Of a stretch of 64,000 nucleotides of DNA, positions 1-64,000 are shown piece after piece. Below the pieces are notes generated by a model, which searched no databases, was not told the DNA's origin, and saw nothing but the letters and a program-made list of their open reading frames with translations. The position numbers and the translations under genes are program-made. The stretch covers positions 298,191 to 362,190 of the forward strand of contig CAYRES010000001.1 of NCBI GenBank assembly GCA_964423425.1. Reading direction: 5' to 3'. This DNA comes from an uncultured Gaiellales bacterium. GTDB lineage: Bacteria; Actinomycetota; Thermoleophilia; RBG-16-64-13. Positions within the stretch are counted from its first letter, which is position 1, and each line of letters opens with the position of its first letter.

Positions 1-370
1 CGGCAAAGACCCGTCGAAAGTCGACCGTTCCGCGGCTTATGCCGCCCGCTACGTGGCGAAGAACATCGTGGCCGCCGGCCTGGCTGAGCGCTGCGAGGCA
101 CAGCTCGCCTACGCCATCGGTGTGGCGCACCCGGTGAGTGTCATGGTCGACTGCTTCGGTACCAATACGGTCGACGAAGCCCTCATCCAGAAGCTGGTGG
201 GTGTGCACTTCGATCTGCGGCCGGCCGCCATCATACGCGATCTCGATCTGCTGCGGCCCATCTACGAGAAGACGGCTGCCTACGGTCATTTCGGACGCGA
301 TGACCACGATTTCACGTGGGAACGAACCGACAAGGCGTCTGTGCTGCGGAAGGAAGCGGGCCTGGCATAG
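1..370 (+). CDS. metK: S-adenosylmethionine synthetase, C-terminal part (5' end outside the window)
   Basis: The reading frame is open from position 1. The tail [28 protein letters not shown]...[12 protein letters not shown] matches the MetK C-terminus. The ORF-track M at 53 is internal. Confidence 0.85.
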
Positions 371-414
371 GCACAGGCGGCTCAAGGGGGCACCCGGGCC
401 CACCCATCCTCCGG

Positions 415-2598
415 GTGGTTCCCTGCGTCGGTCTCAGGGCTCTGCCGAGCACCGAGTTCGACTACTTGCCGCCGCTTCCTGGAGGGGGTGACCCCGTGCC
501 CTCGCAGGGGGCGGTGGTGGCCGTGCCGTTCGGTTCTCGTACCGTGCGCGCCGTGGTCGTGGGGACGGCCGAGACGCCGGCGGTCGACACCGCGGCCTTG
601 CGCCGGGTGGAGAAGGTGTTTGAGTGGCGTGTATCCGGCGAACTCTTCGAGCTGGCGCGAGAGCTCTCCGCTCACTACCTCGCCCCGCTGGGAGCGTGCC
701 TGCGCCTCGTGCTCCCGCCACACACCACCTCGAGGGGGGCGGCTTCGCGCAAGGTCAAGTGGATACTTCCCACGGGAGCGGATCCGGATGGCGTGCGGCT
801 CACGGCCAAGCAGCGTCTGGTGCTGCAGCAGATGGCCGGCGAGGCTCGCCCGGTCGCGACGGTACTTGCCGCTGCGGGTGTCTCCCGGAGCGTACTCGGG
901 GGGCTTGTGAAGTCCGGCGTGGTGTGCCTGGAGGAGCGCGCCGCGACGGACGACACGGCGGGTTCGAACCCGGCTTCCGGCGGCGGGGGGCCCGGTCAGG
1001 CTGTGCCCGTCCCCACCGAGGAGCAGGCGGCTGCCCTTCGGGAGCTCAGCGAGCACCTCACAGCCGGAGAGCCACGGCGCGCACTTCTGTGGGGAGTGAC
1101 CGGCAGTGGGAAGACGGAAGTCTACCTCCGGCTCATCGAGGAGAACGAGGCCCGCGGACGTTCGACCATCGTGCTCGTACCCGAGATAGCCCTGACCGGG
1201 GCCCTGGGAGATCGCTTCCACAGCCGGCTGGGAGAGAAGGTCGCCGTGTGGCACAGCGGACTTTCGCCAGCCCGGCGTCGCCGTGAGTACGGCCGCGTGT
1301 GTGAGGGACGGGCCACCGTGGTGGTGGGTGCCCGCTCGGCGGTGTTCGCGCCGGTGGAGAGGCTCGGGCTCATCGTCATCGACGAGTCGCACGATTCCTC
1401 GTACAAGCATGACGATGAGCCCCGCTACAGTGCGCGCTACGCGGCCTGGCAGCGGGTGAAGAGGAGCGGCGGCCTGTTGCTGGAGGGCACCGCGACTCCG
1501 CGCTGTGAATCGCTGCTCGAGAATCACACCATCGTGCGTATGCGCGAACGTCCCGGGGGTGCGGTGCTGCCCCACGTCGAGGTGGTGGACATGCGCCGGC
1601 AGGGTGATGGGCGCCGGTTGGCGCCCATCACCCGCGAAGCTCTGGCGGAGGTGCTGAGAAGGCGGCAGCAGGCGGTGGTGTTGCTCAATCGGCGCGGTTA
1701 CGCCGCCTTCCAACTCTGCGAGGCCTGCGGCCATGTGCTCATGTGTGATGAGTGCGACGCCTCGCTGGTTCTCCACAGGCACACCGGGCGCCTCGTGTGC
1801 CATCGCTGTGGGGCCGTCTCCCGGCCGCCCGGCATCTGTCCGGCCTGTGGTGCCGCCTCGCTCTCCCGTGGCGTTCCCGGCACCGAGCATCTGCAGGAGG
1901 AGCTCAGCTCTCTGGTGTCGTCCGACCGGCTGTTCCGTCTCGACTCGGATGTCGCCGGCACAGCCTCCAAGGCCCACGCGGTACTCTCTTCGTTTCAGCA
2001 AGCCCGTCCGGGAGTTCTCGTGGGTACGCAGATGGTTGCGAAGGGTCACGATATCTCGGGGGTGACGCTCGTCGTCGTAGCGGACGCGGACGTGGGTCTG
2101 TACCTACCCGACTTCCGGGCTGCGGAGCGGACCTTCCAGCTTCTCACGCAGGTCGTGGGCAGGGCGGGGCGAGGCTCCCTTCCCGCCCGGGCTCTCGTGC
2201 AAACTTGGAATCCAGGCGTGAGCTGCATTACAATGGCTATTGAGGGAGATGTGGCCGCGTTCTACAAGAGCGAGCTGGCCGGGCGCAAGCAGCTCGGCTT
2301 CCCCCCCTACCGGCGGCTGGCCAGGTTGGTTATCTCTTGCCCCAGGGAGCACGCGGTGCGCGATGAGGCCGAGAGAGTCGCTCAGCGGCTGCGGCGGCTC
2401 GAGTGCGGGTTTGAGGTCTGGGGACCGGCACGGTTGCCGCGGGTGCGGGGCCGGTATCGCTCTCAGGTGCTGGTCTCGGCGGCGCGTGACTCCTTGGCGC
2501 TCGAGCCCTTGGGCGCAGTGTGCGAAAAGGCGCGGCGGGTGTTGGTGAAGCAAGGCGTCGATCTCATGATCGACGTCGACCCGGAATGGTTCGGTTAG
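415..2598 (+). CDS. priA: primosomal protein N' (replication restart helicase PriA)
   Basis: Walker A GVTGSGKTEVYL, DEAH-type VIDESHD, and Cys4 zinc-binding clusters CEACGHVLMCDEC and CHRCG. N-terminus is FDYLPP-like. The start is uncertain: GTG at 316 overlaps metK, GTG at 415 was chosen. Confidence 0.8.
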   Translation: MVPCVGLRALPSTEFDYLPPLPGGGDPVPSQGAVVAVPFGSRTVRAVVVGTAETPAVDTAALRRVEKVFEWRVSGELFELARELSAHYLAPLGACLRLVLPPHTTSRGAASRKVKWILPTGADPDGVRLTAKQRLVLQQMAGEARPVATVLAAAGVSRSVLGGLVKSGVVCLEERAATDDTAGSNPASGGGGPGQAVPVPTEEQAAALRELSEHLTAGEPRRALLWGVTGSGKTEVYLRLIEENEARGRSTIVLVPEIALTGALGDRFHSRLGEKVAVWHSGLSPARRRREYGRVCEGRATVVVGARSAVFAPVERLGLIVIDESHDSSYKHDDEPRYSARYAAWQRVKRSGGLLLEGTATPRCESLLENHTIVRMRERPGGAVLPHVEVVDMRRQGDGRRLAPITREALAEVLRRRQQAVVLLNRRGYAAFQLCEACGHVLMCDECDASLVLHRHTGRLVCHRCGAVSRPPGICPACGAASLSRGVPGTEHLQEELSSLVSSDRLFRLDSDVAGTASKAHAVLSSFQQARPGVLVGTQMVAKGHDISGVTLVVVADADVGLYLPDFRAAERTFQLLTQVVGRAGRGSLPARALVQTWNPGVSCITMAIEGDVAAFYKSELAGRKQLGFPPYRRLARLVISCPREHAVRDEAERVAQRLRRLECGFEVWGPARLPRVRGRYRSQVLVSAARDSLALEPLGAVCEKARRVLVKQGVDLMIDVDPEWFG

Positions 2599-2599
2599 C

Positions 2600-3139
2600 A
2601 TGTCAAAGGCAACGAAAGCCCAACCCAAAGCGGCAACTCTCGGCGCATACAGGGTGCGCAGATTCGGCGATCCCGCCCTCAAGGGGCGTTGTCCCGAGGT
2701 CACCTCGTTCGACGAACGCTTGGTCGCCTTGGCGGAGGCCATGTTCCGCATCATGGACGAGGAGGACGGCGTGGGTCTCGCGGCGCCGCAGATCGGGATA
2801 CAGAAGCGTCTTGCGGTGTGGTGCCACCCCGAGACGGGTGAGCGCTATGTGCTTGTCAATCCGCGCTTCGTGGAGATGTCCGAGTCCACCACCGTGGAGG
2901 CAGAGGGGTGTCTGTCGGTGCCCGGCTACGCAGTGGACATCCCCCGGGCCGACAGAGTGGTGGTGGAGTGTGAGAACGTTGAAGGCACGACGACGAGAGT
3001 CGAACTGGAGGGCCTTCTCGCGCGCATCGTCCAACACGAGACAGACCATCTCGACGGCGTCCTCATACTCGATCGCACCACGCCGGAGGAGCGCAGGCGG
3101 GTGCTCAAAGAGATGAGGGAGCAGGCACTCACTCAGTGA
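2600..3139 (+). CDS. def: peptide deformylase
   Basis: Motifs GVGLAAPQIG, EGCLSVPG and HETDHLDG are the three conserved deformylase motifs. Confidence 0.9.
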   Translation: MSKATKAQPKAATLGAYRVRRFGDPALKGRCPEVTSFDERLVALAEAMFRIMDEEDGVGLAAPQIGIQKRLAVWCHPETGERYVLVNPRFVEMSESTTVEAEGCLSVPGYAVDIPRADRVVVECENVEGTTTRVELEGLLARIVQHETDHLDGVLILDRTTPEERRRVLKEMREQALTQ

Positions 3140-4086
3140 GAGTCGCTTTCGCTGCCACCCCCGGTTTCGGTGCCCTGGTACTCGAAGGGTTGCTCGAGCG
3201 GGGCGTGGTGCCGGCGGTGGTGCTCACGCAGACCGACCGTCCGCGGGGGAGGGGAAGGCGCGAGTCTCCTTCCGTCTGCGCATTGGCCGCCGAGAGGGCG
3301 TCTCTTCCCTGCAACAAGATAGACGACATCAACGACCCGGGTGTGGCCGCGCATCTCCGGTCGCTCAAGGTGAAAGCGGTGGTGGTTGCGTCATTCGGGC
3401 AGATTCTCCGCCCTCCGTTGCTCGAGGAGTTCCTGTGCCTCAATGTGCACGCGTCCCTGCTCCCTCGGTATCGTGGTGCATCGCCCATCCAGGCGGCGCT
3501 CAGAGCAGGTGACCGCGTCACCGGCGTGAGCATCATGCGTATGGTGGCTGAGCTTGACGCGGGGCCGGTGGCTCTGCGGCGGGAGGTATCGCTCACCGTC
3601 GGTGACGATGCCGGTACCGTGGAGCGGGTGTTGGCACTGCTCGGTGCGCTGGGCATGGCTGAGGTACTGGAGCAGTGTGAGGCGGGGACGGCGGTGTTCG
3701 AGGCCCAGGAGGGTGAGCCCTCTTGGGCCCCCAAGCTCACTGCGGCCGACCGGGTGTTCCGGCCTGATTTGGAGGCCCTCAGGTGCCACGACTACGTTCG
3801 CGCCCTGTCGCCCGAGGTGGGGGCGTCGGCCGAGTCGGATGGACTCAAGCTCAAGATATGGAGAACCCGGCCACTCGGGGTGGCTGGAGGGGTGTCGCTC
3901 CCGGCAGGAGTCGAACACATCGCCGGCTTTCCCGGGCGGGTGGCGGTGGAGGGCGGTCGTCTGTTCGTCGGCTGTGCCGAAGGGGCGGTTGAGCTACTCG
4001 TGCTTCAGCCGGAGGGCCGGCAAAGGATGCCGGCCGCCTCCTTCCTGCGCGGCTACGGTGCCAAGATGGGAGAGCATGTGCGATGA
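3136..4086 (+). CDS. fmt: methionyl-tRNA formyltransferase
   Basis: N-terminus MRVAFAATPGFG, and the formyltransferase core HASLLPRYRGASPIQ. It overlaps the def stop, the typical def-fmt arrangement. Confidence 0.9.
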   Translation: MRVAFAATPGFGALVLEGLLERGVVPAVVLTQTDRPRGRGRRESPSVCALAAERASLPCNKIDDINDPGVAAHLRSLKVKAVVVASFGQILRPPLLEEFLCLNVHASLLPRYRGASPIQAALRAGDRVTGVSIMRMVAELDAGPVALRREVSLTVGDDAGTVERVLALLGALGMAEVLEQCEAGTAVFEAQEGEPSWAPKLTAADRVFRPDLEALRCHDYVRALSPEVGASAESDGLKLKIWRTRPLGVAGGVSLPAGVEHIAGFPGRVAVEGGRLFVGCAEGAVELLVLQPEGRQRMPAASFLRGYGAKMGEHVR

Positions 4087-4123
4087 TGGCCTTACCGTCC
4101 AGGTCGAGAGGAGAGGGGCGAAC

Positions 4124-4822
4124 ATGACGATACCCGCTGGTGCGTACGGTGAACGGCTGGTGCTCCCCTCTCTTCTCTCCGCCGACTTCGGCCGTCTGGC
4201 CGAGGAGATAGCCGTGGTGACCGATGCGGGTGCACGGATGCTGCACATGGACGTGATGGACGGCCATTTCGTACCAAACATCACCATCGGCATGCCGGTG
4301 ATCGCGGCCTTGTCGCCGGTGGTGCACGCCGCCGGCGCCTTGGTTGATGTTCATCTCATGATCGCGGAACCAGATCGCTACCTCAAAGACTTCGTCTCCG
4401 CCGGCGCCGATGGTCTCTCCGTCCACATCGAGACCTGCCCTCACATCCATCGTACGCTGTGTCAGATCAAAGAATTGGGGCTTGCGGCAGGCCTGGTCCT
4501 CAATCCCGGTACCGATGTCTCTCTGGTCCGGGAGGCGCTCAAGTTCGCCGACTACGTGCTGGTCATGAGTGTCAATCCCGGCTTCGGCGGGCAGTCCTTC
4601 ATCCCTGAAGTGCTCGAGAAGGTGAAGGCCATCCGCGACCTGTTGCCCGAGGGGGCCGCCGTCGAGATCGACGGCGGCATTGACGCCTCCACCATCGAGA
4701 GTGCAGCCGAGGCGGGAGCGAACTGGTTCGTGGCGGGCTCTGCCGTGTACTCAGGGGGCGATGCCGCAGGTGAGTACCGGCGGCTGGCCGGCTTGGCGGG
4801 GGCGTTCGTCCGGGCGAGGTGA
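4124..4822 (+). CDS. rpe: ribulose-phosphate 3-epimerase
   Basis: Sequence LPSLLSADFGRL...HMDVMDGHFVPNITIG...DVHLMI...MSVNPGFGGQ matches Rpe. ATG at 4124 follows SD GGAGAGGGG. The long upstream ORF extension (3554..) overlaps fmt and was rejected. Confidence 0.9.
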   Translation: MTIPAGAYGERLVLPSLLSADFGRLAEEIAVVTDAGARMLHMDVMDGHFVPNITIGMPVIAALSPVVHAAGALVDVHLMIAEPDRYLKDFVSAGADGLSVHIETCPHIHRTLCQIKELGLAAGLVLNPGTDVSLVREALKFADYVLVMSVNPGFGGQSFIPEVLEKVKAIRDLLPEGAAVEIDGGIDASTIESAAEAGANWFVAGSAVYSGGDAAGEYRRLAGLAGAFVRAR

Positions 4823-4883
4823 ATTTGTGGCGGTCGGGCCGCCGTGGTACCATGCAGGTGCGCTTTCTGTGGAGAGCGAGAGA

Positions 4884-5008
4884 TGTGGTCTTCGGGGTCG
4901 GGTGCGATTCCCTACCGGCGGTGAGAGCCCGCGAGCGACGCTGAGGCGCGCAGACCAGGTGGAATCCCTGGGCCGACAGTGACAGTCTGGACGAGAGAAG
5001 ACCGAGCC
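4884..5008 (+). promoter_or_regulatory. FMN riboswitch (RFN element) upstream of the rib operon
   Basis: GGTCTTCGGGGTCGGGTGCGATTCCCTACCGGCGGTGAGAGCCCGCGAGCG...GACCAGGTGGAATCCCTGGGCCGACAGTGACAGTCTGGACGAGAGAAGACC matches the conserved RFN core. P1 pairs GGTCTTC with GAAGACC. It lies directly 5' of ribD. Confidence 0.85.
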
Positions 5009-5038
5009 GGCGGTTTCCACCGCCTGCCCGTGCCTACC

Positions 5039-5066
5039 TGACCCCGTGCGAAGAGGGGTCTTTTTT
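5039..5066 (+). terminator. intrinsic terminator (riboswitch expression platform)
   Basis: Stem GACCCC-(9 nt loop)-GGGGTC followed by TTTTTT. Confidence 0.7.
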
Positions 5067-6197
5067 GTGGGTGTGAACGAGGCCGACAGAGGGTTCTTGG
5101 AGCAGGCTCTGAGCTTGGCCGGGCGCGCGCGGGGACGCACGAGTCCGAATCCCCTTGTGGGCGCGGTGTTGGTGGGCGAGGGGGGCGTCGTGGCCCGTGG
5201 TTTTCACAAGGGGCCCGGCCTCGATCACGCGGAGATAGTGGCGCTCAAGTCGGCTGCGTCCGCAGGGGTGAGCACCGAGGGCACCACTGTCTACGTCACG
5301 CTGGAGCCCTGTTGCCACCATGGGCGTACTCCTCCCTGCACCCAGGCACTGATCGCCGCCGGGGTACGACGGGTGGTGATCGGCGCCATCGATCCTTCGC
5401 CCAAAGTGAATGGCAAGGGTGTCGAGGAGTTGAGGTCCGCGGGCATCCATGTCGACCTGGCCGATGACGACATCGCCCACGCTGCTCGCCGGCAGAATGA
5501 CCCCTTCAGAAAGCATGCACGCACGGGTTCGCCCTTCATCACCTACAAGTACGCCATGACCATGGATGGCCGCGTGGCCACCGAGTCGGGCCACTCCTCC
5601 TGGATATCAGGCGAGGAGAGCCGCCGGTTGGTGCATCGCCTGCGGGCGTGGTCCGACGCCGTCATGGTCGGTGCGGGCACACTGGAGCGCGACGATCCTT
5701 TGCTTACCGCGCGGGATGTCGATGCGCACCGGCAGCCGCTGCGGGTGGTGGCTGACGGCCGCCTGAGCATCAGGGCCCGCTCGTCCCTCGCGGCGTCGCT
5801 TGAGGAGGGGCGGGTGCTCGTGTTCTGCGACGAAGATGTCGATAGTGTCCGCCGCGCCGAGGTCGAAGGGTGGGGCTTTGAAGTCGTCCCGGTGCAGTCA
5901 TCTGCGGATGGCCTGCTCAAGTGGCCGCTCATGGCAAAGGAGCTCGGGGTGCGAGGGGTGCAGAGCCTCCTCCTGGAGGGGGGCCCGCGTTTGGCGGCAT
6001 CCGCGTTCGAGAGCGGCCTCATCGATAAGGTCATGTGCTTTCTGGCTCCGGTGATAGCGGGTGGGGCGGAGGCGCCCGGCCCGCTGCCCATCAAAGCCTA
6101 CGGCCGTATGGACGAGGCCCCCCGTCTCTGGGAAGTCACCATGGAGCGGTGCGGGGACGATGCACTGCTCAGCGGATTCTTGACGGAGGCCTACTGA
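5067..6197 (+). CDS. ribD: bifunctional diaminohydroxyphosphoribosylaminopyrimidine deaminase / 5-amino-6-(5-phosphoribosylamino)uracil reductase
   Basis: Deaminase motifs HAEIVAL and LEPCCHHGRTPPC, plus a C-terminal reductase domain. The ORF-track start at 5046 lies inside the terminator stem. In-frame GTG at 5067 or 5073 is more plausible. Confidence 0.85.
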   Translation: MGVNEADRGFLEQALSLAGRARGRTSPNPLVGAVLVGEGGVVARGFHKGPGLDHAEIVALKSAASAGVSTEGTTVYVTLEPCCHHGRTPPCTQALIAAGVRRVVIGAIDPSPKVNGKGVEELRSAGIHVDLADDDIAHAARRQNDPFRKHARTGSPFITYKYAMTMDGRVATESGHSSWISGEESRRLVHRLRAWSDAVMVGAGTLERDDPLLTARDVDAHRQPLRVVADGRLSIRARSSLAASLEEGRVLVFCDEDVDSVRRAEVEGWGFEVVPVQSSADGLLKWPLMAKELGVRGVQSLLLEGGPRLAASAFESGLIDKVMCFLAPVIAGGAEAPGPLPIKAYGRMDEAPRLWEVTMERCGDDALLSGFLTEAY

Positions 6198-6198
6198 C

Positions 6199-6885
6199 GT
6201 GTTCACGGGGCTGGTGGAAGAGGTGGGCACGGTTCTCAGGTTGGTGAGGCGCGGCGAGGGCGCGCACCTCTTCGTGCGGGCCGCGGCCGTGCTCGAGGGA
6301 ACCCGCGTAGGCGACTCTATTGCCGTCGACGGCGCCTGTCTCACCGTGGTTTCTCTCGACGACTCAGCCTTTGCCGTTGATTGTATGGCCGAGACCCTGT
6401 CGCATACCACGCTGGGGCGGCTTCGCCCGGGTGACAGGGTCAACCTCGAGAGGGCTCTGGCTCTGGGCGACCGGCTGGGGGGCCACCTCGTGCTCGGCCA
6501 CGTCGATGCCGTCGGCGAGGTACGTTCGGTCCGCACCCGGGGTATCGCCTGGGAGGTGCGTGTCGGGCTTCCGGCGGCTCTTGCCGCCTACGTCGCCCCC
6601 AAGGGGTCGGTAGCCATCGACGGCATCTCACTCACTGTCACCGATGTCAGTGCGGATGAGTTCGGAGTGGGCGTGATCCCGCACACGCTTTCGGCGACCA
6701 CGCTCGCTTCCATTGCACCGGGGTGTCTCGTGAATCTGGAAGCGGACGTGCTCGCGCGCTATGTGCGGCAGGCTCTCGGATCCTTCGCCGGCACAGATGG
6801 CGGTTCTTTGCCCCCGTCGGTTCCGGGGGGTGACATGGTGGACGGAGGCCTTACGGCCGACAAGCTCAAGGAGTACGGGTTCTGA
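6199..6885 (+). CDS. ribE: riboflavin synthase (alpha subunit)
   Basis: N-terminus MFTGLVEEVGTV and the internal duplicated lumazine-binding repeat GDSIAVDGACLTV / GSVAIDGISLTV. Confidence 0.9.
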   Translation: MFTGLVEEVGTVLRLVRRGEGAHLFVRAAAVLEGTRVGDSIAVDGACLTVVSLDDSAFAVDCMAETLSHTTLGRLRPGDRVNLERALALGDRLGGHLVLGHVDAVGEVRSVRTRGIAWEVRVGLPAALAAYVAPKGSVAIDGISLTVTDVSADEFGVGVIPHTLSATTLASIAPGCLVNLEADVLARYVRQALGSFAGTDGGSLPPSVPGGDMVDGGLTADKLKEYGF

Positions 6886-6970
6886 CGCTGCAGAGGCATA
6901 CGCTCGGGCATATGAAGGAGTACCAGGGGCTGGGAAGATGCCCCGGAGACACTGGAAAGGTTGATGAACG

Positions 6971-8230
6971 ATGAATGATTCCGGCTCGCCCTTTGCCACC
7001 ATCGAGGAAGCCCTCGAGGACATGAAGTCCGGCCGCATGGTGGTGGTGTGTGACGACGAGGACCGCGAGAACGAGGGCGATCTCACCATGGCCGCCCAAT
7101 TCGTCACCCCCGATGCCGTGAACTTCATGGCGAAGCACGGCCGGGGTCTCATATGCTTGACCCTCACCGCGGAGAGGTGCGACGAGCTCGGCCTTCACCC
7201 CATGACACGAAGCAACCAGTCTCGTTTCGAAACCGCGTTCACGGTGTCGATCGAGGCGAGGGAAGGCGTGTCGACGGGCATCTCGGCCGCCGACCGGGCA
7301 CACACCATCCAGGTCGCCATCGACCCCACCTCCACCATGCGTGACATCGTGCAGCCCGGCCATGTGTTCCCGCTGCGGGCGCGCCCCGGAGGAGTGTTGG
7401 AGCGTACCGGCCAGACCGAAGCGGCGGTCGACCTTGCCCGCTTGGCCGGCCTGTATCCGGCGGGAGTCATCTGCGAGATCATGAACGACGACGGTACCAT
7501 GGCGCGTGTGCCCGACTTGGTCAAGTACTGCGCCGCGCACGGCCTGAAGATGATCACCGTCGCCGACCTCATCAAGTATCGCCGCCGTAACGAGAAGCTC
7601 ATACGCCGGGGAGCGGAAGTCAGACTGCCCACGGTGTGGGGGGAGTTCGCTGCCATCGGGTACGAGAGCCTTCTCGACCACGAGCAACACTTGGCACTGG
7701 TGGCCGGCAACGTGAGCGAACGAGAGGACGTGCTGGTACGTGTGCACTCGGAGTGTCTCACGGGTGACGTGTTCCACTCTCTCCGCTGCGATTGCGGACA
7801 GCAACTCGTCTCCGCCATGGAGATGATCCAGCGTGAGGGCTACGGAGTACTGCTGTACATGGCCCAGGAGGGGAGGGGGATAGGGCTCCTCAATAAGCTG
7901 GAGGCCTACAGGCTGCAGGAGAAGGGCTTGGATACCGTCGAGGCCAACGTCGAGTTGGGCTTCCCGGCCGACCTGCGCGACTATGGCATCGGAGCCCAGG
8001 TGCTCGCCGATTTGGGACTGTCGTCCATTCGGCTGCTGACCAATAACCCGCGCAAGTTGGTGGGTCTGGAAGGATATGGTCTCACCATCACGGAACGAGT
8101 GCCTCTGGAGATGGACCCCTGTGATGAGAATGTGCGGTACCTATCGGCGAAGAAGAACAAGCTTGGACACATGTTGCATCATCAAGGGCTGTGCTTGGAC
8201 GACATCGAGGTTGAGGAGGGAGACAAGTGA
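6971..8230 (+). CDS. ribBA: bifunctional 3,4-dihydroxy-2-butanone-4-phosphate synthase / GTP cyclohydrolase II
   Basis: DHBP synthase N-terminal half ([11 protein letters not shown]) and GTP cyclohydrolase II C-terminal half (CDCGQQL...[10 protein letters not shown]). Confidence 0.9.
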
Positions 8231-8715
8231 GCGAAGCGAAGAGCAGAGTCTTCGAGGGGGTCCTTCAGGGCGAAGGGCTGTCCGTGGGCATCGTTGTCGC
8301 ACGTTTCAACGAGTTCATCTCCGGCAAGCTCCTGTCGGGCGCTCTCGACAGCCTTCACAGGCACGGAACCAACCCGGCCAACATCGAGATCGCCTGGGTG
8401 CCGGGTGCCTACGAGATCCCTCTGGTGGCCAAGAGGCTTGCAGCGAGTAAGCGGTACGACGCCGTCATCTGTCTGGGCGCGGTCATCCGGGGTTCTACAC
8501 CTCACTTCGACTACGTGGCGGCGGAGGTGGCCAAGGGGGTGGCCCAGGTGGGCCTGGAGGCAGAGGTGCCCGTGGTCTTCGGTGTACTCACCACCGATAC
8601 CATCGAGCAGGCGGTGGAGCGGGCCGGCACGAAAGCCGGCAACAAGGGCTGGGACGCAGCCATGGCTGCGCTCGAGATGGCCAATCTCCTCCGGTCCTTA
8701 CCGGCCGGGGAGTGA
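8227..8715 (+). CDS. ribH: 6,7-dimethyl-8-ribityllumazine synthase
   Basis: Sequence [15 protein letters not shown]...[14 protein letters not shown] matches lumazine synthase. It overlaps the ribBA stop. Confidence 0.9.
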
Positions 8716-8744
8716 CCTCCGTGAGGCGGACCGGTGCAGGCAGA

Positions 8745-8790
8745 GAGACGGAGGAGCCACAGCCTGCACGGCTGTGGCTCCTCCGTCTAC
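8745..8790. terminator. GC-rich 19/20-bp hairpin between convergent ribH and rpmB (putative bidirectional terminator)
   Basis: GAGACGGAGGAGCCACAGCC-tgcac-GGCTGTGGCTCCTCCGTCTA. There is no strong U-tract on either side. Confidence 0.5.
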
Positions 8791-8815
8791 GTGAGGTCAG
8801 GCAGAGGCGAGTGTG

Positions 8816-9022
8816 TCAGACAGCCTTGCTGTGTATGGCCTTGGTGACCTTGTTGGCCTTCAGGCATTTCGTGCAGACATAGGCCCGGGTGGTCTTGCCT
8901 TCGAGCACCATGTTGACCTTCTGAAGATTGGGGTTCCAGCGTCGCCGGGTGGCGCGCATGGAGTGGCTGCGGTTGTTCCCGAAACCGGGTGTCTTCCCGC
9001 AGATGACGCAGACTCTCGACAT
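8816..9022 (-). CDS. rpmB: 50S ribosomal protein L28
   Basis: [34 protein letters not shown] matches the L28 signature. Confidence 0.9.
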
Positions 9023-9295
9023 ATCGTGATCCCTTCACGGAAGAAGTAGGCGCACAGGGCATCATAGTATGCCTTCCGCCGCCGCGGATGGCAAGGTAAG
9101 GTCCACGTGGTCCGGCTCTGTTCGCGGTGCGCCTTTGACTGTGAGGGGGATGGGCGCTGCCTGCAAGAGAGGGGGAAGGAGTGGGCGCCGCGAGGCGTCC
9201 CGAAGCCTGGGAATCGGTTAGACTACCGGGTCCGGAGCCTGGGTGCGTGGTGTACAATAGGCCAATGTTCTTCTCGAGGCACACAGGAGCGAAGC

Positions 9296-9682
9296 GTGTC
9301 GAGAGCATCAAAAGATGAGCGTAGAACGGCCGGAGCGGAGAGCGAGTGGGGGACGGTTGTGGTCTCCGAAAGGGCCATAGCGGACATCGTCGCCTACACG
9401 GTCCTCGAATGCTACGGAGTCGTGGGTATGGCCTCTCCCAATGCGTACCAGGGGGTCGCGAGGCTGCTGAGCAGAGACAAGCTGCATCAAGGCATCAAGG
9501 TGGAGCGGGACAAGGGCCATTTCAAGATATCCATCTATGTAGTCGTTGAGTACGGCCTGAACGTGGCCGAGGTTGCGGGCAATGTGCGGTCGCAGGTGGC
9601 GTACAACGTGGAGAAGGCCACGCGCGAACGGGTCACCGACCTCCACATCCACGTCCAAGGAGTGCGAGTTGGCGGACAGTAA
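9296..9682 (+). CDS. Asp23/Gls24-family alkaline shock protein (YloU-like)
   Basis: Sequence ...RAIADIVAYTVLECYGVVGMA...GIKVERDKGHFKISIYVVVEYGLNVAEVAGNVRSQV matches Asp23. GTG start follows SD AGGAG. The ORF-track start at 9107 was rejected as an N-terminal over-extension. Confidence 0.75.
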   Translation: MSRASKDERRTAGAESEWGTVVVSERAIADIVAYTVLECYGVVGMASPNAYQGVARLLSRDKLHQGIKVERDKGHFKISIYVVVEYGLNVAEVAGNVRSQVAYNVEKATRERVTDLHIHVQGVRVGGQ

Positions 9683-11309
9683 CGGGCCTGCCATCAGTGT
9701 CCGGTCGGCGCTCGAGGTGGTCGCGGCCGGGTTCCATGTTCTTGAGGGCCGCAAGCAAGAGGTCAACGATCTGAATGTGTATCCGGTACCCGACGGCGAC
9801 ACGGGTACCAACCTTGCCCTCACGGTGAAGTCCATCCTGGAAGACCTGCAACGGGCGCCCAGTGATCTGACCCCGCCGGAGGTTTGCAACGCCATCTCCG
9901 AGGCCGCCCTTATGGGCGCGCGCGGCAATAGCGGTGTGATTCTCTCGCAGATGGTGCGCGGTGCCATGGAAGCCCTCTCCGAGGCGCCGGTACTTGAGCC
10001 TGCTGTGCTCGTAGCCTGCTTGCATAGAGCCACGGAGGCCTCCTACCGGGCCATCAGGAAGCCTGTGGAAGGTACCATGCTCACGGTTCTCAGGGAGATG
10101 GCCGAGGCGGCCGAGGAGCTCTGTGCATCGGATGGGGCCCCTCCGCCCGAATTGTTTGAGGAGGTACTGCGTGAGGGGTGGGAGAGCGTGCGCCGCACGC
10201 CCGCCCTGTTGTCCGTCCTGGCCGAAGCCGGAGTGGTCGACGCGGGTGGGTTCGGCCTTGTTCTGATTCTTGAGGGCTTACTTCTCGGTGGCTCGGGCGG
10301 TGAGTTCATGATGGTTGACACCAGTGATCTCGCGGTCATGCCCCACAGAGACGAGGCCGAGGAGCATGCCGCCAGCAAGTACACATACTGCACGAGCTTC
10401 CTCGTCAAGGGCAGCGATCTCGATGCGGAGGATTTGGAGGCACTGCTGTCGCCTTTGGGCGACAGCCTTCTCGTGGTGGGCAGTACGGCCCAGCTCAAGG
10501 TCCACGTCCACACCGATGCCCCCGGTGAGGTACTCAACCTGGCCACTGGGCTGGGTACTCTGCATGTGGTCGAGATAGACAACATGAAGGAACAGACGGC
10601 GGAGCGCGATCGCCGCCTCCGCGCCCAGGAGGCCGCGGCCTCACCCGTATCGGCGCTCACGCAGGTCGTGGCTGTGGTCAATGGTGAGGGCAACAAGGCC
10701 TTGTTCTCCAGCATGGGAGCCGACATTCTGGTGGAGGGCGGGCAGACCATGAACCCTTCGGCGGAGGAGCTCATCAACGCGGTGAAGCAGGCCAGCGCCC
10801 CTTCCGTCATCATTCTGCCCAACAACAAGAACATCATTCTGGCGGCCGAGCAGATCGTGGGCCGGGTCGAGAGAGAAGTGTTTGTGGTGCCCACCCGCTC
10901 CCTGCTCGCGGGGCTCTCTGCTCTCGTGGTCTTTGATTCGGAGACCGACGGCGCCTCCAATCACGAAGAGATGCGAGCGGCCATCGCCGGAGTCTCGAGC
11001 GGTGAAGTGACCCGGGCGGTGCGTGCCTCCAGTGTGAACGGCCTTGCCATCGAACAGGGCGCGTTCATCGGCTTGGTGAACGACGAAGTCATCGCTACCG
11101 GTCAGAAGTTCGACGTCGTTGTCGACGCGGTGGCGGCGACGATGGTGAACGGCACGAGCGAGGTCATGACCGTGCTCTTGGGGAACGGTGAGGACGCCGA
11201 GCCGGCGCGGTTGGCGGCGGAGCGCCTGCGGGAGCGCTACTCAGACCTCGAAGTGGAGATCCATGTGGGCGGGCAACCGCTGTATCCGTTGCTCGTGTCG
11301 GTGGAGTAA
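9669..11309 (+). CDS. DAK2 domain fusion protein YloV
   Basis: LNVYPVPDGDTGTNLALT is the DAK2 motif, and the long C-terminal YloV-type domain is present. It sits directly after the Asp23 gene, as in Bacillus yloU-yloV. TTG start is proposed; the ORF-track start at 9573 overlaps asp23. Confidence 0.75.
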   Translation: MADSNGPAISVRSALEVVAAGFHVLEGRKQEVNDLNVYPVPDGDTGTNLALTVKSILEDLQRAPSDLTPPEVCNAISEAALMGARGNSGVILSQMVRGAMEALSEAPVLEPAVLVACLHRATEASYRAIRKPVEGTMLTVLREMAEAAEELCASDGAPPPELFEEVLREGWESVRRTPALLSVLAEAGVVDAGGFGLVLILEGLLLGGSGGEFMMVDTSDLAVMPHRDEAEEHAASKYTYCTSFLVKGSDLDAEDLEALLSPLGDSLLVVGSTAQLKVHVHTDAPGEVLNLATGLGTLHVVEIDNMKEQTAERDRRLRAQEAAASPVSALTQVVAVVNGEGNKALFSSMGADILVEGGQTMNPSAEELINAVKQASAPSVIILPNNKNIILAAEQIVGRVEREVFVVPTRSLLAGLSALVVFDSETDGASNHEEMRAAIAGVSSGEVTRAVRASSVNGLAIEQGAFIGLVNDEVIATGQKFDVVVDAVAATMVNGTSEVMTVLLGNGEDAEPARLAAERLRERYSDLEVEIHVGGQPLYPLLVSVE

Positions 11310-11382
11310 TAGTTGGTGGGCGAGGGGTGGCAGGGGGGCCCGCCGGACGGCCGGCCCGACAACAAATCAGGCAGGTGGGGAG

Positions 11383-12276
11383 ATGACAGAAGCGGGCGAA
11401 GCTCAGATTCTCAATCGACAGAACACCGTGGTGGTGGTTGATTCCACCGCCGACCTTCCACAGTACCTGGTCGACGATCCCAACATCAGGATGATTCCTC
11501 TCCGTGTCCATTTCGGCGACGAGATCTACAAAGACTGGGTAGACATCAAGCCGGTGGAGTTCTTCGAGCGACTAGTGAAGGCCGACAAGCTTCCCACCAC
11601 GTCACAGCCCTCTCCGGGCGAATTCGCCGACCTCTATCGTGTGCTCCGCAAGAACTACGACAATATCCTCTCTCTGCACCTCAGCAGCCGCAACAGCGGC
11701 ACCGTCGAGAGCGCCCGTCTGGCGGCGAAGATGGTCGAGGGCGTGAGCGTGGTCGACACGCGCATGGTGTGCAGCGCGAACGCGCTTCTGGCCGATCGCG
11801 TGCTCACGCGGCTCGACGGGGGCGTGGACAAGGCTGAACTCGAGCGCTACATCGAGTGGTTCATCGGCGCACGAGGCTTTGCTTTTCTACTCGACACCCT
11901 CGACTACATCTACAAGGGGGGCCGCATCGGCCGGGCCAATCACCTGGCGGGCACACTCCTCCACATCAAACCCATCCTCACGTATGACGCCGAGGGTGTG
12001 GTGGCACCTTTGGGCAAGGTGCGCGGGGAGAAGAAGGCGCTCAGTTTTGTTCGTAACTACTTCCTCGAGCATACACGCAGTGGTTCCCCCGTGTACGTGG
12101 GCATCGGGCACGGCGTGGCGCCCGAGAAGGGGCAGAAGCTCGCCGATCTCTTACGTTCCACCGATCGCGAGGTCGATGTCCGCTTCGTCAGCGAGGTGGG
12201 GTCGGTCATTGGCACCTATTCTGGTCCGGGGGCGCTTGCGTTCTACTTCATCCAGGACGCCGATTTTCCCGGGTAG
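11383..12276 (+). CDS. DegV family fatty-acid-binding protein
   Basis: Sequence VVVVDSTADLP...IPLRVHFGDEIYKDWVDI...TSQPSPGEF matches DegV. ATG follows SD GGTGGGGAG. Confidence 0.85.
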   Translation: MTEAGEAQILNRQNTVVVVDSTADLPQYLVDDPNIRMIPLRVHFGDEIYKDWVDIKPVEFFERLVKADKLPTTSQPSPGEFADLYRVLRKNYDNILSLHLSSRNSGTVESARLAAKMVEGVSVVDTRMVCSANALLADRVLTRLDGGVDKAELERYIEWFIGARGFAFLLDTLDYIYKGGRIGRANHLAGTLLHIKPILTYDAEGVVAPLGKVRGEKKALSFVRNYFLEHTRSGSPVYVGIGHGVAPEKGQKLADLLRSTDREVDVRFVSEVGSVIGTYSGPGALAFYFIQDADFPG

Positions 12277-12330
12277 CGCGCGGGGGCGCTCGTCACGTCC
12301 GACTTCATCCACGCAGAATCCGGTGCCGAG

Positions 12331-14490
12331 GTGATTCACTATCCCCTCGGCACCTCCGCGACGCGCGAGCCCCTGCCCCCGCTGCCACGTGCAGGTCTTC
12401 CCAAGTGCCCGGGCGCGGCGCTACAAGCGCCCCTCGATTCGCTTCATGGCATCGGGTCGACGAGGGCTGCGCGTCTCCATTGTCTCGGTCTCGACACCGT
12501 GGAAGATCTGCTGCTGTATCTACCCTTCCGCCATGAGACCCCCGCTCGATTGTCGCGTGTCTCAGAACTCAAAGAGGGTGCGGTGTGCACCATCCAGGTG
12601 CGGGTCGGGCCGTGCAGCATACGGCACGGACGTAGGCGTGGTCTGCGTATTCTGGAAGCCCTTGTGGCTGATGACAGTGGGTCGATTGTTGCCGTGTGGT
12701 ACAACCAAGAGTACCTTCGCGAGGCCTTTGCGGGCCGCCCGGAGGTGTTGGTGAGGGGCCGCATGTCCTTCCGGAACCGCACGCCCAGATTCATAGTACA
12801 GCGCCATGAGATCATCGGCCACAAAGAGTCCGGGCCCGGTGGCATACTCGCACTCACCCCCGTCTACCCGGCGACTGCCGACGTGAGTTTGCGCCTGATA
12901 CAAGCCGCTGTACGCTCGGCCCTGCCGGTCGCCCGCGATTTCGTAGATCCCTTACCGGCCCGTCTCCTCGCCGCGCGCTCCTACCCAGGCAAGGCCGAGG
13001 CCATCGCCTGCGCCCACTTCCCGGCTACCGAGTCATCCGCCGTTCGGGCCCGGAAGCGTCTGGCGTTCGAGGAGCTACTCCTGCTTCAAGTGGCACTGCT
13101 CGAGCGCAGGCGGGCGCAGAAGGTGCATCCCGCTGTGGGGCTGGGTTCTCCAGGGCCTCTGTGCCACGCCTTTTTGAAGGAGTTGCCCTATCGCCCGACC
13201 GGGGCTCAAGAGAGGGTCATGGCAGAGATCGACTCCGACCTCAGAGCGCACACACCCATGCTCCGCCTCCTCCAGGGTGACGTAGGGTCGGGAAAGACGC
13301 TCGTGGCGGTGTACGCTCTTCTTCGGGCGCTGGATGCGGGCGGTCAGGGTGTTCTCATGGCACCGACCGAGATCTTGGCCGATCAACATGCCGAGCGCCT
13401 CCGGGAAGCACTCGAGTCTGTCGGGGTTGAGATCTTGACGTTGAAGGGGAGCCTCCCGGTCGGCCACAAGAGGCGCGTGAAGCGAATACTCGGTCGGGGG
13501 CATCCCGCCTTGGTCGTCGGCACCCACGCGCTCATCCAAGAGGATGTGAGTATCCCGAACCTCCGCGTGGTGGTGATCGACGAGCAGCACCGTTTCGGCG
13601 TGGGGCAGCGCGACGCTCTGCTCATGACTGCAGAGAATGAAAGCCGTCCGCACGTGTTGCATATGACGGCGACACCGATACCACGCACCCTCAGCCTCAC
13701 CGTCTACGGCGACCTCGACGTGAGTGTGATCGACGAAATGCCACCCGGCCGACGGCCGGTGAAGACGAAGTGCGTGCGTCCGGAGCAGGAAGGACGGGCC
13801 TGGCGGCTCCTGCGCAGGCGCCTCGACGAGGGCGGACAGGCCTATGTTGTATGCCCCCTCATCGAGGAGAGCCCGGCGCTTCAAAGTGCCGCCGCCACCT
13901 CCACGTACGAAGCGCTCAGCGCGGGTGAGCTGTCCGGTTACGCGGTGCGCCTTCTTCACGGGCGGATGCCGCCCGCAGAGAAGCGTGATGCCATGCAGGC
14001 CTTCGCCCAGGGGAGGGTGCAGGTTCTCGTCTCCACGACAGTGATCGAGGTGGGCGTCGACGTCGCCAATGCCAGCGTCATGGTCATCTTGGGTGCCGGC
14101 CGTTTCGGCCTCTCCCAATTGCATCAGTTGCGCGGCCGGGTGGGCCGGGGGCAAGACGAATCGATGTGCCTGCTCATGGTTGGTGCGAATGACCTCGAGT
14201 CCGGTGATCGCCTCGCCCTGTTCGCCCGCAACCCGGACGGCTTCCAGCTGGCGGAGCTCGACCTCGCCGCCCGCGGGGAGGGGCAACTTTTCGGAGAACG
14301 GCAAACGGGACTCGGCGACCTGAAGATCGCTCGGTTGCGGACCGACCGGGAGTTGCTCGAGGACGCCCGGCGTGAAGCGCTGCACATGTTCGAGGCCGAC
14401 CCCGGCCTCTTGCGCCCCGATCACGCACTTCTGGCCTGGTGTGCGGCGCAACGGTTCGCGGGGGTGGTCGAGCGCTTGGAGCGGGCGTAG
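12331..14490 (+). CDS. recG: ATP-dependent DNA helicase RecG
   Basis: Wedge domain, DVGSGKTLVA Walker A, VIDEQHRFGV and TATPIPRTL motifs. Confidence 0.9.
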   Translation: MIHYPLGTSATREPLPPLPRAGLPKCPGAALQAPLDSLHGIGSTRAARLHCLGLDTVEDLLLYLPFRHETPARLSRVSELKEGAVCTIQVRVGPCSIRHGRRRGLRILEALVADDSGSIVAVWYNQEYLREAFAGRPEVLVRGRMSFRNRTPRFIVQRHEIIGHKESGPGGILALTPVYPATADVSLRLIQAAVRSALPVARDFVDPLPARLLAARSYPGKAEAIACAHFPATESSAVRARKRLAFEELLLLQVALLERRRAQKVHPAVGLGSPGPLCHAFLKELPYRPTGAQERVMAEIDSDLRAHTPMLRLLQGDVGSGKTLVAVYALLRALDAGGQGVLMAPTEILADQHAERLREALESVGVEILTLKGSLPVGHKRRVKRILGRGHPALVVGTHALIQEDVSIPNLRVVVIDEQHRFGVGQRDALLMTAENESRPHVLHMTATPIPRTLSLTVYGDLDVSVIDEMPPGRRPVKTKCVRPEQEGRAWRLLRRRLDEGGQAYVVCPLIEESPALQSAAATSTYEALSAGELSGYAVRLLHGRMPPAEKRDAMQAFAQGRVQVLVSTTVIEVGVDVANASVMVILGAGRFGLSQLHQLRGRVGRGQDESMCLLMVGANDLESGDRLALFARNPDGFQLAELDLAARGEGQLFGERQTGLGDLKIARLRTDRELLEDARREALHMFEADPGLLRPDHALLAWCAAQRFAGVVERLERA

Positions 14491-15057
14491 GTGGGCGAGC
14501 TCCGCATCATCGCCGGCCGGCAGCGAGGCCACCGGATACAGGTCCCCAGGGGAGAGGTGCGGCCGACCGCCGAGCGGGTGCGCGAGGCTGTCTTCGCGGC
14601 TCTCGATTCGCTCGACGCAGTCTCGGGCTCCAGGGTCCTCGACCTCTTTGCCGGGTCGGGCGCACTCGGTCTGGAGGCGCTGTCTCGAGGTGCAGCCCAC
14701 TGTTCCTTCGTGGAGTCAGACCGGCGGGTGGTGGGTGTGTTGAGAGCCAACATCCGCGCACTGGGGTTGGGCGCCGAAGCCACCGTCATGGCCATGCCGT
14801 ACCAGAAGGCCCTCAAGCTGGTAGCAGGAATCGACCCCGGGTATGATGTACTCTTTGTAGACCCGCCGTACCGGATGCTGGAGGCGGTCACGGGCACGCT
14901 CACCGGCTTCCTGCCGGTTATCATGCGGCCGGGTGGTATTGTGGTGATTGAAGGGCCACGCCACGCGGTGGTCGAGGTGGGCATGCCGGCTACGTTCGTA
15001 CGTCACTACGGTGACACGAGCATAACCATGGTCGAGATAGGAGCGGAACACCCGTGA
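14491..15057 (+). CDS. rsmD: 16S rRNA (guanine966-N2)-methyltransferase
   Basis: Sequence RIIAGRQRGHRIQVP...DLFAGSGALGLEALSRGA...VDPPY matches RsmD. The GTG start abuts the recG stop. Confidence 0.85.
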   Translation: MGELRIIAGRQRGHRIQVPRGEVRPTAERVREAVFAALDSLDAVSGSRVLDLFAGSGALGLEALSRGAAHCSFVESDRRVVGVLRANIRALGLGAEATVMAMPYQKALKLVAGIDPGYDVLFVDPPYRMLEAVTGTLTGFLPVIMRPGGIVVIEGPRHAVVEVGMPATFVRHYGDTSITMVEIGAEHP

Positions 15058-15545
15058 AGATCGCGCTTTGTCCCGGAACCTACGATCCGGTCACGAACGG
15101 CCACCTCGACATCATTACGCGAGCGGCGGCGAAGTTTGACAGCCTGGTGGTGGCGGTGGTCAAAGACCCTCCCCGTAAGACCGCCCTGTTCTCCACCGAG
15201 GAACGTGTTCACTTCGTGACAGAGACCACCAAGCATCTGGACAACGTCCGGGTGACCCTTCTCGAGGGTCTGGTGGTGGACATCGCCCGCCGGGAGGGCG
15301 CGCAGTTCTTGATCAAGGGTCTCCGGGCGGTCATGGACTTCGAATACGAGTTCCAGATGGCGCAGTTGAACAAGATGCTCGACCCGGATCTCGAGACCAT
15401 CTACTTCATGGCGTCACCCAGATGCGGCTTCATCAGTTCAAGCGGCGTGAAGGAGATCGCGGCTTTTGGCGGAAGTGTGTTGGGGTTGGTTCCCGACATG
15501 GTGGCGGCGCGGTTCGGGGAGATTTACGGTTCGCAGGAGGCGTGA
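15054..15545 (+). CDS. coaD: phosphopantetheine adenylyltransferase
   Basis: MKIALCPGTYDPVTNGHLDII matches CoaD. It overlaps rsmD by 4 nt. Confidence 0.9.
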   Translation: MKIALCPGTYDPVTNGHLDIITRAAAKFDSLVVAVVKDPPRKTALFSTEERVHFVTETTKHLDNVRVTLLEGLVVDIARREGAQFLIKGLRAVMDFEYEFQMAQLNKMLDPDLETIYFMASPRCGFISSSGVKEIAAFGGSVLGLVPDMVAARFGEIYGSQEA

Positions 15546-15547
15546 CG

Positions 15548-16003
15548 ATGGACGTCCTGGTTCTGATCGACAAGCTTGACGACCTGGTGCACGGCGCGAG
15601 CACCTTCCCCATGACCGACAAGGTGATGATCGATCGTGACCAGATCTATGAACTCCTCGACCAGATGCGCGCCACCATCCCCGACGAGATCAAGCAGGCC
15701 CGCTGGATAGTCAAGGAGCGTCAGGAGATGCTCCAAGAGGCCCGTGAGGAGGCTGAGCGCCTGCTCGGCGAGGCGAGAGACGAAGCCGCCCGCCTGGCAG
15801 GAGAGACGGAGATCGTGCGGCGGGCGGAGAGAGAAGCCGAGCACATCCTGCGCGAAGCCGAAGCTCGGGAACGGGAGATCAGGTTGGGAGCGGAGGACTA
15901 CGCCGATCAGGTGCTCGAGACCCTGGAGACCAATCTGGCCAAGTTCCTCGGCGCGGTGCAGCGGGGGCGGCAGCGCCTGCAGGGCACCGGCCGGGAGGAG
16001 TGA
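15548..16003 (+). CDS. hypothetical coiled-coil protein (E/R-rich)
   Basis: ATG follows SD GCAGGAGG, 2 nt after the coaD stop. It has a charged heptad-like C-terminus. No family was recognised. Confidence 0.5.
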   Translation: MDVLVLIDKLDDLVHGASTFPMTDKVMIDRDQIYELLDQMRATIPDEIKQARWIVKERQEMLQEAREEAERLLGEARDEAARLAGETEIVRRAEREAEHILREAEAREREIRLGAEDYADQVLETLETNLAKFLGAVQRGRQRLQGTGREE

Positions 16004-16081
16004 CTCCGGCCCCGATCGCTCGGTAGCCCCCCTCGCCGCTTGGTGTAGCGGGAGGCTGGAGCCGATTCACCAGGGAAGTCA

Positions 16082-16609
16082 ATGTCCGATACCACGCACA
16101 TCAGTCTGGACCTACGCGGTACTCTGCTCACTCCCGGCCAGCGCCTCGAACGCTCCTTCGAGATGGAAGTGGAGCCGATCTGTGTCGGCGGCCAGATCTA
16201 CGAGGCACTCGTGGAAGAAGGGTCCGCCCGCGTGAAGGTGGAGAGGGTCTCCGGAGGGTACTTGGTGACTGTTGACCTGCGGGCCGCCCTGTACGGTCCC
16301 TGCGTCCGCTGTCTCGACGAGGTCAAGGTGGCGGTCGACGCAGAGCAGCAGGAGTTCGTCCCCGTCGAGTCCGAGAAGTGGAAGGGTACCGAGGTCTCGG
16401 AGTTCGTGAACGATCTCGTGGTGGATCTGTCCGGCCTCTCCCGTGAAGCACTCATCCTCGCGCTTCCCGCGAAACTTCTCTGTGCGGAGGACTGCGTTGG
16501 CCTCTGCCCGCAGTGTGGCAGGCGGCAGGGCCACCCGGAGTGTTCCTGCTCGAAGGACGCGGTCGACCCTCGCTTCGAGAAACTGCGCCACCTCTCCATC
16601 GAACCTTGA
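16082..16609 (+). CDS. yceD: YceD/DUF177 family protein
   Basis: Conserved CVRCL...CPQCG cysteine pairs, and position immediately upstream of rpmF. Confidence 0.8.
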   Translation: MSDTTHISLDLRGTLLTPGQRLERSFEMEVEPICVGGQIYEALVEEGSARVKVERVSGGYLVTVDLRAALYGPCVRCLDEVKVAVDAEQQEFVPVESEKWKGTEVSEFVNDLVVDLSGLSREALILALPAKLLCAEDCVGLCPQCGRRQGHPECSCSKDAVDPRFEKLRHLSIEP

Positions 16610-16693
16610 AATCCTCCGGTTTTTGGGGTACAACTCCACAGCCGAAGAACAACCGGGCTGCAGCTGCTTCCCGGCGCGAAAAGAGGAGATTCG

Positions 16694-16873
16694 TTGGCCG
16701 TTCCCAAGAAGAAGACGTCCCAGTCGAGGAGAAACAAGAGGCGGGCGACACACCGGGTGTTCGCGCCGGGCATCGTGGAGTGTGCTCAGTGCCATTCACC
16801 CAAACTGCCTCACCGCATCTGCCCGAACTGTGGGGTGTACGCCGGTCGCCAGGTGGTTGAGATCGAGGAGTAG
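16694..16873 (+). CDS. rpmF: 50S ribosomal protein L32
   Basis: TTG start after SD GAGGAG. The protein (M)AVPKKKTSQSRRNKRRATHR...CAQCHSPKLPHRICPNCGVYAGRQVVEIEE has 59 aa. It is not in the ORF track and was found by reading the DNA. Confidence 0.8.
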   Translation: MAVPKKKTSQSRRNKRRATHRVFAPGIVECAQCHSPKLPHRICPNCGVYAGRQVVEIEE

Positions 16874-16889
16874 TGGTGCCTGAGCACCT

Positions 16890-17246
16890 GTGCCCGGGCG
16901 ACAACCGTCCTACGAGGCGGCAGGCATCTGGGGGCAAGTCCGGAAGAGAGGCCCCATTGTGGGCGAGTCAACCACTTTTCACTGCGAGAGCTGTGGGTAT
17001 CGTTCTGCAACTGTGCGCTGGGGAGTGAGCGCCTCCAACCCCCGCCGCAGATTTCTTCCGGCTCACTGCGCGCATTGTCGCGAATACGTCGAGATAGACA
17101 TCACAGGGGCCGATATTCTCGTCGACGTCATCTGTTGCCCCATCTGCGGAGAGGAAGTGTTCTTCATCGACAGAGCCGAGTCCTATCGGTGCCCACGTTG
17201 CGAAGGGCCCGGTCTCAAGCTGACACAGGGACCAGCCTATTGGTAG
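16890..17246 (+). CDS. double zinc-ribbon protein, function unknown
   Basis: Four CxxC pairs (CESCG, CAHC, CPIC, CPRC). The true start may be the internal GTG near 16962. Confidence 0.5.
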   Translation: MPGRQPSYEAAGIWGQVRKRGPIVGESTTFHCESCGYRSATVRWGVSASNPRRRFLPAHCAHCREYVEIDITGADILVDVICCPICGEEVFFIDRAESYRCPRCEGPGLKLTQGPAYW

Positions 17247-17273
17247 GAGCGGACACGGAAGGGTAGCCGCACC

Positions 17274-17522
17274 ATGCAGATCATAGTTCAAGAGGGCAGG
17301 GCCATAGTCAGCCTGCGCTTCCCCATCCAGGCCCACGACGACGCGCTTCGCACCACCTCCATAAACGAGATCACTGATACGGTCAAGGCATACTACCGCG
17401 ATCATGAGCTCATCCGGGTGGAGATGAAGGAGGGCACCATCGACGTGGTTCCGTCGGCCATTTCCGGTGTGTTCTGGATCGAGAAGGGGCGGCGGTATCA
17501 GCTCAAGGTCACCGGTGGTTGA
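17274..17522 (+). CDS. hypothetical 82-aa protein
   Basis: ATG follows GGAAGGGTAG. Beta-rich sequence with no recognised family. Confidence 0.45.
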   Translation: MQIIVQEGRAIVSLRFPIQAHDDALRTTSINEITDTVKAYYRDHELIRVEMKEGTIDVVPSAISGVFWIEKGRRYQLKVTGG

Positions 17523-17640
17523 CGGAGAAGCGCCTCAGGCGTTGCCCCTCCCCCTACGAATAACACGCCCACTGGGCTACAATGATTGACTCCATGCTGG
17601 GCGTGTCATATCCGGTTCACAAGGTATCGTGAGCATGGCT

Positions 17641-17671
17641 GCCGTCGCCTGAGTGACGGCGTTTTTGTTGG
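17641..17671 (+). terminator. terminator-like hairpin plus U-tract in the EF-G-paralog leader
   Basis: GCCGTC-gcctgagt-GACGGC followed by GTTTTTGTTGG. It lies 70 nt upstream of the EF-G-like start and 120 nt downstream of the previous gene. Confidence 0.45.
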
Positions 17672-17740
17672 AGAAGGAAGGTGCACGGTGGGCGGGCGCT
17701 CCAGTCCGCGGCCGGCCCGGACGAATCTGAGGAGGATTCG

Positions 17741-19828
17741 ATGTCGCTCTTTGACCCGGCGAGAATTCGTAATGTCGCTGTTGTAGGCCACCGCGGGGCC
17801 GGGAAGACGTCGCTCATCGAGGCTCTCCTTTTCACGAGTGGGGCCAAGAACCGTCTGGGTCACGTCGTTGACGGCACCACGGTCATGGATTACGACGATG
17901 ACGAGATCAGACGGCAGATGACCATCTCGGCGGGCTTGGCCCACGTGGAGTGGAACAAGACCAAGGTCAACCTGGTCGACACCCCTGGAGAGGCGTCCTT
18001 CATCAACGACTCGCTTGCGAGCCTCGGGGTGGTCGATGCGGCGCTCATGGTGGTGAACGCCGTCACCGGGGTCGAGGTACAGACCGAGAGGGTGTGGAAG
18101 AAGGCCTCCGAGCTGGGCATAGGGTGCATGGTCGCCCTCAATATGATGGACAGGGAGCGCGCCCATTTCGACGAGGCCTTGGCCTCTCTGCGCGACAGGC
18201 TTGACCCGGCGGTTGTCCCCCTCCAGATCCCCATCGGCCAGGAAGAAGGCTTTCGGGGAGTCGTCGACCTTCTCGAGATGAAGGCCTACGTGTACACGGA
18301 TGACTCCGGCAAGGCACAGCGGGAGGACATCCCGGGCGACCTCACTGAGGCTGCCGAGAAGGCGAGGGAGGAGTTGATCGAGGCGGTAGCCGAAGTCGAC
18401 GACGCTCTCATCGAGAAGTACCTCGAGGGTGAGGAGATCTCCCTCGAGGAGCTGGCGGCAGCGCTGCGGAGCGGAGTGCGTGATCGGATGCTCTTCCCCC
18501 TCGCACTGATCTCGTCCACAAAGAACATCGGCACCGACAGGCTGCTCGAGGCGACGGTCGGCGCAGTACCTTCTCCCGCCGACATGGGACCGCGGAGGGT
18601 GTCTTCGGGTGATGGTTCCGAAGAAGTGGATGTTCTACCCGATCCAGGGGAACCATCGTCTCTGGTCGTCTTCAAGACTCTGTACGACCAATTCTCTGGG
18701 CGCATCAACCTCGTCCGCATTTTCTCGGGCCGCATAGGCACCGACACCCATCTCGTCAATGCCCGCAACGGTGAGCGTGAGCGCACTGGCAACATCTTGG
18801 TGGTGCAGGGGAAGGAGACCAAGGGGTTGGATGAAGCCGGAGCGGGCGATATGGTTGCTCTCGCGAAACTCAAAGATACCGGCACGGGCGACACCCTGAG
18901 CGACGCCTCGCGTCCCGTGAGGTTCCGTCCCCACGAGTTCCCCCCTCCGGCGATCTCTTTCGCTCTCGAGCCCAAGAACAAGGGCGACGAGGAGAAGGTG
19001 TCGGGGGCGCTTCGCCGCCTCTCCGAGGAAGATCCGGCCATGCAGCTTCGTTTCGATCAACAGACCAAGGAGATGATCATCTCCGGCACGAGCCAGGTGC
19101 AGGTCGAGGTCATACTCGAGAAGATGCAGCGCCGCTTCGGTGTGGAGGTCAACCTCAAGCCCCCGCAGGTGCCCTACCGGGAAACCATACAGCGCTCAGC
19201 CAAAGCCCAGGGCAGGCACAAGAAACAGACGGGCGGCCGCGGGCAGTTCGGAGATTGCTGGATCGAGATCTCTCCCGCCAGCCGTGGAGAGGGCTACTCG
19301 TTCGAGGATGCCATCTTCGGAGGATCCATCCCTCGCAACTTCATCCCCGCTGTGGAGAAGGGCATCGTCGAGGCCATGGAGCGCGGTGTGGTGGCCGGAT
19401 ATCCGGTGGTTGACGTCAAAGTGAAGCTCTACGACGGCTCCTACCACACGGTCGACTCCTCTGAGCTCGCTTTCAAGTTGGCCGGTGCACTGGCCCTGAA
19501 CAAAGCCATGGAAGCTGCCTCTCCGGTGCTCTTGGAGCCGGTCATGAACGTCGAGGTCATCGTGCCCGAGGAGAACCTGGGTGACATCATGGGCGACTTG
19601 TCGAGCCGGCGGGGCAGACCGCAGGGCAGTGAGAGCATGGGGGAGATGAACATCATTCGGGCGCAGGTACCCTTGGCCGAGATGCTCACCTATGCCCCGC
19701 AGCTTCGTTCCATGACCGGAGGTAGGGGTTCGTTCACGCTTGAGTTCGACCACTACGAGGAAGTACCCGCGCACATGGTGGAGAAGATCGTTCAGGAAGC
19801 GAAGGCCCGGGAGAGCGCTGAGGGGTAG
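17741..19828 (+). CDS. elongation factor G family GTPase (divergent paralog)
   Basis: G1 GHRGAGKTS, and EF-G domain II-V architecture is recognisable throughout. ATG follows SD GAGGAGG. Switch II reads DTPGE rather than DxPGH, and G4 reads NMMD rather than NKMD. Confidence 0.85.
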   Translation: MSLFDPARIRNVAVVGHRGAGKTSLIEALLFTSGAKNRLGHVVDGTTVMDYDDDEIRRQMTISAGLAHVEWNKTKVNLVDTPGEASFINDSLASLGVVDAALMVVNAVTGVEVQTERVWKKASELGIGCMVALNMMDRERAHFDEALASLRDRLDPAVVPLQIPIGQEEGFRGVVDLLEMKAYVYTDDSGKAQREDIPGDLTEAAEKAREELIEAVAEVDDALIEKYLEGEEISLEELAAALRSGVRDRMLFPLALISSTKNIGTDRLLEATVGAVPSPADMGPRRVSSGDGSEEVDVLPDPGEPSSLVVFKTLYDQFSGRINLVRIFSGRIGTDTHLVNARNGERERTGNILVVQGKETKGLDEAGAGDMVALAKLKDTGTGDTLSDASRPVRFRPHEFPPPAISFALEPKNKGDEEKVSGALRRLSEEDPAMQLRFDQQTKEMIISGTSQVQVEVILEKMQRRFGVEVNLKPPQVPYRETIQRSAKAQGRHKKQTGGRGQFGDCWIEISPASRGEGYSFEDAIFGGSIPRNFIPAVEKGIVEAMERGVVAGYPVVDVKVKLYDGSYHTVDSSELAFKLAGALALNKAMEAASPVLLEPVMNVEVIVPEENLGDIMGDLSSRRGRPQGSESMGEMNIIRAQVPLAEMLTYAPQLRSMTGGRGSFTLEFDHYEEVPAHMVEKIVQEAKARESAEG

Positions 19829-19870
19829 GGAGTACCAGAGCGGCGATACACGGGTGGAGAAGGAAAGTAG

Positions 19871-19915
19871 GTGGCGGCCCTCGCCGGAAGGCGAGGGCCG
19901 CCACCATTCTTTGTG
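19871..19915 (+). terminator. intrinsic terminator after the EF-G paralog
   Basis: Perfect 15-bp stem GTGGCGGCCCTCGCC-GGAA-GGCGAGGGCCGCCAC followed by CATTCTTTGTG. Confidence 0.6.
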
Positions 19916-20013
19916 CCTTGCGCCGGCTTTCGGCTCTCGCGACGGGAGAAGGATTGCTGCAACGAACGTTGTAGTATAATTCGGATGCAATCTCCTTGTG
20001 AAAGTTAGGGCCG

Positions 20014-20877
20014 ATGGACGAAGGCAAGAGCAGGCGCGTGAGCGAGCTTCTCGAACACGGGTTCGACGGTTTTTCGCGCTCCCAGAAGGCCGTCGCACGC
20101 TACATCATCGACCACCTGGAGGAGATTGGATACCTGAGTGCCGAGGAGTTGGCCCGCAAGGGTAATACCTCGAGTTCCACTGTGGTCCGCTTTGCGCAGT
20201 CTCTCGGCTTCGCCGGATATCCGGAGCTGCAGAAGGCCGCCCGCGAGGAGTATCGCCTGGGTGCGAGCACGCGGCCCATGGTGCACAGCGACCAGTTGCT
20301 GTTCGTGGTGGAGGAGGATTTCCTCACCAGGGCCCTTCGCACCGACATCCTCAGCCTGGAAGAGACGCTGGCGAAGAACACGTTGGCCGAGTTCGACCGG
20401 GCGGTGGAGATCCTTGCGCACGCCGGCCAGCTGCTCATCGTGGGCATGCATGAAGCCGCGTCCCTCGCGCGTCATGCCGCGTATGTGTTCGAGCTTCTGG
20501 GTGTCGCAACCCACGTGGTGGAGGATGGTTCGGAGGCACATCACGCCCGTCTCCTCCAGCTCGGGCCGGGTGACGCCCTCATGGCCATCGGTTTTCGGCG
20601 TGCGCACCGCCTCACCGTCCTCTTCACCGAGCAAGCGGCCACCCGGGGTGTCGGCACGGTGGTCATCACCGACAACAGTCTCTCCGAGTTGGCCGGCAAG
20701 GGTGACGTGACCCTACTCACCGACATCGATTCCACCTTCTTCGCCCATTCACTCGTGGGTCCGCTCAGCTTGATCGGCGCGCTCGCCGCGGCTGTGTATG
20801 CACGCGACCCGGAGATGTTCGAGAGGCGCCTGCAGGATCTGCGCCGGCAGATAGACGAGTCGGGTTGGCTGAAGTAG
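20014..20877 (+). CDS. MurR/RpiR family transcriptional regulator (HTH plus SIS domain)
   Basis: N-terminal HTH_6-like segment (RSQKAVARYIIDH...ELARKGNTSSSTVVRFAQSLGF) and a C-terminal SIS fold (LLIVGMHEAASLA...). Confidence 0.85.
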   Translation: MDEGKSRRVSELLEHGFDGFSRSQKAVARYIIDHLEEIGYLSAEELARKGNTSSSTVVRFAQSLGFAGYPELQKAAREEYRLGASTRPMVHSDQLLFVVEEDFLTRALRTDILSLEETLAKNTLAEFDRAVEILAHAGQLLIVGMHEAASLARHAAYVFELLGVATHVVEDGSEAHHARLLQLGPGDALMAIGFRRAHRLTVLFTEQAATRGVGTVVITDNSLSELAGKGDVTLLTDIDSTFFAHSLVGPLSLIGALAAAVYARDPEMFERRLQDLRRQIDESGWLK

Positions 20878-20996
20878 AAAGTCGTCTTGACCGAGGACGG
20901 CCGCATGTGCAGCGACGCGTCCACTGGTGCCGTTGAAGGGTACCAGAGGGTCGGCTAAACTCTGTGTATCAAGCGCCCTTATAAGAGGAGTCTGCA

Positions 20997-21881
<885 letters not shown>

Positions 21882-21901
21882 GGCCTTTGGGGTCGCGGGG
21901 C

Positions 21902-22537
21902 ATGACACCATTGGTCGGGGTCCTGGCCCTGCAAGGGGCATTCAGGGAGCACGGCCACATGTTGCGTGACCTCGGAGCCGAGGTGAGGGAAGTCCGGCTG
22001 GCCGCCGACCTGCACCACCTCGACGGTCTCGCCATTCCCGGTGGCGAGAGCACCACCATGAGCAACCTCATGAAGGTCTTCTCGCTCACCGACGCGCTGC
22101 GCGACTTCGCCACCCGCCGGCCGGTGCTCGCCACGTGTGCGGGCGCCATATTGCTCGCGGAGAGCATCGAGGACGGCCCAGTCGCCCGTGGCCCTTTGCG
22201 GCTTCTCGACATCTGTGTGCGCCGGAACGCCTGGGGCAGGCAGGTGCACAGCTTCGAGTCATCGGTCACACTCCTTCCTCCGGTGCCGAGCGCAGGCAGG
22301 AGCTTCCCCGGCGTCTTCATCAGGGCCCCCCGCATCGTGTCGGTGGGTCCTCGTGCCAGGCCCATCGCCGTACTGGAGCAGGAGGTGGTGGGGGTGCTGC
22401 AAGGAGGCATCATGGCGCTCACCTTCCACCCGGAACTCACCTCCGACACCCGTATTCACCGCATGTTCCTCGATATCATCAAGAAGCGGGGGAGCGCCGG
22501 CGCGCTCGAACCGTCTGTCATATACGCGGAGGTGTAG
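21902..22537 (+). CDS. pdxT: pyridoxal 5'-phosphate synthase glutaminase subunit
   Basis: Sequence MTPLVGVLALQGAFREH...GLAIPGGESTTM matches PdxT. ATG at 21902 is preferred over the TTG at 21887. Confidence 0.9.
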   Translation: MTPLVGVLALQGAFREHGHMLRDLGAEVREVRLAADLHHLDGLAIPGGESTTMSNLMKVFSLTDALRDFATRRPVLATCAGAILLAESIEDGPVARGPLRLLDICVRRNAWGRQVHSFESSVTLLPPVPSAGRSFPGVFIRAPRIVSVGPRARPIAVLEQEVVGVLQGGIMALTFHPELTSDTRIHRMFLDIIKKRGSAGALEPSVIYAEV

Positions 22538-22540
22538 ACC

Positions 22541-23296
22541 ATGTCAGGGCACTCGAAATGGGCCGGCATAAAGCACAAGAAGGCTGCCGTCGACGCCAAG
22601 AGAGGCAAGGTCTTCGCCAAGCTCTCGAGGGCGATCACGGTCGCGGCCCGCGAGGGCGGGGGTGACCCCGATCACAACGCCACGCTCGTGCAGGCCATCC
22701 AGAAGGCCAAAGACGCGAACATGCCGAACGACAACATAGAGCGGGCCATCAAGAAGGGTACTGGTGCCGACAGTGAGGACAGCACCTTCCTCCACCTCAC
22801 GTACGAGGGCTACGGACCGGGTGGCGTTGCCGTCTATCTCACGGTGCTCACCGACAACAGGAATCGCTCCGCAGCCGACGTCCGGCACATCTTCGACCGC
22901 TCGGGTGGCAAGCTGGGCACCGATGGTTCGGTCAGTTGGCTGTTCGAACGCAAAGGCGTGATCCTCATCGATGGCACCGGTGTCGATGAGGATGAAGTGA
23001 TGGAGGCCGCCTTGGAGGCGGGAGCGGAAGACATCCTTACTGAGGGCCACATCTACGAGATCCGTACCGACCCGGCCGACTTCATGAAGGTGCGGGAGAC
23101 ACTGGAGGCCGGCGGGTACGAGTTCACCTCTGTGGAACTCACCATGATACCGAAGACGACCGTCGGCCTTGATGAGCCCGAGGCCAAGAAGACACTGCGT
23201 CTCATCGATCAACTCGAGGATCACGACGATATCCAGGAAGTCTTCGCAAACTTCGACATACCGGACGACGTGATGGAGGCGATCGCCGCGCAGTAA
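22541..23296 (+). CDS. yebC: YebC/PmpR family DNA-binding regulator
   Basis: MSGHSKWAGIKHKKAAVDAKRGKVFAKL is the family signature. Confidence 0.9.
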   Translation: MSGHSKWAGIKHKKAAVDAKRGKVFAKLSRAITVAAREGGGDPDHNATLVQAIQKAKDANMPNDNIERAIKKGTGADSEDSTFLHLTYEGYGPGGVAVYLTVLTDNRNRSAADVRHIFDRSGGKLGTDGSVSWLFERKGVILIDGTGVDEDEVMEAALEAGAEDILTEGHIYEIRTDPADFMKVRETLEAGGYEFTSVELTMIPKTTVGLDEPEAKKTLRLIDQLEDHDDIQEVFANFDIPDDVMEAIAAQ

Positions 23297-23309
23297 GACA
23301 AGGAGCTTG

Positions 23310-23843
23310 ATGACGACCCGTGTCATCGTCGGACTCGACCCCGGCACCGCTACGTTCGGCTATGGGGTGATATCCACGCTGGGGAACCGTTTCCGCCCCG
23401 TCGAATTCGGTGTGATCGAAACCACGGCCGACATGCTGCCCCACCTGCGTCTGTCCTCCATCTTCGACGCGGTGACGGCGCTCATCGGCAGAGTCGGCCC
23501 GGAAGCTGTGGCTGTGGAGTCTCTCTACTTCAACGTGAACGTACGCACTGCCCTCGCCGTCGGCCAATCGCGCGGCGTGGCCTTGCTCGCCTGCGCCCGG
23601 GCGGGCTGCGAGGTATTCGAGTACACTCCACAACAGGTGAAACAGGGTGTGGCGGGCTACGGCAAGGCCGACAAGGGTCAGGTACAGGAGATGGTGCGGC
23701 TGCTCTTGGGCCTCTCTGAGTGTCCTCGCCCCGACGATGCCGCCGACGCTCTCGGGGTGGCGATATGCCACGCCAACAGCGTCGGCTTCCGCAGTCGCGT
23801 GGGTGATGCCCTGCGTGGTAGGGAGGGCAAGAGTGATCGATAG
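23310..23843 (+). CDS. ruvC: crossover junction endodeoxyribonuclease RuvC
   Basis: Sequence VIVGLDPGTATFGYGVIS...E...D matches the RuvC catalytic residues. ATG follows SD CAAGGAGC. Confidence 0.9.
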   Translation: MTTRVIVGLDPGTATFGYGVISTLGNRFRPVEFGVIETTADMLPHLRLSSIFDAVTALIGRVGPEAVAVESLYFNVNVRTALAVGQSRGVALLACARAGCEVFEYTPQQVKQGVAGYGKADKGQVQEMVRLLLGLSECPRPDDAADALGVAICHANSVGFRSRVGDALRGREGKSDR

Positions 23844-24435
23844 GTTGTCGGGACAGGTGGCCGCCCTCTACGGCGCCTCCGTCGTCATGGACGTGAGTGG
23901 CGTGGGTTTCCGGCTTGAAGTGTCGACCAACACTCTGAGGGATGTGGGAGGCGTGGGGAGTACGGCCTCTCTCTTCACCCATCTGCACGTGCGCGAGGAT
24001 GCCCTCCAGCTCTTTGGTTTCTCCACCGAAGAGGAGCGGGCGCTCTTCCAGCTCCTCATCAGCGTGAGCAAAGTGGGGCCCCGGTTGGCCCTTGGGGCGC
24101 TTTCCAGCCGTCGGCCAGGGGATCTGGTACGGGCCATCGCCCTGGGTGATGCCGGAGTGTTCCAAGCGGTACCCGGTATCGGGAAGAAGACGGCAGAGAG
24201 ACTCATTCTCGAACTCAAAGACAAGATCGAGGGCGCGGGTGAGACGACGGCCACGGGCGGAGGCGCGGTGTCCCTGGGATCTTTGGGGGATGATAACCTC
24301 CTCTTGGCGCGGGCCGCCCTCCTGGAGTTGGGTCTCAGCGCGACAGAGGCCGAACATGCCCTGCAGGGGGTCGACCGGGAGGAGCCGGTGCAGGCCATCA
24401 TCACCCAGGCAATCCGGAAGAGAAGAGAGGGATAG
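23833..24435 (+). CDS. ruvA: Holliday junction DNA helicase RuvA
   Basis: GTG start reads (M)IDRLSGQV, followed by the helix-hairpin-helix motifs GIGKKTAERLILELKDK. It overlaps ruvC by 11 nt. The ORF-track start at 23647 was rejected. Confidence 0.85.
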   Translation: MIDRLSGQVAALYGASVVMDVSGVGFRLEVSTNTLRDVGGVGSTASLFTHLHVREDALQLFGFSTEEERALFQLLISVSKVGPRLALGALSSRRPGDLVRAIALGDAGVFQAVPGIGKKTAERLILELKDKIEGAGETTATGGGAVSLGSLGDDNLLLARAALLELGLSATEAEHALQGVDREEPVQAIITQAIRKRREG

Positions 24436-25509
24436 ATGCCCCCGGAGTTCGACGATAGTCCTTCTCCGACACCTGCCGAGTCCGCAAGGCTCGCCGAACC
24501 GGGTGAGGTTGCCGACGACCAAGAGTTCGACGGTTCGCTCCGGCCCCGCTCCCTCTCGGCCTTCGTCGGGCAGCCCGTACTGCGCGAGCAGCTGTCCATC
24601 TTCATCCAGGCGGCGCTCTCGCGAGGGGAGCCTCTCGACCACATACTTCTCGCCGGCCCCCCGGGTCTCGGCAAGACCACTCTCGCCACCATCATCGCTC
24701 TGGAGATGAGGGTGGGTGTCACCACCACCTCGGGGCCTGTGCTCGAACGGAAGGCCGACATGGCGGCCATCCTCACCAACCTGGCCGAGGGAGATGTGCT
24801 GTTCATCGATGAGATCCATCGCCTCAACCGCGCGGTGGAGGAGATCCTCTACCCGGCGATGGAAGACTTCCAGATCGATATCGTCTTGGGCCAGGGTCCG
24901 GCGGCAAGGAGTATCAGGCTCGAGCTTCCGCGCTTCACCCTCATCGGAGCCACCACGCGATCGGGGCTCATCACCACACCGCTTCGGGATCGCTTCGGCT
25001 TCTCCCAGCGGGTGGAGCACTACTCCATCGACGATCTGGCGGCCATTGTTGTCCGCTCGGCGGGCATCCTGGGTGTAGTGATAGACGGCGAGGGAGCACA
25101 CGAGATAGCTCTTCGTTCCCGCGGCACCCCGCGCATAGCAAACCGCCTGCTGAAGCGGGTCCGCGACGTCGCCGAGGTGAGGCACGAAGGCAAGGTGACC
25201 GCCGACGTGGCCCGGTCGGCACTCGATCTCTTCCAAGTCGACGAGAAGGGTCTCGACCGGGTGGACCGGGAGATACTCACCCTCATCCTGGATAAGTTCG
25301 ACGGGGGGCCGGTGGGCCTGTCGACTCTCGCGGTGGCCGTCGGGGAGGAACCCGACACCATCGAGGACGTGTATGAGCCCTATCTGCTTCAGCGTGGCTT
25401 TCTCAAGCGTACGCCACGGGGCCGTGTGCTCACGCGACTGGGATACGAGCATTGCGGAGTGAAGATGCCTTTGGCGGGAGACGGCAAGGCTACCCTTTTC
25501 GAAGCATGA
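24436..25509 (+). CDS. ruvB: Holliday junction branch migration ATPase RuvB
   Basis: AAA+ motifs [13 protein letters not shown] and [12 protein letters not shown] is adjacent to the ruvA stop. Confidence 0.92.
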
Positions 25510-26042
25510 GATCCTCTCTGTTGTTGCACATATGCTGTGGGCCGTGCGCGACGGCAACGGTGGAGTACTGGCGCGGCCAGGGTGTGGAGCCCACGGGCTA
25601 TTATTTCAATCCCAATATCCAGCCGTATCAGGAATTCGAGAAGCGGTTGGAGGGGGTGCGCGCGTTCGCTGCCGCCACAGAGCTTGCTCTTCGGGAAGAC
25701 CTCACTTACGACCCGGTGGAGTGGTTTCGCTGCGCCGGGTTGGCCGGCGAGGAGCGCTGCCGCCGTTGCCTCGGCCTACGCTTGACTGCCGCGGCTGCAG
25801 AGGCGGCAGACCGTGGTTTCCCGTCCTTAAGCACGACGCTCTCAATCAGCCCGTGGCAACGCCACGACTTCATCAAAGAAGAGGGTGCCCGTGCTGCAGA
25901 GGAACACGGGGTGGAGTTCCGTTACGTGGATCTGCGTCACATCTATCGGAAGTCCCAACGGATGGCGGTCGCCCTCGGGCTCTATAGGCAGAAGTACTGT
26001 GGCTGCGTGGTGTCGGAATGGGAGCGATATCGTGGGGCTTGA
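25506..26042 (+). CDS. queH: epoxyqueuosine reductase QueH (DUF208)
   Basis: [13 protein letters not shown] is the DUF208 signature, with the later CRRC pair. ATG overlaps the ruvB stop (ATGA). Confidence 0.8.
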
Positions 26043-26250
26043 ACCGCTCGGCCGCCTTCTGATTGCACTGGGTGTGGGCATAGCCCTCCTCGGTGCGCTG
26101 TTTCTCCTTCTCTCGAAGCTGGGAGTGAGCAGTATGCCCGGCAACGTGGTGTTTCGCGGGGAGAGGATCACGGTGCTCATACCGATCGGCCTCTCCATTC
26201 TCGTGAGCGTACTGCTCACTGTCGTCCTCAACCTCATCCTCAGGCGCTGA
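26032..26250 (+). CDS. DUF2905-family small membrane protein
   Basis: About 72 aa, two hydrophobic helices with a central GNVVFRGE loop. GTG start assumed. Confidence 0.5.
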   Translation: MGLEPLGRLLIALGVGIALLGALFLLLSKLGVSSMPGNVVFRGERITVLIPIGLSILVSVLLTVVLNLILRR

Positions 26251-26275
26251 GCCGAGCGCTGTCCGCGAATCTCAG

Positions 26276-27439
26276 GTGCGACTCGAGGAACTCGACTACC
26301 CGTTCTTTGCGGAGCTGATCGCCCAGCGCCCTGCCGAGCCGCGCGATTTGAGCCGACTCCTGGTGCTTGATGCCGCATGTGGGGGGGTGCGGCATCGGCG
26401 GTTCCGCGATCTCCCCTCGCTGCTTCGGAAGGGCGACCTCCTGGTGGTGAACGACTCCCGGGTGCTCCCGGCCCGCATCCATGCGCTGAAGCCCACGGGG
26501 GGCGTGGTCGAGCTCGTGTTCCTCCGGCCTTGCGGGGGCGAGGAAGGCGGGAGGAACGGAACGGTCGACACGCGAACATGGGAGGTCCTCGCCAAACGGT
26601 CCCGACGTCTGCGCGAGGGGAGCCACCTGCGGGTCGTGCCTGCACCCGGTTTCCGTGGGCATGGTGAGCCGGAGGTTGTCGAGAGCAGCGGCGGGGAGCC
26701 GGTGGGGCTGTACCTGGAGGCGAGCCTTGGCGAGGGGCGGTGGCTGGTACGCCTGCCGGCGGATACCAGCGCACAGGAGCTCATGGAGGCTCACGGTGAG
26801 CTACCCCTGCCCCCTTACATCAGAACACCCCTGCGTACCGCCTCCGACTACCAGACGGTCTATGCGTCCCAGCCCGGCTCAGCCGCGGCACCCACAGCGG
26901 GCCTGCACTTCACCTCCCGGGTGCTCCGGGAGTTGGAGGAGGCCGGCATAGAGAGGGCGACCGTGACCCTCCACGTGGGCCTTGACACCTTCCGGCCCCT
27001 GAGCGGCGACACCGTGGAGGACCACCCCATTCACACCGAGTTCTACACCGTGCCGCCGCAGGAAGCGGCTCGGATCGACCGGATCCGCGCGGAGGGCAGA
27101 CGAGTGGTGGCGGTGGGTACCACCACCGTGAGAGTGTTGGAGACCCTGTACCGTCACTCAGACGCGGATGGGCCGCCATCAGCCCCTCTGTCGGGAGCCA
27201 CCGATCTCTTCATCACTCCCGGCTTTGCCTTCCGAGCGGTTGACGCGCTGATTTCCAACTTCCACCTGCCACGGACCTCATTGCTCGCCTTGGTAATGGC
27301 CTTCGCGGGTGTCGACCACATTCGCTCGGCTTATGCCGAGGCCGTCAAGGAACGGTATCGCTTCTTCAGCTTCGGCGATGCCATGCTGATCGACTCCGGC
27401 CCTCGGGCCGCGAGGGCATCAGCCGGGGAGAGGGTATGA
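26276..27439 (+). CDS. queA: S-adenosylmethionine:tRNA ribosyltransferase-isomerase
   Basis: Sequence LDYPFFAELIAQRPAEPRDLSRLLVL...LPPYI matches QueA. Confidence 0.9.
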   Translation: MRLEELDYPFFAELIAQRPAEPRDLSRLLVLDAACGGVRHRRFRDLPSLLRKGDLLVVNDSRVLPARIHALKPTGGVVELVFLRPCGGEEGGRNGTVDTRTWEVLAKRSRRLREGSHLRVVPAPGFRGHGEPEVVESSGGEPVGLYLEASLGEGRWLVRLPADTSAQELMEAHGELPLPPYIRTPLRTASDYQTVYASQPGSAAAPTAGLHFTSRVLRELEEAGIERATVTLHVGLDTFRPLSGDTVEDHPIHTEFYTVPPQEAARIDRIRAEGRRVVAVGTTTVRVLETLYRHSDADGPPSAPLSGATDLFITPGFAFRAVDALISNFHLPRTSLLALVMAFAGVDHIRSAYAEAVKERYRFFSFGDAMLIDSGPRAARASAGERV

Positions 27440-28626
27440 ACGAGGCGAACGGCCCGCAGCAGCTTTCTCCGGCCGCCAAGGCGTGTGTCTCCCGTGATGA
27501 AGGGCTTCCCTCATTCCCCTTCGCAGTGGAGGCGCGCGATGGGTCGGCGCGCGCCGGACTTCTCGCCACTCCCCGGGGCGTCGTGCAGACTCCCTGCTTC
27601 ATGCCGGTGGGCACGAAGGGAACAGTGAAGGCCATGTCTCCCGAGCGGCTCGCGCGCGTCGGCGCCCGGATCATCCTGGCCAACACCTACCACCTCGCCC
27701 TCCGGCCGGGCAGCGGTGTGGTAAGCACCCTTGGGGGATTGCACCGCTTCATGGGCTGGGACGGGCCCATCCTGACCGACAGCGGTGGTTTCCAGGTATT
27801 CAGTCTCAAACACACCGCCAAGGTTGACGATGGAGGTGCGGCCTTCGACTCGGTGTACGATGGCTCCCGGCAGGTCTTCACGCCCCGCAGGTCCATCGAG
27901 GAACAGCACCGCCTGGGTGCCGACATCATCATGTGCTTCGACGAATGCCCACCGGGCGACTCGCCCCGGCAGCTCGTGGAGCGGGCCGTGAGGCGCACAT
28001 CGCTGTGGGCCGCCGCCTGCAAGGAGGTCCATCTCGAGACCGGCGGTGAGGGCGCCGACGGCCCGCAGATGCTCCTCGGGATCGTGCAGGGTGGGGTCCA
28101 CACGGATCTCAGGGCCCGCAGTGTGTCCGAGTTGTGCGGCATCGGCTTCCCCGGCTACGCGCTCGGGGGGCTGTCGGTGGGTGAGGAGCGGCAACGTATG
28201 CTCGACATCGCTGCCTTCACCGCCGAGCGGCTCCCAAAGGAGCGTATTCGCTACTTCATGGGTATCGGGGATCCGGCCGGTGTGCTGGAGGTCGTAGAGA
28301 GAGGCATCGACCTCTTCGATTGCGTACTCCCCACGAGAACCGCCAGGATGGGCACTGCTTTCACGGAGGAGGGGCGGGTCAACCTGCGCAACGCCCGCCA
28401 CATCCGCTCAACCGACCCGCTTGACGAGGATTGTCCCTGTACAGCCTGCCGGACCTTCTCGCGAGGGGTTCTGCGCCACCTGGTCATGCAGAAGGAGATC
28501 CTGGGTCTGGAACTACTCTCCGAACACAACCTCACCTTCATGACCCGTCTGGTGGCGGCGGCCCGGGAGGCCATCATCGCCGGCAGGTTTGCTTCTTTCA
28601 AACGGGGCCTTGTGGGGAAGTGGTAG
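27436..28626 (+). CDS. tgt: tRNA-guanine transglycosylase
   Basis: Sequence TPCFMPVGTKGTVK...DSGGFQV...CxC...CTAC matches the Tgt zinc site. It overlaps the queA stop. Confidence 0.9.
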   Translation: MNEANGPQQLSPAAKACVSRDEGLPSFPFAVEARDGSARAGLLATPRGVVQTPCFMPVGTKGTVKAMSPERLARVGARIILANTYHLALRPGSGVVSTLGGLHRFMGWDGPILTDSGGFQVFSLKHTAKVDDGGAAFDSVYDGSRQVFTPRRSIEEQHRLGADIIMCFDECPPGDSPRQLVERAVRRTSLWAAACKEVHLETGGEGADGPQMLLGIVQGGVHTDLRARSVSELCGIGFPGYALGGLSVGEERQRMLDIAAFTAERLPKERIRYFMGIGDPAGVLEVVERGIDLFDCVLPTRTARMGTAFTEEGRVNLRNARHIRSTDPLDEDCPCTACRTFSRGVLRHLVMQKEILGLELLSEHNLTFMTRLVAAAREAIIAGRFASFKRGLVGKW

Positions 28627-28754
28627 TCGAGCGAAGACGGCGTGGTAACATATGCTGCGTTTGCGGGGTTACCTCCGCGACCCGGCTGTACCCAGTTTCG
28701 AATGATTTGATGATTTTGGACACTTGAGCGCATGCACGCGCAAAGGAGGCGGGT

Positions 28755-29231
28755 TTGAATAATATCGGACTGCTCGCGATCTACGTGGTGGGCTTCATCG
28801 CCATCTTCTACTTCCTGGCGGTACGCCCGCAGCAGAAGCAGCGTCGCGCTCATCAGCAACTCATCGATTCGGTCAAGCGCGGTGACCGCATTGTGACCAT
28901 CGGTGGCATCTTCGGCAAGGTCAAGAGGGTCGAAGAGGGGCTGGTCGTGATCGAGATCGACAAGGGCGTGAAGATCAAAGTCGCACGCAAGGCCATCGCC
29001 GAGATTGCGAGTGCTGAGCAGAGAGCCAAAGCCGTCGCCGTGCTCGAAGACGACGATGACGAAGATCTCGAGGACACGGTCGCCGAACTCGAAGCCGCTG
29101 AGTACGAACAGGAAGAAGGTGGAGAGGAAGGCGACGAGGACTACGTGGAGGACGAAGACCTCGTAGAAGGCGACGATTACGAGGGCGCCGAGGTCGGCGA
29201 GGAAGAAAAGGAAGAGCAGGCCAAGGGCTGA
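28755..29231 (+). CDS. yajC: preprotein translocase subunit YajC with a long acidic C-terminal tail
   Basis: YajC core RPQQKQRRAHQQLIDSVKRGDRIVTIGGIFGKV. TTG follows SD AAAGGAGG. The final ~60 residues are extremely D/E-rich. Confidence 0.85.
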   Translation: MNNIGLLAIYVVGFIAIFYFLAVRPQQKQRRAHQQLIDSVKRGDRIVTIGGIFGKVKRVEEGLVVIEIDKGVKIKVARKAIAEIASAEQRAKAVAVLEDDDDEDLEDTVAELEAAEYEQEEGGEEGDEDYVEDEDLVEGDDYEGAEVGEEEKEEQAKG

Positions 29232-29368
29232 TCGTGCACTGCTCCCGCCGCCCGTAGACGGCGCTGAACCCGGAAGGGTATGTGAGCCCCTGTTGTTGAC
29301 AGGGGCTCAGCCGTGACTTATGCTCCGTTGCCGTGCGTGCGCACAGGCTTCTTCGAAAGGGTAGTTTG

Positions 29369-30772
29369 TTGTCGACGAACCGGAAGAACATCATCATATT
29401 GGTGATCGTCGCGCTGCTTGTGGGAGCAGCCGTCTACTTCATCTACCCTCCGGGGTCGAGCACCCGCTTGGGGCTTGACCTACAGGGTGGGCTGGCCGTC
29501 ATGCTCGAGGCAAAGGATTCTGAGCGCGCCCCCCGCACTGAGGAAGGCCTGCAGCAGGCCGTCAGCATCATCGGCGAGCGCATCAACCGTTTGGGCGTCA
29601 CCGAGCCGGAGATCCAGCGCCAGGGCGATTGGAAGGTGAGCATCCAACTCCCGGGAATCGACAATCCGGAGCAGGCTCTCGCCCTCATCGGCAAGACGGC
29701 GCTTCTGGCCTTCTACGACGTCAACGAGCAGTTCGGCACCCCTTACGCCACCGAGGAAGAGGCGCTGGCTTCGGCCGGCGTGCAGTCCGAGGACGAGCTT
29801 CCGGCCAGCAGCAACCTCATACTCTGGCCGGGGGAGGAGAGTGGGGAGGCCGATGCCTGGTTCCTCGTGACCACCCCGCCGTTGCTCACGGGCGGCGATT
29901 TGTCGAAGGCCGGTGTCGGCTTCGACTTCAACAATATGCCCAAGATCGATATGGAGTTCACCTCCGAAGGTGCGAATACGTTTGCCGAGGTCACCGACCG
30001 TATGGCAAAGACGGCGCAACTCACCGGGCAGACCCAGCTCTTGGCCATCGTGCTCGACAACAGAGTCGAATCAGCTCCGCGGGTCAACGAACGCATCGAC
30101 GGCGGTAACGCCGAGATCACGGGCCGCTTCACGCTCGAGGAGGCCCGCCAGCTCGCGCTCGTGCTGCAGACGGGGGCCCTTCCCCTCGAACTCGAAGTCA
30201 TCGATCAGCGCTCTGTGGGGGCCACCCTGGGTAGAGCGTCGCTGGAACAGGCAATGTTCGCGGGACTCATCGGCTTTGCCCTCGTCTTGGTGTTCATGGT
30301 CGCCTACTATCGGGTCCTCGGCCTCATCGCCGACGTGGCGCTCATCATCTACGGCCTCCTCCTGTGGGGCCTCCTGAACGCCATCGGTGCCACTCTCACG
30401 CTTCCGGGCATCGCCGGCATCGTGCTCACCCTGGGCATGGCGGTCGATGCCAACGTCATCATCTTCGCCCGTGTCAAGGAAGAGGTGCGAGCCGGGAAGA
30501 CACTTCGCACGGCGGTTGCGGCCGGCTTCAAGAAGGGCCTCCGTGCCATCATCGATGCCAATGTCACCACTCTCATCACGGCCGTCGTCCTGTTCTTCAC
30601 GGCCACCGGCGGGGTGCGTGGTTTCGCGCTGACCCTGGGTATCGGCATCCTGCTCTCGATGCTCACGGCGATCATGGTCACCCGCTCAGTACTCGAACTA
30701 CTCGCCCATACCGGGCTCTTCCATAGGCTGGGGCCGCTCGGCTTGGCCCCACGGAGGGAGACGTCGGCATGA
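29369..30772 (+). CDS. secD: protein translocase subunit SecD
   Basis: Sequence LGLDLQGGLAVMLEAKD and the periplasmic domain with 6 TM C-terminus match SecD. The start is uncertain: GTG 29333, or TTG 29366/29369 after AAAGGG. Confidence 0.85.
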   Translation: MSTNRKNIIILVIVALLVGAAVYFIYPPGSSTRLGLDLQGGLAVMLEAKDSERAPRTEEGLQQAVSIIGERINRLGVTEPEIQRQGDWKVSIQLPGIDNPEQALALIGKTALLAFYDVNEQFGTPYATEEEALASAGVQSEDELPASSNLILWPGEESGEADAWFLVTTPPLLTGGDLSKAGVGFDFNNMPKIDMEFTSEGANTFAEVTDRMAKTAQLTGQTQLLAIVLDNRVESAPRVNERIDGGNAEITGRFTLEEARQLALVLQTGALPLELEVIDQRSVGATLGRASLEQAMFAGLIGFALVLVFMVAYYRVLGLIADVALIIYGLLLWGLLNAIGATLTLPGIAGIVLTLGMAVDANVIIFARVKEEVRAGKTLRTAVAAGFKKGLRAIIDANVTTLITAVVLFFTATGGVRGFALTLGIGILLSMLTAIMVTRSVLELLAHTGLFHRLGPLGLAPRRETSA

Positions 30773-31662
30773 GAGTCTATCCGTTCATGCGCTACAAGAC
30801 GTGGTACCTGGTTGTCCTGGGTCTGGTCACCCTGCTCGGCATCCTGGGAGTGTTCATCATCGGCCTTCAGTTGGGCATTGAGTTCCAGGGTGGCGCGCGG
30901 GTGGAGGTCAGGTTCACCGAACCCGCTACCACCTCCGATGTGCGCAGCCAGGTGGAGGCCGTGGGGGTGACCGGGGCGGTCGTGCAGCCCGTGGGCGCCG
31001 ATTCCTTTCTCATCACGTCGGCGGCCATGACCGATGAGCAGTTCAATCAACTCATCGACGCTATGCACGACTCTTACGGAGCCGACAAGGCGGCGGCTTC
31101 TCTTGAGAGAGTGGGTCCAAGCTTCGGCCGCGAGACCGCCCAGAGGGCGCTCATCGCAGTGCTGATATCCATCGTGGTGATGATCGGCTATATCAGTTGG
31201 CGATTCGAGTTCAAGTACGCGTTGTGTGCGATCGTCGCTCTCATCCACGACGTGGCGCTTACGCTGGGCATCTACTCGGTCACCGGCCGTTTGGTGACCA
31301 CCGCTACTGTTGCCGCCATCCTCACCATCCTGGGTTACTCAGTCAACGACACCATCATCGTCTTCGACCGCATTCGTGAGAACACCCCCCTCATGAAGCG
31401 GGAGACCTACTCGGACATGGTCGACCTCTCCATCAGGCAGACCATCGTTCGCTCCATCAACACCTCGCTCACCACACTCTTGCCCGTCACGAGCATCCTC
31501 CTCTTCGGCGGGGCCACGTTGAAGGACTTCGCGTTCGCTCTCTTCATCGGCATTCTGGCCGGGGCCTACTCATCCATCTTTGTGGCCTCCCCGCTTCTTG
31601 TGATCTTGAAGCAGCGCGAGAAGCGGTATCGCAAGCGCCTCGAAGCAGCGAAGAACTCCTGA
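30769..31662 (+). CDS. secF: protein translocase subunit SecF
   Basis: Sequence GIEFQGGARVEV matches SecF, with the conserved TM region. It overlaps the secD stop. Confidence 0.9.
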   Translation: MRVYPFMRYKTWYLVVLGLVTLLGILGVFIIGLQLGIEFQGGARVEVRFTEPATTSDVRSQVEAVGVTGAVVQPVGADSFLITSAAMTDEQFNQLIDAMHDSYGADKAAASLERVGPSFGRETAQRALIAVLISIVVMIGYISWRFEFKYALCAIVALIHDVALTLGIYSVTGRLVTTATVAAILTILGYSVNDTIIVFDRIRENTPLMKRETYSDMVDLSIRQTIVRSINTSLTTLLPVTSILLFGGATLKDFAFALFIGILAGAYSSIFVASPLLVILKQREKRYRKRLEAAKNS

Positions 31663-31663
31663 G

Positions 31664-31695
31664 GCACACCTCTCCGGCCGCACGCCTCTCCGGCC
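31664..31695 (+). repeat. tandem 16-bp direct repeat (GCACaCCTCTCCGGCC / GCACgCCTCTCCGGCC)
   Basis: Two adjacent copies with one mismatch, immediately after the secF stop. Read directly from sequence. Confidence 0.6.
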
Positions 31696-31866
31696 AAGCG
31701 CTCACGTGCCCATCATCCCCGGCCTGTCGCACTGGGGTCTTCGGGCCGGCGCCGCTCCGCGCATCCGGGTCACACTCCAGGTGTTCACCCAGAGGGGAGA
31801 GGGTAGGTGTAGACTGAATGCGAGCACTGCCGGGACCATCTCCGTCTAGGGAAAGGGTGAAGACCA

Positions 31867-32277
31867 ATGGTCGATACCGGGAGCGACACCGGCGCAGGAG
31901 CGCCGCAGGAGACCAGTTCGGGGGTACAGGTCAGAGACCTTCTTGAGAAGGCCTTTCTGCTCGGCGTGGGGGCCGCCACCATCACCTTCGAGAGAGCCGG
32001 GGTGGTGGTGGACGACTTCGTGAAGCGTGGGCATATCTCGGCGGAAGAAGGGCGCAAGCTGGCCGAGGAAGTGAGCGAGCGCAGCCGGGAGGAGATCAGC
32101 CATGTGCTCGGCCGCATGCAGACGGGTGTAGAGTCGACCTATCGCGATGCCGGCCTGGCCACCAAGAGAGACTACGAGGATCTCGACTTCCGCATTCGCC
32201 AACTGGAGCATCGGGTGCGGCTGCTGGAGGAGTCGGCTGATGCGGCGTCGTCAGAGTCCGCGCATACCGCCGTCTGA
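31867..32277 (+). CDS. phasin-like (PHA-granule-associated family) coiled-coil protein
   Basis: Sequence LLEKAFLLGVGAATITFERAGVVVDDFVKRG resembles the phasin TIGR01837-type N-terminus, with a charged coiled-coil tail. Confidence 0.5.
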   Translation: MVDTGSDTGAGAPQETSSGVQVRDLLEKAFLLGVGAATITFERAGVVVDDFVKRGHISAEEGRKLAEEVSERSREEISHVLGRMQTGVESTYRDAGLATKRDYEDLDFRIRQLEHRVRLLEESADAASSESAHTAV

Positions 32278-32304
32278 CGGCGCGGCCTCACGGCTATCGG
32301 CATA

Positions 32305-33981
32305 ATGGCGCCACTGCGCAGACGATACGGGTTTTCCCGCATAAGGAATCTGGAGCGGATAGGAGCGATCGCCCAAGTCGCCGTCAAGCACGGGTTCGGC
32401 TACGTCATCGAACACTACCACCTCTGGAACCTCGTTCCCGGTCGAAGAAGGGTTGACCCGGTGCCGCCCGACCGGGGTCGCAGGGTACGCTCCATGCTCG
32501 AGGAGCTCGGCCCCACGTTCGTGAAGTTCGGGCAGCTTCTCAGTACCAGGCCCGACCTGATCCCCGCCGACATCATAGAGGAGCTCGTCAAGCTGCGCGA
32601 TCAGGTGTCGACCTTCGACGCCGAGGAGGCCGCCGCCGTGATCGAGGAGGAGTTCGGGCTCACCCTTGAGCGGGTGTTCGAGGAGATCAGCGACGAGCCG
32701 ATAGCCGCCGCCTCGATCGGCCAGGTGTACAGGGCGGTGCTACCCGGTGGGCGGGCCGCCATGGTGAAGGTGCAACGGCCCGAGGCGGCCACTCGCGTCC
32801 GGCAGGACGTGGATCTCTTCTACCAGATCGCGCGGATGGTGCGCGACCAGGCGGGCGGCCAGATGGTGGTCGATCCCATCGAGCTGGTGGACGAGTTCGC
32901 GAGGGCGGTGTCCCGGGAGCTCGACTACACCCTCGAAGCGCGTAACGCCGAGCGTCTGCACAAGCTCTTCGCGGACAGCGAGAGTGTGGTTGTTCCCCGG
33001 GTGATCCGGCCGTTGACAACACGCCGGGTGCTCACCCTGGAATTCATTGACGGGCCCACCATGAACGAAATGTCGTTGTCCGACCTCACTCTGCGCGAGC
33101 GGAGGGATCTTGCCGAGACGCTGACTCACACCTGGTTCAAGCAGGTTCTGTCCTACGGTTTCTTCCATGCAGATCCTCACCCGGCGAACATCGTCTTCCT
33201 CTCGCCGGAGCGTATCGGCCTGCTTGACTTCGGGGTGTGCGGCGCCTTGTCGGAAGCGGACATGGAGAACGGCCTGCGCTTGTTTACCGAGATACTGGAT
33301 CGCGAAGGATACGGAGTGAAGAAGACGCTCCGGAGACTCGGTATCCGCTGGGGGGCGGGCAAGGACGCAGCGATGGACTCCGCCATCGAAGATGTGTTCA
33401 GCCGGTACTACGGGGCCGCGATGTCCGAAGTGGACCCGGCTGAACTGTTGCACGACGCCTTCACGCTTGCGCGAGTGGTGGAGGCCAAGATACCTTCGCG
33501 CTTTCTGCTTCTCGAGAAGACCCTCATCACCCTCGAAGGTGTCGTGACAGAGCTGTACCCGGACCTCAACCTGTTTGAAGTGGGACGCCCCTATGCACGT
33601 TCTCTCATGCTGCGCCGGGCCATGCCCGACGCGGTTCTTGGCCGGGCAGCCCGCAATGTGACCGCATACCGGGAAGCTCTCGAGAACTATCCCTTTCAGG
33701 TGCGTGACCTCTTCGACCAGATCAATCGTGGAGAACTACGCATCAACTTCCTCCACCGCGGGCTCGATGCGTTCGGTCACAAGCTCGACATACTCACCAA
33801 CCGGGTGGTCGTGGCCCTGGTGGTGGCCACGCTGGCCCTCGCGAGTGCCATCGTCGCCGTGTTCGTGGAGGAGGGCCCGAAACTCGCCGGTCTGTCCATC
33901 TGGGGCGTACCCGGCTTCTTGGGGGCCTTCCTTTTCGGTGCGTGGCTGGTGTGGGCCATCTTCCGCTCCGGGCGGCTCTAG
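32305..33981 (+). CDS. ABC1/UbiB family atypical kinase
   Basis: Sequence LGPTFVKFGQLLSTRPDLIP...AAASIGQVYRAVL...HADPHPANI, with a C-terminal TM helix. Confidence 0.85.
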   Translation: MAPLRRRYGFSRIRNLERIGAIAQVAVKHGFGYVIEHYHLWNLVPGRRRVDPVPPDRGRRVRSMLEELGPTFVKFGQLLSTRPDLIPADIIEELVKLRDQVSTFDAEEAAAVIEEEFGLTLERVFEEISDEPIAAASIGQVYRAVLPGGRAAMVKVQRPEAATRVRQDVDLFYQIARMVRDQAGGQMVVDPIELVDEFARAVSRELDYTLEARNAERLHKLFADSESVVVPRVIRPLTTRRVLTLEFIDGPTMNEMSLSDLTLRERRDLAETLTHTWFKQVLSYGFFHADPHPANIVFLSPERIGLLDFGVCGALSEADMENGLRLFTEILDREGYGVKKTLRRLGIRWGAGKDAAMDSAIEDVFSRYYGAAMSEVDPAELLHDAFTLARVVEAKIPSRFLLLEKTLITLEGVVTELYPDLNLFEVGRPYARSLMLRRAMPDAVLGRAARNVTAYREALENYPFQVRDLFDQINRGELRINFLHRGLDAFGHKLDILTNRVVVALVVATLALASAIVAVFVEEGPKLAGLSIWGVPGFLGAFLFGAWLVWAIFRSGRL

Positions 33982-34072
33982 CCGGGGGAGGGACGGCCCG
34001 CCGCCGTGTTCGGTCCGGGGGTGGCGGTATACTGCCCTCGACATCAATGTGGCTCTTCGAGAGGGATGATTC

Positions 34073-36604
34073 GTGTTCAACCGTTTCGACTGGAAGACGG
34101 CCCCGTGCTCGTTCGACGCGGCTGAGAGTATAGCTGCGGAGTTGCATCTGCCTCCTCTCGTGGGTACCGTGCTGGCCCGCCGGGGCTTCTCCACCGCGGC
34201 TGAGGCCCGGGCCTTCTTGGACGTGAATCCCCACGTTCCCGATCCCTTTCTCCTTGAGGGCATGGAGGCGGCTACGGCCGCACTCGAGCAGGCCCTTGGG
34301 TCCCGTCGGCGTATCGTCGTCCACGGTGACTACGATGCCGACGGTCTCTCGGCGGCTGCGCTCATGGTCTTGGAGTTGCGCCGGTTGGGAGGGCGGTGCG
34401 AGGCGTACATCCCCCAGCGTTTCCGCGAAGGCTACGGCCTGTCCGAGACGGCGGTCCGCGCCATAGCCGCGGAAGGTGATGCTCTCCTCGTCACCGTCGA
34501 CTGCGGCGTCAATTACCCGGCCGAAGTTGCGCTGGCCCTCGAGCTTGGCCTCGAGGTGGTGGTGACCGACCACCACGAGCTCGGCGAGGTCTTGCCTTCA
34601 TGCCCAGTGGTGCACCAACAACTCGGTTCGTATCCAGGCGCCGAACTCTGCGGGGTCGGCGTGGCGCTGAAGACTCTGCACGGGCTTCACGCGCGAATGG
34701 GCACGGCTGAGCGCACACTGCTCCCCGAAGCTCTGCTCGAGTATCTGGACATCGTGGCTCTCGGCACCGTCGCTGATATCGTCCCCCTGCGAGGCGAGAA
34801 CCGCTACTACGTTCAGGAAGGTCTCCGGCGTCTCAGGTGGAGCACACGTCCGGGCCTTCGCACTCTGGCGAGAGTGGCGGGTGGTGCGGCTGCCGGCGAC
34901 GCCTCCAGTATCGGCTTCCGCCTGGCTCCTCGTATCAACGCCGCCGGCCGCATGGGCGACCCGACCAAGGCGCTTGCCCTGCTCCTCACCGACGACGAAA
35001 CGGAAGCCGCCGCGCTGGCTCTCGAGCTCCACGAACTCAACCTGGTACGCCAAGCCACCGAGCGCGACATCATGGCGGGCGCTCAGGCCGACATCGAGGC
35101 CCTGCCCGCTCTCCCTCCTGTCCTGGTGCTTGCCCACGAGCAATGGCACGAAGGTGTGGTCGGCATCGTCGCCTCCCGTTTGGTGGAGCGCTTTCATCGG
35201 CCGGTCGTGCTGCTGGCCGTGAAGGAGGGCCGGGCGCGGGGCTCCGGCCGCAGTATCACCCGGTACGACCTCATGGAGGGGCTCAGGTATTGCAGCGATC
35301 TCCTGACGGTCTTCGGGGGGCACAGCCAGGCCGCCGGCCTTACCCTGAGCGCCGAGAACATCGACCTCTTTGCCGACCGGCTGCGCGATCACGCGGCGAG
35401 CCACCTTCGCCCCGAAGACTTGGTCCCCGCCTTCGCTCCCGATGCGGTGGTGTGCGGCGAGGAGCTCACTCTGGAAACGGCTGAGGGTCTTGCCCGTCTG
35501 GCGCCGTTCGGGAGCGGGAACCCACCGGTCAGGCTCTTGGCTGTGGGGGTCGATCTGAAGGAGCCACAACTCACCCGCACCGGCGACCATCTTCGCTGCA
35601 GCCTCGAGGTGGACGGTATTCGCACCAAGGGCATTGGTTTCCGCCTCGGGCCGGCGCTCGAGAAGCTCGAGGGCGTCACGGGGAGGGTGCATGCAGCCTT
35701 CGAGTTGGGCATCAACGAATGGAACGGCCTTTCCCGCCCCGAGCTCGTGCTCCACAGCCTATATGAGAGCGAGGACAGGGGAGAGGCGGCACTCGGTTGC
35801 ACGCCCCAGTGCCCGTTCCTCGACGAGCCGTCATCCGGGGCTCCATGCGCACATTGCGCCGACCCGTATGCGGGTCTCTACCGCGAATCCTTGCCTACAG
35901 GTGGCGGCGTGCGCAGAGGCGCTCCCTCGTATTCACGCATTGCGCAGATACTCTCGTGCGGTGAGCCCGCAGCGATCATCAGTGCCTCGGTACCGATACG
36001 GCTCCGGGCGGTGGTGGCCGCCCTTCCCCTGGCCAATCTCGGCGTGGGGGGGGTGGACTGCGTGAGCCGCCTGTGCTGGCGCACGCGGTCGCTTGAGTTG
36101 AGGCCCGACGCCCTGCTGTTCGCCGACTGGACGGCGGTACTGCGAAGAAGCGAACTCCTCGAGGGCAAGGCGCACGTGGTGGTGCTCGATCCGCCCTACA
36201 GTCACAGTCATACGCACGTGCTGTCCCAGGCGGCCGGCAGTGGCTCGCGCATCCACTGCCTCTACGGCGAGCGAGAACGGGAGTTCACGGCCAATCTCCT
36301 CAAGTTCATGCTCCACCCTCGCCCGGCCATGGTGGGCGTGTACCGGGCCCTGGCCGAGATCGGCCCTGGTGATGCGTGTGCCCCGGGGGAAGTCCTTCGG
36401 CAGGCGGCTCAAGCCATGTGGGAGAGCCAAGGCTTCCAACCCGCCTTTGACGAGTTGCACCTCGCATGGCGTATCCTTAGAGATATGGGTATAGGCGACG
36501 GTGACAGGCAGAAACAACCAACACGCGAGCCCGAGGATGTGGGCTTGTTCAGAGAGGCGGTCGCATCGTACCAGGAGGCGGTGGGGCTGTGCCGCACGCT
36601 GTAG
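34073..36604 (+). CDS. recJ: single-stranded-DNA-specific exonuclease RecJ with a ~280-aa C-terminal extension
   Basis: DHH domain (VVHGDYDADGLSAAAL, VVTDHHE), DHHA1 (GGHSQAAG) and an OB-like domain extend to about aa 565. The tail then carries CTPQC...CAHC and VVVLDPPY. Confidence 0.85.
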   Translation: MFNRFDWKTAPCSFDAAESIAAELHLPPLVGTVLARRGFSTAAEARAFLDVNPHVPDPFLLEGMEAATAALEQALGSRRRIVVHGDYDADGLSAAALMVLELRRLGGRCEAYIPQRFREGYGLSETAVRAIAAEGDALLVTVDCGVNYPAEVALALELGLEVVVTDHHELGEVLPSCPVVHQQLGSYPGAELCGVGVALKTLHGLHARMGTAERTLLPEALLEYLDIVALGTVADIVPLRGENRYYVQEGLRRLRWSTRPGLRTLARVAGGAAAGDASSIGFRLAPRINAAGRMGDPTKALALLLTDDETEAAALALELHELNLVRQATERDIMAGAQADIEALPALPPVLVLAHEQWHEGVVGIVASRLVERFHRPVVLLAVKEGRARGSGRSITRYDLMEGLRYCSDLLTVFGGHSQAAGLTLSAENIDLFADRLRDHAASHLRPEDLVPAFAPDAVVCGEELTLETAEGLARLAPFGSGNPPVRLLAVGVDLKEPQLTRTGDHLRCSLEVDGIRTKGIGFRLGPALEKLEGVTGRVHAAFELGINEWNGLSRPELVLHSLYESEDRGEAALGCTPQCPFLDEPSSGAPCAHCADPYAGLYRESLPTGGGVRRGAPSYSRIAQILSCGEPAAIISASVPIRLRAVVAALPLANLGVGGVDCVSRLCWRTRSLELRPDALLFADWTAVLRRSELLEGKAHVVVLDPPYSHSHTHVLSQAAGSGSRIHCLYGEREREFTANLLKFMLHPRPAMVGVYRALAEIGPGDACAPGEVLRQAAQAMWESQGFQPAFDELHLAWRILRDMGIGDGDRQKQPTREPEDVGLFREAVASYQEAVGLCRTL

Positions 36605-36636
36605 ACAAGGGGTCGAAGAGGCAAGTGGAAGAACAG

Positions 36637-38865
36637 ATGGCAGGCGAGGGTGAGGCGCCTGCCAGTCAGGAGCTGAACGCCGAAGCACGCGGACTGCTCG
36701 ACGATCTGTTCCGCGCCATTGTGCGGTACAACCCCAACTTCGACCGCGACCTGATTCAGCGCTCCTTCGAGTTGGCCGTCTATCAGCACCGCGAACAGCG
36801 CCGTGCGAGCGGCCAATACTACATCTACCACCCGGCTGGAACAGCCCGCGTCTGTGCCGACCTGAGGCTTGATTCGGCCACCATCGCAGCGGCATTGCTG
36901 CACGACGTCGTCGAGGACACCGACATGTCCATCGACGTCATCAGTGAGCAGTTCGGTGACGAGGTGGCCCTCCTGGTCGACGGTGTGACCAAGCTTGGCC
37001 AGATGTCCTTCAAGAGCGTTGAGGAGGAACAGGCCGAGAACTATCGCAAGATGATCCTCGCGATGGCCAAGGACATCCGCGTGGTCCTCATCAAGTTGGC
37101 CGACCGGTTGCACAACATGCGCACGCTCTCCTACTTGGGCAAAGAGAAGCAGATCGAGAAGGCGAAGGAGACACTCGAGATCTACGCCCCACTGGCGCAT
37201 CGGCTCGGTATCGAATCCATTCGCTGGGAGTTGGAAGACCTGGCCTTCCAGACCCTCCACCCGCGGAAGTATCAAGAGATACAGCACATGGTGGCGCAGC
37301 GCCGCGTTGATCGCGAGAGGTACATCGAGGATGCCGCCGCCCAGCTCCGAGCCGAACTGAACAGGCTTCACATCGATGCAGATATCTCCGGCCGGGCGAA
37401 GCACTTCTATTCCATCTACGACAAGATGGTGCGCCGGGGCAAGGAGTTCAACGAGATATACGATCTCACCGCCCTAAGAGCGATAGTCAGCTCCGTACGT
37501 GACTGCTACGCCACCCTGGGAGTCATTCACTCCATGTGGAAGCCCGTGCCGGGCCGCTTCAAAGACTACATCGCCATGCCCAAGTTCAATATGTACCAGT
37601 CTCTTCACACGACCGTCATCGGGCCGCAGGGCAAGCCGCTCGAGATACAGGTGCGCACGCGCGAGATGCACGAGACGGCTGAGTACGGCATCGCCGCCCA
37701 CTGGATCTACAAGGAGAAGGCCGCCGACGGGAGCAGGGGTGAGGGCAGTCTCGACAAGCTCCAGTGGCTGCGCCAGATAATCGACTGGCAATCAGATACC
37801 GCCGACGCCTCTGAGTTCATGGAATCGCTCCGGGTGGATCTGTTCCAAGACGAGGTCTATGTGTTCACCCCCAAAGGAGAGGTGAGGAGCCTCCCCGCGG
37901 GCTCCACGCCGGTCGATTTCGCCTACGCCATTCACACCGATGTGGGGCACCGCTGTGTGGGTGCCCGTGTGAACGGCCGTATCGTGCCGCTCACCTATCG
38001 TCTGCAATCGGGCGACATCGTCGAGATACTCACCTCCAAGACACCCCAGGGGCCGTCTCGCGACTGGCTCACCTTTGTGAAGAGCACTTCGGCCCGTAAC
38101 CGCATCCGCCAGTGGTTCAAGAGAGAACGCCGGGAGGACTCCCAGCATCAAGGCAAAGATGCCCTACTCGAATCACTCCGCAAACATGGCTTGCCTGCCC
38201 AGAAGCTCATCAATTCCGAGACTCTCAACGATGTCATCAAAGACATGGGTTTCCAGAAGCGTGATGACTTCTTCGTGAGCATAGGCACCGGCAAGACGCC
38301 CGCGCAGCAGGTCATCGGCAAGCTCATGCCCCGTTTGGACAAGAGCTTCGCCGAGATGAAGCCAGACCTGGTGCCTGCCTTCCAGAAGCGTCCCCGGCCG
38401 CACCCCGCCAAAGAGGGCATGGGGGTGAGAGTAGAGGGCATGGACGATGTGGCGGTGAGGGTTCCACAGTGCTGCCGGCCGGTACCGGGAGACGATGTCG
38501 TCGGATACATCTCTTTGGGCCGGGGTGTCACCATTCACCGGCGCGATTGTCCTAACGTGAAGGCGCTTGAGAAGAACCCCGAGCGCTTCGTGCCGGTCAG
38601 CTGGGATATGTCGAGCGTGGGGCCGTTCCTGGTGGAGATCATGATCGAGGCTCATGATCGCCAGCACCTCCTCGAAGACATCAGCCGGGCGCTCAGTGAA
38701 TGCAACGTCAACATCATGGCTGCCACCATTCAGACCACAGGCGACAACCAGGTGAAGGACCGCTTTGTCTTCGAAGTGCCCGAGATCGACTACCTCGACT
38801 CCGTTCTGCAGCGCATACGCCGCATCGACACGGTATACGACGCCTATCGCATCACCCCCAACTGA
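36637..38865 (+). CDS. relA: bifunctional (p)ppGpp synthetase/hydrolase
   Basis: HD hydrolase (HDVVEDT), synthetase (RAKHFYSIYDKM), TGS and ACT domains. ATG at 36637 is preferred over the overlapping 36589. Confidence 0.9.
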   Translation: MAGEGEAPASQELNAEARGLLDDLFRAIVRYNPNFDRDLIQRSFELAVYQHREQRRASGQYYIYHPAGTARVCADLRLDSATIAAALLHDVVEDTDMSIDVISEQFGDEVALLVDGVTKLGQMSFKSVEEEQAENYRKMILAMAKDIRVVLIKLADRLHNMRTLSYLGKEKQIEKAKETLEIYAPLAHRLGIESIRWELEDLAFQTLHPRKYQEIQHMVAQRRVDRERYIEDAAAQLRAELNRLHIDADISGRAKHFYSIYDKMVRRGKEFNEIYDLTALRAIVSSVRDCYATLGVIHSMWKPVPGRFKDYIAMPKFNMYQSLHTTVIGPQGKPLEIQVRTREMHETAEYGIAAHWIYKEKAADGSRGEGSLDKLQWLRQIIDWQSDTADASEFMESLRVDLFQDEVYVFTPKGEVRSLPAGSTPVDFAYAIHTDVGHRCVGARVNGRIVPLTYRLQSGDIVEILTSKTPQGPSRDWLTFVKSTSARNRIRQWFKRERREDSQHQGKDALLESLRKHGLPAQKLINSETLNDVIKDMGFQKRDDFFVSIGTGKTPAQQVIGKLMPRLDKSFAEMKPDLVPAFQKRPRPHPAKEGMGVRVEGMDDVAVRVPQCCRPVPGDDVVGYISLGRGVTIHRRDCPNVKALEKNPERFVPVSWDMSSVGPFLVEIMIEAHDRQHLLEDISRALSECNVNIMAATIQTTGDNQVKDRFVFEVPEIDYLDSVLQRIRRIDTVYDAYRITPN

Positions 38866-38950
38866 GCCGGCGGCTCGCCGTGGGGTCAGGGCAGCCCGGG
38901 CATGACTGGCGGCTGTGGCGCGGGCCTGGAAAAGCGTCGGACGGCCCCTT

Positions 38951-38959
38951 TGCTACAAT
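38951..38959 (+). promoter_or_regulatory. extended -10 promoter element TGcTACAAT
   Basis: TGnTACAAT lies 38 nt upstream of the MBL-hydrolase ATG. SD TGGAGGT follows. Confidence 0.4.
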
Positions 38960-38996
38960 AGCGCGGGTCCACTGAACAATTGGAGGTCACCCTCTC

Positions 38997-39632
38997 ATGA
39001 ATATCGTCTGCATGCCCGTCGGCCCCATTCAGGGCAATTGCTACATAGTAAGCGATGACAACAACGTGGCCTGTGCCATCGATCCCGGCGGCGAGCCTGA
39101 TCGCATCGTGCTGACCGCCGCCAAGAGGCAGCTCACGATCACCCATATCCTTCTCACGCACGGTCACTTTGACCACATGGCTGCCGCCGGCGCGGTGGCC
39201 AAGGCCACCGGCGCCGTCGTCTGCTGTGCGCCGGAAGTGGCGCCGATGGTGCGTGATCCCGATCGGCACATCCCATTCCCTGGCTTCGGTGGTGTGCCCG
39301 CCTATGAGCCCGACGTCCTCCTCGCGGACGGCGATACGGTGACCTTCGGCGATCTGGAGGCCGAAGCCATCTACACTCCGGGCCACTCCCCCGGTGACAC
39401 CACGTTCGACATCGCGGGCAGCCTGTTCTGCGGCGATCTGCTCTTCTTCCGCTCGGTGGGCCGTACCGACTTGGAGGGAGGCGATTTCGATACGCTCCTA
39501 CGCTCGGTGAAGAGGCTCATCGACCTGTATCCGCCCGACACCCCCGTGTACCCCGGCCACATGCAGGCAACCACGCTCGGGGGAGAGCTCGCCGCAAACC
39601 CCTTCCTGCGGGGGTTGGCTCCCCGTGGCTGA
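38997..39632 (+). CDS. MBL-fold metallo-hydrolase
   Basis: HILLTHGHFDHMAAAG is the HxHxDH motif. Confidence 0.8.
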   Translation: MNIVCMPVGPIQGNCYIVSDDNNVACAIDPGGEPDRIVLTAAKRQLTITHILLTHGHFDHMAAAGAVAKATGAVVCCAPEVAPMVRDPDRHIPFPGFGGVPAYEPDVLLADGDTVTFGDLEAEAIYTPGHSPGDTTFDIAGSLFCGDLLFFRSVGRTDLEGGDFDTLLRSVKRLIDLYPPDTPVYPGHMQATTLGGELAANPFLRGLAPRG

Positions 39633-40914
39633 CGCGAAGGCCGAGCCGCTCAGTGCACCAAAGGGCACGTACGATATCCTGCCCGAGGACCAACCGGTAC
39701 GGTCGTGGATTCTGGCTGCGGCTGAGGACATCTTCAGGCGCTACGGCTACGGTCGGTTGGACACACCTACCTTCGAAGAGACCCGCCTGTTTGCCCGCGG
39801 TGTAGGGGAGGCCACCGACATCGTGCGCAAAGAGATGTACACGTTCGTCGATCAGGGCGGGAGGTCGCTCACACTGCGGCCCGAGGGTACTGCACCTGCC
39901 GCCCGGGCGTACGTGGAGCACGGCATGCATACACGTCCCCAGCCGGTGAAGCTCTGGTACCTGTGGCCCATGTTCAGGTACGAGAGTCCCCAGAGCGGAC
40001 GCTACCGCCAGCATTATCAGATCGGCATCGAGGCCTTCGGGTCGCCGTCGCCGTTGCTCGATGCAGAGGTTATCGCCGTTCTTGGCACCCTCTACGAGAC
40101 CGTGGGTCTCACCGGCGTCGAGCTTCGCCTCAACTCCATGGGCTGCCCCTGCTGCCGTGCGCCCTACAGGGAACGGTTGGCCTCGTATCTCGCTGCCCAT
40201 GACACCGAGCTGTGCGGCGAATGCCGTGAACGTGCCGTCGCCAACCCCCTGCGGACCTTCGACTGCAAGGTGTCGGTGTGCCGCGAGGTGCTCGAAGGCG
40301 CTCCCCGGCTGCCCGACGGCTTGTGCCCCGATTGCGCCGCCCATCACGAGGTCGTGAAGCAGGCCCTTGCGGTCCAAGGGTTCGCCTTCGTGGAAGACCA
40401 TCGCTTGGTGCGAGGCATGGACTACTACACCCGCACCACCTTCGAATTTCAATCGTCGCTCTTGGGCGCCCAATCGGGAGTGGGAGGGGGTGGGCGCTAC
40501 GACCAGCTGGTGGAAGACATCGGCGGCCCACCCACTCCCGGCGTGGGCTGGGGCACGGGGGTCGAACGTATCCTGTTGGCCCTGAGGCAGACCTTCGACA
40601 ATCTGCCGACGGCGGTGCCTCCGGTGGCCTATCTCGTGGCTTTCGGCGAGCGCGCGCGCGCCGAGGTGTTTGCCTTGGCGCACGAGTTGCGTCGCAAGCG
40701 AGCCTCCGTTGAATTCGACTACATGGAACGCAGCGGCAGGGGCCAGATGAAACAGGCGGGTAGGAGCGGAGCCCTCTTGGCCCTCATCATCGGGGATGAC
40801 GAACTGGACACCGGTACCATCACGGTTCGCCGGCTGGCCGAGGGCGTGGAGACGAGAGTTGCCAGGGATGAGGCGCTCTCGATGGTCATCGAAGCGGAAG
40901 AAGGCCGGTCATGA
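39625..40914 (+). CDS. hisS: histidine--tRNA ligase
   Basis: Sequence PKGTYDILPED...LRPEGTAPAARAY matches class II motifs. It has an HisS anticodon-binding C-terminus. Confidence 0.9.
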   Translation: MADAKAEPLSAPKGTYDILPEDQPVRSWILAAAEDIFRRYGYGRLDTPTFEETRLFARGVGEATDIVRKEMYTFVDQGGRSLTLRPEGTAPAARAYVEHGMHTRPQPVKLWYLWPMFRYESPQSGRYRQHYQIGIEAFGSPSPLLDAEVIAVLGTLYETVGLTGVELRLNSMGCPCCRAPYRERLASYLAAHDTELCGECRERAVANPLRTFDCKVSVCREVLEGAPRLPDGLCPDCAAHHEVVKQALAVQGFAFVEDHRLVRGMDYYTRTTFEFQSSLLGAQSGVGGGGRYDQLVEDIGGPPTPGVGWGTGVERILLALRQTFDNLPTAVPPVAYLVAFGERARAEVFALAHELRRKRASVEFDYMERSGRGQMKQAGRSGALLALIIGDDELDTGTITVRRLAEGVETRVARDEALSMVIEAEEGRS

Positions 40915-42665
40915 GTTACAGGAATGCCTGGTGCGGCGAAGTGCTCGAGGATCTCGTCGGCACCCGAGTGGCTCTTGCGGGATGGGTGCACCGCCGCCGC
41001 GATCACGGTGGGCTGGTGTTCGTCGACCTCCGGGACCGCACGGGTTTGGTGCAGCTCGTGTTCGATCCCGCGGTGAACGAGCGGGTTCACGAGACGGCGC
41101 ATCGTCTTCGCAGCGAGTTCGTTGTTTCTGCCGAGGGTACCGTGGTCCCGCGGGGCGAGGAGCGTGTGAACCCCAACATGAAGACCGGGCACATCGAGAT
41201 AGCCGTCGATTCGCTTACCATCTTGGCTGAGGCCAAGACCCCTCCCTTCACGCCCGGCGAGTTCGGCCACGTCGACGACAACACTCGCCTCCGCTACCGC
41301 TACATCGATCTCCGCCGCAGCCGGATGCAGGAGAATCTCCGTCTGCGTGACGCGGCCGTGCAATCGGTGCGGCGATACTTCGGTGAGCACGGCTTCCTCG
41401 AAATCGAGACGCCCATCCTCACCAAGAGCACTCCCGAGGGCGCGCGCGACTTCCTCGTGCCCAGCCGGCTGCAACCGGGAGCCTTCTATGCCCTCCCACA
41501 GTCGCCCCAGCTGTTCAAACAACTCTTGATGATCGCGGGTTACGAGCGCTATTACCAACTTGCGCGTGCGTTCCGCGATGAAGACCTGCGCGCCGACCGC
41601 CAGCCCGAGCACACCCAGATCGATCTCGAGATGAGTTTTGTCGAAGAGCGGGACATCCAAGAGTTGGTGGAGGGCATGATGGTGCAGGTGTTTCGTGACG
41701 TGTTGGATATCGAGGTGCCGCGCCCTTTTCCCCGCCTCACCTACGCAGAAGCCATGCGCCGTTTCGGGAGCGACAAGCCCGATGTCCGCTTCGGCTTGGA
41801 GATCATCGATATCTCTGAGCTGGTTTCCGGGTCGGGCTTCAAGGTCTTCGCCGACACTGTGGCCCGGGGGGGTGCCGTCCGGGGCATATGCGTGCCGGGG
41901 GCAGGCGCCTTCTCCCGCAAAGACGTTGACGATCTCGCTGCAGCTATCGCTCCCCACGGGGCCAAGGGTCTCGTACCCGTGTGGGTGGAGGCCGGAGGAA
42001 TCCGTTCTCCGATAGCCAAGTTCCTAAGTGTGGAAGTCGTCACGTCACTGCTTTCGACGGTGGAGGCGCAACCGGGCGACATACTCCTATTGGTCGCCGA
42101 TGAGCGTCCCATTGTCGAAGCCGCTCTGGGTGCTCTGCGGCTCCACCTTGCCGAGAAGCTGTCGCTCGAACGGGAGGGGTGGGAGTTCTTGTGGATCATC
42201 GACCCACCCATGTTTGAGTGGGATGAGAAGGAGAAACGGTTGAAGGCCCAACATCACCCCTTCACCAAACCGCGGGTGAAGGCCCCTTCTGAGCTGGCCG
42301 AGCGGCCGCTGGACATCGGCACCTATGCCTACGACTTGGTGCTGAACGGTGTGGAGTTGGGCAGTGGTTCGCTGCGTATCGCCGACCCGGCTCTTCAAGA
42401 GGCCGTATTTGAGGCTCTGGGCCTGTCGGCCGAGGAGATCGAGGGGAAGTTCGGCTTCCTGGTGGAGGCCATGGACTACGGTATTCCGCCGCACGGCGGC
42501 ATGGCGATGGGGCTCGACCGCCTCGTTATGCTGATGGCCGGCGAGAAGTCCATACGGGAGGTCATCGCCTTCCCGAAGACCCAGAGCGGCGGGTGCCCCC
42601 TCACGGCAGCCCCCTCGGGAGTGGCCGTCGAGCAGTTGCGAGAGCTTCGGATAAGGCCCCTCTAG
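40911..42665 (+). CDS. aspS: aspartate--tRNA ligase
   Basis: OB-fold N-terminus (GWVHRRRDHGGLVFVDLRD), sequence FRDEDLRADRQPEHTQID, and a class II core. It overlaps hisS by 4 nt. Confidence 0.92.
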   Translation: MSYRNAWCGEVLEDLVGTRVALAGWVHRRRDHGGLVFVDLRDRTGLVQLVFDPAVNERVHETAHRLRSEFVVSAEGTVVPRGEERVNPNMKTGHIEIAVDSLTILAEAKTPPFTPGEFGHVDDNTRLRYRYIDLRRSRMQENLRLRDAAVQSVRRYFGEHGFLEIETPILTKSTPEGARDFLVPSRLQPGAFYALPQSPQLFKQLLMIAGYERYYQLARAFRDEDLRADRQPEHTQIDLEMSFVEERDIQELVEGMMVQVFRDVLDIEVPRPFPRLTYAEAMRRFGSDKPDVRFGLEIIDISELVSGSGFKVFADTVARGGAVRGICVPGAGAFSRKDVDDLAAAIAPHGAKGLVPVWVEAGGIRSPIAKFLSVEVVTSLLSTVEAQPGDILLLVADERPIVEAALGALRLHLAEKLSLEREGWEFLWIIDPPMFEWDEKEKRLKAQHHPFTKPRVKAPSELAERPLDIGTYAYDLVLNGVELGSGSLRIADPALQEAVFEALGLSAEEIEGKFGFLVEAMDYGIPPHGGMAMGLDRLVMLMAGEKSIREVIAFPKTQSGGCPLTAAPSGVAVEQLRELRIRPL

Positions 42666-42898
42666 GCGGTGGTGCGTGGGGGGGTTTGTGGGAGAAATGG
42701 CCCTGTGATACATTTGAGGTGCTCGACCTTGTTCGTGATCTGCTGCAATCTTGAGCCAACACATTCGAATCGGGAGGTCGGCTCTTCCGGTCGGTGGAAC
42801 GACCCTCCGGTGGCCGCCACCCACCTGCTTAGGCAGGTTCAAGATTCCTCCAGACACGGCAAGGTGGAGCATTTTCTTTTCCTTGATGGGGGTGCGGC

Positions 42899-43423
42899 AT
42901 GAGTAGAAGGCGCTCGTGGGGCCGAACAAGCCCTGTCGGTTTCATCGGTGTGGCGGCATGGTTCGTGCTTGTGTGCGGCCTGCTGTTCTTGGCTGGGTGC
43001 GGCGGCACCACGACGACCAGTACGGTTGCACCCATAACTCCCACCACGGCTGCTCCCGTGCCGGGTGAAGGCATCATGGGCCGCGAGATCACAGCTTCCG
43101 AGGATACCCCCTTTGAGGTAGCGCGTGCTTTCTCAGAGCAACAGCCCGTAGTGGTGTTGTTCTATGTCGCCGGTGGATCCGACGACCAGCCGGTTCGCGA
43201 CGCGTTGAGCCGTATTGCAGCCCGCTACCCCGACATCGCCTTCGCCCTCTACGACTACAAACTGCCGGAAGCGTACGGCGACCTCGCCGTCGCGCTCGCA
43301 GTCGACTATACGCCGTATACTGTCTTCATCGGTGCCGACGGTATCGTTGCACACACTGTGACCGGTTTTGCCGACGAGGCGGTACTGCAGCAGTTCGTCG
43401 AGAACCTTCAGCAGGGAACATAA
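42899..43423 (+). CDS. lipoprotein with thioredoxin-like domain (no CxxC)
   Basis: Signal peptide with LAGC lipobox and a Thr/Pro linker. The Trx-like segment reads VVVLFYVAGGSDDQ where WCxxC would be expected. Confidence 0.55.
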   Translation: MSRRRSWGRTSPVGFIGVAAWFVLVCGLLFLAGCGGTTTTSTVAPITPTTAAPVPGEGIMGREITASEDTPFEVARAFSEQQPVVVLFYVAGGSDDQPVRDALSRIAARYPDIAFALYDYKLPEAYGDLAVALAVDYTPYTVFIGADGIVAHTVTGFADEAVLQQFVENLQQGT

Positions 43424-43431
43424 GGCGTGTC

Positions 43432-44571
43432 GTGACAGATGGTTTCCGCCCTTCCGGGCAGCGGCGGGGGGTACTCCTAGCAGTAAGCGGAGGCGTCGAT
43501 AGTGGGGTCGCCGCCCTCCGGCTCCTGCAGCAGGGTTACTGGGTGGAGGCCGTCACTTTCAGCCTGTGGACCGACCCCGATGCCTCGAAACCCAACCGCT
43601 GCTGTGCGGCCGACGCCATCCTGGCCGCCCGCGATTTGGCCGATCACCTGGGTATCGTGCATCACTTGGTCGACCTCCGCGAAGAGTTCCTGAGTGAGGT
43701 AGTATCGTACTTCGTGGAGACGTACGCCGATGCCCGCACTCCCAATCCCTGCGTGCAATGCAACGCACACCTACGGTTTCCGGTGCTTGTCCGTATGGCC
43801 GAAGAGCTGGGTCTGGATCACATCTCGACGGGCCACTATGCCCGCCTCGATCCCGGTTCGGACTGTTTACTTCGAGGCCACGACAATCACAAGGACCAGT
43901 CATACGTCTTGGCGCACGTCTCGCCCGCCCTGTTGCGCCAGTCTCTATTCCCGGTGGGAGATCTCACCAAGGGAGAGGTCCGCGCCTGTGCACGGGAGCA
44001 CGGCCTGCCGGTGCACGCCTCTCCGGAGAGCCAAGATATCTGCTTCATCCCGGACGGGGACTACCGGCGCTTCCTCGCCACCAGGATACGGAGCGGGGAG
44101 GGCCCTATCCTCGACAGGGAGGGGAAGGTGCGGGGCACCCACTCCGGCCTCTATCGTTACACGATCGGGCAGCGGCGCGGTCTTGGCATAGCCGACACAG
44201 AGCCCCTGTATGTGGTGGAACTGCGCCCCTCCCGCAACGCCCTCGTGGTGGGCAGGTGGGAAGACCTCGAGGTGACGAGCCTTGAGCTGACGGATGTCGT
44301 CGTACACGCGCCACTGCACGTCGGTGATGATGCCCCGACCGTGGTGCAGTACCGCTCCACGGGGGACTCGGTGCCTGTGGTCCCGCCACGGTATGACCAC
44401 GACACCGACAGCCTCCTCCTCACACTGAAGCGCCCTGCCCAGGGTGTTTCCCCGGGGCAGCTTGCCGTCGTGTACCAGGGTGCCTCCGTACTCCTTTCCG
44501 GCACCATACTGTGCGCTTCTCCCCGGACCGGGGGAAGGGTAGAGCCAGCAGGCACCCGAGCCCCGGGCTGA
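43432..44571 (+). CDS. mnmA: tRNA-specific 2-thiouridylase
   Basis: PP-loop LLAVSGGVDSGVAA, and sequence CVQCNAHLRF matches MnmA. Confidence 0.9.
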   Translation: MTDGFRPSGQRRGVLLAVSGGVDSGVAALRLLQQGYWVEAVTFSLWTDPDASKPNRCCAADAILAARDLADHLGIVHHLVDLREEFLSEVVSYFVETYADARTPNPCVQCNAHLRFPVLVRMAEELGLDHISTGHYARLDPGSDCLLRGHDNHKDQSYVLAHVSPALLRQSLFPVGDLTKGEVRACAREHGLPVHASPESQDICFIPDGDYRRFLATRIRSGEGPILDREGKVRGTHSGLYRYTIGQRRGLGIADTEPLYVVELRPSRNALVVGRWEDLEVTSLELTDVVVHAPLHVGDDAPTVVQYRSTGDSVPVVPPRYDHDTDSLLLTLKRPAQGVSPGQLAVVYQGASVLLSGTILCASPRTGGRVEPAGTRAPG

Positions 44572-44682
44572 GGAAGGCCGCCCGTCTTGCCGTGAGGGGC
44601 CTATCGTGTATCCTAGGGGTACGGTCAAGCGTGAGGCGGTCGTCTTTGCGCCGGCTCGAGTCATCGCGGAAGGGGAGAGTGC

Positions 44683-45063
44683 ATGGAATCTGATGCGGGC
44701 GCATTCATGAGGATCGCCATCGGAGTCTTCTTCTTGCTGTTTGGGATGGGACTGGCCTATATGCTCTATCGATTGGCCACCACCTTCTCGGCGGCCGCGG
44801 AGATGATCCAGGACGTGAACAAGGAGGTTGTCCCCATCCTCTCCCGGGTACAGACCACCCTCGACGAGGTCAATTCCGAACTCGGTAAGATCGACGAGCT
44901 CACCGGCACGGTGGTGGCGGTGGCCGACAAGCTCGAATCCACGACTTCCGCGGCGCAGAGTGCAGTGGCGGTGCCGCTCAAGAAGGTCGGCGGCCTGGCT
45001 GCCGGGCTCAGCCGGGGCGTCTCGAGCTTCTTCGAAGGCAGAAAGGCGGGCGGCCATGGGTAA
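44683..45063 (+). CDS. DUF948 domain membrane protein (YtxG-like)
   Basis: N-terminal TM helix, then an apolipoprotein-like helix VNKEVVPILSRVQTTLDEVNSELGKIDELTG. Confidence 0.6.
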   Translation: MESDAGAFMRIAIGVFFLLFGMGLAYMLYRLATTFSAAAEMIQDVNKEVVPILSRVQTTLDEVNSELGKIDELTGTVVAVADKLESTTSAAQSAVAVPLKKVGGLAAGLSRGVSSFFEGRKAGGHG

Positions 45064-45334
45064 GCTGGTGTTCTGTACGGTGGCCCTCCTCGGCACTGTG
45101 GCCGGGGCGGCCGTGGTCACCGCGTTGCAGATCTCCCGCCGCACCGGCCGTCCCTTCGTGGAGGCCCTTTCCGAGGTACCGACCGAGGCCAAGCGTTGGC
45201 TCGACGACGTGAACTCCAGGCTGAAGGTTGCCGTTGAAACAGGCAAGTCGGCGGCGGCGGCCAAGGAGGAGGAGATCGAACGGGTGCTGCAGGGCGACGA
45301 TCACCTCCCGGTCTCGCCGGAGTCGGTGGTGTAG
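45056..45334 (+). CDS. YtxH-like small protein
   Basis: ATG at 45056 overlaps the DUF948 end. N-terminal hydrophobic helix plus a charged tail. It pairs with DUF948 as ytxG-ytxH do in Bacillus. Confidence 0.5.
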   Translation: MGKLVFCTVALLGTVAGAAVVTALQISRRTGRPFVEALSEVPTEAKRWLDDVNSRLKVAVETGKSAAAAKEEEIERVLQGDDHLPVSPESVV

Positions 45335-45340
45335 GGCGTT

Positions 45341-45742
45341 GTGGTGGCAGTCGACACCGTCACGCTGACTCTTCCCCGTGGGGCCGGCTATCTGGCGCTG
45401 TTGCATCTGGTGTTGGGTGGGATAGCACTTCGGAAGGACCTGAGCTTCGACGACTTGGACGACGTGCAGCTCGCCGTCGACAGTATCCTGGCTGAGGATC
45501 CGGGTCGGGTGGGCGACGTGGAGATGAAGGTGTCCCTCGAGGAGGAGGGCCTGCGTATCCGGCTTGCCGCTTTCTCCAACCAGAGCATGAAGGCCTCGCT
45601 CGGCGGCAGTTCTCGGTCGCCTGCGCCTGAACCGCAGCACCTCGACATGGGCGTGCTCCTGGAAAGCCTCTGCGACAGCTTCGTGGTTGAGGACTTGAGG
45701 GGCGATTGTTATGCCATCGAATTGTGGAAGCGGACAGGTTAG
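45341..45742 (+). CDS. RsbW/UsfX-like anti-sigma factor (short, degenerate ATP-binding motifs)
   Basis: N-terminus LTLPRGAGYLALLHLVLGGIA...DDLDDVQLAVDSILAED resembles RsbW. The C-terminus is RsbW-like, LLESLCDSFVVEDLRGDCYAIELWKR. It sits directly upstream of the SigB-like gene. Confidence 0.5.
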   Translation: MVAVDTVTLTLPRGAGYLALLHLVLGGIALRKDLSFDDLDDVQLAVDSILAEDPGRVGDVEMKVSLEEEGLRIRLAAFSNQSMKASLGGSSRSPAPEPQHLDMGVLLESLCDSFVVEDLRGDCYAIELWKRTG

Positions 45743-45749
45743 CCCCCGT

Positions 45750-46589
45750 ATGGTGCAAGAGCCCCACGATGCGTGGCATAGTTCAGCGGGATTCCACGAG
45801 AATCTCGCCGACGTACCGGAGAAGGAATTGCTGCGTCGGGTCCACGAAGAGGGTGACCGCGCCGCGCGGGACGAACTGATCACGAGATACCTCCCACTTG
45901 TGCGCAGTCTGGCGCGGCGATTCGCTGCGCGGGGGCAATCGGTAGAGGATCTCACGCAAGTCGGCTCCATAGGTCTCATCAAAGCCATCGACCGCTTCGA
46001 CGTGGAGAGAGGAGTGGAGCTCTCCACCTACGCGACGCCGACCGTGATGGGGGAGATCAAGCGCTACTTCAGGGATAAGGGGTGGGCGGTCAAAGTACCG
46101 CGGGCCCTGCAGGATCTCAACGTTCGCCTCAATCGGGTCATCGAACAACTCACGGTCGAACTGAAACGCTCGCCCACCATTGCCGACATGGCTGAGGCGT
46201 GCGATGTGAGCGAGGAGGATGTGCTGGAGGCTCTCGAAAGCGGCCGTGCCTACAGTTCGCTGTCGATCTACGGTGGAAGCACTTCCGAAGATGACGATGC
46301 ATTTGAGATACTTGATTGTCTCGGTACCGAGGAGCGGGAGTATGAATTGGTGGAACAGCGCCGCTTCCTCGCACCGGCAATGGAGAAACTGGACGAGCGA
46401 GAGCGTCTGATACTGCACCTTCGCTTCTTCGAAGGCATGACCCAGACGCAGATCGCGGCACGTGTGGGCATCTCGCAGATGCACGTCTCGCGGCTCATCA
46501 GGAAGTCCCTGGAGGTGCTCCGCACTGCCATGGCTGACACTGGGGCGGTCTCACCTGCGGAACAGGTGAAGGGCAGCACCGGCCACTGA
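45750..46589 (+). CDS. RNA polymerase sigma factor, SigB/SigF group
   Basis: Sequence LITRYLPLVRSLARRF...DLTQVGSIGLIKAIDRFD...TYATPTVMGEIKRYFRDKGWAVKVPR, and a region 4 HTH. Confidence 0.85.
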   Translation: MVQEPHDAWHSSAGFHENLADVPEKELLRRVHEEGDRAARDELITRYLPLVRSLARRFAARGQSVEDLTQVGSIGLIKAIDRFDVERGVELSTYATPTVMGEIKRYFRDKGWAVKVPRALQDLNVRLNRVIEQLTVELKRSPTIADMAEACDVSEEDVLEALESGRAYSSLSIYGGSTSEDDDAFEILDCLGTEEREYELVEQRRFLAPAMEKLDERERLILHLRFFEGMTQTQIAARVGISQMHVSRLIRKSLEVLRTAMADTGAVSPAEQVKGSTGH

Positions 46590-46660
46590 CCGCCTGGTCG
46601 AGCCGTCCGTCTCAGATTCTCCAGGCACATACAAGGGAAATACTGGAAAGGGCCTCTTTC

Positions 46661-49279
46661 GTGAAGACAAGCGAACTCAGGAAGCTGTTCCTCGAGTACT
46701 TCGTGCAGAATGGACACCTCCTGGTGCCCAGCTCATCTCTCATACCGCATCGTGATCCTTCGGTTCTTCTGACCACTGCAGGCATGCAGCAGTTCAAGCC
46801 CTACTACCTCGGAGTGGAGGAGCCTCCCAGCCGGCGTCTCGCCAGCTGCCAGAAGTGTTTCCGTACCACCGACATCGATCGGGTCGGCTCCACCGCCAGG
46901 CACTGCACCTTCTTTGAGATGCTGGGCAACTTCGCCATCGGCGATTACTTCAAGAGGGAAGCCATTCACTTTGGATACGAGTTCTCGGTGGACTACCTGG
47001 GCTTCGACCCCCAACTGCTGTGGGTGTCGGTATTCGAGGGTGACGACGAGGTACCTCCCGACGAGGAGGCCATCGAGGCGTGGGAGCAGATGGGTATACC
47101 ACGCGACCGCATGGTACGGCTGCCGCGCAGCGAGAACTTCTGGGGGCCGGCCGGTCCCACCGGTCCCTGCGGGCCCTGCTCCGAGCTGTACCTGGATCGC
47201 GGCCCCGGCGTGGGCTGCGGCGAGCCGGACTGCAAGCCTGGATGTGAGTGCGACCGCTTCATCGAGTATTGGAACCTCGTCTTTACCCAGTACAACATGG
47301 GCTCCGACGGACGGGTTTCGCCGCTGCCTTCGAAGAACATCGACACGGGCATGGGTTTGGAGCGGGTGGCCGCCCTCGTCCAAGGCGTCGATTCCGTGTT
47401 CATGAACGACGTGTTCCAACCTCTCATCGAGCTGGGGGAGGAGCTCGCGGAGGTGCCGTTCGGACGGGACGAGAGGGCCGACGTCGCTCTCAGAGTGTTG
47501 GCCGACCACTCACGGGCCATGACCTTCCTCATTGCCGACGGGGTTCTTCCGGGCAACGAGGGCCGGGGCTATGTGTTGCGGCGTGTCATCCGCCGCGCTG
47601 CCCGGGTCAGTCGCACCGTCGACATGCAACCGCCCTTCCTCGGCCGCTTCGCCGAGCGGGTCATCGAGGTCCTCGGTGACGCATACCCGGAGTTATGTGA
47701 GCGCCGCGACACCATAGTCCGCATCGTGGACGCAGAGGAGGAACGCTTCAACCGCACGCTGGACCAGGGTCTCGTGCTGCTCAATCAGGAGATCGCCCGG
47801 ACGCTCGAGGAAGGCAGCGGCACCCTTGCCGGCCGCGTGGCCTTCGTTCTCCACGACACGTATGGTTTTCCGGTGGAGGTCACCCGGGAACTCGCCTCCG
47901 AACGAGGTCTCTCCCTCGACACGGAGGAGTTCGCCCAAGCCATGGATGAACAAAGGGCCCGGGCGCGGAGCTCGCAGCAGGTGAGTAGCGAGGACAAGGA
48001 AGTGCTCGAGTTCGCCCGCGGGGTGGAGCAGCCCACTGAGTTCTGTGGATACGAGCGCGATGAGCTCTTCACCGTGATCCAGGATGTGCGTGAGGTTGGT
48101 GAGGGGCGCATGGTCGTGTCTCTGCGGGAGAGTCCCTTCTATGCGGAGAAGGGGGGACAAACCGCCGATATTGGTTGGCTTGAGTCTGACACGGGTAAGG
48201 CCGAGGTGCTCGACGTCCAAGAACACGGTGCGGTTCAGATCATTGCGGCCCGCATTCTTCAGGGTAGCGTTCGCGCCGGCCAGCGCGTGCGGGCGGCCAT
48301 CTCCACCGTGCACCGGCATTCAGTGGCTGCGAACCACACTGGCACCCATCTGCTCCACTATGCCCTGCGCACCATCCTGGGGGACGACGCCACCCAGGCC
48401 GGCTCGGCGGTGCGTGCCGACAAGTTCCGCTTCGATTTTGCGTACCCCGGCCCCTTGGGTTCGGAGCGGGTGGCCGATATCGAGGAGCTGGTGAACCGCA
48501 AGATCGTGGAGAATCACCCGGTGCGGGTCTTTACCACTACCCTCGAGCACGCGCGCGATCTGGGCGCGACGGCGCTCTTTGGCGAGAAGTACAGCGATTT
48601 CGTCCGCGTGGTCGAGGTCGATGATTTCAGTCGAGAGTTGTGCGGAGGCACCCATGTCTCCACTACCAGTGAAATTGGTGCCTTTAAGATACTGTCAGAG
48701 GCCAGCGTGGGGGCCAACGTGCGCCGCATCGAAGCGGTGACCGGACGCAAGGCGGTGGAGTACTACCGCGAGCGTGATCACATGCTGTCGCTGGTGGCAG
48801 AGGAGCTCCAAGTCCGTGACGATCAGGTTCTCCCTGGAGTGGGCAGGCTCAAGCAGCGCATCTCCGAACTGCACGAGGAGATACAAGAACTCCGTTCGGG
48901 AAAGACGGCCGACGTGGTGGGAGACTTGGCGGCCCAGGCCACCAAGGTGGGTTCGGCGGCATATGTGGTGGCGACCATCGAAGCCCGCGATCTCGAGCAG
49001 ATGCTCGGGGTGGTCGACAAGGTGAGAGACCGGCTGAAGCAGGGTGTGGTGGCCTTGGGTGCCCAAGTGGACGGTAAGGCCCTTCTCGTGGTGGGCACAA
49101 CGAAGGACTTGGACGGAACCCTCCACGCCGGTAACCTGGCCAAGGAGGCGGCTTCCCGGGTGGCGGGGGGTGGAGGAGGCACGGCGACTCTGGGCAGGGC
49201 CGGAGGTGGAGATCTCTCCGGCCTCGACGACGCGCTTGCCACCATACGCAGAGCGATTGAGGAAGCTCTGAGAGCGTAG
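46661..49279 (+). CDS. alaS: alanine--tRNA ligase
   Basis: N-terminus KTSELRKLFLEYFVQNGH...PHRDPSVLLTTAGMQQFKP. The editing domain reads HTGTHLLHYAL...CGGTH. Confidence 0.92.
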   Translation: MKTSELRKLFLEYFVQNGHLLVPSSSLIPHRDPSVLLTTAGMQQFKPYYLGVEEPPSRRLASCQKCFRTTDIDRVGSTARHCTFFEMLGNFAIGDYFKREAIHFGYEFSVDYLGFDPQLLWVSVFEGDDEVPPDEEAIEAWEQMGIPRDRMVRLPRSENFWGPAGPTGPCGPCSELYLDRGPGVGCGEPDCKPGCECDRFIEYWNLVFTQYNMGSDGRVSPLPSKNIDTGMGLERVAALVQGVDSVFMNDVFQPLIELGEELAEVPFGRDERADVALRVLADHSRAMTFLIADGVLPGNEGRGYVLRRVIRRAARVSRTVDMQPPFLGRFAERVIEVLGDAYPELCERRDTIVRIVDAEEERFNRTLDQGLVLLNQEIARTLEEGSGTLAGRVAFVLHDTYGFPVEVTRELASERGLSLDTEEFAQAMDEQRARARSSQQVSSEDKEVLEFARGVEQPTEFCGYERDELFTVIQDVREVGEGRMVVSLRESPFYAEKGGQTADIGWLESDTGKAEVLDVQEHGAVQIIAARILQGSVRAGQRVRAAISTVHRHSVAANHTGTHLLHYALRTILGDDATQAGSAVRADKFRFDFAYPGPLGSERVADIEELVNRKIVENHPVRVFTTTLEHARDLGATALFGEKYSDFVRVVEVDDFSRELCGGTHVSTTSEIGAFKILSEASVGANVRRIEAVTGRKAVEYYRERDHMLSLVAEELQVRDDQVLPGVGRLKQRISELHEEIQELRSGKTADVVGDLAAQATKVGSAAYVVATIEARDLEQMLGVVDKVRDRLKQGVVALGAQVDGKALLVVGTTKDLDGTLHAGNLAKEAASRVAGGGGGTATLGRAGGGDLSGLDDALATIRRAIEEALRA

Positions 49280-49281
49280 CC

Positions 49282-49761
49282 TTGCGGGTACTCGCGGTCG
49301 ACGTCGGTACCGCCCGGAGCGGTCTCGCTCTCTCCGACCCCAGCGGGCTCATCTGCCGACCTCTCGACATCATCGAAGAGAGAGACCACGAAGCTCTTGC
49401 CCGGACGGTGGCGGAAATCGCCACACGGGAGGGTGCGGGCATGGTCCTGGTCGGGGTGCCGCGTTCCCTGCGCGGCCATCCCAACAAGCAGTCGATTCTG
49501 TCGGAGAGGTTCGCCGGCCTGCTGCGCGCCCGTTTCGAGGGGCAGGTGGTGATGTGGGATGAGCGCTTCACCACCACACTCGCCCGCAGACTGAGCCCGC
49601 GGGGCCATATGCCCGACGATGCCCGGGCGGCATGCTACCTTCTACAAAGCTACCTCGATGCTCCCCGCGAGGCGAGGGCAGGTATAGTTACTCGTGATGA
49701 GACATCCACGTCGAACAAACGAGACGACAGCAGTCGTAGCGGTCACAGAGGCGGTAGATAA
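49282..49761 (+). CDS. ruvX: Holliday junction resolvase-like protein RuvX/YqgF
   Basis: (M)RVLAVDVGTARSGLALSD matches RuvX. TTG start. Position after alaS is typical. Confidence 0.85.
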   Translation: MRVLAVDVGTARSGLALSDPSGLICRPLDIIEERDHEALARTVAEIATREGAGMVLVGVPRSLRGHPNKQSILSERFAGLLRARFEGQVVMWDERFTTTLARRLSPRGHMPDDARAACYLLQSYLDAPREARAGIVTRDETSTSNKRDDSSRSGHRGGR

Positions 49762-50849
49762 TGCCTGAGGAGATACATACGCCCGCCCGGAGAACCGGCC
49801 GGAAGGCGACCACACGGCGGAACCGGTTCCTCGTGCTGGCGGGTTTCGGTGTGCTCATCGTGGTGGCCGTCATCATCGTGGTTGCCGCCGCCGGCGGTCT
49901 GCGTGACAGAGGGGCCACCACGGCCTCAACCTCGCCGACGGGGCCGATCCACGTCACCATAGAGACCGGTCTGTCTGCCGTGGCCATCGCAGAGCTACTC
50001 GAAGAGGCGGGTGTAGTGACTTCGGCCCGGGGGTTTTTGAACGATGTGAAGGCCGCGGGTGCGGAGACGCAGCTTCGTCCCGGGCGGTACGCCTTTGGCG
50101 CCCTCGAGCCCCACGAATCGATCATCACCAAGCTGTCAACCGGCCAGCAGGATGATGTCGCGAAGATCACCATTCCCGAGGGTTTGAGCATAGACCAGGT
50201 GGCGGCCAGGCTCGAAGACACGGTGGACGTGGACGGCGCCGACTACGAAGCATTGGCGCACAGCCCGAGCAGCTTCTCCGTGCCACGAGTGGCGGGAGAC
50301 CGACTGGAGGTCGAAGATCTCGAGGGCCTACTCTTTCCGAGCACGTATTACGTAGAGCCGGGTTTCTCCTCCGAGCAGCTTATTGCCATCCAGCTTGCGA
50401 CGTTCGAACAGAAGACGGCTTCTCTGCCCTGGTCCAACGCAGCTGGTCTGGGGCTCACGCCGTATGACATCATCATCATCGCCTCTCTGATCGAGAAAGA
50501 GACCAGCATTCCCGAGGAGCGACCGCTGGCGGCGGCAGTCATCTATAACCGGCTGGACAAGGACATGCGTCTCGAGTTCTGTTCGAGCGTGCGTTTCGCC
50601 CTCAAGAAGTGGACAGGCGCCCTCACCACGAGTGACCTTGAGACCGAATCTCCGTATAACACCTACAGGAACAGGGGTCTGCCGCCGGGTCCGGTGTCGA
50701 GTCCGGGCCTCGATGCTCTTGAGGCGGCGCTCAACCCGGCGGATGTCGACTACCTGTATTTCGTCCTGATCGATGAGGATGGGCATCACTTCTTCACCTC
50801 GTCGTACGACGATTTCCTGGAAGCCAAGCGCCGGTCCCCCGGCCAGTAG
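49761..50849 (+). CDS. mltG: endolytic murein transglycosylase MltG (YceG-like)
   Basis: N-terminal TM helix, and the YceG domain with catalytic region IIIASLIEKETSIPEERPLAAAVIYNRL. It overlaps the ruvX stop (TAATG). Confidence 0.88.
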   Translation: MPEEIHTPARRTGRKATTRRNRFLVLAGFGVLIVVAVIIVVAAAGGLRDRGATTASTSPTGPIHVTIETGLSAVAIAELLEEAGVVTSARGFLNDVKAAGAETQLRPGRYAFGALEPHESIITKLSTGQQDDVAKITIPEGLSIDQVAARLEDTVDVDGADYEALAHSPSSFSVPRVAGDRLEVEDLEGLLFPSTYYVEPGFSSEQLIAIQLATFEQKTASLPWSNAAGLGLTPYDIIIIASLIEKETSIPEERPLAAAVIYNRLDKDMRLEFCSSVRFALKKWTGALTTSDLETESPYNTYRNRGLPPGPVSSPGLDALEAALNPADVDYLYFVLIDEDGHHFFTSSYDDFLEAKRRSPGQ

Positions 50850-50970
50850 AGGGTTCAGCGCAGGGTTCTCCGCGCCGGGGTGCCAAGAGAGGCCCCAAGT
50901 CGTATGAAACTCACGCGCCGTGCGTAGTAGGGTGGGGAAGGCGGGTGGGTTCGACCAGGAGAGGGGAACA

Positions 50971-51834
50971 ATGGCCGCTGCCATCTCGGGCTCGACGAAG
51001 GTTCTGGCATTGCTGGGTCATCCCGTGGCGCATTCACTGTCGCCGCGGCTTCACAATGCCGCCTGTGAGGCTCTTGGCCTCGATATGGTCTATGTCACGT
51101 TCGACGTCGAGCCCGCCGCTCTCCCTGCCGCGGTCGACGGCCTCCGCGCCCTGGGCGTGGCCGGTGCGAATGTCACCGTGCCCCACAAGGAGCGGGTGGC
51201 TGCTTTGCTCGACACCTTGGAGGGCGCTGCCGCCTCGCTTCGCACGGTGAACACCATCGTGAATCGTGACGGCCGCTTGAGCGGTCACAACACCGACGTT
51301 GCGGGTTTCAGCCGCGCCCTCTGCGCAGGGCTCCCAGGGAAGCCTGCCGGAAGCCGGTACGTGGTCTTCGGGGCGGGCGGGGCCGCGCGGGCCGTGGTGT
51401 GGGGGCTCGTAGCCCTCGGCGCGGCGCGTGTCTCCATCTACAACAGGACTCACGAGAAGGCGGTGGCCTTGGCGGCCGAAGCACGCAACTGGGCCTCTCC
51501 CGAGGGTGCGTGTGAGGTCGAAGCAACCGTCCTCTCCGGCCTGGCCGCACGTATCGACGACGCCCAGGTGGTGGTGAACGCCACCAGTGTCGGTTTGGAA
51601 TCCGGCCTCAAGGACATTCCCTTTCCTGTCGATAGTCTATCTAGCAAACACACGGTGATGGATTTGGTGTACGACACACAACCAACGGTGTTCCTACAAA
51701 AGGCGGGGGAGAAGGGCGCTCACCTCATCTCAGGTGTGTCCATGCTTCTGGAGCAGGCCGCGCTCTCTTTCACTCTCTGGACGGGGCGGAAGCCCCCGCT
51801 CTTGGACATGAAGAGGGCACTGGAGCTGGTGTGA
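50971..51834 (+). CDS. aroE: shikimate dehydrogenase
   Basis: Sequence LALLGHPVAHSLSPRLHNAA...VFGAGGAARAV matches AroE. ATG follows SD GGAGAGGGG. Confidence 0.88.
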   Translation: MAAAISGSTKVLALLGHPVAHSLSPRLHNAACEALGLDMVYVTFDVEPAALPAAVDGLRALGVAGANVTVPHKERVAALLDTLEGAAASLRTVNTIVNRDGRLSGHNTDVAGFSRALCAGLPGKPAGSRYVVFGAGGAARAVVWGLVALGAARVSIYNRTHEKAVALAAEARNWASPEGACEVEATVLSGLAARIDDAQVVVNATSVGLESGLKDIPFPVDSLSSKHTVMDLVYDTQPTVFLQKAGEKGAHLISGVSMLLEQAALSFTLWTGRKPPLLDMKRALELV

Positions 51835-53552
51835 TGCAATTGCCGAACGAAGAGCTCTCTCAGCGCAGACAGACGAAGAAGCGTACAGGTGAGATCCTGG
51901 TGGAGATGGGTCTCATCACCCCGCAGCAACTCATGGAGGCGCTCGAGGAGCAGAAGGTCAGCCATCGGCGCATTGGAGAGATCCTGGTTGAGCGCAAATG
52001 GGTCAAGAACTACGAGCTGGCCGAAGCCTTGGGCCGTCGGCTCGGTGTGCGTTTTATCGATCTCTCTGAGACCAGGATCGATCCCGCCGCCGCCAGCCTC
52101 ATCTCTGAACGTGATGCCAGACGCTATGCGGCGCTGCCGGTGGCATTCGATGATGATCATACCCTTGTTGTGGCAATGGCCGATCCGGCCAACATCTTTG
52201 CCATAGATGATCTGCGTATCCTCACCGGCTGCGACATTGAGCCGGGCATCGCCACAGAGGAAGACATCTTCGAACAGATCGGCCAGCTGAACCGGCTCGA
52301 TGAGAGGGTGGGGCAGGATCTCGAAACCGCTGCGGAAGAAGACGCCTCTGACCAAGACATCCGCGACCTCTTGGAGAGGGTCGACGAGGCCCCCATCGTC
52401 AAGCTCGTCAACAGCATCATTGCTCAGGCCGCCGAGGACGGGGCCTCCGACATACACTTCGAGCCACAGGCCAAGGAGATGACTGTGCGGTTCCGCCAAG
52501 ACGGCGTGCTCCACGAGGTGATGTCGGTACCGCGCAGGCTGCAATCAGGCGTATTGTCCCGGCTCAAGATCATGGCCGACCTCGACATCGCCGAACGCCG
52601 TGTTCCGCAAGATGGGCGCATCGGGCTCATGGTGGGCGGCAAACCCATCGACATGCGGGTCGCCAGCCTGCCCACCGTGTACGGAGAGAAGATTGTCATC
52701 CGTTTGCTCGACCGGTCCAGCGTGCTCATGCGTCTTGAAGACCTGGGCTTCGGTGAGAAAGCCCTCGCCCGCTACCGTAAGTCGTTCACGAAGCCCTACG
52801 GGGCCATCCTGGTGACGGGCCCGACTGGATCGGGCAAGTCCACCACGCTCTATGCGACGCTGAACATCTTGAACTCGCCGGAGAAGAACGTGATCACGGT
52901 GGAGGACCCGGTGGAGTACCGCCTCCCGGGCATCAACCAGGTGCAGACCAACACCAAAGCCGGGCTCACGTTTGCTTCGGGCCTCCGTTCGATCCTGCGT
53001 TGTGATCCCGACATCGTCATGATCGGCGAGATTCGCGACAAGGAGACCGCTCAGATAGCCATCGAATCGGCCCTCACCGGCCATCTCGTGCTCTCCACAC
53101 TGCACACGAACGATGCTCCCGGAGCGCTGTCCCGGCTCACGGAGATGGGCATCGAGCCCTTCCTCACCGCTTCCGCAGTCGATTGTGTGCTGGCCCAGAG
53201 GCTGGCGCGGCGCCTTTGCGACTTCTGCAAAGAAGCTTACAAGCCGACGAAGGAGATGCTGCGCCGTAACGACTTCCCCCAAGAAGTGGTGGATGACTGG
53301 GAGTCCGTGACGCTCTACCGCGCCCAGGGCTGCAAGCGCTGCAACGGCACCGGCTACAAGGGCCGTTTGGGCATCTACGAGGTCATGCTGGTCTCTGAAG
53401 CCATAGAAAGGCTAACGGTAGAACGCAAGAGTGCCGATGAAATAGGCAGAGTGGCTCAAGCTGAGGGCATGAAGAGCCTTCGTGAGGATGGCATCGACAA
53501 GGTACTCGACGGCATCACGAGCATCGAAGAGATTGCCCGCGTGATCGTGTAG
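51831..53552 (+). CDS. pilB: type IV pilus assembly ATPase PilB (GspE family)
   Basis: N-terminal GSPII domain, Walker A ILVTGPTGSGKSTTLY, a Cys tetrad (CDFC...CKRCNGTG), and a His box. Confidence 0.9.
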   Translation: MMQLPNEELSQRRQTKKRTGEILVEMGLITPQQLMEALEEQKVSHRRIGEILVERKWVKNYELAEALGRRLGVRFIDLSETRIDPAAASLISERDARRYAALPVAFDDDHTLVVAMADPANIFAIDDLRILTGCDIEPGIATEEDIFEQIGQLNRLDERVGQDLETAAEEDASDQDIRDLLERVDEAPIVKLVNSIIAQAAEDGASDIHFEPQAKEMTVRFRQDGVLHEVMSVPRRLQSGVLSRLKIMADLDIAERRVPQDGRIGLMVGGKPIDMRVASLPTVYGEKIVIRLLDRSSVLMRLEDLGFGEKALARYRKSFTKPYGAILVTGPTGSGKSTTLYATLNILNSPEKNVITVEDPVEYRLPGINQVQTNTKAGLTFASGLRSILRCDPDIVMIGEIRDKETAQIAIESALTGHLVLSTLHTNDAPGALSRLTEMGIEPFLTASAVDCVLAQRLARRLCDFCKEAYKPTKEMLRRNDFPQEVVDDWESVTLYRAQGCKRCNGTGYKGRLGIYEVMLVSEAIERLTVERKSADEIGRVAQAEGMKSLREDGIDKVLDGITSIEEIARVIV

Positions 53553-53580
53553 CGGCACGCAGACGGCAGGGAGGTACAAC

Positions 53581-54645
53581 GTGGATCTGGCCGACATTCT
53601 GCTTGAGGTATTGGAACGGGGGGCATCCGACCTTCACCTCACGGTGGGGGTGCCTCCTGCGGTTCGCATCAACGGTACCCTCGAGCATCTCGATTATCCA
53701 CGCCTGAGCCTCACCGACACCAGAGAACTCGTCTACAGCATCCTCACCCAGGAGCAGCGACAGCGCTTGGAAACCGACTGGGAGATCGACTTCTCCTACT
53801 CCGTACCCGGGGCAGCCCGCTTCCGTGTCAATGCCTTCTTCCAGCGGAACAGCCTGGGCGCCGCGTTTCGCTTGGTGCCGCTGAACGTTCTGAATATCGA
53901 CGACCTGTCGTTGCCGAAGGTGGCGCATACCTTCTGTACGAAGGCTCGAGGCATCATCCTGGTTACGGGCCCCACCGGTTCGGGGAAGTCCACCACGCTC
54001 GCGGCCATCATCGACGAGATCAACGATATCCGCTCCGACCACATCATGACCATCGAAGATCCCATCGAATTCCTTCATAAGCACAAGAGCTGTATCGTGA
54101 ATCAGCGCGAGGTCGGCACGGACACCAAGGGGTTCGGCCGGGCGCTGCGCTCGGTACTCCGGCAGGATCCCGACATCATTCTCATCGGCGAGATGCGCGA
54201 CTTGGAGACCATACAGACCGCGCTCACCGCGGCCGAGACGGGCCACTTGGTCTTCGCCACCCTTCACACGCAGGACTGCCCGCAGACCATCGACCGGATG
54301 ATCGACGTCTTCCCCCCTCATCAGCAGGAGCAGATCAGGGTCCAGATCGCAGCGACCATCCAGGGTGTGCTGTCACAACAGCTTCTGGCCCGTAGGGACG
54401 GCCACGGGCGAGTGGTGGCCTGTGAGGTGTTGATTCCCACGCCGGCGGTGCGCAATCTCATACGCGAGGGAAAGACCCATCAGATCTACACCATTATGCA
54501 GACCGGCACCAAGTTCGGCATGCAGACCATGGATGCAGCCCTCGCCGATCTCGTGAGACGCAAGCTCATCACCCGCGAGATGGCGGAGACCCACGCATCC
54601 AACCCGGAAGACCTGGGCAGGTTGCTCATGAGCGGCGCTGCGTAG
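53581..54645 (+). CDS. pilT: type IV pilus retraction ATPase PilT
   Basis: Sequence ASDLHLTVGVPPAVRINGTL, Walker A ILVTGPTGSGKSTTLA, and the AIRNLIREGKTHQI motif. Confidence 0.9.
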   Translation: MDLADILLEVLERGASDLHLTVGVPPAVRINGTLEHLDYPRLSLTDTRELVYSILTQEQRQRLETDWEIDFSYSVPGAARFRVNAFFQRNSLGAAFRLVPLNVLNIDDLSLPKVAHTFCTKARGIILVTGPTGSGKSTTLAAIIDEINDIRSDHIMTIEDPIEFLHKHKSCIVNQREVGTDTKGFGRALRSVLRQDPDIILIGEMRDLETIQTALTAAETGHLVFATLHTQDCPQTIDRMIDVFPPHQQEQIRVQIAATIQGVLSQQLLARRDGHGRVVACEVLIPTPAVRNLIREGKTHQIYTIMQTGTKFGMQTMDAALADLVRRKLITREMAETHASNPEDLGRLLMSGAA

Positions 54646-54683
54646 GCGGCGGTGTGTGAGCGGAGGAGCGGGGGAGGGATACA

Positions 54684-55904
54684 GTGACAACCTATGTGTA
54701 CACCGCTCGAGGTGACCGGGGAGCCTCACAGCGCGGCGAGGCTGACGGTGCCTCCAAGGCTGCGGTAGCCGCTGAGCTGCGGCGGAAGGGTCTGACCGTA
54801 CTCACCCTCGACGAGAAGCGTGGCCAGAGCCTCAAGGCCCTCGACGACTACCTGCAGAACTTGACCACCATCAAGATGCGCGATCGGGTAGTGTTCTCGC
54901 GGCAGTTCGCCACGATGATCAACTCCGGGCTGGCCATCCTGCGTTCGCTCTATATCCTCGAGGAACAAACCGCCAATCCGCGATTCAAGAAGATCATCGC
55001 CGCCGTACGGAACGACGTGGAAGCCGGTCTACCCATCTCCGATGCTATGGAGAAACATCCGGCGGCCTTCAACACACTCTACGTAGCCATGGTCCGTGCG
55101 GGAGAAGTGGGGGGCGTACTCGACCAGACACTCGACAGGCTGGCGACTCAGCTAGAGAAGCAGGACAGCCTCAGGCGGACCGTCAAGTCGGCCATGACCT
55201 ACCCGATTCTCATCGGAGTCTTCGCCATCCTCGTCATGTTTGGCATGATCGTCTTCCTCATTCCCATGTTCGAGAACATGTATACCGAACTCGGGGGCAC
55301 TCTGCCGCTCCTCACCCGGATCATGGTGGGCATCAGTAACTTTGTGCGCAGCTGGTGGTTCATCGTGTTCCCCGCCCTCATCGCGCTCATCTTCGGTCTT
55401 CGTGAACTCAAGCGCAGCAAACAGGGTGTGAGAGTCTGGGATCGCGTCAAGCTGAAGACCCCCATGCGAATCGGCGACATCATCCGCAAGATCGTGATGG
55501 CACGTTTCAGTCGTACCCTGGCGACGCTGGTCACTTCCGGGGTCCCTATTCTGCAGGCCATCGACATCACGGGCAAGACCGCCGGTAACAGCGTAGTGGA
55601 AGAAGCCATGCATGACACCAAGGAACGCATCAAGGCGGGTGACTCCATAGCCCGGCCCTTGGAGAGGTTCCCCATATTCCCTCCCATGGTCACACAAATG
55701 ATCGCCATCGGGGAAGAGACCGGCGCCCTCGACAGCATGCTGCATAAGATCGCCGATTTCTACGAGGATGAGGTCGATGCCGCCATCAAGTCTCTGACTT
55801 CCATCTTGGAACCCATAATGATGATCCTGGTGGGAGGCCTGGTGGGAGTCATCGTCATCTCGATGTACCTGCCCATCTTCAACATGTTCAACCTGGTGCA
55901 GTAG
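54684..55904 (+). CDS. pilC: type IV pilus inner-membrane platform protein PilC (GspF family)
   Basis: Two T2SSF repeats with conserved GLPISDAM and VAIGEETGALD motifs. Confidence 0.88.
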   Translation: MTTYVYTARGDRGASQRGEADGASKAAVAAELRRKGLTVLTLDEKRGQSLKALDDYLQNLTTIKMRDRVVFSRQFATMINSGLAILRSLYILEEQTANPRFKKIIAAVRNDVEAGLPISDAMEKHPAAFNTLYVAMVRAGEVGGVLDQTLDRLATQLEKQDSLRRTVKSAMTYPILIGVFAILVMFGMIVFLIPMFENMYTELGGTLPLLTRIMVGISNFVRSWWFIVFPALIALIFGLRELKRSKQGVRVWDRVKLKTPMRIGDIIRKIVMARFSRTLATLVTSGVPILQAIDITGKTAGNSVVEEAMHDTKERIKAGDSIARPLERFPIFPPMVTQMIAIGEETGALDSMLHKIADFYEDEVDAAIKSLTSILEPIMMILVGGLVGVIVISMYLPIFNMFNLVQ

Positions 55905-55913
55905 GAGAGGATC

Positions 55914-56759
55914 GTGCCGGCAACCGCACAACTGGCGAGCGTAGAGGCCTCGGCCGGCTCCCGGGTCGAGTCCCGCGACATGTTGCTCGGCAGGGCACCG
56001 CAGCCCGGCCGGCACACGTCTGAGACGAACGAGGCCTGGGCGAGCTGTTACCAGAGAACCGGTTGTCTGACCTGCCTGGATACCCTTGTGGAGGCCAACG
56101 AGCCGCTCCTGCATCACACCTTGCGACGCTTCCGTTCCAGCAACGAACCCTACGAAGACCTGTTCCAAGTCGCCCGCATGGGCCTGTTGAAGGCCGCACA
56201 GCGCTATAAGCCCGACCGGGGCACGCGCTTCTCCACGTACGCGACCGCTATAGTCGACGGTGAAGTCCGACATTACCTGCGCGACAGTCTGCTTATGCGC
56301 CAGCCCCGATGGGCACGACGTCTCTACGGTGAGGTCGAACGTGCGCAGGCCGACTTCTTTCGGGAGCGCGGTCGGTATCCGACGGTGTCGGAAATCGGCG
56401 AGGCCATCAACGTGCGCGAGGAAGGTGTCACCGAGATTCTTCGTGTGTGGGCTCAGCTCAATATCCATTCCTGTGACGAGCCCGATGTCTTGGAGGAGTC
56501 TCCTTCGGTGGATCGGAGCCTCGTACGTAGCGCACGCAGAGAGAGCTTCAGCTTACCCGTAGAAGATCGCATCGCGCTGTACGACGCGCTGTCGACTCTG
56601 TCTGAGCTGCAGCGGCGCATCATCTACCTGGTGTTCTTCAAAGACCTCACGCAACAGCAGGTGGCCGATGAGGTCGGCCTGAACCAACGGGCCGTCTCGC
56701 GAGAACAGATGAGAGCCCTGTCGCGCCTGAAGGGCATACTCACCAAGAAGGTCTTCTGA
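55914..56759 (+). CDS. RNA polymerase sigma factor, group 3 (FliA/WhiG/SigB-like)
   Basis: Regions 2, 3 and 4 are recognisable (YEDLFQVARMGLLKAAQRY...FSTYATAIVDGEVRHYLRD...LTQQQVADEVGLNQRAVSR). GTG follows SD AGGAGAGG, directly after pilC. Confidence 0.8.
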   Translation: MPATAQLASVEASAGSRVESRDMLLGRAPQPGRHTSETNEAWASCYQRTGCLTCLDTLVEANEPLLHHTLRRFRSSNEPYEDLFQVARMGLLKAAQRYKPDRGTRFSTYATAIVDGEVRHYLRDSLLMRQPRWARRLYGEVERAQADFFRERGRYPTVSEIGEAINVREEGVTEILRVWAQLNIHSCDEPDVLEESPSVDRSLVRSARRESFSLPVEDRIALYDALSTLSELQRRIIYLVFFKDLTQQQVADEVGLNQRAVSREQMRALSRLKGILTKKVF

Positions 56760-56930
56760 GCGGTTACCGGCCCAGCCGAGGCCGGTGCGCACCCGTCATC
56801 CGGCAGTAAGTGACAATGGGCGCCGCTCGGCCTCTTGGTCGGTCGGGTATCGGTGAAGAAGGCGCCGGAAGATGAGGCAATCGCGAATGAGTTGCGCCTC
56901 CCCACGTTTCCCTCCTGCTCTCACGCGCGA

Positions 56931-56944
56931 TAATGTACATTATG
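56931..56944. repeat. 14-bp perfect palindrome ATAATGTACATTAT in an AT-richer convergent spacer
   Basis: Read directly from sequence. It lies inside the 409-bp gap between the sigma gene end and the MerR gene end. Confidence 0.6.
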
Positions 56945-57168
56945 TCAAGTAGACATCGGCACGCGCATCCGACTCCACAAGGTGAACCTTTCGTTGCGTC
57001 TCTGAGGACTCTCAGATTCCTCAACCCCCCACCCCTGGCCCAACCCCGCGGATGCCGGTCGCATAGGGTGGCGCGCAGCCGCGGACCGTGTTCTCGCCGC
57101 GGCGCGGAATCTCAGCGCGGCTTTGTGCCGCCAACGTGTGGGGTCTGCCGCGAGGTGATCGCGGCCGT

Positions 57169-57927
57169 TTACGAGGACGTCAGGGAGCGGCCGAAGCGGC
57201 GCATCTCCTTGTACAGCAGCAACTGCCGCAGGTTGCCGAGCAACGTGCCCAGTTCCACCAGGAGCTCCCGTCCCTCTTCTCTACGCTCGCGGTTGTGGGA
57301 GTGCAGAGAGGGTGCCACCACCTGTTCGACCAGGGAGAACTCCCGCTCGACCGATGAGCGCAGGAGCCGCAGATTCCGAGGCTCCAACCCGTACCTGCCG
57401 AACCGGTGGCAGATACGCGCGATCTCCACATCGCTCTCCCCGAGCAGCCCGCTCAGGCCGTCCTCCCGGCGATCTATGAGCCGGAACTCCACCAGTTGGG
57501 CCAGGAAATCCTCACTCACCCCCAGGACCTCAAGAGCCTCGTCCCAGGTCATCTCTGACTCCTGGCGTATCAGGGCATCTGAGCGCTCGGGAGTATGAGA
57601 ACCGGGTATGGCGCCGCTCACCGCCGAGGCCGTACCCCTATCCAAGCGATCCTTGATGACGTTGAGGGGCAAGTATTGATCGCGCTGCAGCTGCAGAGCC
57701 GTTCTCAAGCGGTGGACATCAGCGGCCGCGTACTTCCGGTAGCCGCCGGAGGTGCGCCGAGGGGTGATGATGCCACGATCTTCGAGATAGCGCACCTTGC
57801 TGATACTGACATCGGGGAAGTCGGAGATGAGCTGTTTCACCACCTGGCCGATGGTGAAAAGACGTTCCTGGGTGCCGCTGGAAGCGAGAGGCTTCGGTTC
57901 TCTGGGTTGCTCCACGCCGCTCATCAC
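57169..57927 (-). CDS. MerR family transcriptional regulator (FtsR/Rv1828-like)
   Basis: N-terminal MerR HTH FTIGQVVKQL...SKVRYLEDRGIITPRRTSGGYRKY. A second domain resembles the actinobacterial Rv1828 type. It sits next to an FHA gene. Confidence 0.8.
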   Translation of the reverse strand: MMSGVEQPREPKPLASSGTQERLFTIGQVVKQLISDFPDVSISKVRYLEDRGIITPRRTSGGYRKYAAADVHRLRTALQLQRDQYLPLNVIKDRLDRGTASAVSGAIPGSHTPERSDALIRQESEMTWDEALEVLGVSEDFLAQLVEFRLIDRREDGLSGLLGESDVEIARICHRFGRYGLEPRNLRLLRSSVEREFSLVEQVVAPSLHSHNRERREEGRELLVELGTLLGNLRQLLLYKEMRRFGRSLTSS

Positions 57928-57937
57928 CCCGCCCGGC

Positions 57938-58408
57938 CTAGCTTTGCGCCTGTTCCAAGAACACGAGCTTGAATTTGCCGATCTGCAGCTCGTCGCCGTC
58001 CTTCAGGCGCTGGCGCTCCACGCGCGTACGATTGACGTAGGTTCCGTTGAGGCTGTTCTGGTCCTCAACCAGCAGACCCGTGGCGTCACGCATGATGCGG
58101 GCGTGATGCCGCGACACCGTGACATCATCCAGGAACAAGCCGCTCTCCGGCGTACGTCCGATAGTGAGGGGCTCGTCCGTGAGGGGTATCTCCTCCCCTT
58201 CGCGCCCTCCACCGGCACGAATGATGAGCATGGGTGCTTCGCGTGGGTAGACAGTCTCGTATTCCTGGTCATGCGGCTCGCATTCGGCCACCGACTCGAG
58301 CACGGCCGTCGTGTGCGCTGCGTCCGATGGTACAAGGCGATTGCCACAACGGCTGCAGAAATTGGCGTCGTCGCTGTTCTCGAAGCCACACTTGGCGCAC
58401 CCGATCAT
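57938..58408 (-). CDS. FHA domain protein with N-terminal zinc ribbon (GarA/OdhI-like position)
   Basis: Zinc ribbon CAKCG...CSRCGN at the N-terminus. The FHA core reads TIGRTPESGLFLDDVTVSRHHARI...NSLNGTYVNRTRV. Confidence 0.8.
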   Translation of the reverse strand: MIGCAKCGFENSDDANFCSRCGNRLVPSDAAHTTAVLESVAECEPHDQEYETVYPREAPMLIIRAGGGREGEEIPLTDEPLTIGRTPESGLFLDDVTVSRHHARIMRDATGLLVEDQNSLNGTYVNRTRVERQRLKDGDELQIGKFKLVFLEQAQS

Positions 58409-58415
58409 CTATCGC

Positions 58416-58733
58416 CTAACCCTTCTTACTCCGTACGTCCATCACGGCGTAGTCGACTTTGTACTGATAGAGCCGGCCGGCAAGCTGATTCTCGATACCC
58501 TCCACTATTTCGGGTTTCTCCACCAACCGGGCGCGGGAATCCTCACTGGTGTTGTTCAGCACATATGGTTCGGCCAGCACCTCATCGAAACGCTTACCAC
58601 TCTGCATCTCGGCGACGATGTGCCGCACGACCCGCTGTTCTCGCACCCCACCCCTCATGTTCGCGAAGAAGTCTCTCGTAGCTTCAATGGCCCGCTCAAG
58701 CATTACTCTTACCCCCTTGCCACGTCGCCACAA
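58416..58733 (-). CDS. hypothetical protein
   Basis: ORF between the FHA gene and gcvH on the same strand, 8 nt from the FHA start. No family recognised. Alternative start MLERAIEA. Confidence 0.4.
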   Translation of the reverse strand: MWRRGKGVRVMLERAIEATRDFFANMRGGVREQRVVRHIVAEMQSGKRFDEVLAEPYVLNNTSEDSRARLVEKPEIVEGIENQLAGRLYQYKVDYAVMDVRSKKG

Positions 58734-58867
58734 CCCTAAACCTAAAGTGTACCTGCAGAGGGGCCCTTGTCAATACGGCACCCCGCCTCACGTGGCTCCT
58801 CCCGCTCGGCTTGGAGCAAGGCCGTGACCCCCTGTCACGTCTCGGGCAGTGCACACCCGGCGGTGTG

Positions 58868-59167
58868 TTATTCCGAGGCCGGCGGATCGACCGGCTCGTC
58901 TTCCACCAGGCCGCGAGAGCTCAGGATCGACGACAGCCGGGTGATGTCGGCCTCGTCAAACAGCGGCCTGCCCTGCCGATGCTTGTCGCGCAGGCGCCTC
59001 ACCATCTCCGCACGAATGATATCGAGCTGACCGTGCAGCAGGCGACGCTTCTTTGATATCTCGCGTTCCTCGGTCTCCAAACGTGCCGACAGTGTCTGTA
59101 GGTCATCATCGCTGTAGGATTGGATGTTGACCAGTAGATCGAACGAAGACGTGTCCTGTTCACTCAT
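58868..59167 (-). CDS. hypothetical coiled-coil protein; candidate single-motif RsiG-like anti-sigma factor
   Basis: 99 aa. EREISKKRRLLHGQLD fits E-x3-S-x2-R-x3-(Q/H)-x3-D at 4 of 5 positions. This is a candidate only. Confidence 0.4.
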   Translation of the reverse strand: MSEQDTSSFDLLVNIQSYSDDDLQTLSARLETEEREISKKRRLLHGQLDIIRAEMVRRLRDKHRQGRPLFDEADITRLSSILSSRGLVEDEPVDPPASE

Positions 59168-59228
59168 GCGGAGTACCCCTGCTCGAATGGGTGTCGGGAA
59201 CGAAAGGCTTCACTGGCGGTACTTCAGG

Positions 59229-59615
59229 TTATTCCCCTTGCTCGGCCAGCATAGCCTCGTATTGCTCATGCGACATGAGCGCATCAAGCTCCTCCATGTG
59301 GGAAAGACGCACCTTGACCAGCCAGCCCTGCTCGTAAGGACTGGAGTTAAGCAGCTCGGGAGCATCGACGACCTGCTCGTTCGCCTCGAGCACAGTACCG
59401 GTCATGGGCGCGAACACATCGGACACCGCCTTCACCGACTCGATCTCCGCATACGGCTCGTCGGCGGCGAGTTCGGTGCCCACTTCGGGCAACTCCACGT
59501 ACACGATGTCACCAAGGGACTTCTGAGCGTAGTCGGTGATGCCGAAGGTGCCGACATCTCCCTCCACACACACCCAGTCGTGCTCCTTGTGGAACTTGAG
59601 GTCCCTGGTGTTCAC
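59229..59615 (-). CDS. gcvH: glycine cleavage system H protein
   Basis: Sequence EHDWVCVEG...ELPEVG...ESVKAVSDVFAPMTG carries the lipoyl-lysine. GTG follows SD AAAGGAGC. The ORF-track 190-aa version is over-extended. Confidence 0.88.
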   Translation of the reverse strand: MNTRDLKFHKEHDWVCVEGDVGTFGITDYAQKSLGDIVYVELPEVGTELAADEPYAEIESVKAVSDVFAPMTGTVLEANEQVVDAPELLNSSPYEQGWLVKVRLSHMEELDALMSHEQYEAMLAEQGE

Positions 59616-59789
59616 CTGCGCTCCTTTCTTGGCCGGGTACGGCTGCTTGTCATGATAGCATGGGGCTGGGACGCGGTTTCCCTCCAGCCTCGGAGGTGAT
59701 TCCCGGAGGCCCCCTCCTGCTCCGCACCGGATGGCCGGCTTCGTCGTTATCACCAGTACACATCCACGCTGAGTCCTGACCGGCCTTTT

Positions 59790-59798
59790 TGTTATACT
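59790..59798 (+). promoter_or_regulatory. extended -10 promoter element TGtTATACT upstream of mglB
   Basis: TGnTATACT lies 43 nt upstream of the mglB ATG in the gcvH/mglB divergent region. Confidence 0.4.
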
Positions 59799-59840
59799 CA
59801 CGCGGGCTTCGCGCCGCCTTCATGCCGAGAGGAGCGCCTC

Positions 59841-60332
59841 ATGGGCACCCGAAAAGCTCTCGTGTTCAGCAATCGTCAAATGAGACGGGTGGATGAGATC
59901 TTGGTGCGCCTGCGCGAAGCCTCGGGCTCCCGCTTCATCGCTCTCGTGTCGACAAGCGGTCAGCCCATCACCTCGAGTTCCGTCGATGCATCCCCCGATG
60001 CCCTCTCGCTCGCTTCGCTGGCGGCGAGTTCCTTCGCGGCTACCCAACAGTTGGCCGAGATTCTGGCGGAGCGTGAGTTCACCCTCCTCTTCCACGAGGG
60101 GCGGGATTCCAATCTGCACGTCTCGCCCGTGACCGAACGGGTACTCTTGGTATTGACCTTCGGCAGGGAGACCCAGCTCGGCAAAGTCCGCCTCTACACC
60201 AATAGGGCCGTCGAAGCGCTCGCCCCCATCTTCGCCGATGCGGAGCGCGATGAGGAGGATTTGGCCATAGACAGGGAGTATTCCGCGAAAGCCGACCAAG
60301 CAATCGAAGACCTCTTTGCCGATGCGGAGTAG
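59841..60332 (+). CDS. mglB: Roadblock/LC7 domain protein MglB (GAP for MglA)
   Basis: Sequence MGT...VDEILVRL...FIALVSTSGQPI...SLASLAASSFAATQQLAEIL...FHEG...RVLLVLTF...LGKVRLY...EDLFAD aligns along its length with Myxococcus and Thermus MglB. ATG follows SD GAGAGGAGCG. Confidence 0.8.
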   Translation: MGTRKALVFSNRQMRRVDEILVRLREASGSRFIALVSTSGQPITSSSVDASPDALSLASLAASSFAATQQLAEILAEREFTLLFHEGRDSNLHVSPVTERVLLVLTFGRETQLGKVRLYTNRAVEALAPIFADAERDEEDLAIDREYSAKADQAIEDLFADAE

Positions 60333-60338
60333 CGTACA

Positions 60339-60923
60339 GTGCCACTGATCAATTTTGCTGCGCGCGAAATCAATTACAAGATTGTCTACTATGGTTGTGG
60401 TCTGTGTGGAAAGACTACGAACATCCAGTACATCCACCGCAAGGTCAATCCCTCGGCACGGGGAAAGCTCGTGAGCATCGCCACCGAGGAGGAGCGGACG
60501 CTGTACTTCGACTTCCTCCCCCTCTCTCTCGGTACGGTCAAGGGCATGAACACCCGTTTTCACCTCTACACAGTCCCTGGGCAATCCCACTACAATGCGT
60601 CGCGGAAGCTCGTGTTGCAAGGGGTGGATGGAGTCGTGTTCGTTGCCGACAGCCAGATCAGCCGCTTGGACGAGAACGTGGAGAGCTACCTGAACCTGTG
60701 GGACAACCTTCTCGATCAGAGCGACGACCTGTCGCGGCTCCCCACCGTCCTCCAGCTCAACAAGCGCGACCTCACCGACATCTTCTCGGTGGCCGACCTC
60801 ACCGAGCTTCTCAATCACACCTCGTCACTGGTGGTGGAGGCGTGTGCCCTGACTGGGGTGGGTGTGTTCGAGACCCTCAAGCTCATCTGCAAACAGGTGA
60901 TAGCCCGCACAGCCCAGGCCTGA
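60339..60923 (+). CDS. mglA: small Ras-like GTPase MglA
   Basis: Sequence INFAAREINYKIVYYGCGLCGKTTNIQYI...RTLYFDFLPLSLG...RFHLYTVPGQ...GVDGVVFVADSQ...NKRDL closely matches Myxococcus xanthus MglA. Confidence 0.85.
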   Translation: MPLINFAAREINYKIVYYGCGLCGKTTNIQYIHRKVNPSARGKLVSIATEEERTLYFDFLPLSLGTVKGMNTRFHLYTVPGQSHYNASRKLVLQGVDGVVFVADSQISRLDENVESYLNLWDNLLDQSDDLSRLPTVLQLNKRDLTDIFSVADLTELLNHTSSLVVEACALTGVGVFETLKLICKQVIARTAQA

Positions 60924-60997
60924 GGAGGATCACCGGACCGGGCAAGCGGGCCTGAACAACCCGGCCGAGGAGCCGTGAGGGGCTACGAATGCCCGCC

Positions 60998-62749
60998 TCA
61001 GGCTCCCACTCTCACGATGTAGTCCTTGGGGGCGTACTCGCTGTTGAACGTGTCTTCGAAGAGCACGTGCCCCTCAGGGCCGTACACCAAGCGATGTACC
61101 TCGGTCATACGTCCGGGAATGCCCTCCTCCACTTCCGAGCGCGAACCTGGGGGCAGGGTCGGATCACGCAAGACGCGCGGCTTGTCAGGAGAGCTGAGGG
61201 GCGGCACCGGGTCGCCGGTCTCGATGACCCGGTAGTCGACCTCCCTCTCCCACGAGGGGGCGGAGAGGGAAACCTCCACCCATGTCTCTCCCGTGCTCAC
61301 GCTGATGAGGATCACCTGGTCGCTATCGTTGCGAAAGCGGAAATCCTGCGAGCCGTAGGAGACCGTTGCATCGCGGCCCAAGGGATAGCGATCGATGAGA
61401 AAGGAGTGAGGCCAGCGTTCCACCACGGGCAGGCCGGCAAAGAAGACGGCGTTGAAGAGCGTGGTCGACACCTGGCAGATACCCCCTCCCACTCCCGGGC
61501 GCAGCACCCCTCCACTGATGACCGGGGCCACGTCGAAACCGGCGGCAACGGTGCGGGGACCGACCGTGGTGTTGAAGGAGAACTCCGTTCCCGGAGAGAC
61601 CACCACTCCATCCAAGAGGCCGGCAACCTGGCGTATGTTGTGCGCCCTCGCTTCATTGGCCGGACTGAAGAAGGTCCGGAAGGAGGCCACCGGCCTCCGT
61701 GTGGCCAACAGGAGCGCATCATCTGTGGACAGTTTCGGTTTGGCCACGGTGGTGGGGATGGCGACCAGGCGGCGGGCGGGCTGGGCTGCTACTCGTTCCA
61801 TGGAGGCCACAAGGGCTTCCCACTGAATGACCGTGCCATCGCTACTCTCGCGCACCACAAACCCCCGCCCGTCCTCCGCGGGGATTATCTCCGCTTCCAC
61901 CGGAGGTCTCTCCACCCCGGTGAGCAGGGTCTCCAACTCGCTCATCGTCTGCTCGGGTGAGAGCATGAGCGGTCTACCGACGGCGATGCCGGCGATATTC
62001 ACCAGGACAAGCCGGGCCAGATCATCCACCGTTACCACGTATTCCTGGTCGCGATAGGTCAACACGAGCGGCGCGGAGAGAAACACCTGGGCCGCTTCGA
62101 GGGCTTCCAGGGCGGCAGAGGTCGTCACCGCCGGCTCGACCTGCTCGAGCGGCAGGGCGACCTTCCTCCGTCCCTGGGCAAGCGCCTCCTCCACCCGCGT
62201 GCGCAGAAGGCCCTCGTCCACGGCCACGCCGGCCTCGCCGGCCACCACCTTCGCCACCCCCTCGACGACGACGAGGGAGGCCTCTTGGGGGAGGCGTTCG
62301 TGCTTCAACGCGATGGCGTCCAGAGTTGTTCTCCAAGAGGGTTCGTCCACCACCAACACACCTTCGATCGATTCCGCCCTAATCCAGGTACGGGCCCTGG
62401 CTGCCAGGCCGGTGAAGAACGCTCCCCTCCCCAGCTGAAGCGCCTTCACTGCCGTCGCCGAGGCGTCGAGGGAGAAACCGGCAGCTCGGGGCACGATCTC
62501 CGAGTGCGTCTCGACACGTCCGTTCTCGCTCTCGAGCACGAGTGAGAGCGGAGTATCGAGGCGGGGAGCGGCAGCCTGCTGCACAGCCGCGACTAACGCC
62601 TCACCGCGAAGTCCGTCGAGCCGCTCCCCCCACAGCTCGACCCCTCGATGGACGCCGCCCCGGTAGGCGACATAATCGAGAAGGGAGAGAACCAACGTCG
62701 TCGCGACCACGGCCATGAGCACCACAAGGCCGACACGTATCACTCTCAT
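60998..62749 (-). CDS. VanW family protein (N-terminal TM plus PG-binding-like and VanW domains)
   Basis: VanW motif GGGICQVSTTLFNAVFFAGLPVVERWPH, plus an N-terminal membrane anchor. Confidence 0.8.
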   Translation of the reverse strand: MRVIRVGLVVLMAVVATTLVLSLLDYVAYRGGVHRGVELWGERLDGLRGEALVAAVQQAAAPRLDTPLSLVLESENGRVETHSEIVPRAAGFSLDASATAVKALQLGRGAFFTGLAARARTWIRAESIEGVLVVDEPSWRTTLDAIALKHERLPQEASLVVVEGVAKVVAGEAGVAVDEGLLRTRVEEALAQGRRKVALPLEQVEPAVTTSAALEALEAAQVFLSAPLVLTYRDQEYVVTVDDLARLVLVNIAGIAVGRPLMLSPEQTMSELETLLTGVERPPVEAEIIPAEDGRGFVVRESSDGTVIQWEALVASMERVAAQPARRLVAIPTTVAKPKLSTDDALLLATRRPVASFRTFFSPANEARAHNIRQVAGLLDGVVVSPGTEFSFNTTVGPRTVAAGFDVAPVISGGVLRPGVGGGICQVSTTLFNAVFFAGLPVVERWPHSFLIDRYPLGRDATVSYGSQDFRFRNDSDQVILISVSTGETWVEVSLSAPSWEREVDYRVIETGDPVPPLSSPDKPRVLRDPTLPPGSRSEVEEGIPGRMTEVHRLVYGPEGHVLFEDTFNSEYAPKDYIVRVGA

Positions 62750-62751
62750 CC

Positions 62752-63450
62752 TTAGTCCTCGACCCGCGTCGCGTACTGGAAGAGAGGCGTCCGGTCGACA
62801 GAGGGAACATGAAGCTGCTCCTGCCGGTGCACTTCGACATGTACTCCGGGGAGGCTGCCAAGGCGGGCGGCGAGGCCGCCGGGCATGAGTAGCGCCGAAT
62901 GCAGCTCGGCCGGGTTGCCCAAGGCCACGATGTCGTAGGGCGGCGAGATGTGGCGCCCCGACATGAGGATGCCCGCCGCGCCTTCGGAGAAGCCGGTATT
63001 GAAATCAACCCTGTGGCCATTCACGGCTATGGCCCTCGCTGCCGCCACGCGAAGCTCGTTGATGATTTCGCACATGTCATACGGGCCGACGAGGCTGCCC
63101 CGAGTATCGGTCAACACCATCCGTACCCCGGGGCCCACAGCTGAGATCGCCCCGGTCACCAGCTCGAGTTCATCTCGGCTGCGCCTCCGCTCGTCTACCA
63201 TTTCGGCATCGGTCTTGCGCGCATACTGGGAGCCGATGAGCTCCAGTCGTAGGTCGACCACCTCAGCCTGAAGGCGCTCCGACTCACGACTGAGGGTCGC
63301 GACGAGCACGCTCAGCTCGTCGACGCTCATGGAAGCGAGATCGGCCTCCACCTGCTGGTGCGTACGGAACTGCAGCACGAGCAGAAAACCCAATACGGCA
63401 AACGTGAGGAACAGGCCCCAGCCGATGCGTGTTGAACGAAGCGCCGCCAT
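62752..63450 (-). CDS. DUF881 domain protein
   Basis: N-terminal TM helix, a coiled-coil, and the DUF881 region VRMVLTD...IINELRVAAARAIAVNGHRV. It is adjacent to sbp. Confidence 0.75.
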   Translation of the reverse strand: MAALRSTRIGWGLFLTFAVLGFLLVLQFRTHQQVEADLASMSVDELSVLVATLSRESERLQAEVVDLRLELIGSQYARKTDAEMVDERRRSRDELELVTGAISAVGPGVRMVLTDTRGSLVGPYDMCEIINELRVAAARAIAVNGHRVDFNTGFSEGAAGILMSGRHISPPYDIVALGNPAELHSALLMPGGLAARLGSLPGVHVEVHRQEQLHVPSVDRTPLFQYATRVED

Positions 63451-63466
63451 GTCACGCCCAGGCCAT

Positions 63467-63808
63467 CTACTTCACGATGAGGCGTCGGATGACGGCCAGG
63501 TTCTGGAACAGCCTCACTCCAAAGGCGACCACAGCGGCCAGGTACAGATTCACACCCAAGCGGTCGCCCAAGAAGGTGATAAGAGCGGCGAGTATGGTGT
63601 TGGTGACGAACCCGGAGATGAAGAGGCGGTCGTTGAACGTGCGTTCCATGAGCGCCCGCACCCCTCCGAGAGCCGAATCGAGTGCGGCGAGGACGGCCAC
63701 GGACAGATAGCGCGCGTACGTGGGAGGCACGTCGTAGCGTATGAGGAGACCGATGCCCACGCCCAACGTCAGGCCCAGAATGGGAAGGTAGTACAGCCTC
63801 TTCACCAC
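63467..63808 (-). CDS. sbp: small basic protein Sbp (DUF1290)
   Basis: Sequence RLYYLPILGLTLGVGIGLL...YARYLSVAVLAALDSALGGVRA...LYLAAVVAFGVRLFQNLAVIRR. GTG start follows GGGAGCG. The ORF-track start at 63889 was rejected. Confidence 0.7.
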   Translation of the reverse strand: MVKRLYYLPILGLTLGVGIGLLIRYDVPPTYARYLSVAVLAALDSALGGVRALMERTFNDRLFISGFVTNTILAALITFLGDRLGVNLYLAAVVAFGVRLFQNLAVIRRLIVK

Positions 63809-63821
63809 GCACGCTCCCGCT

Positions 63822-64000
63822 TCACTGCACACGCTCCACCATCTCGCCCGGCGACAGCCGGCCTTCATATGCGGGCAGAAGCAGCTCACCCCTTTCTTCG
63901 ATCCTCACCCGGAGACCGAACCGGCGGGCATAGTCTTCGACCAGTAGTCGTGCATCTTCATTCTCCCTGAGTGCTCGGGACAAAGACCCGGGGTCGCCTA
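63822..64000 (-). CDS. C-terminal fragment of a second DUF881-like protein (5' end outside the window)
   Basis: Reverse-strand frame reads ...GDPGSLSRALRENEDARLLVEDYARRFGLRVRIEERGELLLPAYEGRLSPGEMVERVQ*. The stop is 13 nt upstream of the sbp start, fitting a DUF881-sbp-DUF881 arrangement. Confidence 0.4.
   Translation of the reverse strand, partial: GDPGSLSRALRENEDARLLVEDYARRFGLRVRIEERGELLLPAYEGRLSPGEMVERVQ

Follow-up and report, generated by a model that had tools for sequence, protein, structure and literature searches.

Background

Group-1 MglA proteins, small GTPases with MglB as their GAP, act on motility or type IV pili in all organisms in which they were studied (Myxococcus xanthus, Thermus thermophilus and Bdellovibrio). 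Actinobacteria are missing from the group-1 MglA hosts of a survey that also reports the PATAN domain as a partner type of MglA/MglB (Wuichet & Sogaard-Andersen 2014, PMC4316618). In Rubrobacter radiotolerans, type IV pili are controlled by a (RsiG)2-(c-di-GMP)2-WhiG switch (Schumacher et al. 2021, PMC8325347). RsiG proteins with a single motif are a type of c-di-GMP anti-sigma known from Rubrobacter and Conexibacter; RsiG of C. woesei binds c-di-GMP and has the same His variant of the motif as the RsiG described here (PMC8325347).

Gene layout at the replication terminus

The neighbourhood under study is the replication terminus of an uncultured actinobacterium of the class Thermoleophilia and lies within a stretch of 64 kb (the window). 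Its features are:

50971..51834, plus strand: aroE, shikimate dehydrogenase (gene calls; Pfam Shikimate_dh_N, Shikimate_DH, SDH_C)
51831..53552, plus strand: pilB, type IVa pilus extension ATPase (T2SSE, E=4e-142; MshEN, 1e-20)
53581..54645, plus strand: pilT, type IVa pilus retraction ATPase (TIGR01420, 492 bits, cut-off 319)
54684..55904, plus strand: pilC, inner-membrane platform protein (two T2SSF domains, E=9e-71)
55914..56759, plus strand: group-3 sigma factor (Sigma70 regions 2, 3 and 4)
56923..56950, plus strand: dif, predicted XerC/XerD site for chromosome-dimer resolution, ACGCGCGATAATGTACATTATGTCAAGT
57169..57927, minus strand: ftsR, actinobacterial MerR-family regulator of ftsZ (NF050798 TF_FtsR_Actino, 214 bits, cut-off 150; MerR, Rv1828_C)
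57938..58408, minus strand: zinc-ribbon and FHA protein (FHA, 7e-19; Zn_Ribbon_1)
58416..58703, minus strand: helical protein of 95 aa, conserved, always between rsiG and the FHA gene
58868..59167, minus strand: rsiG, RsiG-like anti-sigma of 99 aa with a single motif (Pfam RsiG, 49 bits, cut-off 27)
59229..59615, minus strand: gcvH, glycine cleavage H protein of 128 aa (GCV_H, 2e-45)
59790..59798, plus strand: extended -10 of the mglBA promoter, sigma-A-type, TGTTATACT
59841..60332, plus strand: mglB, Roadblock/LC7 protein, GAP of MglA (Robl_LC7, 42 bits, cut-off 23)
60339..60923, plus strand: mglA, group-1 MglA small GTPase (PDB 6hjh of M. xanthus, 9e-71; 3t12 of T. thermophilus, 1e-63)

An ORF check of the 64 kb window found all open reading frames of the original prediction at their predicted coordinates, and it is confirmed that the genes are genuine and their layout is conserved among relatives. 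The genes which that prediction listed between pilB and mglA are correct, but rsiG, the 95-aa reading frame, the identity of ftsR and the dif site had been overlooked. The gcvH/FHA/MerR block is present, with the MerR gene being more exactly ftsR; as regulatory parts, the pil, sigma and mgl genes were rightly named, but the c-di-GMP layer (RsiG and the MshEN motif of PilB) was missed. The suggested Actinobacteria-like synteny is supported by the match to the FtsR equivalog, by a gene order like that of Rv1823-Rv1828 and by homologues labelled Thermoleophilia or Gaiellales.

The closeness of pilBTC and mglBA is repeated in about ten independent metagenomic lineages labelled Thermoleophilia or Gaiellales: the shared order is aroE-pilBTC(-sigma)-dif-(apt)-ftsR-FHA-x-rsiG-gcvH followed by mglBA (the window, L015, L017, L019/L020, L024, L097, L098, L099, L100 and L101). 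The sigma gene is absent from two or three lineages that retain pilBTC, rsiG and mglBA (L101 is counted among these from gene calls only). The order alaS-ruvX-mltG-aroE, with aroE as the final housekeeping gene, is shared by every related locus whose upstream sequence reaches far enough; the aroE stop overlaps the start of pilB, and in groups A and C a TAnnnT-type -10 is recognisable by inspection ahead of aroE.

Of the core positions of ACGCGCGATAATGTACATTATGTCAAGT, 22/23 agree with the predicted dif of Frankia alni (PMC3025954). The site is found once in the window, between the sigma gene and ftsR, which places the pil and mgl blocks on opposite replichores; they are convergent and cannot be one transcription unit, and five unrelated genes and dif lie between the pil operon and mglBA. 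The sign of the GC skew switches near 52 kb, no more than about 5 kb from dif, and the gene strand flips at dif. Every scanned locus of groups A and C (all but L101) has dif directly after the pil operon.

Among the genes between dif and mglB, the FHA protein is related to GarA/OdhI and FhaB, with scores below cut-off for both OdhI (103 bits) and FhaB (77 bits). The 95-aa protein has no match in Pfam, NCBIfam or PDB; its single-sequence AF2 model is all-helical (pLDDT 64), and its reading frame is found in groups A and C, either by tblastn or as an unannotated called ORF of similar size. It is preceded by a sigma-70-like promoter, TTGACA-16-TACACT, at 58773-58746 on the minus strand. A conserved extended -10 associated with gcvH, TGCTATCAT, lies on the plus strand at 59652-59660 and is by inspection also present in L015 and L099. 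The ftsR, FHA, DUF881, VanW and MltG neighbours fit roles in cell division or the envelope equally well.

Pilus motor and sigma factor

Pfam and NCBIfam matches bear out the proposal that pilB-pilT-pilC encode the cytoplasmic and inner-membrane core of a pilus. PilB reaches 656 bits with the PilB model TIGR02538, slightly below the cut-off of 676, and 610 and 259 bits with GspE and ComGA, respectively; it carries the motif RTGEILVEMGLITPQQLMEALEEQ and a Walker A at residue 330. At its N-terminus it has an MshEN-type c-di-GMP-binding motif (residues ~17-41; NF053729, 67 bits, cut-off 38), with a degenerate second copy at 46-70. The PilT signatures are present (Walker A, AVRNLIRE, GMQT) and the top NCBIfam models for PilC are the Myxococcus-type (423 bits) and the Thermus-type (415 bits). 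A Com or T2SS identity, which had been named as an alternative, fails: by NCBIfam scores these are T4aP genes, among them one for a retraction ATPase.

The claim that the window holds no other pilus gene agrees with the Pfam labels of called genes and a pilin-signature scan, which identified no pilin, prepilin peptidase, PilMNO or secretin in the 64 kb. As pilin, pilD and pilMNO were also not found in any scanned group A or C locus (the scan excluded L099-L101), completeness of the pilus cannot be demonstrated. Alternatively, pilBTC could work in DNA uptake, in adhesion or in secreting a fibre with no role in motility, and control of polarity would then be unneeded. The presence of motor genes only in the window would fit this, type IV pili of monoderms often serve adhesion or competence, and Thermus MglAB influences twitching and is not known to influence competence. 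However, PilT is a retraction ATPase with complete signatures, the PilB and PilC models outscore those for ComGA and ComGB by a wide margin, and the pilus cluster of the sister clade resembles the classical T4aP set (pilins, pilD, pilM); a use outside motility is improbable.

The sigma factor had been described as a FliA/WhiG/SigB-family member 9 nt after pilC; the spacing and the likeness to SigB/F stand, the likeness to WhiG does not. A divergent relative of SigB/F/G whose N-terminal extension (about 55 aa) is variable, it scores 173 bits with SigBFG (cut-off 234) and 82 bits with FliA_WhiG (cut-off 190); its top PDB match is sigma-F (1l0o, 1e-26), with WhiG (6pfv) reaching only 3.5e-11. An identity as WhiG was rejected on these weaker profile and PDB scores and on only 23% identity to WhiG(Sv). 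Within the family, H67, H68 and R72 are invariant and position 71 is K/R; two of three WhiG residues in contact with c-di-GMP are missing, and the family has H in place of WhiG K57 and K/R in place of G61. In every locus that carries it, the sigma gene directly follows pilC.

The sister clade has a full pilus cluster, with no mglBA within 10 kb. Its order is sigma, a conserved promoter-like motif of non-sigma-A type (TGTCTAG-N14-GGCAnnATAG), c-di-GMP-I riboswitch, pilins, pilD and pilM; upstream of each major pilin gene stand a c-di-GMP aptamer and, after it, a hairpin. Control of pilin genes by a c-di-GMP riboswitch has an example in Clostridioides difficile pilA1 (c-di-GMP-II). Because the sister-clade sigma gene directly precedes the promoter-like motif, the riboswitch and the major pilin genes, we infer that the pilC-linked sigma is a pilus sigma. 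A search for its promoters upstream of pilB and mglB had been suggested; the intergenic regions of the window contain neither the sister-clade motif nor consensus promoters of the WhiG/sigma-28 or SigB/F type, and some lineages keep pilBTC, rsiG and mglBA without it. There is also no c-di-GMP riboswitch in the window.

RsiG

The window RsiG matches R. radiotolerans RsiG in the PDB (7lq2_B, 2.4e-7), and its motif E34-x3-S38-x2-R41-x3-H45-x3-D49 (E-x3-S-x2-R-x3-H-x3-D) is intact in 119/120 homologues, making it a candidate c-di-GMP receptor. No partner sigma of RsiG was found in the window; most likely, RsiG would sequester a WhiG-type sigma encoded elsewhere.

It is improbable that the His-type RsiG is instead the cognate c-di-GMP-dependent anti-sigma of the pilC-linked sigma; RsiG would thereby gain a new partner outside the WhiG/sigma-28 family, and pilin transcription would be placed under c-di-GMP. 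The two genes are 2.1 kb apart in the window and near each other in all group A loci, no anti-sigma gene adjoins the pilC-linked sigma in the window, unlike the second SigB/F gene there with its RsbW-like neighbour, the invariant H67, H68 and R72 lie exactly on the helix equivalent to the WhiG c-di-GMP contact helix, and T4P are under RsiG-WhiG in Rubrobacter. Against such a pairing, group C has rsiG and no sigma gene at the locus, group B keeps the sigma and has no rsiG within 10 kb, the WhiG residues K57 and G61 are replaced, identity to WhiG is low, and the Thermoleophilia RsiGs tested to date bind WhiG homologues.

MglA, MglB and their proposed control of the pilus

The mglBA pair had been placed about 3 kb downstream and divergent from gcvH, and indeed mglB starts 3082 nt past the sigma stop, with mglA beginning 6 nt past mglB. 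The proposed identities held in HMM, PDB and motif comparisons. MglB matches 3t1r (9e-20) and 6izw (1.4e-19) over its full length and has an acidic C-terminal tail; with NF052242 it scores 83 bits, under the cut-off of 200. MglA is a canonical group-1 MglA, judged by the signature defined in PMC4316618, and its predicted closeness to Myxococcus MglA is real: identity is 59% over 188 aa without gaps, and G1 (GCGLCGKT at 19), the arginine finger R53, T54, TVPGQ (78-82) and NKRD (141) are intact and kept in 119-120/120 homologues. A PATAN-domain gene adjoins mglB in four loci (three lineages).

Upstream of mglB, seven lineages have a single conserved block, TGTTATACT, which lies roughly 40 nt from the start codon. 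Because mglBA has this sigma-A-type extended -10 of its own, the claimed tie of a dedicated sigma to mglBA is unsupported, and control of pilus polarity or twitching by MglAB, plausible from homology and conserved linkage, can only be inferred.

The closeness of pil and mgl could also be inherited synteny of the terminus without functional coupling, with MglA/MglB acting in division, polar growth or elsewhere. The blocks are convergent with dif between them, mglBA has an independent sigma-A-type promoter, and the spacer differs among loci (apt, rhodanese, cytochrome genes, a 4.5 kb insert). The adjoining genes are division or envelope genes (ftsR, FHA protein, DUF881-DUF1290-DUF881, VanW, MltG), and gcvH-FHA-ftsR with the DUF881/DUF1290 block resembles Rv1823-Rv1828 of Mycobacterium tuberculosis, which we take to be a division-associated synteny. 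However, we know of no precedent for MglA in division, group-1 MglA works on motility or T4P wherever studied, and the linkage outlasts several local rearrangements across about ten lineages. Neighbourhoods of group-1 mglA were variable in the 2014 survey (PMC4316618), which would suit uncoupled synteny; overall we consider it unlikely, though deserving of serious weight.

The best overall explanation, with a probability of roughly 0.5, is that the genes at the replication terminus encode the motor of a type IV pilus controlled by MglAB and tuned by c-di-GMP. On the left replichore, alaS-ruvX-mltG-aroE runs directly into the motor genes of a type IVa pilus able to retract, followed by a lineage-specific SigB/F-like sigma, the presumed pilus sigma, whose targets in this genome would lie elsewhere; gcvH, the His-type single-motif RsiG, the 95-aa ORF, the FHA protein and ftsR run towards dif on the right. 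MglA-GTP at one pole would activate the PilB/PilT motor there, and MglB, as GAP, would keep the opposite pole clear of MglA-GTP. Piliation may be adjusted by c-di-GMP via PilB-MshEN, via RsiG holding back a sigma and via pilin-gene riboswitches, the latter observed only in the sister clade.

Comparison with known systems

The locus resembles the R. radiotolerans switch in its small single-motif RsiG (about 95 aa), nearby T4P genes and an early-branching actinobacterial class, and C. woesei RsiG in the His of the motif. The window differs from R. radiotolerans in that it contains neither a WhiG/sigma-28 gene nor a TAAA-N-GCCGATAA promoter; its sigma next to pilC is SigB/F-like, with two of three WhiG c-di-GMP contacts missing. 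The 28-bp dif hardly differs from the one that Kono et al. (2011, PMC3025954) predicted for Frankia; it is known by prediction, and the window has no XerC or XerD gene.

With MshEN ATPases (V. cholerae MshE and related PilB), PilB shares the N-terminal 24-residue motif R-x-G-xx-LV-xx-GLI-x4-L-x3-L-xx-Q, above the NCBIfam cut-off, but has RTG for RLG in copy 1 and a degenerate tandem copy 2; binding is predicted from sequence. The sister-clade pilin genes are, like C. difficile pilA1, preceded by c-di-GMP aptamers; these are however class I (GEMM-I, including a GGC variant), come from Actinomycetota and have a dedicated sigma gene and a promoter-like motif of non-sigma-A type upstream.

In MglA, R53 (the intrinsic Arg finger), T54 and Q82 of TVPGQ have the same numbering as in M. 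xanthus MglA, and NKRD is shared as well. The adjacent mglB-mglA operon and full-length alignment of MglB, including its acidic tail, are shared with M. xanthus and T. thermophilus, whereas the host here is a monoderm actinobacterium, the function is a predicted one, and the module has a conserved position beside gcvH near dif.

The pilus motor operon

The six open reading frames on which the original prediction of a motility-regulation neighbourhood was built (pilB, pilT, pilC, sigma, mglB and mglA) are all present where it had placed them, and its claim that pilin, prepilin peptidase, PilMNO and secretin genes are missing also holds, as none was found within the 64 kb window. The operon consists of the following genes:

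51831-53552, plus strand: pilB, with a T2SSE domain (E=4e-142) and an MshEN domain
53581-54645, plus strand: pilT, 492 bits with the PilT/PilU model TIGR01420 (cut-off 319)
54684-55904, plus strand: pilC, with two T2SSF domains; the nearest models are the Myxococcus-type and Thermus-type PilC
55914-56759, plus strand: sigma-70 family gene starting 9 nt past pilC (pilC-linked sigma)

The top NCBIfam model for PilB is the type IV-A PilB equivalog TIGR02538 (656 bits, cut-off 676), with lower scores for GspE (610 bits, cut-off 630) and ComGA (259 bits, cut-off 300). A retraction ATPase is recognised as a dedicated PilT with an AIRNLIRE motif; PilT of the window has a Walker A motif, AVRNLIRE (residue 289) and GMQT (residue 313) and is predicted to be such an enzyme. 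As judged from these sequences, the operon encodes a retractile type IVa pilus (T4aP) motor. The N-terminus of PilB (residues 20-69) carries an MshE-type c-di-GMP-binding motif (NF053729, 67 bits, cut-off 38). MshEN domains are defined by a motif of 24 residues, RLGxx(L/V/I)2xxG(L/V/I)2x4Lx3LxxQ, usually in tandem: copy 1 of PilB has all 24 residues intact, except for a T that replaces L, and copy 2 is degenerate, making PilB a candidate c-di-GMP receptor. The remaining window genes have housekeeping functions (priA, fmt, rpe, rib genes, fakA, recG, fusA, pdxST, ruvCAB, queA/tgt, secDF, recJ, relA, hisS, aspS, alaS, ruvX, mltG and aroE).

The MglA/MglB pair

The mglBA genes lie 3.1 kb beyond the sigma gene, with gcvH divergent from them:

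59841-60332, plus strand: mglB, Robl_LC7 above gathering score, matching solved MglB proteins over the full length (about 1e-19)
60339-60923, plus strand: mglA, with PDB matches to MglA of Myxococcus xanthus (E=9e-71) and Thermus thermophilus (1e-63)

Both proteins kept their proposed identities: MglB passed the Roadblock HMM, and MglA, in addition to its structure matches, has 59% identity to M. xanthus MglA in an ungapped alignment, in which G1, G4 and the arginine finger are all kept. Membership was judged by GxxxxGK[ST], NKxD, an arginine finger before the G2 threonine, TVPGQ and an MglB partner. The P-loop (G1) GCGLCGKT starts at residue 19, the intrinsic arginine finger R53 directly precedes the G2 threonine T54, G3 is T78-V-P-G-Q82 with the catalytic glutamine and G4 is NKRD at residue 141; R53-T54 and TVPGQ are kept in 119-120 of 120 homologues of the clade. 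The gene begins 6 nt past the end of mglB and is thus genetically coupled to its Roadblock/LC7 partner. Features of this type (GCGLCGKT, R53-T54, TVPGQ with Q82, NKRD) define group-1 MglA (PMC4316618), and motifs and partner therefore identify the two predicted proteins as a canonical group-1 MglA/MglB pair.

Conservation of the neighbourhood

About 100 related loci were assembled from a sigma-anchored scan of metagenome contigs and from neighbourhood look-ups, and the window proteins were mapped onto them. Homologues of the sigma factor, MglA and RsiG (see below) are from NCBI metagenome-assembled genomes named Thermoleophilia, Gaiellales or Actinobacteria bacterium, with no cultured species among the matches listed for these three proteins. 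The loci fall into three groups. Group A (the window and the metagenomic loci L015, L017, L019/L020, L024, L097 and L098) has the order alaS-ruvX-mltG-aroE-pilB-pilT-pilC-sigma, a variable spacer, ftsR-FHA-x-rsiG-gcvH on the minus strand, mglB-mglA and vanW-DUF881-DUF1290-DUF881. Group C (L099, L100 and, by gene calls only, L101) has the same order, with the sigma gene missing behind pilC. Group B, a sister clade (L016 and about 60 other loci), has pilBTC-sigma followed by pilin genes with the signature MKRFxKxGGFTLIELL; ftsR, rsiG and mglBA are absent there within 10 kb. The order shared by groups A and C indicates that the neighbourhood has been conserved in about 10 independent lineages; identities among them are 82-94% for MglA, 69-90% for PilB and 53-76% for RsiG. 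In L098, sigma is called as a truncated gene of 164 amino acids (2164-2658) and there are split genes too, for example vanW; the truncation is possibly an assembly error. A search of the window for an apt remnant found none.

By inspection, groups A and C have a TAnnnT-type -10 element ahead of aroE, whose stop codon overlaps the start of pilB; a joint transcript of aroE and pilBTC-sigma is therefore probable. The suggestion that the pilC-linked sigma factor might also drive mglB found no support: over seven lineages, the sole conserved block upstream of mglB, some 40 nt from the start, has the sequence TTGnTATACT, which reads as an extended -10 of the housekeeping type. By inspection, a similar extended -10, TGCTATCAT, is present at gcvH. 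Four loci from three lineages have a small PATAN/DUF4388 gene between gcvH and mglB (L015 14336-14668, minus strand; also L019, L020 and L024); at this position the window retains only 225 bp of intergenic DNA. A PATAN-type partner for MglA/MglB was noted previously (PMC4316618).

Two sigma factors, neither of the WhiG type

The pilC-linked sigma had been described as a member of the FliA/WhiG/SigB family. Its best family is SigB/F/G (TIGR02980), where its 173 bits stay below the cut-off of 234. The WhiG part of the description has to be rejected: the protein reaches only 82 bits with the FliA_WhiG model (cut-off 189.6), its best PDB match is sigma-F (1e-26; WhiG 3.5e-11) and it has 23% identity to WhiG of Streptomyces venezuelae. 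WhiG contacts c-di-GMP with K57, G61 and R62; the equivalents in the pilC-linked sigma family are H/K/R, so that only the arginine is kept. Two histidines, H67 and H68, are invariant in the family and lie on the helix equivalent to the WhiG contacts. There is no adjoining RsbW-like gene. A scan of genome contigs with this protein returned only four distant, irrelevant matches.

The window contains a second sigma gene:

45711-46589, plus strand: SigB/F/G sigma factor, 295 bits (cut-off 234)

With this score it is, by sequence, a bona fide SigB/F/G member (FliA_WhiG 125 bits, cut-off 190; WhiG contact equivalents R/R/R). It is located just upstream of alaS, a position kept in related loci, and is preceded by a weakly RsbW-like protein of 133 amino acids and two small ORFs (region 45341-46589, plus strand).

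The RsiG gene and its block

What had been called a gcvH/FHA/MerR block does contain these genes, but consists of five genes, all on the minus strand, including an RsiG-like gene and an ORF of 95 amino acids:

57169-57927, minus strand: ftsR, 214 bits with NCBIfam TF_FtsR_Actino (cut-off 150)
57938-58408, minus strand: zinc-ribbon and FHA protein
58416-58703, minus strand: conserved helical 95-aa ORF, in groups A and C always flanked by rsiG and the FHA gene
58868-59167, minus strand: RsiG-like gene, 99 aa, Pfam PF22802 with 49 bits (cut-off 27)
59229-59615, minus strand: gcvH

Single-motif RsiG proteins are small and have one E-x3-S-x2-R-x3-[QH]-x3-D motif on a long helix. The RsiG-like protein, which also matches the structure of RsiG from R. 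radiotolerans (PDB 7lq2_B, 2.4e-7), has a single E-x3-S-x2-R-x3-H-x3-D (E34, S38, R41, H45, D49), and this exact histidine-type motif is present in 119 of the 120 homologues retrieved. It can thus be assigned to the single-motif RsiGs and is a candidate c-di-GMP receptor. The same histidine variant is found in RsiG of Conexibacter woesei, which binds c-di-GMP, and more tightly together with its WhiG (PMC8325347).

A cognate WhiG (sigma-28 with K-x3-G-R contacts) is encoded by neither of the two sigma genes of the window. In cultured Thermoleophilia, the RsiG partner tested was of the WhiG type, and by analogy a WhiG-type protein from elsewhere in the genome is the most likely sigma factor for this RsiG. 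A pairing of RsiG with the pilC-linked sigma is possible, but it is weakened by the absence of two of the three WhiG contact residues and by the distribution of the genes: group B has the sigma gene with no rsiG within 10 kb, and group C has rsiG with no sigma gene.

The 95-aa ORF had no match in Pfam, NCBIfam or PDB sequence searches, and a single-sequence AF2 model of it reached a pLDDT of only 64, too low to support a fold search. A sigma-70-like promoter, TTGACA-16-TACACT, is found near it at 58773-58746. Two further ORFs of 221 aa (56933) and 294 aa (57797) overlap ftsR and the FHA gene and were dismissed as shadow ORFs.

A replication terminus between the two blocks

The convergent sigma-ftsR gap of 409 bp holds one more feature:

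56923-56950, plus strand: ACGCGCGATAATGTACATTATGTCAAGT, predicted dif (XerC/XerD) site

A dif site was defined as a single 28-bp imperfect palindrome that matches the phylum consensus and is close to the GC-skew switch. The sequence occurs once in the window and is near-identical to CACGCCGATAATGCACATTATGTCAAGT, the predicted dif of Frankia alni (PMC3025954), with 22 of 23 core positions shared. GC skew changes from positive to negative at about 52 kb; all genes identified before dif are on the plus strand and, apart from mglBA, those identified past it lie on the minus strand as far as about 63.5 kb. The position of dif at this strand flip, about 5 kb from the change in skew sign, indicates that the window contains the replication terminus. 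That the skew switches about 5 kb before dif is caused by the pilBTC-sigma operon (51800-56800), which has slightly negative skew despite being on the plus-strand replichore. With the terminus between them, the pil-sigma operon and the ftsR...gcvH/mglBA block are on opposite replichores and co-transcription is impossible.

All group A and C loci that were scanned have dif immediately behind the pil operon; the group B loci lack it. In the main rival explanation for the neighbourhood, the linkage would be synteny at the terminus, and MglA/MglB would serve another polarity-dependent process, beside the adjoining division and envelope genes.

Promoters and riboswitches of the sister clade

Scans of group A and C loci found no pilins, prepilin peptidase or PilMNO. 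In the sister clade, pilins, prepilin peptidase and PilM adjoin the orthologous operon (the latter two in L016), and between the sigma gene and the pilins there is a strongly conserved element, TGTCTAG-N14-GGCAnnATAG. It is present in 50 group B loci, usually once (for example L044 2673-2703 and L084 10870-10900), and, in those loci where its location was looked at, always ahead of the first pilin gene. It is followed by a c-di-GMP-I riboswitch aptamer, a hairpin and the pilin gene. The aptamer (RF01051, or the GGC variant RF03167) reached or exceeded its gathering score in each of the 12 loci tested (L016, L033, L035, L038, L044, L050, L058, L061, L064, L074, L083 and L088), often with one copy per pilin gene (for example L058 10824-10898). 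We infer that the element is a candidate promoter for the pilC-linked sigma; alternatively, it could belong to the leader or be a sigma-A promoter that has an activator site.

The element was found neither in the window nor in group A or C loci, by a PWM or by a two-block search; weak matches close to gcvH are the extended -10 of gcvH on the opposite strand. Scans for sigma-28/WhiG (TAAA-N13-17-GCCGATAA, up to two mismatches) and SigB/F promoters (GTTT-N13-17-GGGTAT, up to one mismatch) had no hit in intergenic regions and only chance-level matches within genes. One of them is TAAC-N16-GCCGATGA at 53413-53440 (plus strand), a two-mismatch sigma-28/WhiG match inside pilB close to its 3' end and 141 nt ahead of pilT; among nine such matches it does not rise above chance. 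A generic sigma-70 and terminator scan remained at background level. The window has no c-di-GMP riboswitch, and Rfam found no RNA family at 50-64 kb (E up to 1). Elsewhere in the window, an FMN riboswitch precedes ribD (4884-5006, plus strand, 108 bits) and a 6S RNA gene lies past aspS (42718-42874, plus strand, 72 bits).

A possible pilus control set and its relation to known systems

The T4aP motor, MglA/MglB, the pilus-linked SigB/F-like sigma factor, the two candidate c-di-GMP receptors, the dif site and the kept gene order are identified from sequence; each component falls into a known family, and public annotation already gives the name MglA to some of these proteins. We propose that the pilC-linked sigma would drive pilin transcription and that RsiG, when armed with c-di-GMP, would sequester a sigma factor. 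In a more far-reaching scheme, to which we give a chance of roughly one in eight, these could be parts of a so far undescribed control set for a retractile type IV pilus of Thermoleophilia, in which a dedicated SigF-like pilus sigma factor is held by His-type RsiG in a c-di-GMP-dependent manner, together with pilin riboswitches, a c-di-GMP-sensing PilB and an MglA/MglB pole switch. If this scheme is true, RsiG would have a new sigma partner and Actinomycetota would gain their first MglA polarity system.

Actinobacteria were not among the hosts of group-1 MglA in a 2014 survey (PMC4316618), and in the literature searched only the conservon (group-2) type of small GTPases is discussed for Actinomycetota, no paper links MglA to Thermoleophilia and neither a pilC-linked sigma nor riboswitch-controlled pilins are mentioned for a Thermoleophilia-type group. 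For c-di-GMP signalling, the points of interest are a very uniform subfamily of single-motif RsiG proteins of the His type, whose genes occupy a fixed place on the chromosome and have no WhiG gene in their vicinity, and a conserved sigma factor linked to pilC, encoded in the sister clade ahead of riboswitch-controlled pilin genes. Current concepts are not overturned by these data, which mainly supply testable candidates.

A highly conserved, canonical MglA/MglB pair beside the T4aP motor of a monoderm lineage would carry the concept of polarity GTPases past Myxococcota, Thermus and Bdellovibrio, possibly to a simpler system with no outer membrane and no secretin. In M. xanthus and T. thermophilus, MglA and MglB set the pole of the pilus motor; we propose that MglA-GTP and MglB likewise set the pole at which the motor would work here.

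Follow-up and report, generated by a model that had tools for sequence, protein, structure and literature searches.

The gene at positions 58868-59167 of the window (the whole stretch of DNA analyzed here, 64,000 nucleotides in length) is best explained as encoding a single-motif, c-di-GMP-dependent anti-sigma factor of the RsiG type, whose partner sigma factor is encoded elsewhere in the genome and is not the SigB/F-type sigma factor found 2.1 kb away; we put the probability of this reading at roughly 0.7 (0.72). That the protein dimerizes, binds c-di-GMP and WhiG, and takes part in any control of pili, we infer from homology to characterized RsiG proteins. The features on which the analysis draws are listed in Table 1.

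Table 1. Features of the window, with coordinates, strand and the basis of each assignment.
Feature	Coordinates	Strand	Basis and remarks
rsiG-like gene	58868..59167	-	99-aa single-motif RsiG-family protein; PF22802 49.4 bits vs gathering score 27
c-di-GMP-binding signature (predicted), E34-x3-S38-x2-R41-x3-H45-x3-D49	59021..59068	-	read from sequence
small ORF, 95 aa, directly downstream of rsiG	58416..58703 (longest ORF starts at 58733)	-	no family match
zinc-ribbon and FHA-domain protein (OdhI/GarA-like)	57938..58408	-	Pfam FHA 68 bits, plus Zn_Ribbon_1; NCBIfam OdhI 102.6 bits, below its cutoff of 200
ftsR, MerR-type regulator of ftsZ	57169..57927	-	NF050798 TF_FtsR_Actino 214 bits vs cutoff 150
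gcvH, upstream of rsiG on the same strand, 61-nt gap	59229..59615	-	NCBIfam gcvH 160 bits vs cutoff 116
pilB-pilT-pilC, type IV pilus	51831..55904	+	NCBIfam PilB 656, PilT family 492, PilC 424 bits
PilB N-terminal MshEN c-di-GMP-binding domain (predicted), RTGEILVEMGLITPQQLMEALEEQ	gene 51831..53552	+	NF053729 67 bits vs cutoff 38
SigB/F-type group-3 sigma	55914..56759	+	9 nt after pilC; SigBFG 173 bits vs FliA_WhiG 82
second sigma, canonical SigB/F/G	45711..46589	+	295 bits vs cutoff 234

The 99-amino-acid open reading frame (ORF) was called identically by gene callers on more than 20 independent metagenome contigs. Residues 34-49 of its product read EREISKKRRLLHGQLD, with the pattern E-x3-S-x2-R-x3-H-x3-D. 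From this near-signature, in which E, S, R and D are in place and H stands for Q, the first-pass annotation had proposed a single-motif RsiG-like protein, and profile comparison bore it out. The protein matched the Pfam RsiG family (PF22802) at E=3.6e-13 over residues 15-63, a similarity of about 50 residues that reaches well beyond the motif and passes the curated cutoff. When the PDB was searched with phmmer, the significant matches were RsiG chains only, from Rubrobacter radiotolerans (7LQ2, 7LQ3 and 7LQ4) and Streptomyces venezuelae (6PFJ), at E-values of about 2.5e-7 to 9e-7, and identity to the Rubrobacter protein RsiG_Rr was about 45% over the helix. Similarly, a profile of 29 homologues searched against the whole PDB (E<=0.01) returned four RsiG sequences and nothing else, at about 1e-11 to 2e-12, and the family profile aligned to both motif helices (alpha1 and alpha5) of the twin-motif Streptomyces RsiG. 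The gene scored 150 bits to the family HMM, no other RsiG-like ORF was found in the window, and public collections already tag the exact 99-aa protein with PF22802. By these matches, the product is a genuine single-motif member of the RsiG family.

The residues predicted to contact the nucleotide (E34, S38, R41, H45 and D49) were invariant in the 29 homologues, which are 48-76% identical. More than 580 relatives were found with one genome taken per species; the best 80, all of Thermoleophilia type (L005-L084), come from Solirubrobacterales, Thermoleophilaceae, Gaiellales, Conexibacter and Patulibacter medicamentivorans I11. The motif was intact in every one of these best 80 of more than 580 loci, with histidine at the Q/H position in 79. 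In the family at large, histidine filled that position in 151 of 166 motifs among the best 150 of 1,264 representatives (clusters at 50% identity, E<=1e-3), most of which have a single motif. The histidine, which had been feared to abolish binding, is no obstacle: the motif is published as E(X)3S(X)2R(X)3[Q/H](X)3D, and histidine is able to make the same guanine-stacking contact (PMC8325347). The protein is therefore new but its family is known, as the single-motif form, the taxonomic home and the [Q/H] variant have all been published already. The organism is of a deep-branching, Thermoleophilia-type lineage, and single-motif RsiGs were described from this same group, in support of the first-pass annotation. 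In uncultured Thermoleophilia the single-motif, His-type RsiGs amount to a very large family, far exceeding the five originally described.

Patulibacter medicamentivorans is one of the five species with a described single-motif RsiG, and the RsiGs of all five co-purified with their cognate WhiG. Its gene carries the same His-type motif as the window gene and lies in the same position relative to the FHA gene and ftsR. Because motif and neighbors agree and a single RsiG, PAI11_41790, is listed for that genome, the window protein is, as judged by synteny and motif, an orthologue of a characterized RsiG. The alignment-based, single-chain AF2 model of the window protein has a helix at residues 8-13, a long helix at 20-64 (pLDDT >90), a loop (65-71) with the nearly invariant G66, and a helix at 72-83. 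This matches the layout described for RsiG_Rr and the single-motif subtype, in which flexible linkers that contain glycine connect one long helix to a short helix at either end; a Foldseek search with the monomer model gave no significant match. If the protein acts as in the Rubrobacter (RsiG)2-(c-di-GMP)2-WhiG structure, two copies would pair their long helices (about residues 20-64) as an antiparallel coiled coil, and the five signature residues of both chains would clamp an intercalated c-di-GMP dimer. High c-di-GMP would then lead to sequestration of the partner sigma factor.

The immediate neighborhood of rsiG is strongly conserved. Of the best 80 of more than 580 loci, 79 have the FHA gene and then ftsR behind rsiG on its own strand; in the remaining one the contig stops immediately behind rsiG. 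From the rsiG stop to the FHA start, the median distance in these best 80 of more than 580 was 23 nt, and stop and start overlap in Patulibacter. On the other side, gcvH lay upstream of rsiG in 16 of the same best 80 of more than 580. Divergent from gcvH-rsiG, the segment 59841-60923 (+) encodes a Roadblock/LC7 protein with weak similarity to MglB (83 bits, cutoff 200) and a small Ras-like GTPase; the pair resembles Myxococcus MglB/MglA and was present upstream of rsiG in 22 of the best 80 of more than 580 loci.

In the window's sub-lineage the small ORF lies directly behind rsiG and ahead of the FHA gene; its 95-aa product matched nothing in Pfam, NCBIfam or the PDB and retrieved itself only in a homology search. 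Its single-sequence structure model reached a pLDDT of 64, and Foldseek found nothing significant with it. The domain was present in 14 of the best 80 of more than 580 loci, in each case immediately behind rsiG. In-frame fusions to RsiG, with a variable linker, occur in L009 (9968-10615), L019 (9935-10594) and P0131, and a fusion to the FHA protein occurs in a single case (L015, 4923-5708). Identity among the three RsiG fusions is just 50-61%, which speaks for inheritance of the fusion and against misassembly. The in-frame fusions suggest a joint role for the small protein and RsiG, the former likely being an RsiG accessory domain. Among the family representatives, P0157, P0160, P0231, P0264, P0199 and P0244 are apparent fusions of RsiG to the FHA protein. 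They contain out-of-frame stretches rich in Arg, Ala, Ser and Pro, and the likeliest explanation is that indels in error-prone assemblies have joined overlapping genes. Between rsiG and the small ORF there is a sigma-70-like promoter match (TTGACA-16-TACACT, 58746-58773, minus strand); it is a single consensus match, of a kind expected at chance frequency. The genes downstream of rsiG may have their own promoter in the window's clade.

This arrangement raises an alternative in which the small domain, the FHA protein and FtsR are the main or additional partners of RsiG in Thermoleophilia. RsiG would then do more than act as an anti-sigma factor, feeding c-di-GMP into Ser/Thr-phosphorylation signalling and ftsZ transcription. 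If true, it would tie c-di-GMP to cell division. The spread of the rsiG-FHA-ftsR order over several orders, its short gaps, and the fusions of the small ORF (three with diverged RsiGs, one with the FHA protein) are all in its favor. In addition, the RsiG papers considered here are silent on synteny and on FHA or MerR genes, and none of the papers searched names RsiG together with FtsR. However, odhI/garA-ftsR is a strongly conserved actinobacterial block of ancient origin whose upstream slot varies by lineage (PMC6683498), and the linkage may reflect inherited gene order without function. Against the alternative, too, are the sigma-70-like match that separates rsiG from the downstream genes in the window, the WhiG binding of orthologues from the same class, the artefactual nature of the apparent RsiG-FHA fusions, and a small domain with no recognizable fold or family in Pfam, NCBIfam, the PDB or Foldseek. 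We consider this alternative unlikely.

The first-pass annotation had described a group-3 sigma gene directly after pilB, pilT and pilC and 2.1 kb from rsiG, which is what the window contains, and had assigned it to the WhiG/FliA family, which the comparisons contradict. In NCBIfam its score to the SigBFG model, which falls below that model's cutoff of 234 bits, was more than double that to FliA_WhiG (TIGR02479, cutoff 189.6). The ranking of solved relatives was the same, with SigF (1L0O) at 97 bits, the sigma chain 8X6G_H at 83 and WhiG at 46. The protein shares both SigB/F-type indels, and one member of its cluster bears the JGI name 'sigma-B factor'. In a neighbor-joining tree of 27 sigma factors, the SigB/F and WhiG/FliA sides were split in 100 of 100 bootstraps; the window sigma, its four orthologues and the second window sigma fell on the SigB/F side, and the WhiG/FliA side included 16 sigmas with the WhiG2 signature. 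Grouping with SigB/SigF was the outcome that the first-pass annotation had itself named beforehand as refuting its proposal. The window sigma is divergent and sits on a long branch.

Residues at the published contact positions point the same way. In WhiG, Lys57, Gly61 and Arg62 contact c-di-GMP, and T235, L236, Y239, E240 and L242 contact RsiG; any side chain at the Gly61 position would clash with c-di-GMP. Rubrobacter WhiG retains the sequence 'SPLVKYAAGRV'. At the positions of Lys57, Gly61 and Arg62, the window sigma has H, R and R, keeping R62, and its four orthologues have H, K and R. The five RsiG-contacting positions of sigma-4 read Y, L, F, K and L in the window sigma. Positions 239 and 240, an invariant Y and E in WhiG2, are F and K/G/R in the window sigma and its orthologues. 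From its sequence, then, the sigma at 55914-56759 is of the SigB/F type and not a member of the WhiG/FliA family.

The distribution of this sigma gene is narrow. It was present in four of the best 80 of more than 580 loci, those of the window's closest relatives, and the ftsR-pilC gap of ten further relatives that have pilBTC next to ftsR held no hidden sigma, only an apt-like gene. Because of this distribution, we read the sigma behind pilC as a recent, clade-specific insertion. As RsiG is equally conserved with or without it, the RsiG partner must, on this comparison, be something common to both kinds of lineage. The local circuit of c-di-GMP, anti-sigma factor, sigma factor and type IV pilus that had been proposed for this locus fails as written, since the neighboring sigma is of the wrong type and an insertion; it should not be tested as a WhiG. 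An apt-like gene follows ftsR in 12 of 14 relatives examined and in Patulibacter and is missing from the window, where the convergent sigma and ftsR genes are separated by a 410-nt non-coding gap (56760-57168). The second sigma gene of the window overlaps the end of a weak RsbW-like ORF, and the two (45341-46589, +) lie between a DUF948 gene and alaS.

A WhiG partner was sought in the window and beyond it. Six-frame translation of the window, searched with WhiG_Sv, revealed no sigma factor besides the two of SigB/F type, and within about 84 kb around rsiG we found no WhiG and no GGDEF, EAL or HD-GYP genes. RsiG always co-occurs with a WhiG homologue in surveyed genomes, and we assume the same for this one. 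Among the matches listed for metagenomic loci with a WhiG2-signature gene, an RsiG-like ORF was present in just 1 of 80; rsiG and whiG are usually unlinked, and the lack of a nearby WhiG is for this reason uninformative by itself. The one locus of the 80 with such an adjacency, a 1-kb metagenome contig (L097), has an RsiG-like ORF (3-596, +) directly upstream of a WhiG2-signature gene (692-717, +). A metagenome scan with the WhiG2 signature peptide gave no contig from this organism's samples among the matches listed. When a 76-aa fragment of Rubrobacter WhiG sigma-2 was used to query a protein collection, all 8 candidates were short fragments, and one that was followed up (P0123) proved to be an unrelated low-GC FliA fragment.

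The pilus genes themselves form a tight string, in which aroE and pilB overlap by 4 nt and the gaps along pilB-pilT-pilC-sigma are 28, 38 and 9 nt. The MshEN domain makes PilB a second predicted c-di-GMP receptor at the locus, and through this domain the motor ATPase could be the direct target of any link between c-di-GMP and the pilus at this locus. The pilT-pilC spacer of the sigma-less relatives (L007, L009, L010, L012-L017 and L019) is 125-197 nt long in every one of the ten. Each has, 47-114 nt ahead of pilC, an element T[TA][GC]A-N16-[GA][CT]CGATA (e.g., TTGA-N16-GCCGATAA), whose two boxes are separated by non-conserved sequence. The GCCGATAA box is the hallmark -10 box of sigma-28/WhiG promoters and was used to find the pilus promoters of Rubrobacter. 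Enrichment of the element was 12 observed against 0.8 expected, a figure that is partly circular because the motif was refined on the sites themselves; the unbiased sigma-28 consensus from the literature had already found four of the sites. WhiG-dependent expression of pilC is thus plausible, from these sites, in the wider lineage, and such a promoter would carry pilus control by WhiG beyond Rubrobacter into Thermoleophilia.

No sigma-28-type element was found in the pilT-pilC spacer of the window (54645-54684) or of its sigma-bearing relatives, where the spacer measures 20-57 nt. The literature sigma-28 consensus had 15 matches in the window against about 6 expected, all of them inside reading frames (e.g., those encoding 'SADE' in PilB, 'PVDS' in AroE and 'ADI' in a zinc-ribbon ORF); we rejected these as promoter evidence because their recurrence in relatives can be explained by protein constraint. 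The SigB/F consensus promoter GTTT-N14-17-GGGTA had no match in the window. As the window's clade is without the sigma-28-type pilC promoter, control of pili by WhiG may not apply in it. In this genome the proposed link to type IV pili is indirect at best. It is also improbable, in our estimate, that RsiG serves as the c-di-GMP-sensing head of a conserved module that includes the small domain, the FHA protein and FtsR, the activator of ftsZ, while in the window's clade the lost sigma-28-type pilC promoter and the SigB/F-type sigma on pilBTC may mark a rewiring of pilus control.

A second alternative keeps the local circuit of the first-pass annotation with a sigma of another family: in this small clade, RsiG would have come to regulate the SigB/F-type sigma, itself co-transcribed with pilBTC on this view. 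The proximity of that sigma to rsiG and its place 9 nt after pilC in an operon-like string are consistent with this, as is the coincidence of its presence with loss of the sigma-28-type pilC promoter of relatives. It has no RsbW/SpoIIAB-type gene beside it, whereas the second sigma has a weak RsbW-like gene upstream, and it keeps the equivalents of R62 and of L236 and L242. However, it has H at Lys57 and, with its orthologues, R or K at Gly61, where the predicted clash with c-di-GMP would occur, and F and K/G/R where WhiG2 has its invariant Y and E. It also groups with SigB/F at full bootstrap support and is absent from 76 of the best 80 of more than 580 loci, in which RsiG is equally conserved. 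We judge such a switch of partner to be quite improbable. The suggestion that a loose motif arose by chance in a short, charged coiled-coil ORF, with just five positions specified in helices rich in E, R, K and L, has a negligible probability and is refuted by the roughly 50-residue similarity that passes the curated Pfam cutoff, the 1,264 representative clusters at E<=1e-3, the invariance of the motif in homologues, the synteny kept in 79 of the best 80 of more than 580 genomes, and the codon-position GC of 0.65/0.39/0.73 in 58868-59167, which has the pattern of a coding frame.

A single-motif RsiG whose partner is encoded elsewhere is the preferred reading. Three leads from its surroundings go unmentioned in the RsiG papers considered here, namely the rsiG-FHA-ftsR arrangement, the RsiG-fused small domain and the conserved sigma-28-type promoter before pilC in relatives.

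Among known systems, the closest are the single-motif RsiGs RsiG_Pm (PAI11_41790), RsiG_Cw (Cwoe_3492), RsiG_Ta and RsiG_Rr (RradSPS_1442), with structures 7LQ2, 7LQ3 and 7LQ4; those from Thermoleophilia belong to the same taxonomic class as the window protein. Like them it is small (about 90-120 aa) and has a single long helix, bearing the motif, between short helices. The stacking position is His in the window protein, as it is in Patulibacter and most of the clade, but Gln in RsiG_Rr, and the electrostatic-contact residues D39 and R72 of RsiG_Rr align with N14 and Q47. Unlike these described single-motif genes, the window gene has an extra small ORF behind it. The twin-motif RsiG (AmfC) of Streptomyces venezuelae (6PFJ and 6PFV) has the same motif and belongs to the same helix family. 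That protein, at least about 176 residues long, is monomeric, carries two motifs as well as a loop covering c-di-GMP, and controls sporulation; with one motif in place of two, the window protein would have to dimerize to build the site.

The sigma factor behind pilC resembles SigB, SigF and SigG, which are paired with the partner-switching anti-sigma factors RsbW and SpoIIAB, in its best HMM, its PDB relatives, its indels and its tree position, but it lacks an adjacent RsbW-like gene and is attached to pilBTC. The genes downstream of rsiG compare with the odhI/garA-ftsR block of Corynebacterium (cg1630-cg1631) and M. tuberculosis (Rv1827-Rv1828), in which the FHA gene likewise immediately precedes ftsR, and gcvH and DUF881/DUF1290 genes are close by. 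In contrast to that block, the window's FHA protein has an N-terminal zinc ribbon and scores below the OdhI cutoff, and the downstream nuclease and second MerR genes were not seen here; most relatives have the apt-like gene in that place and the window has none. The slot upstream of the FHA gene is occupied by rsiG in 79 of the best 80 of more than 580 loci, all of Thermoleophilia type.
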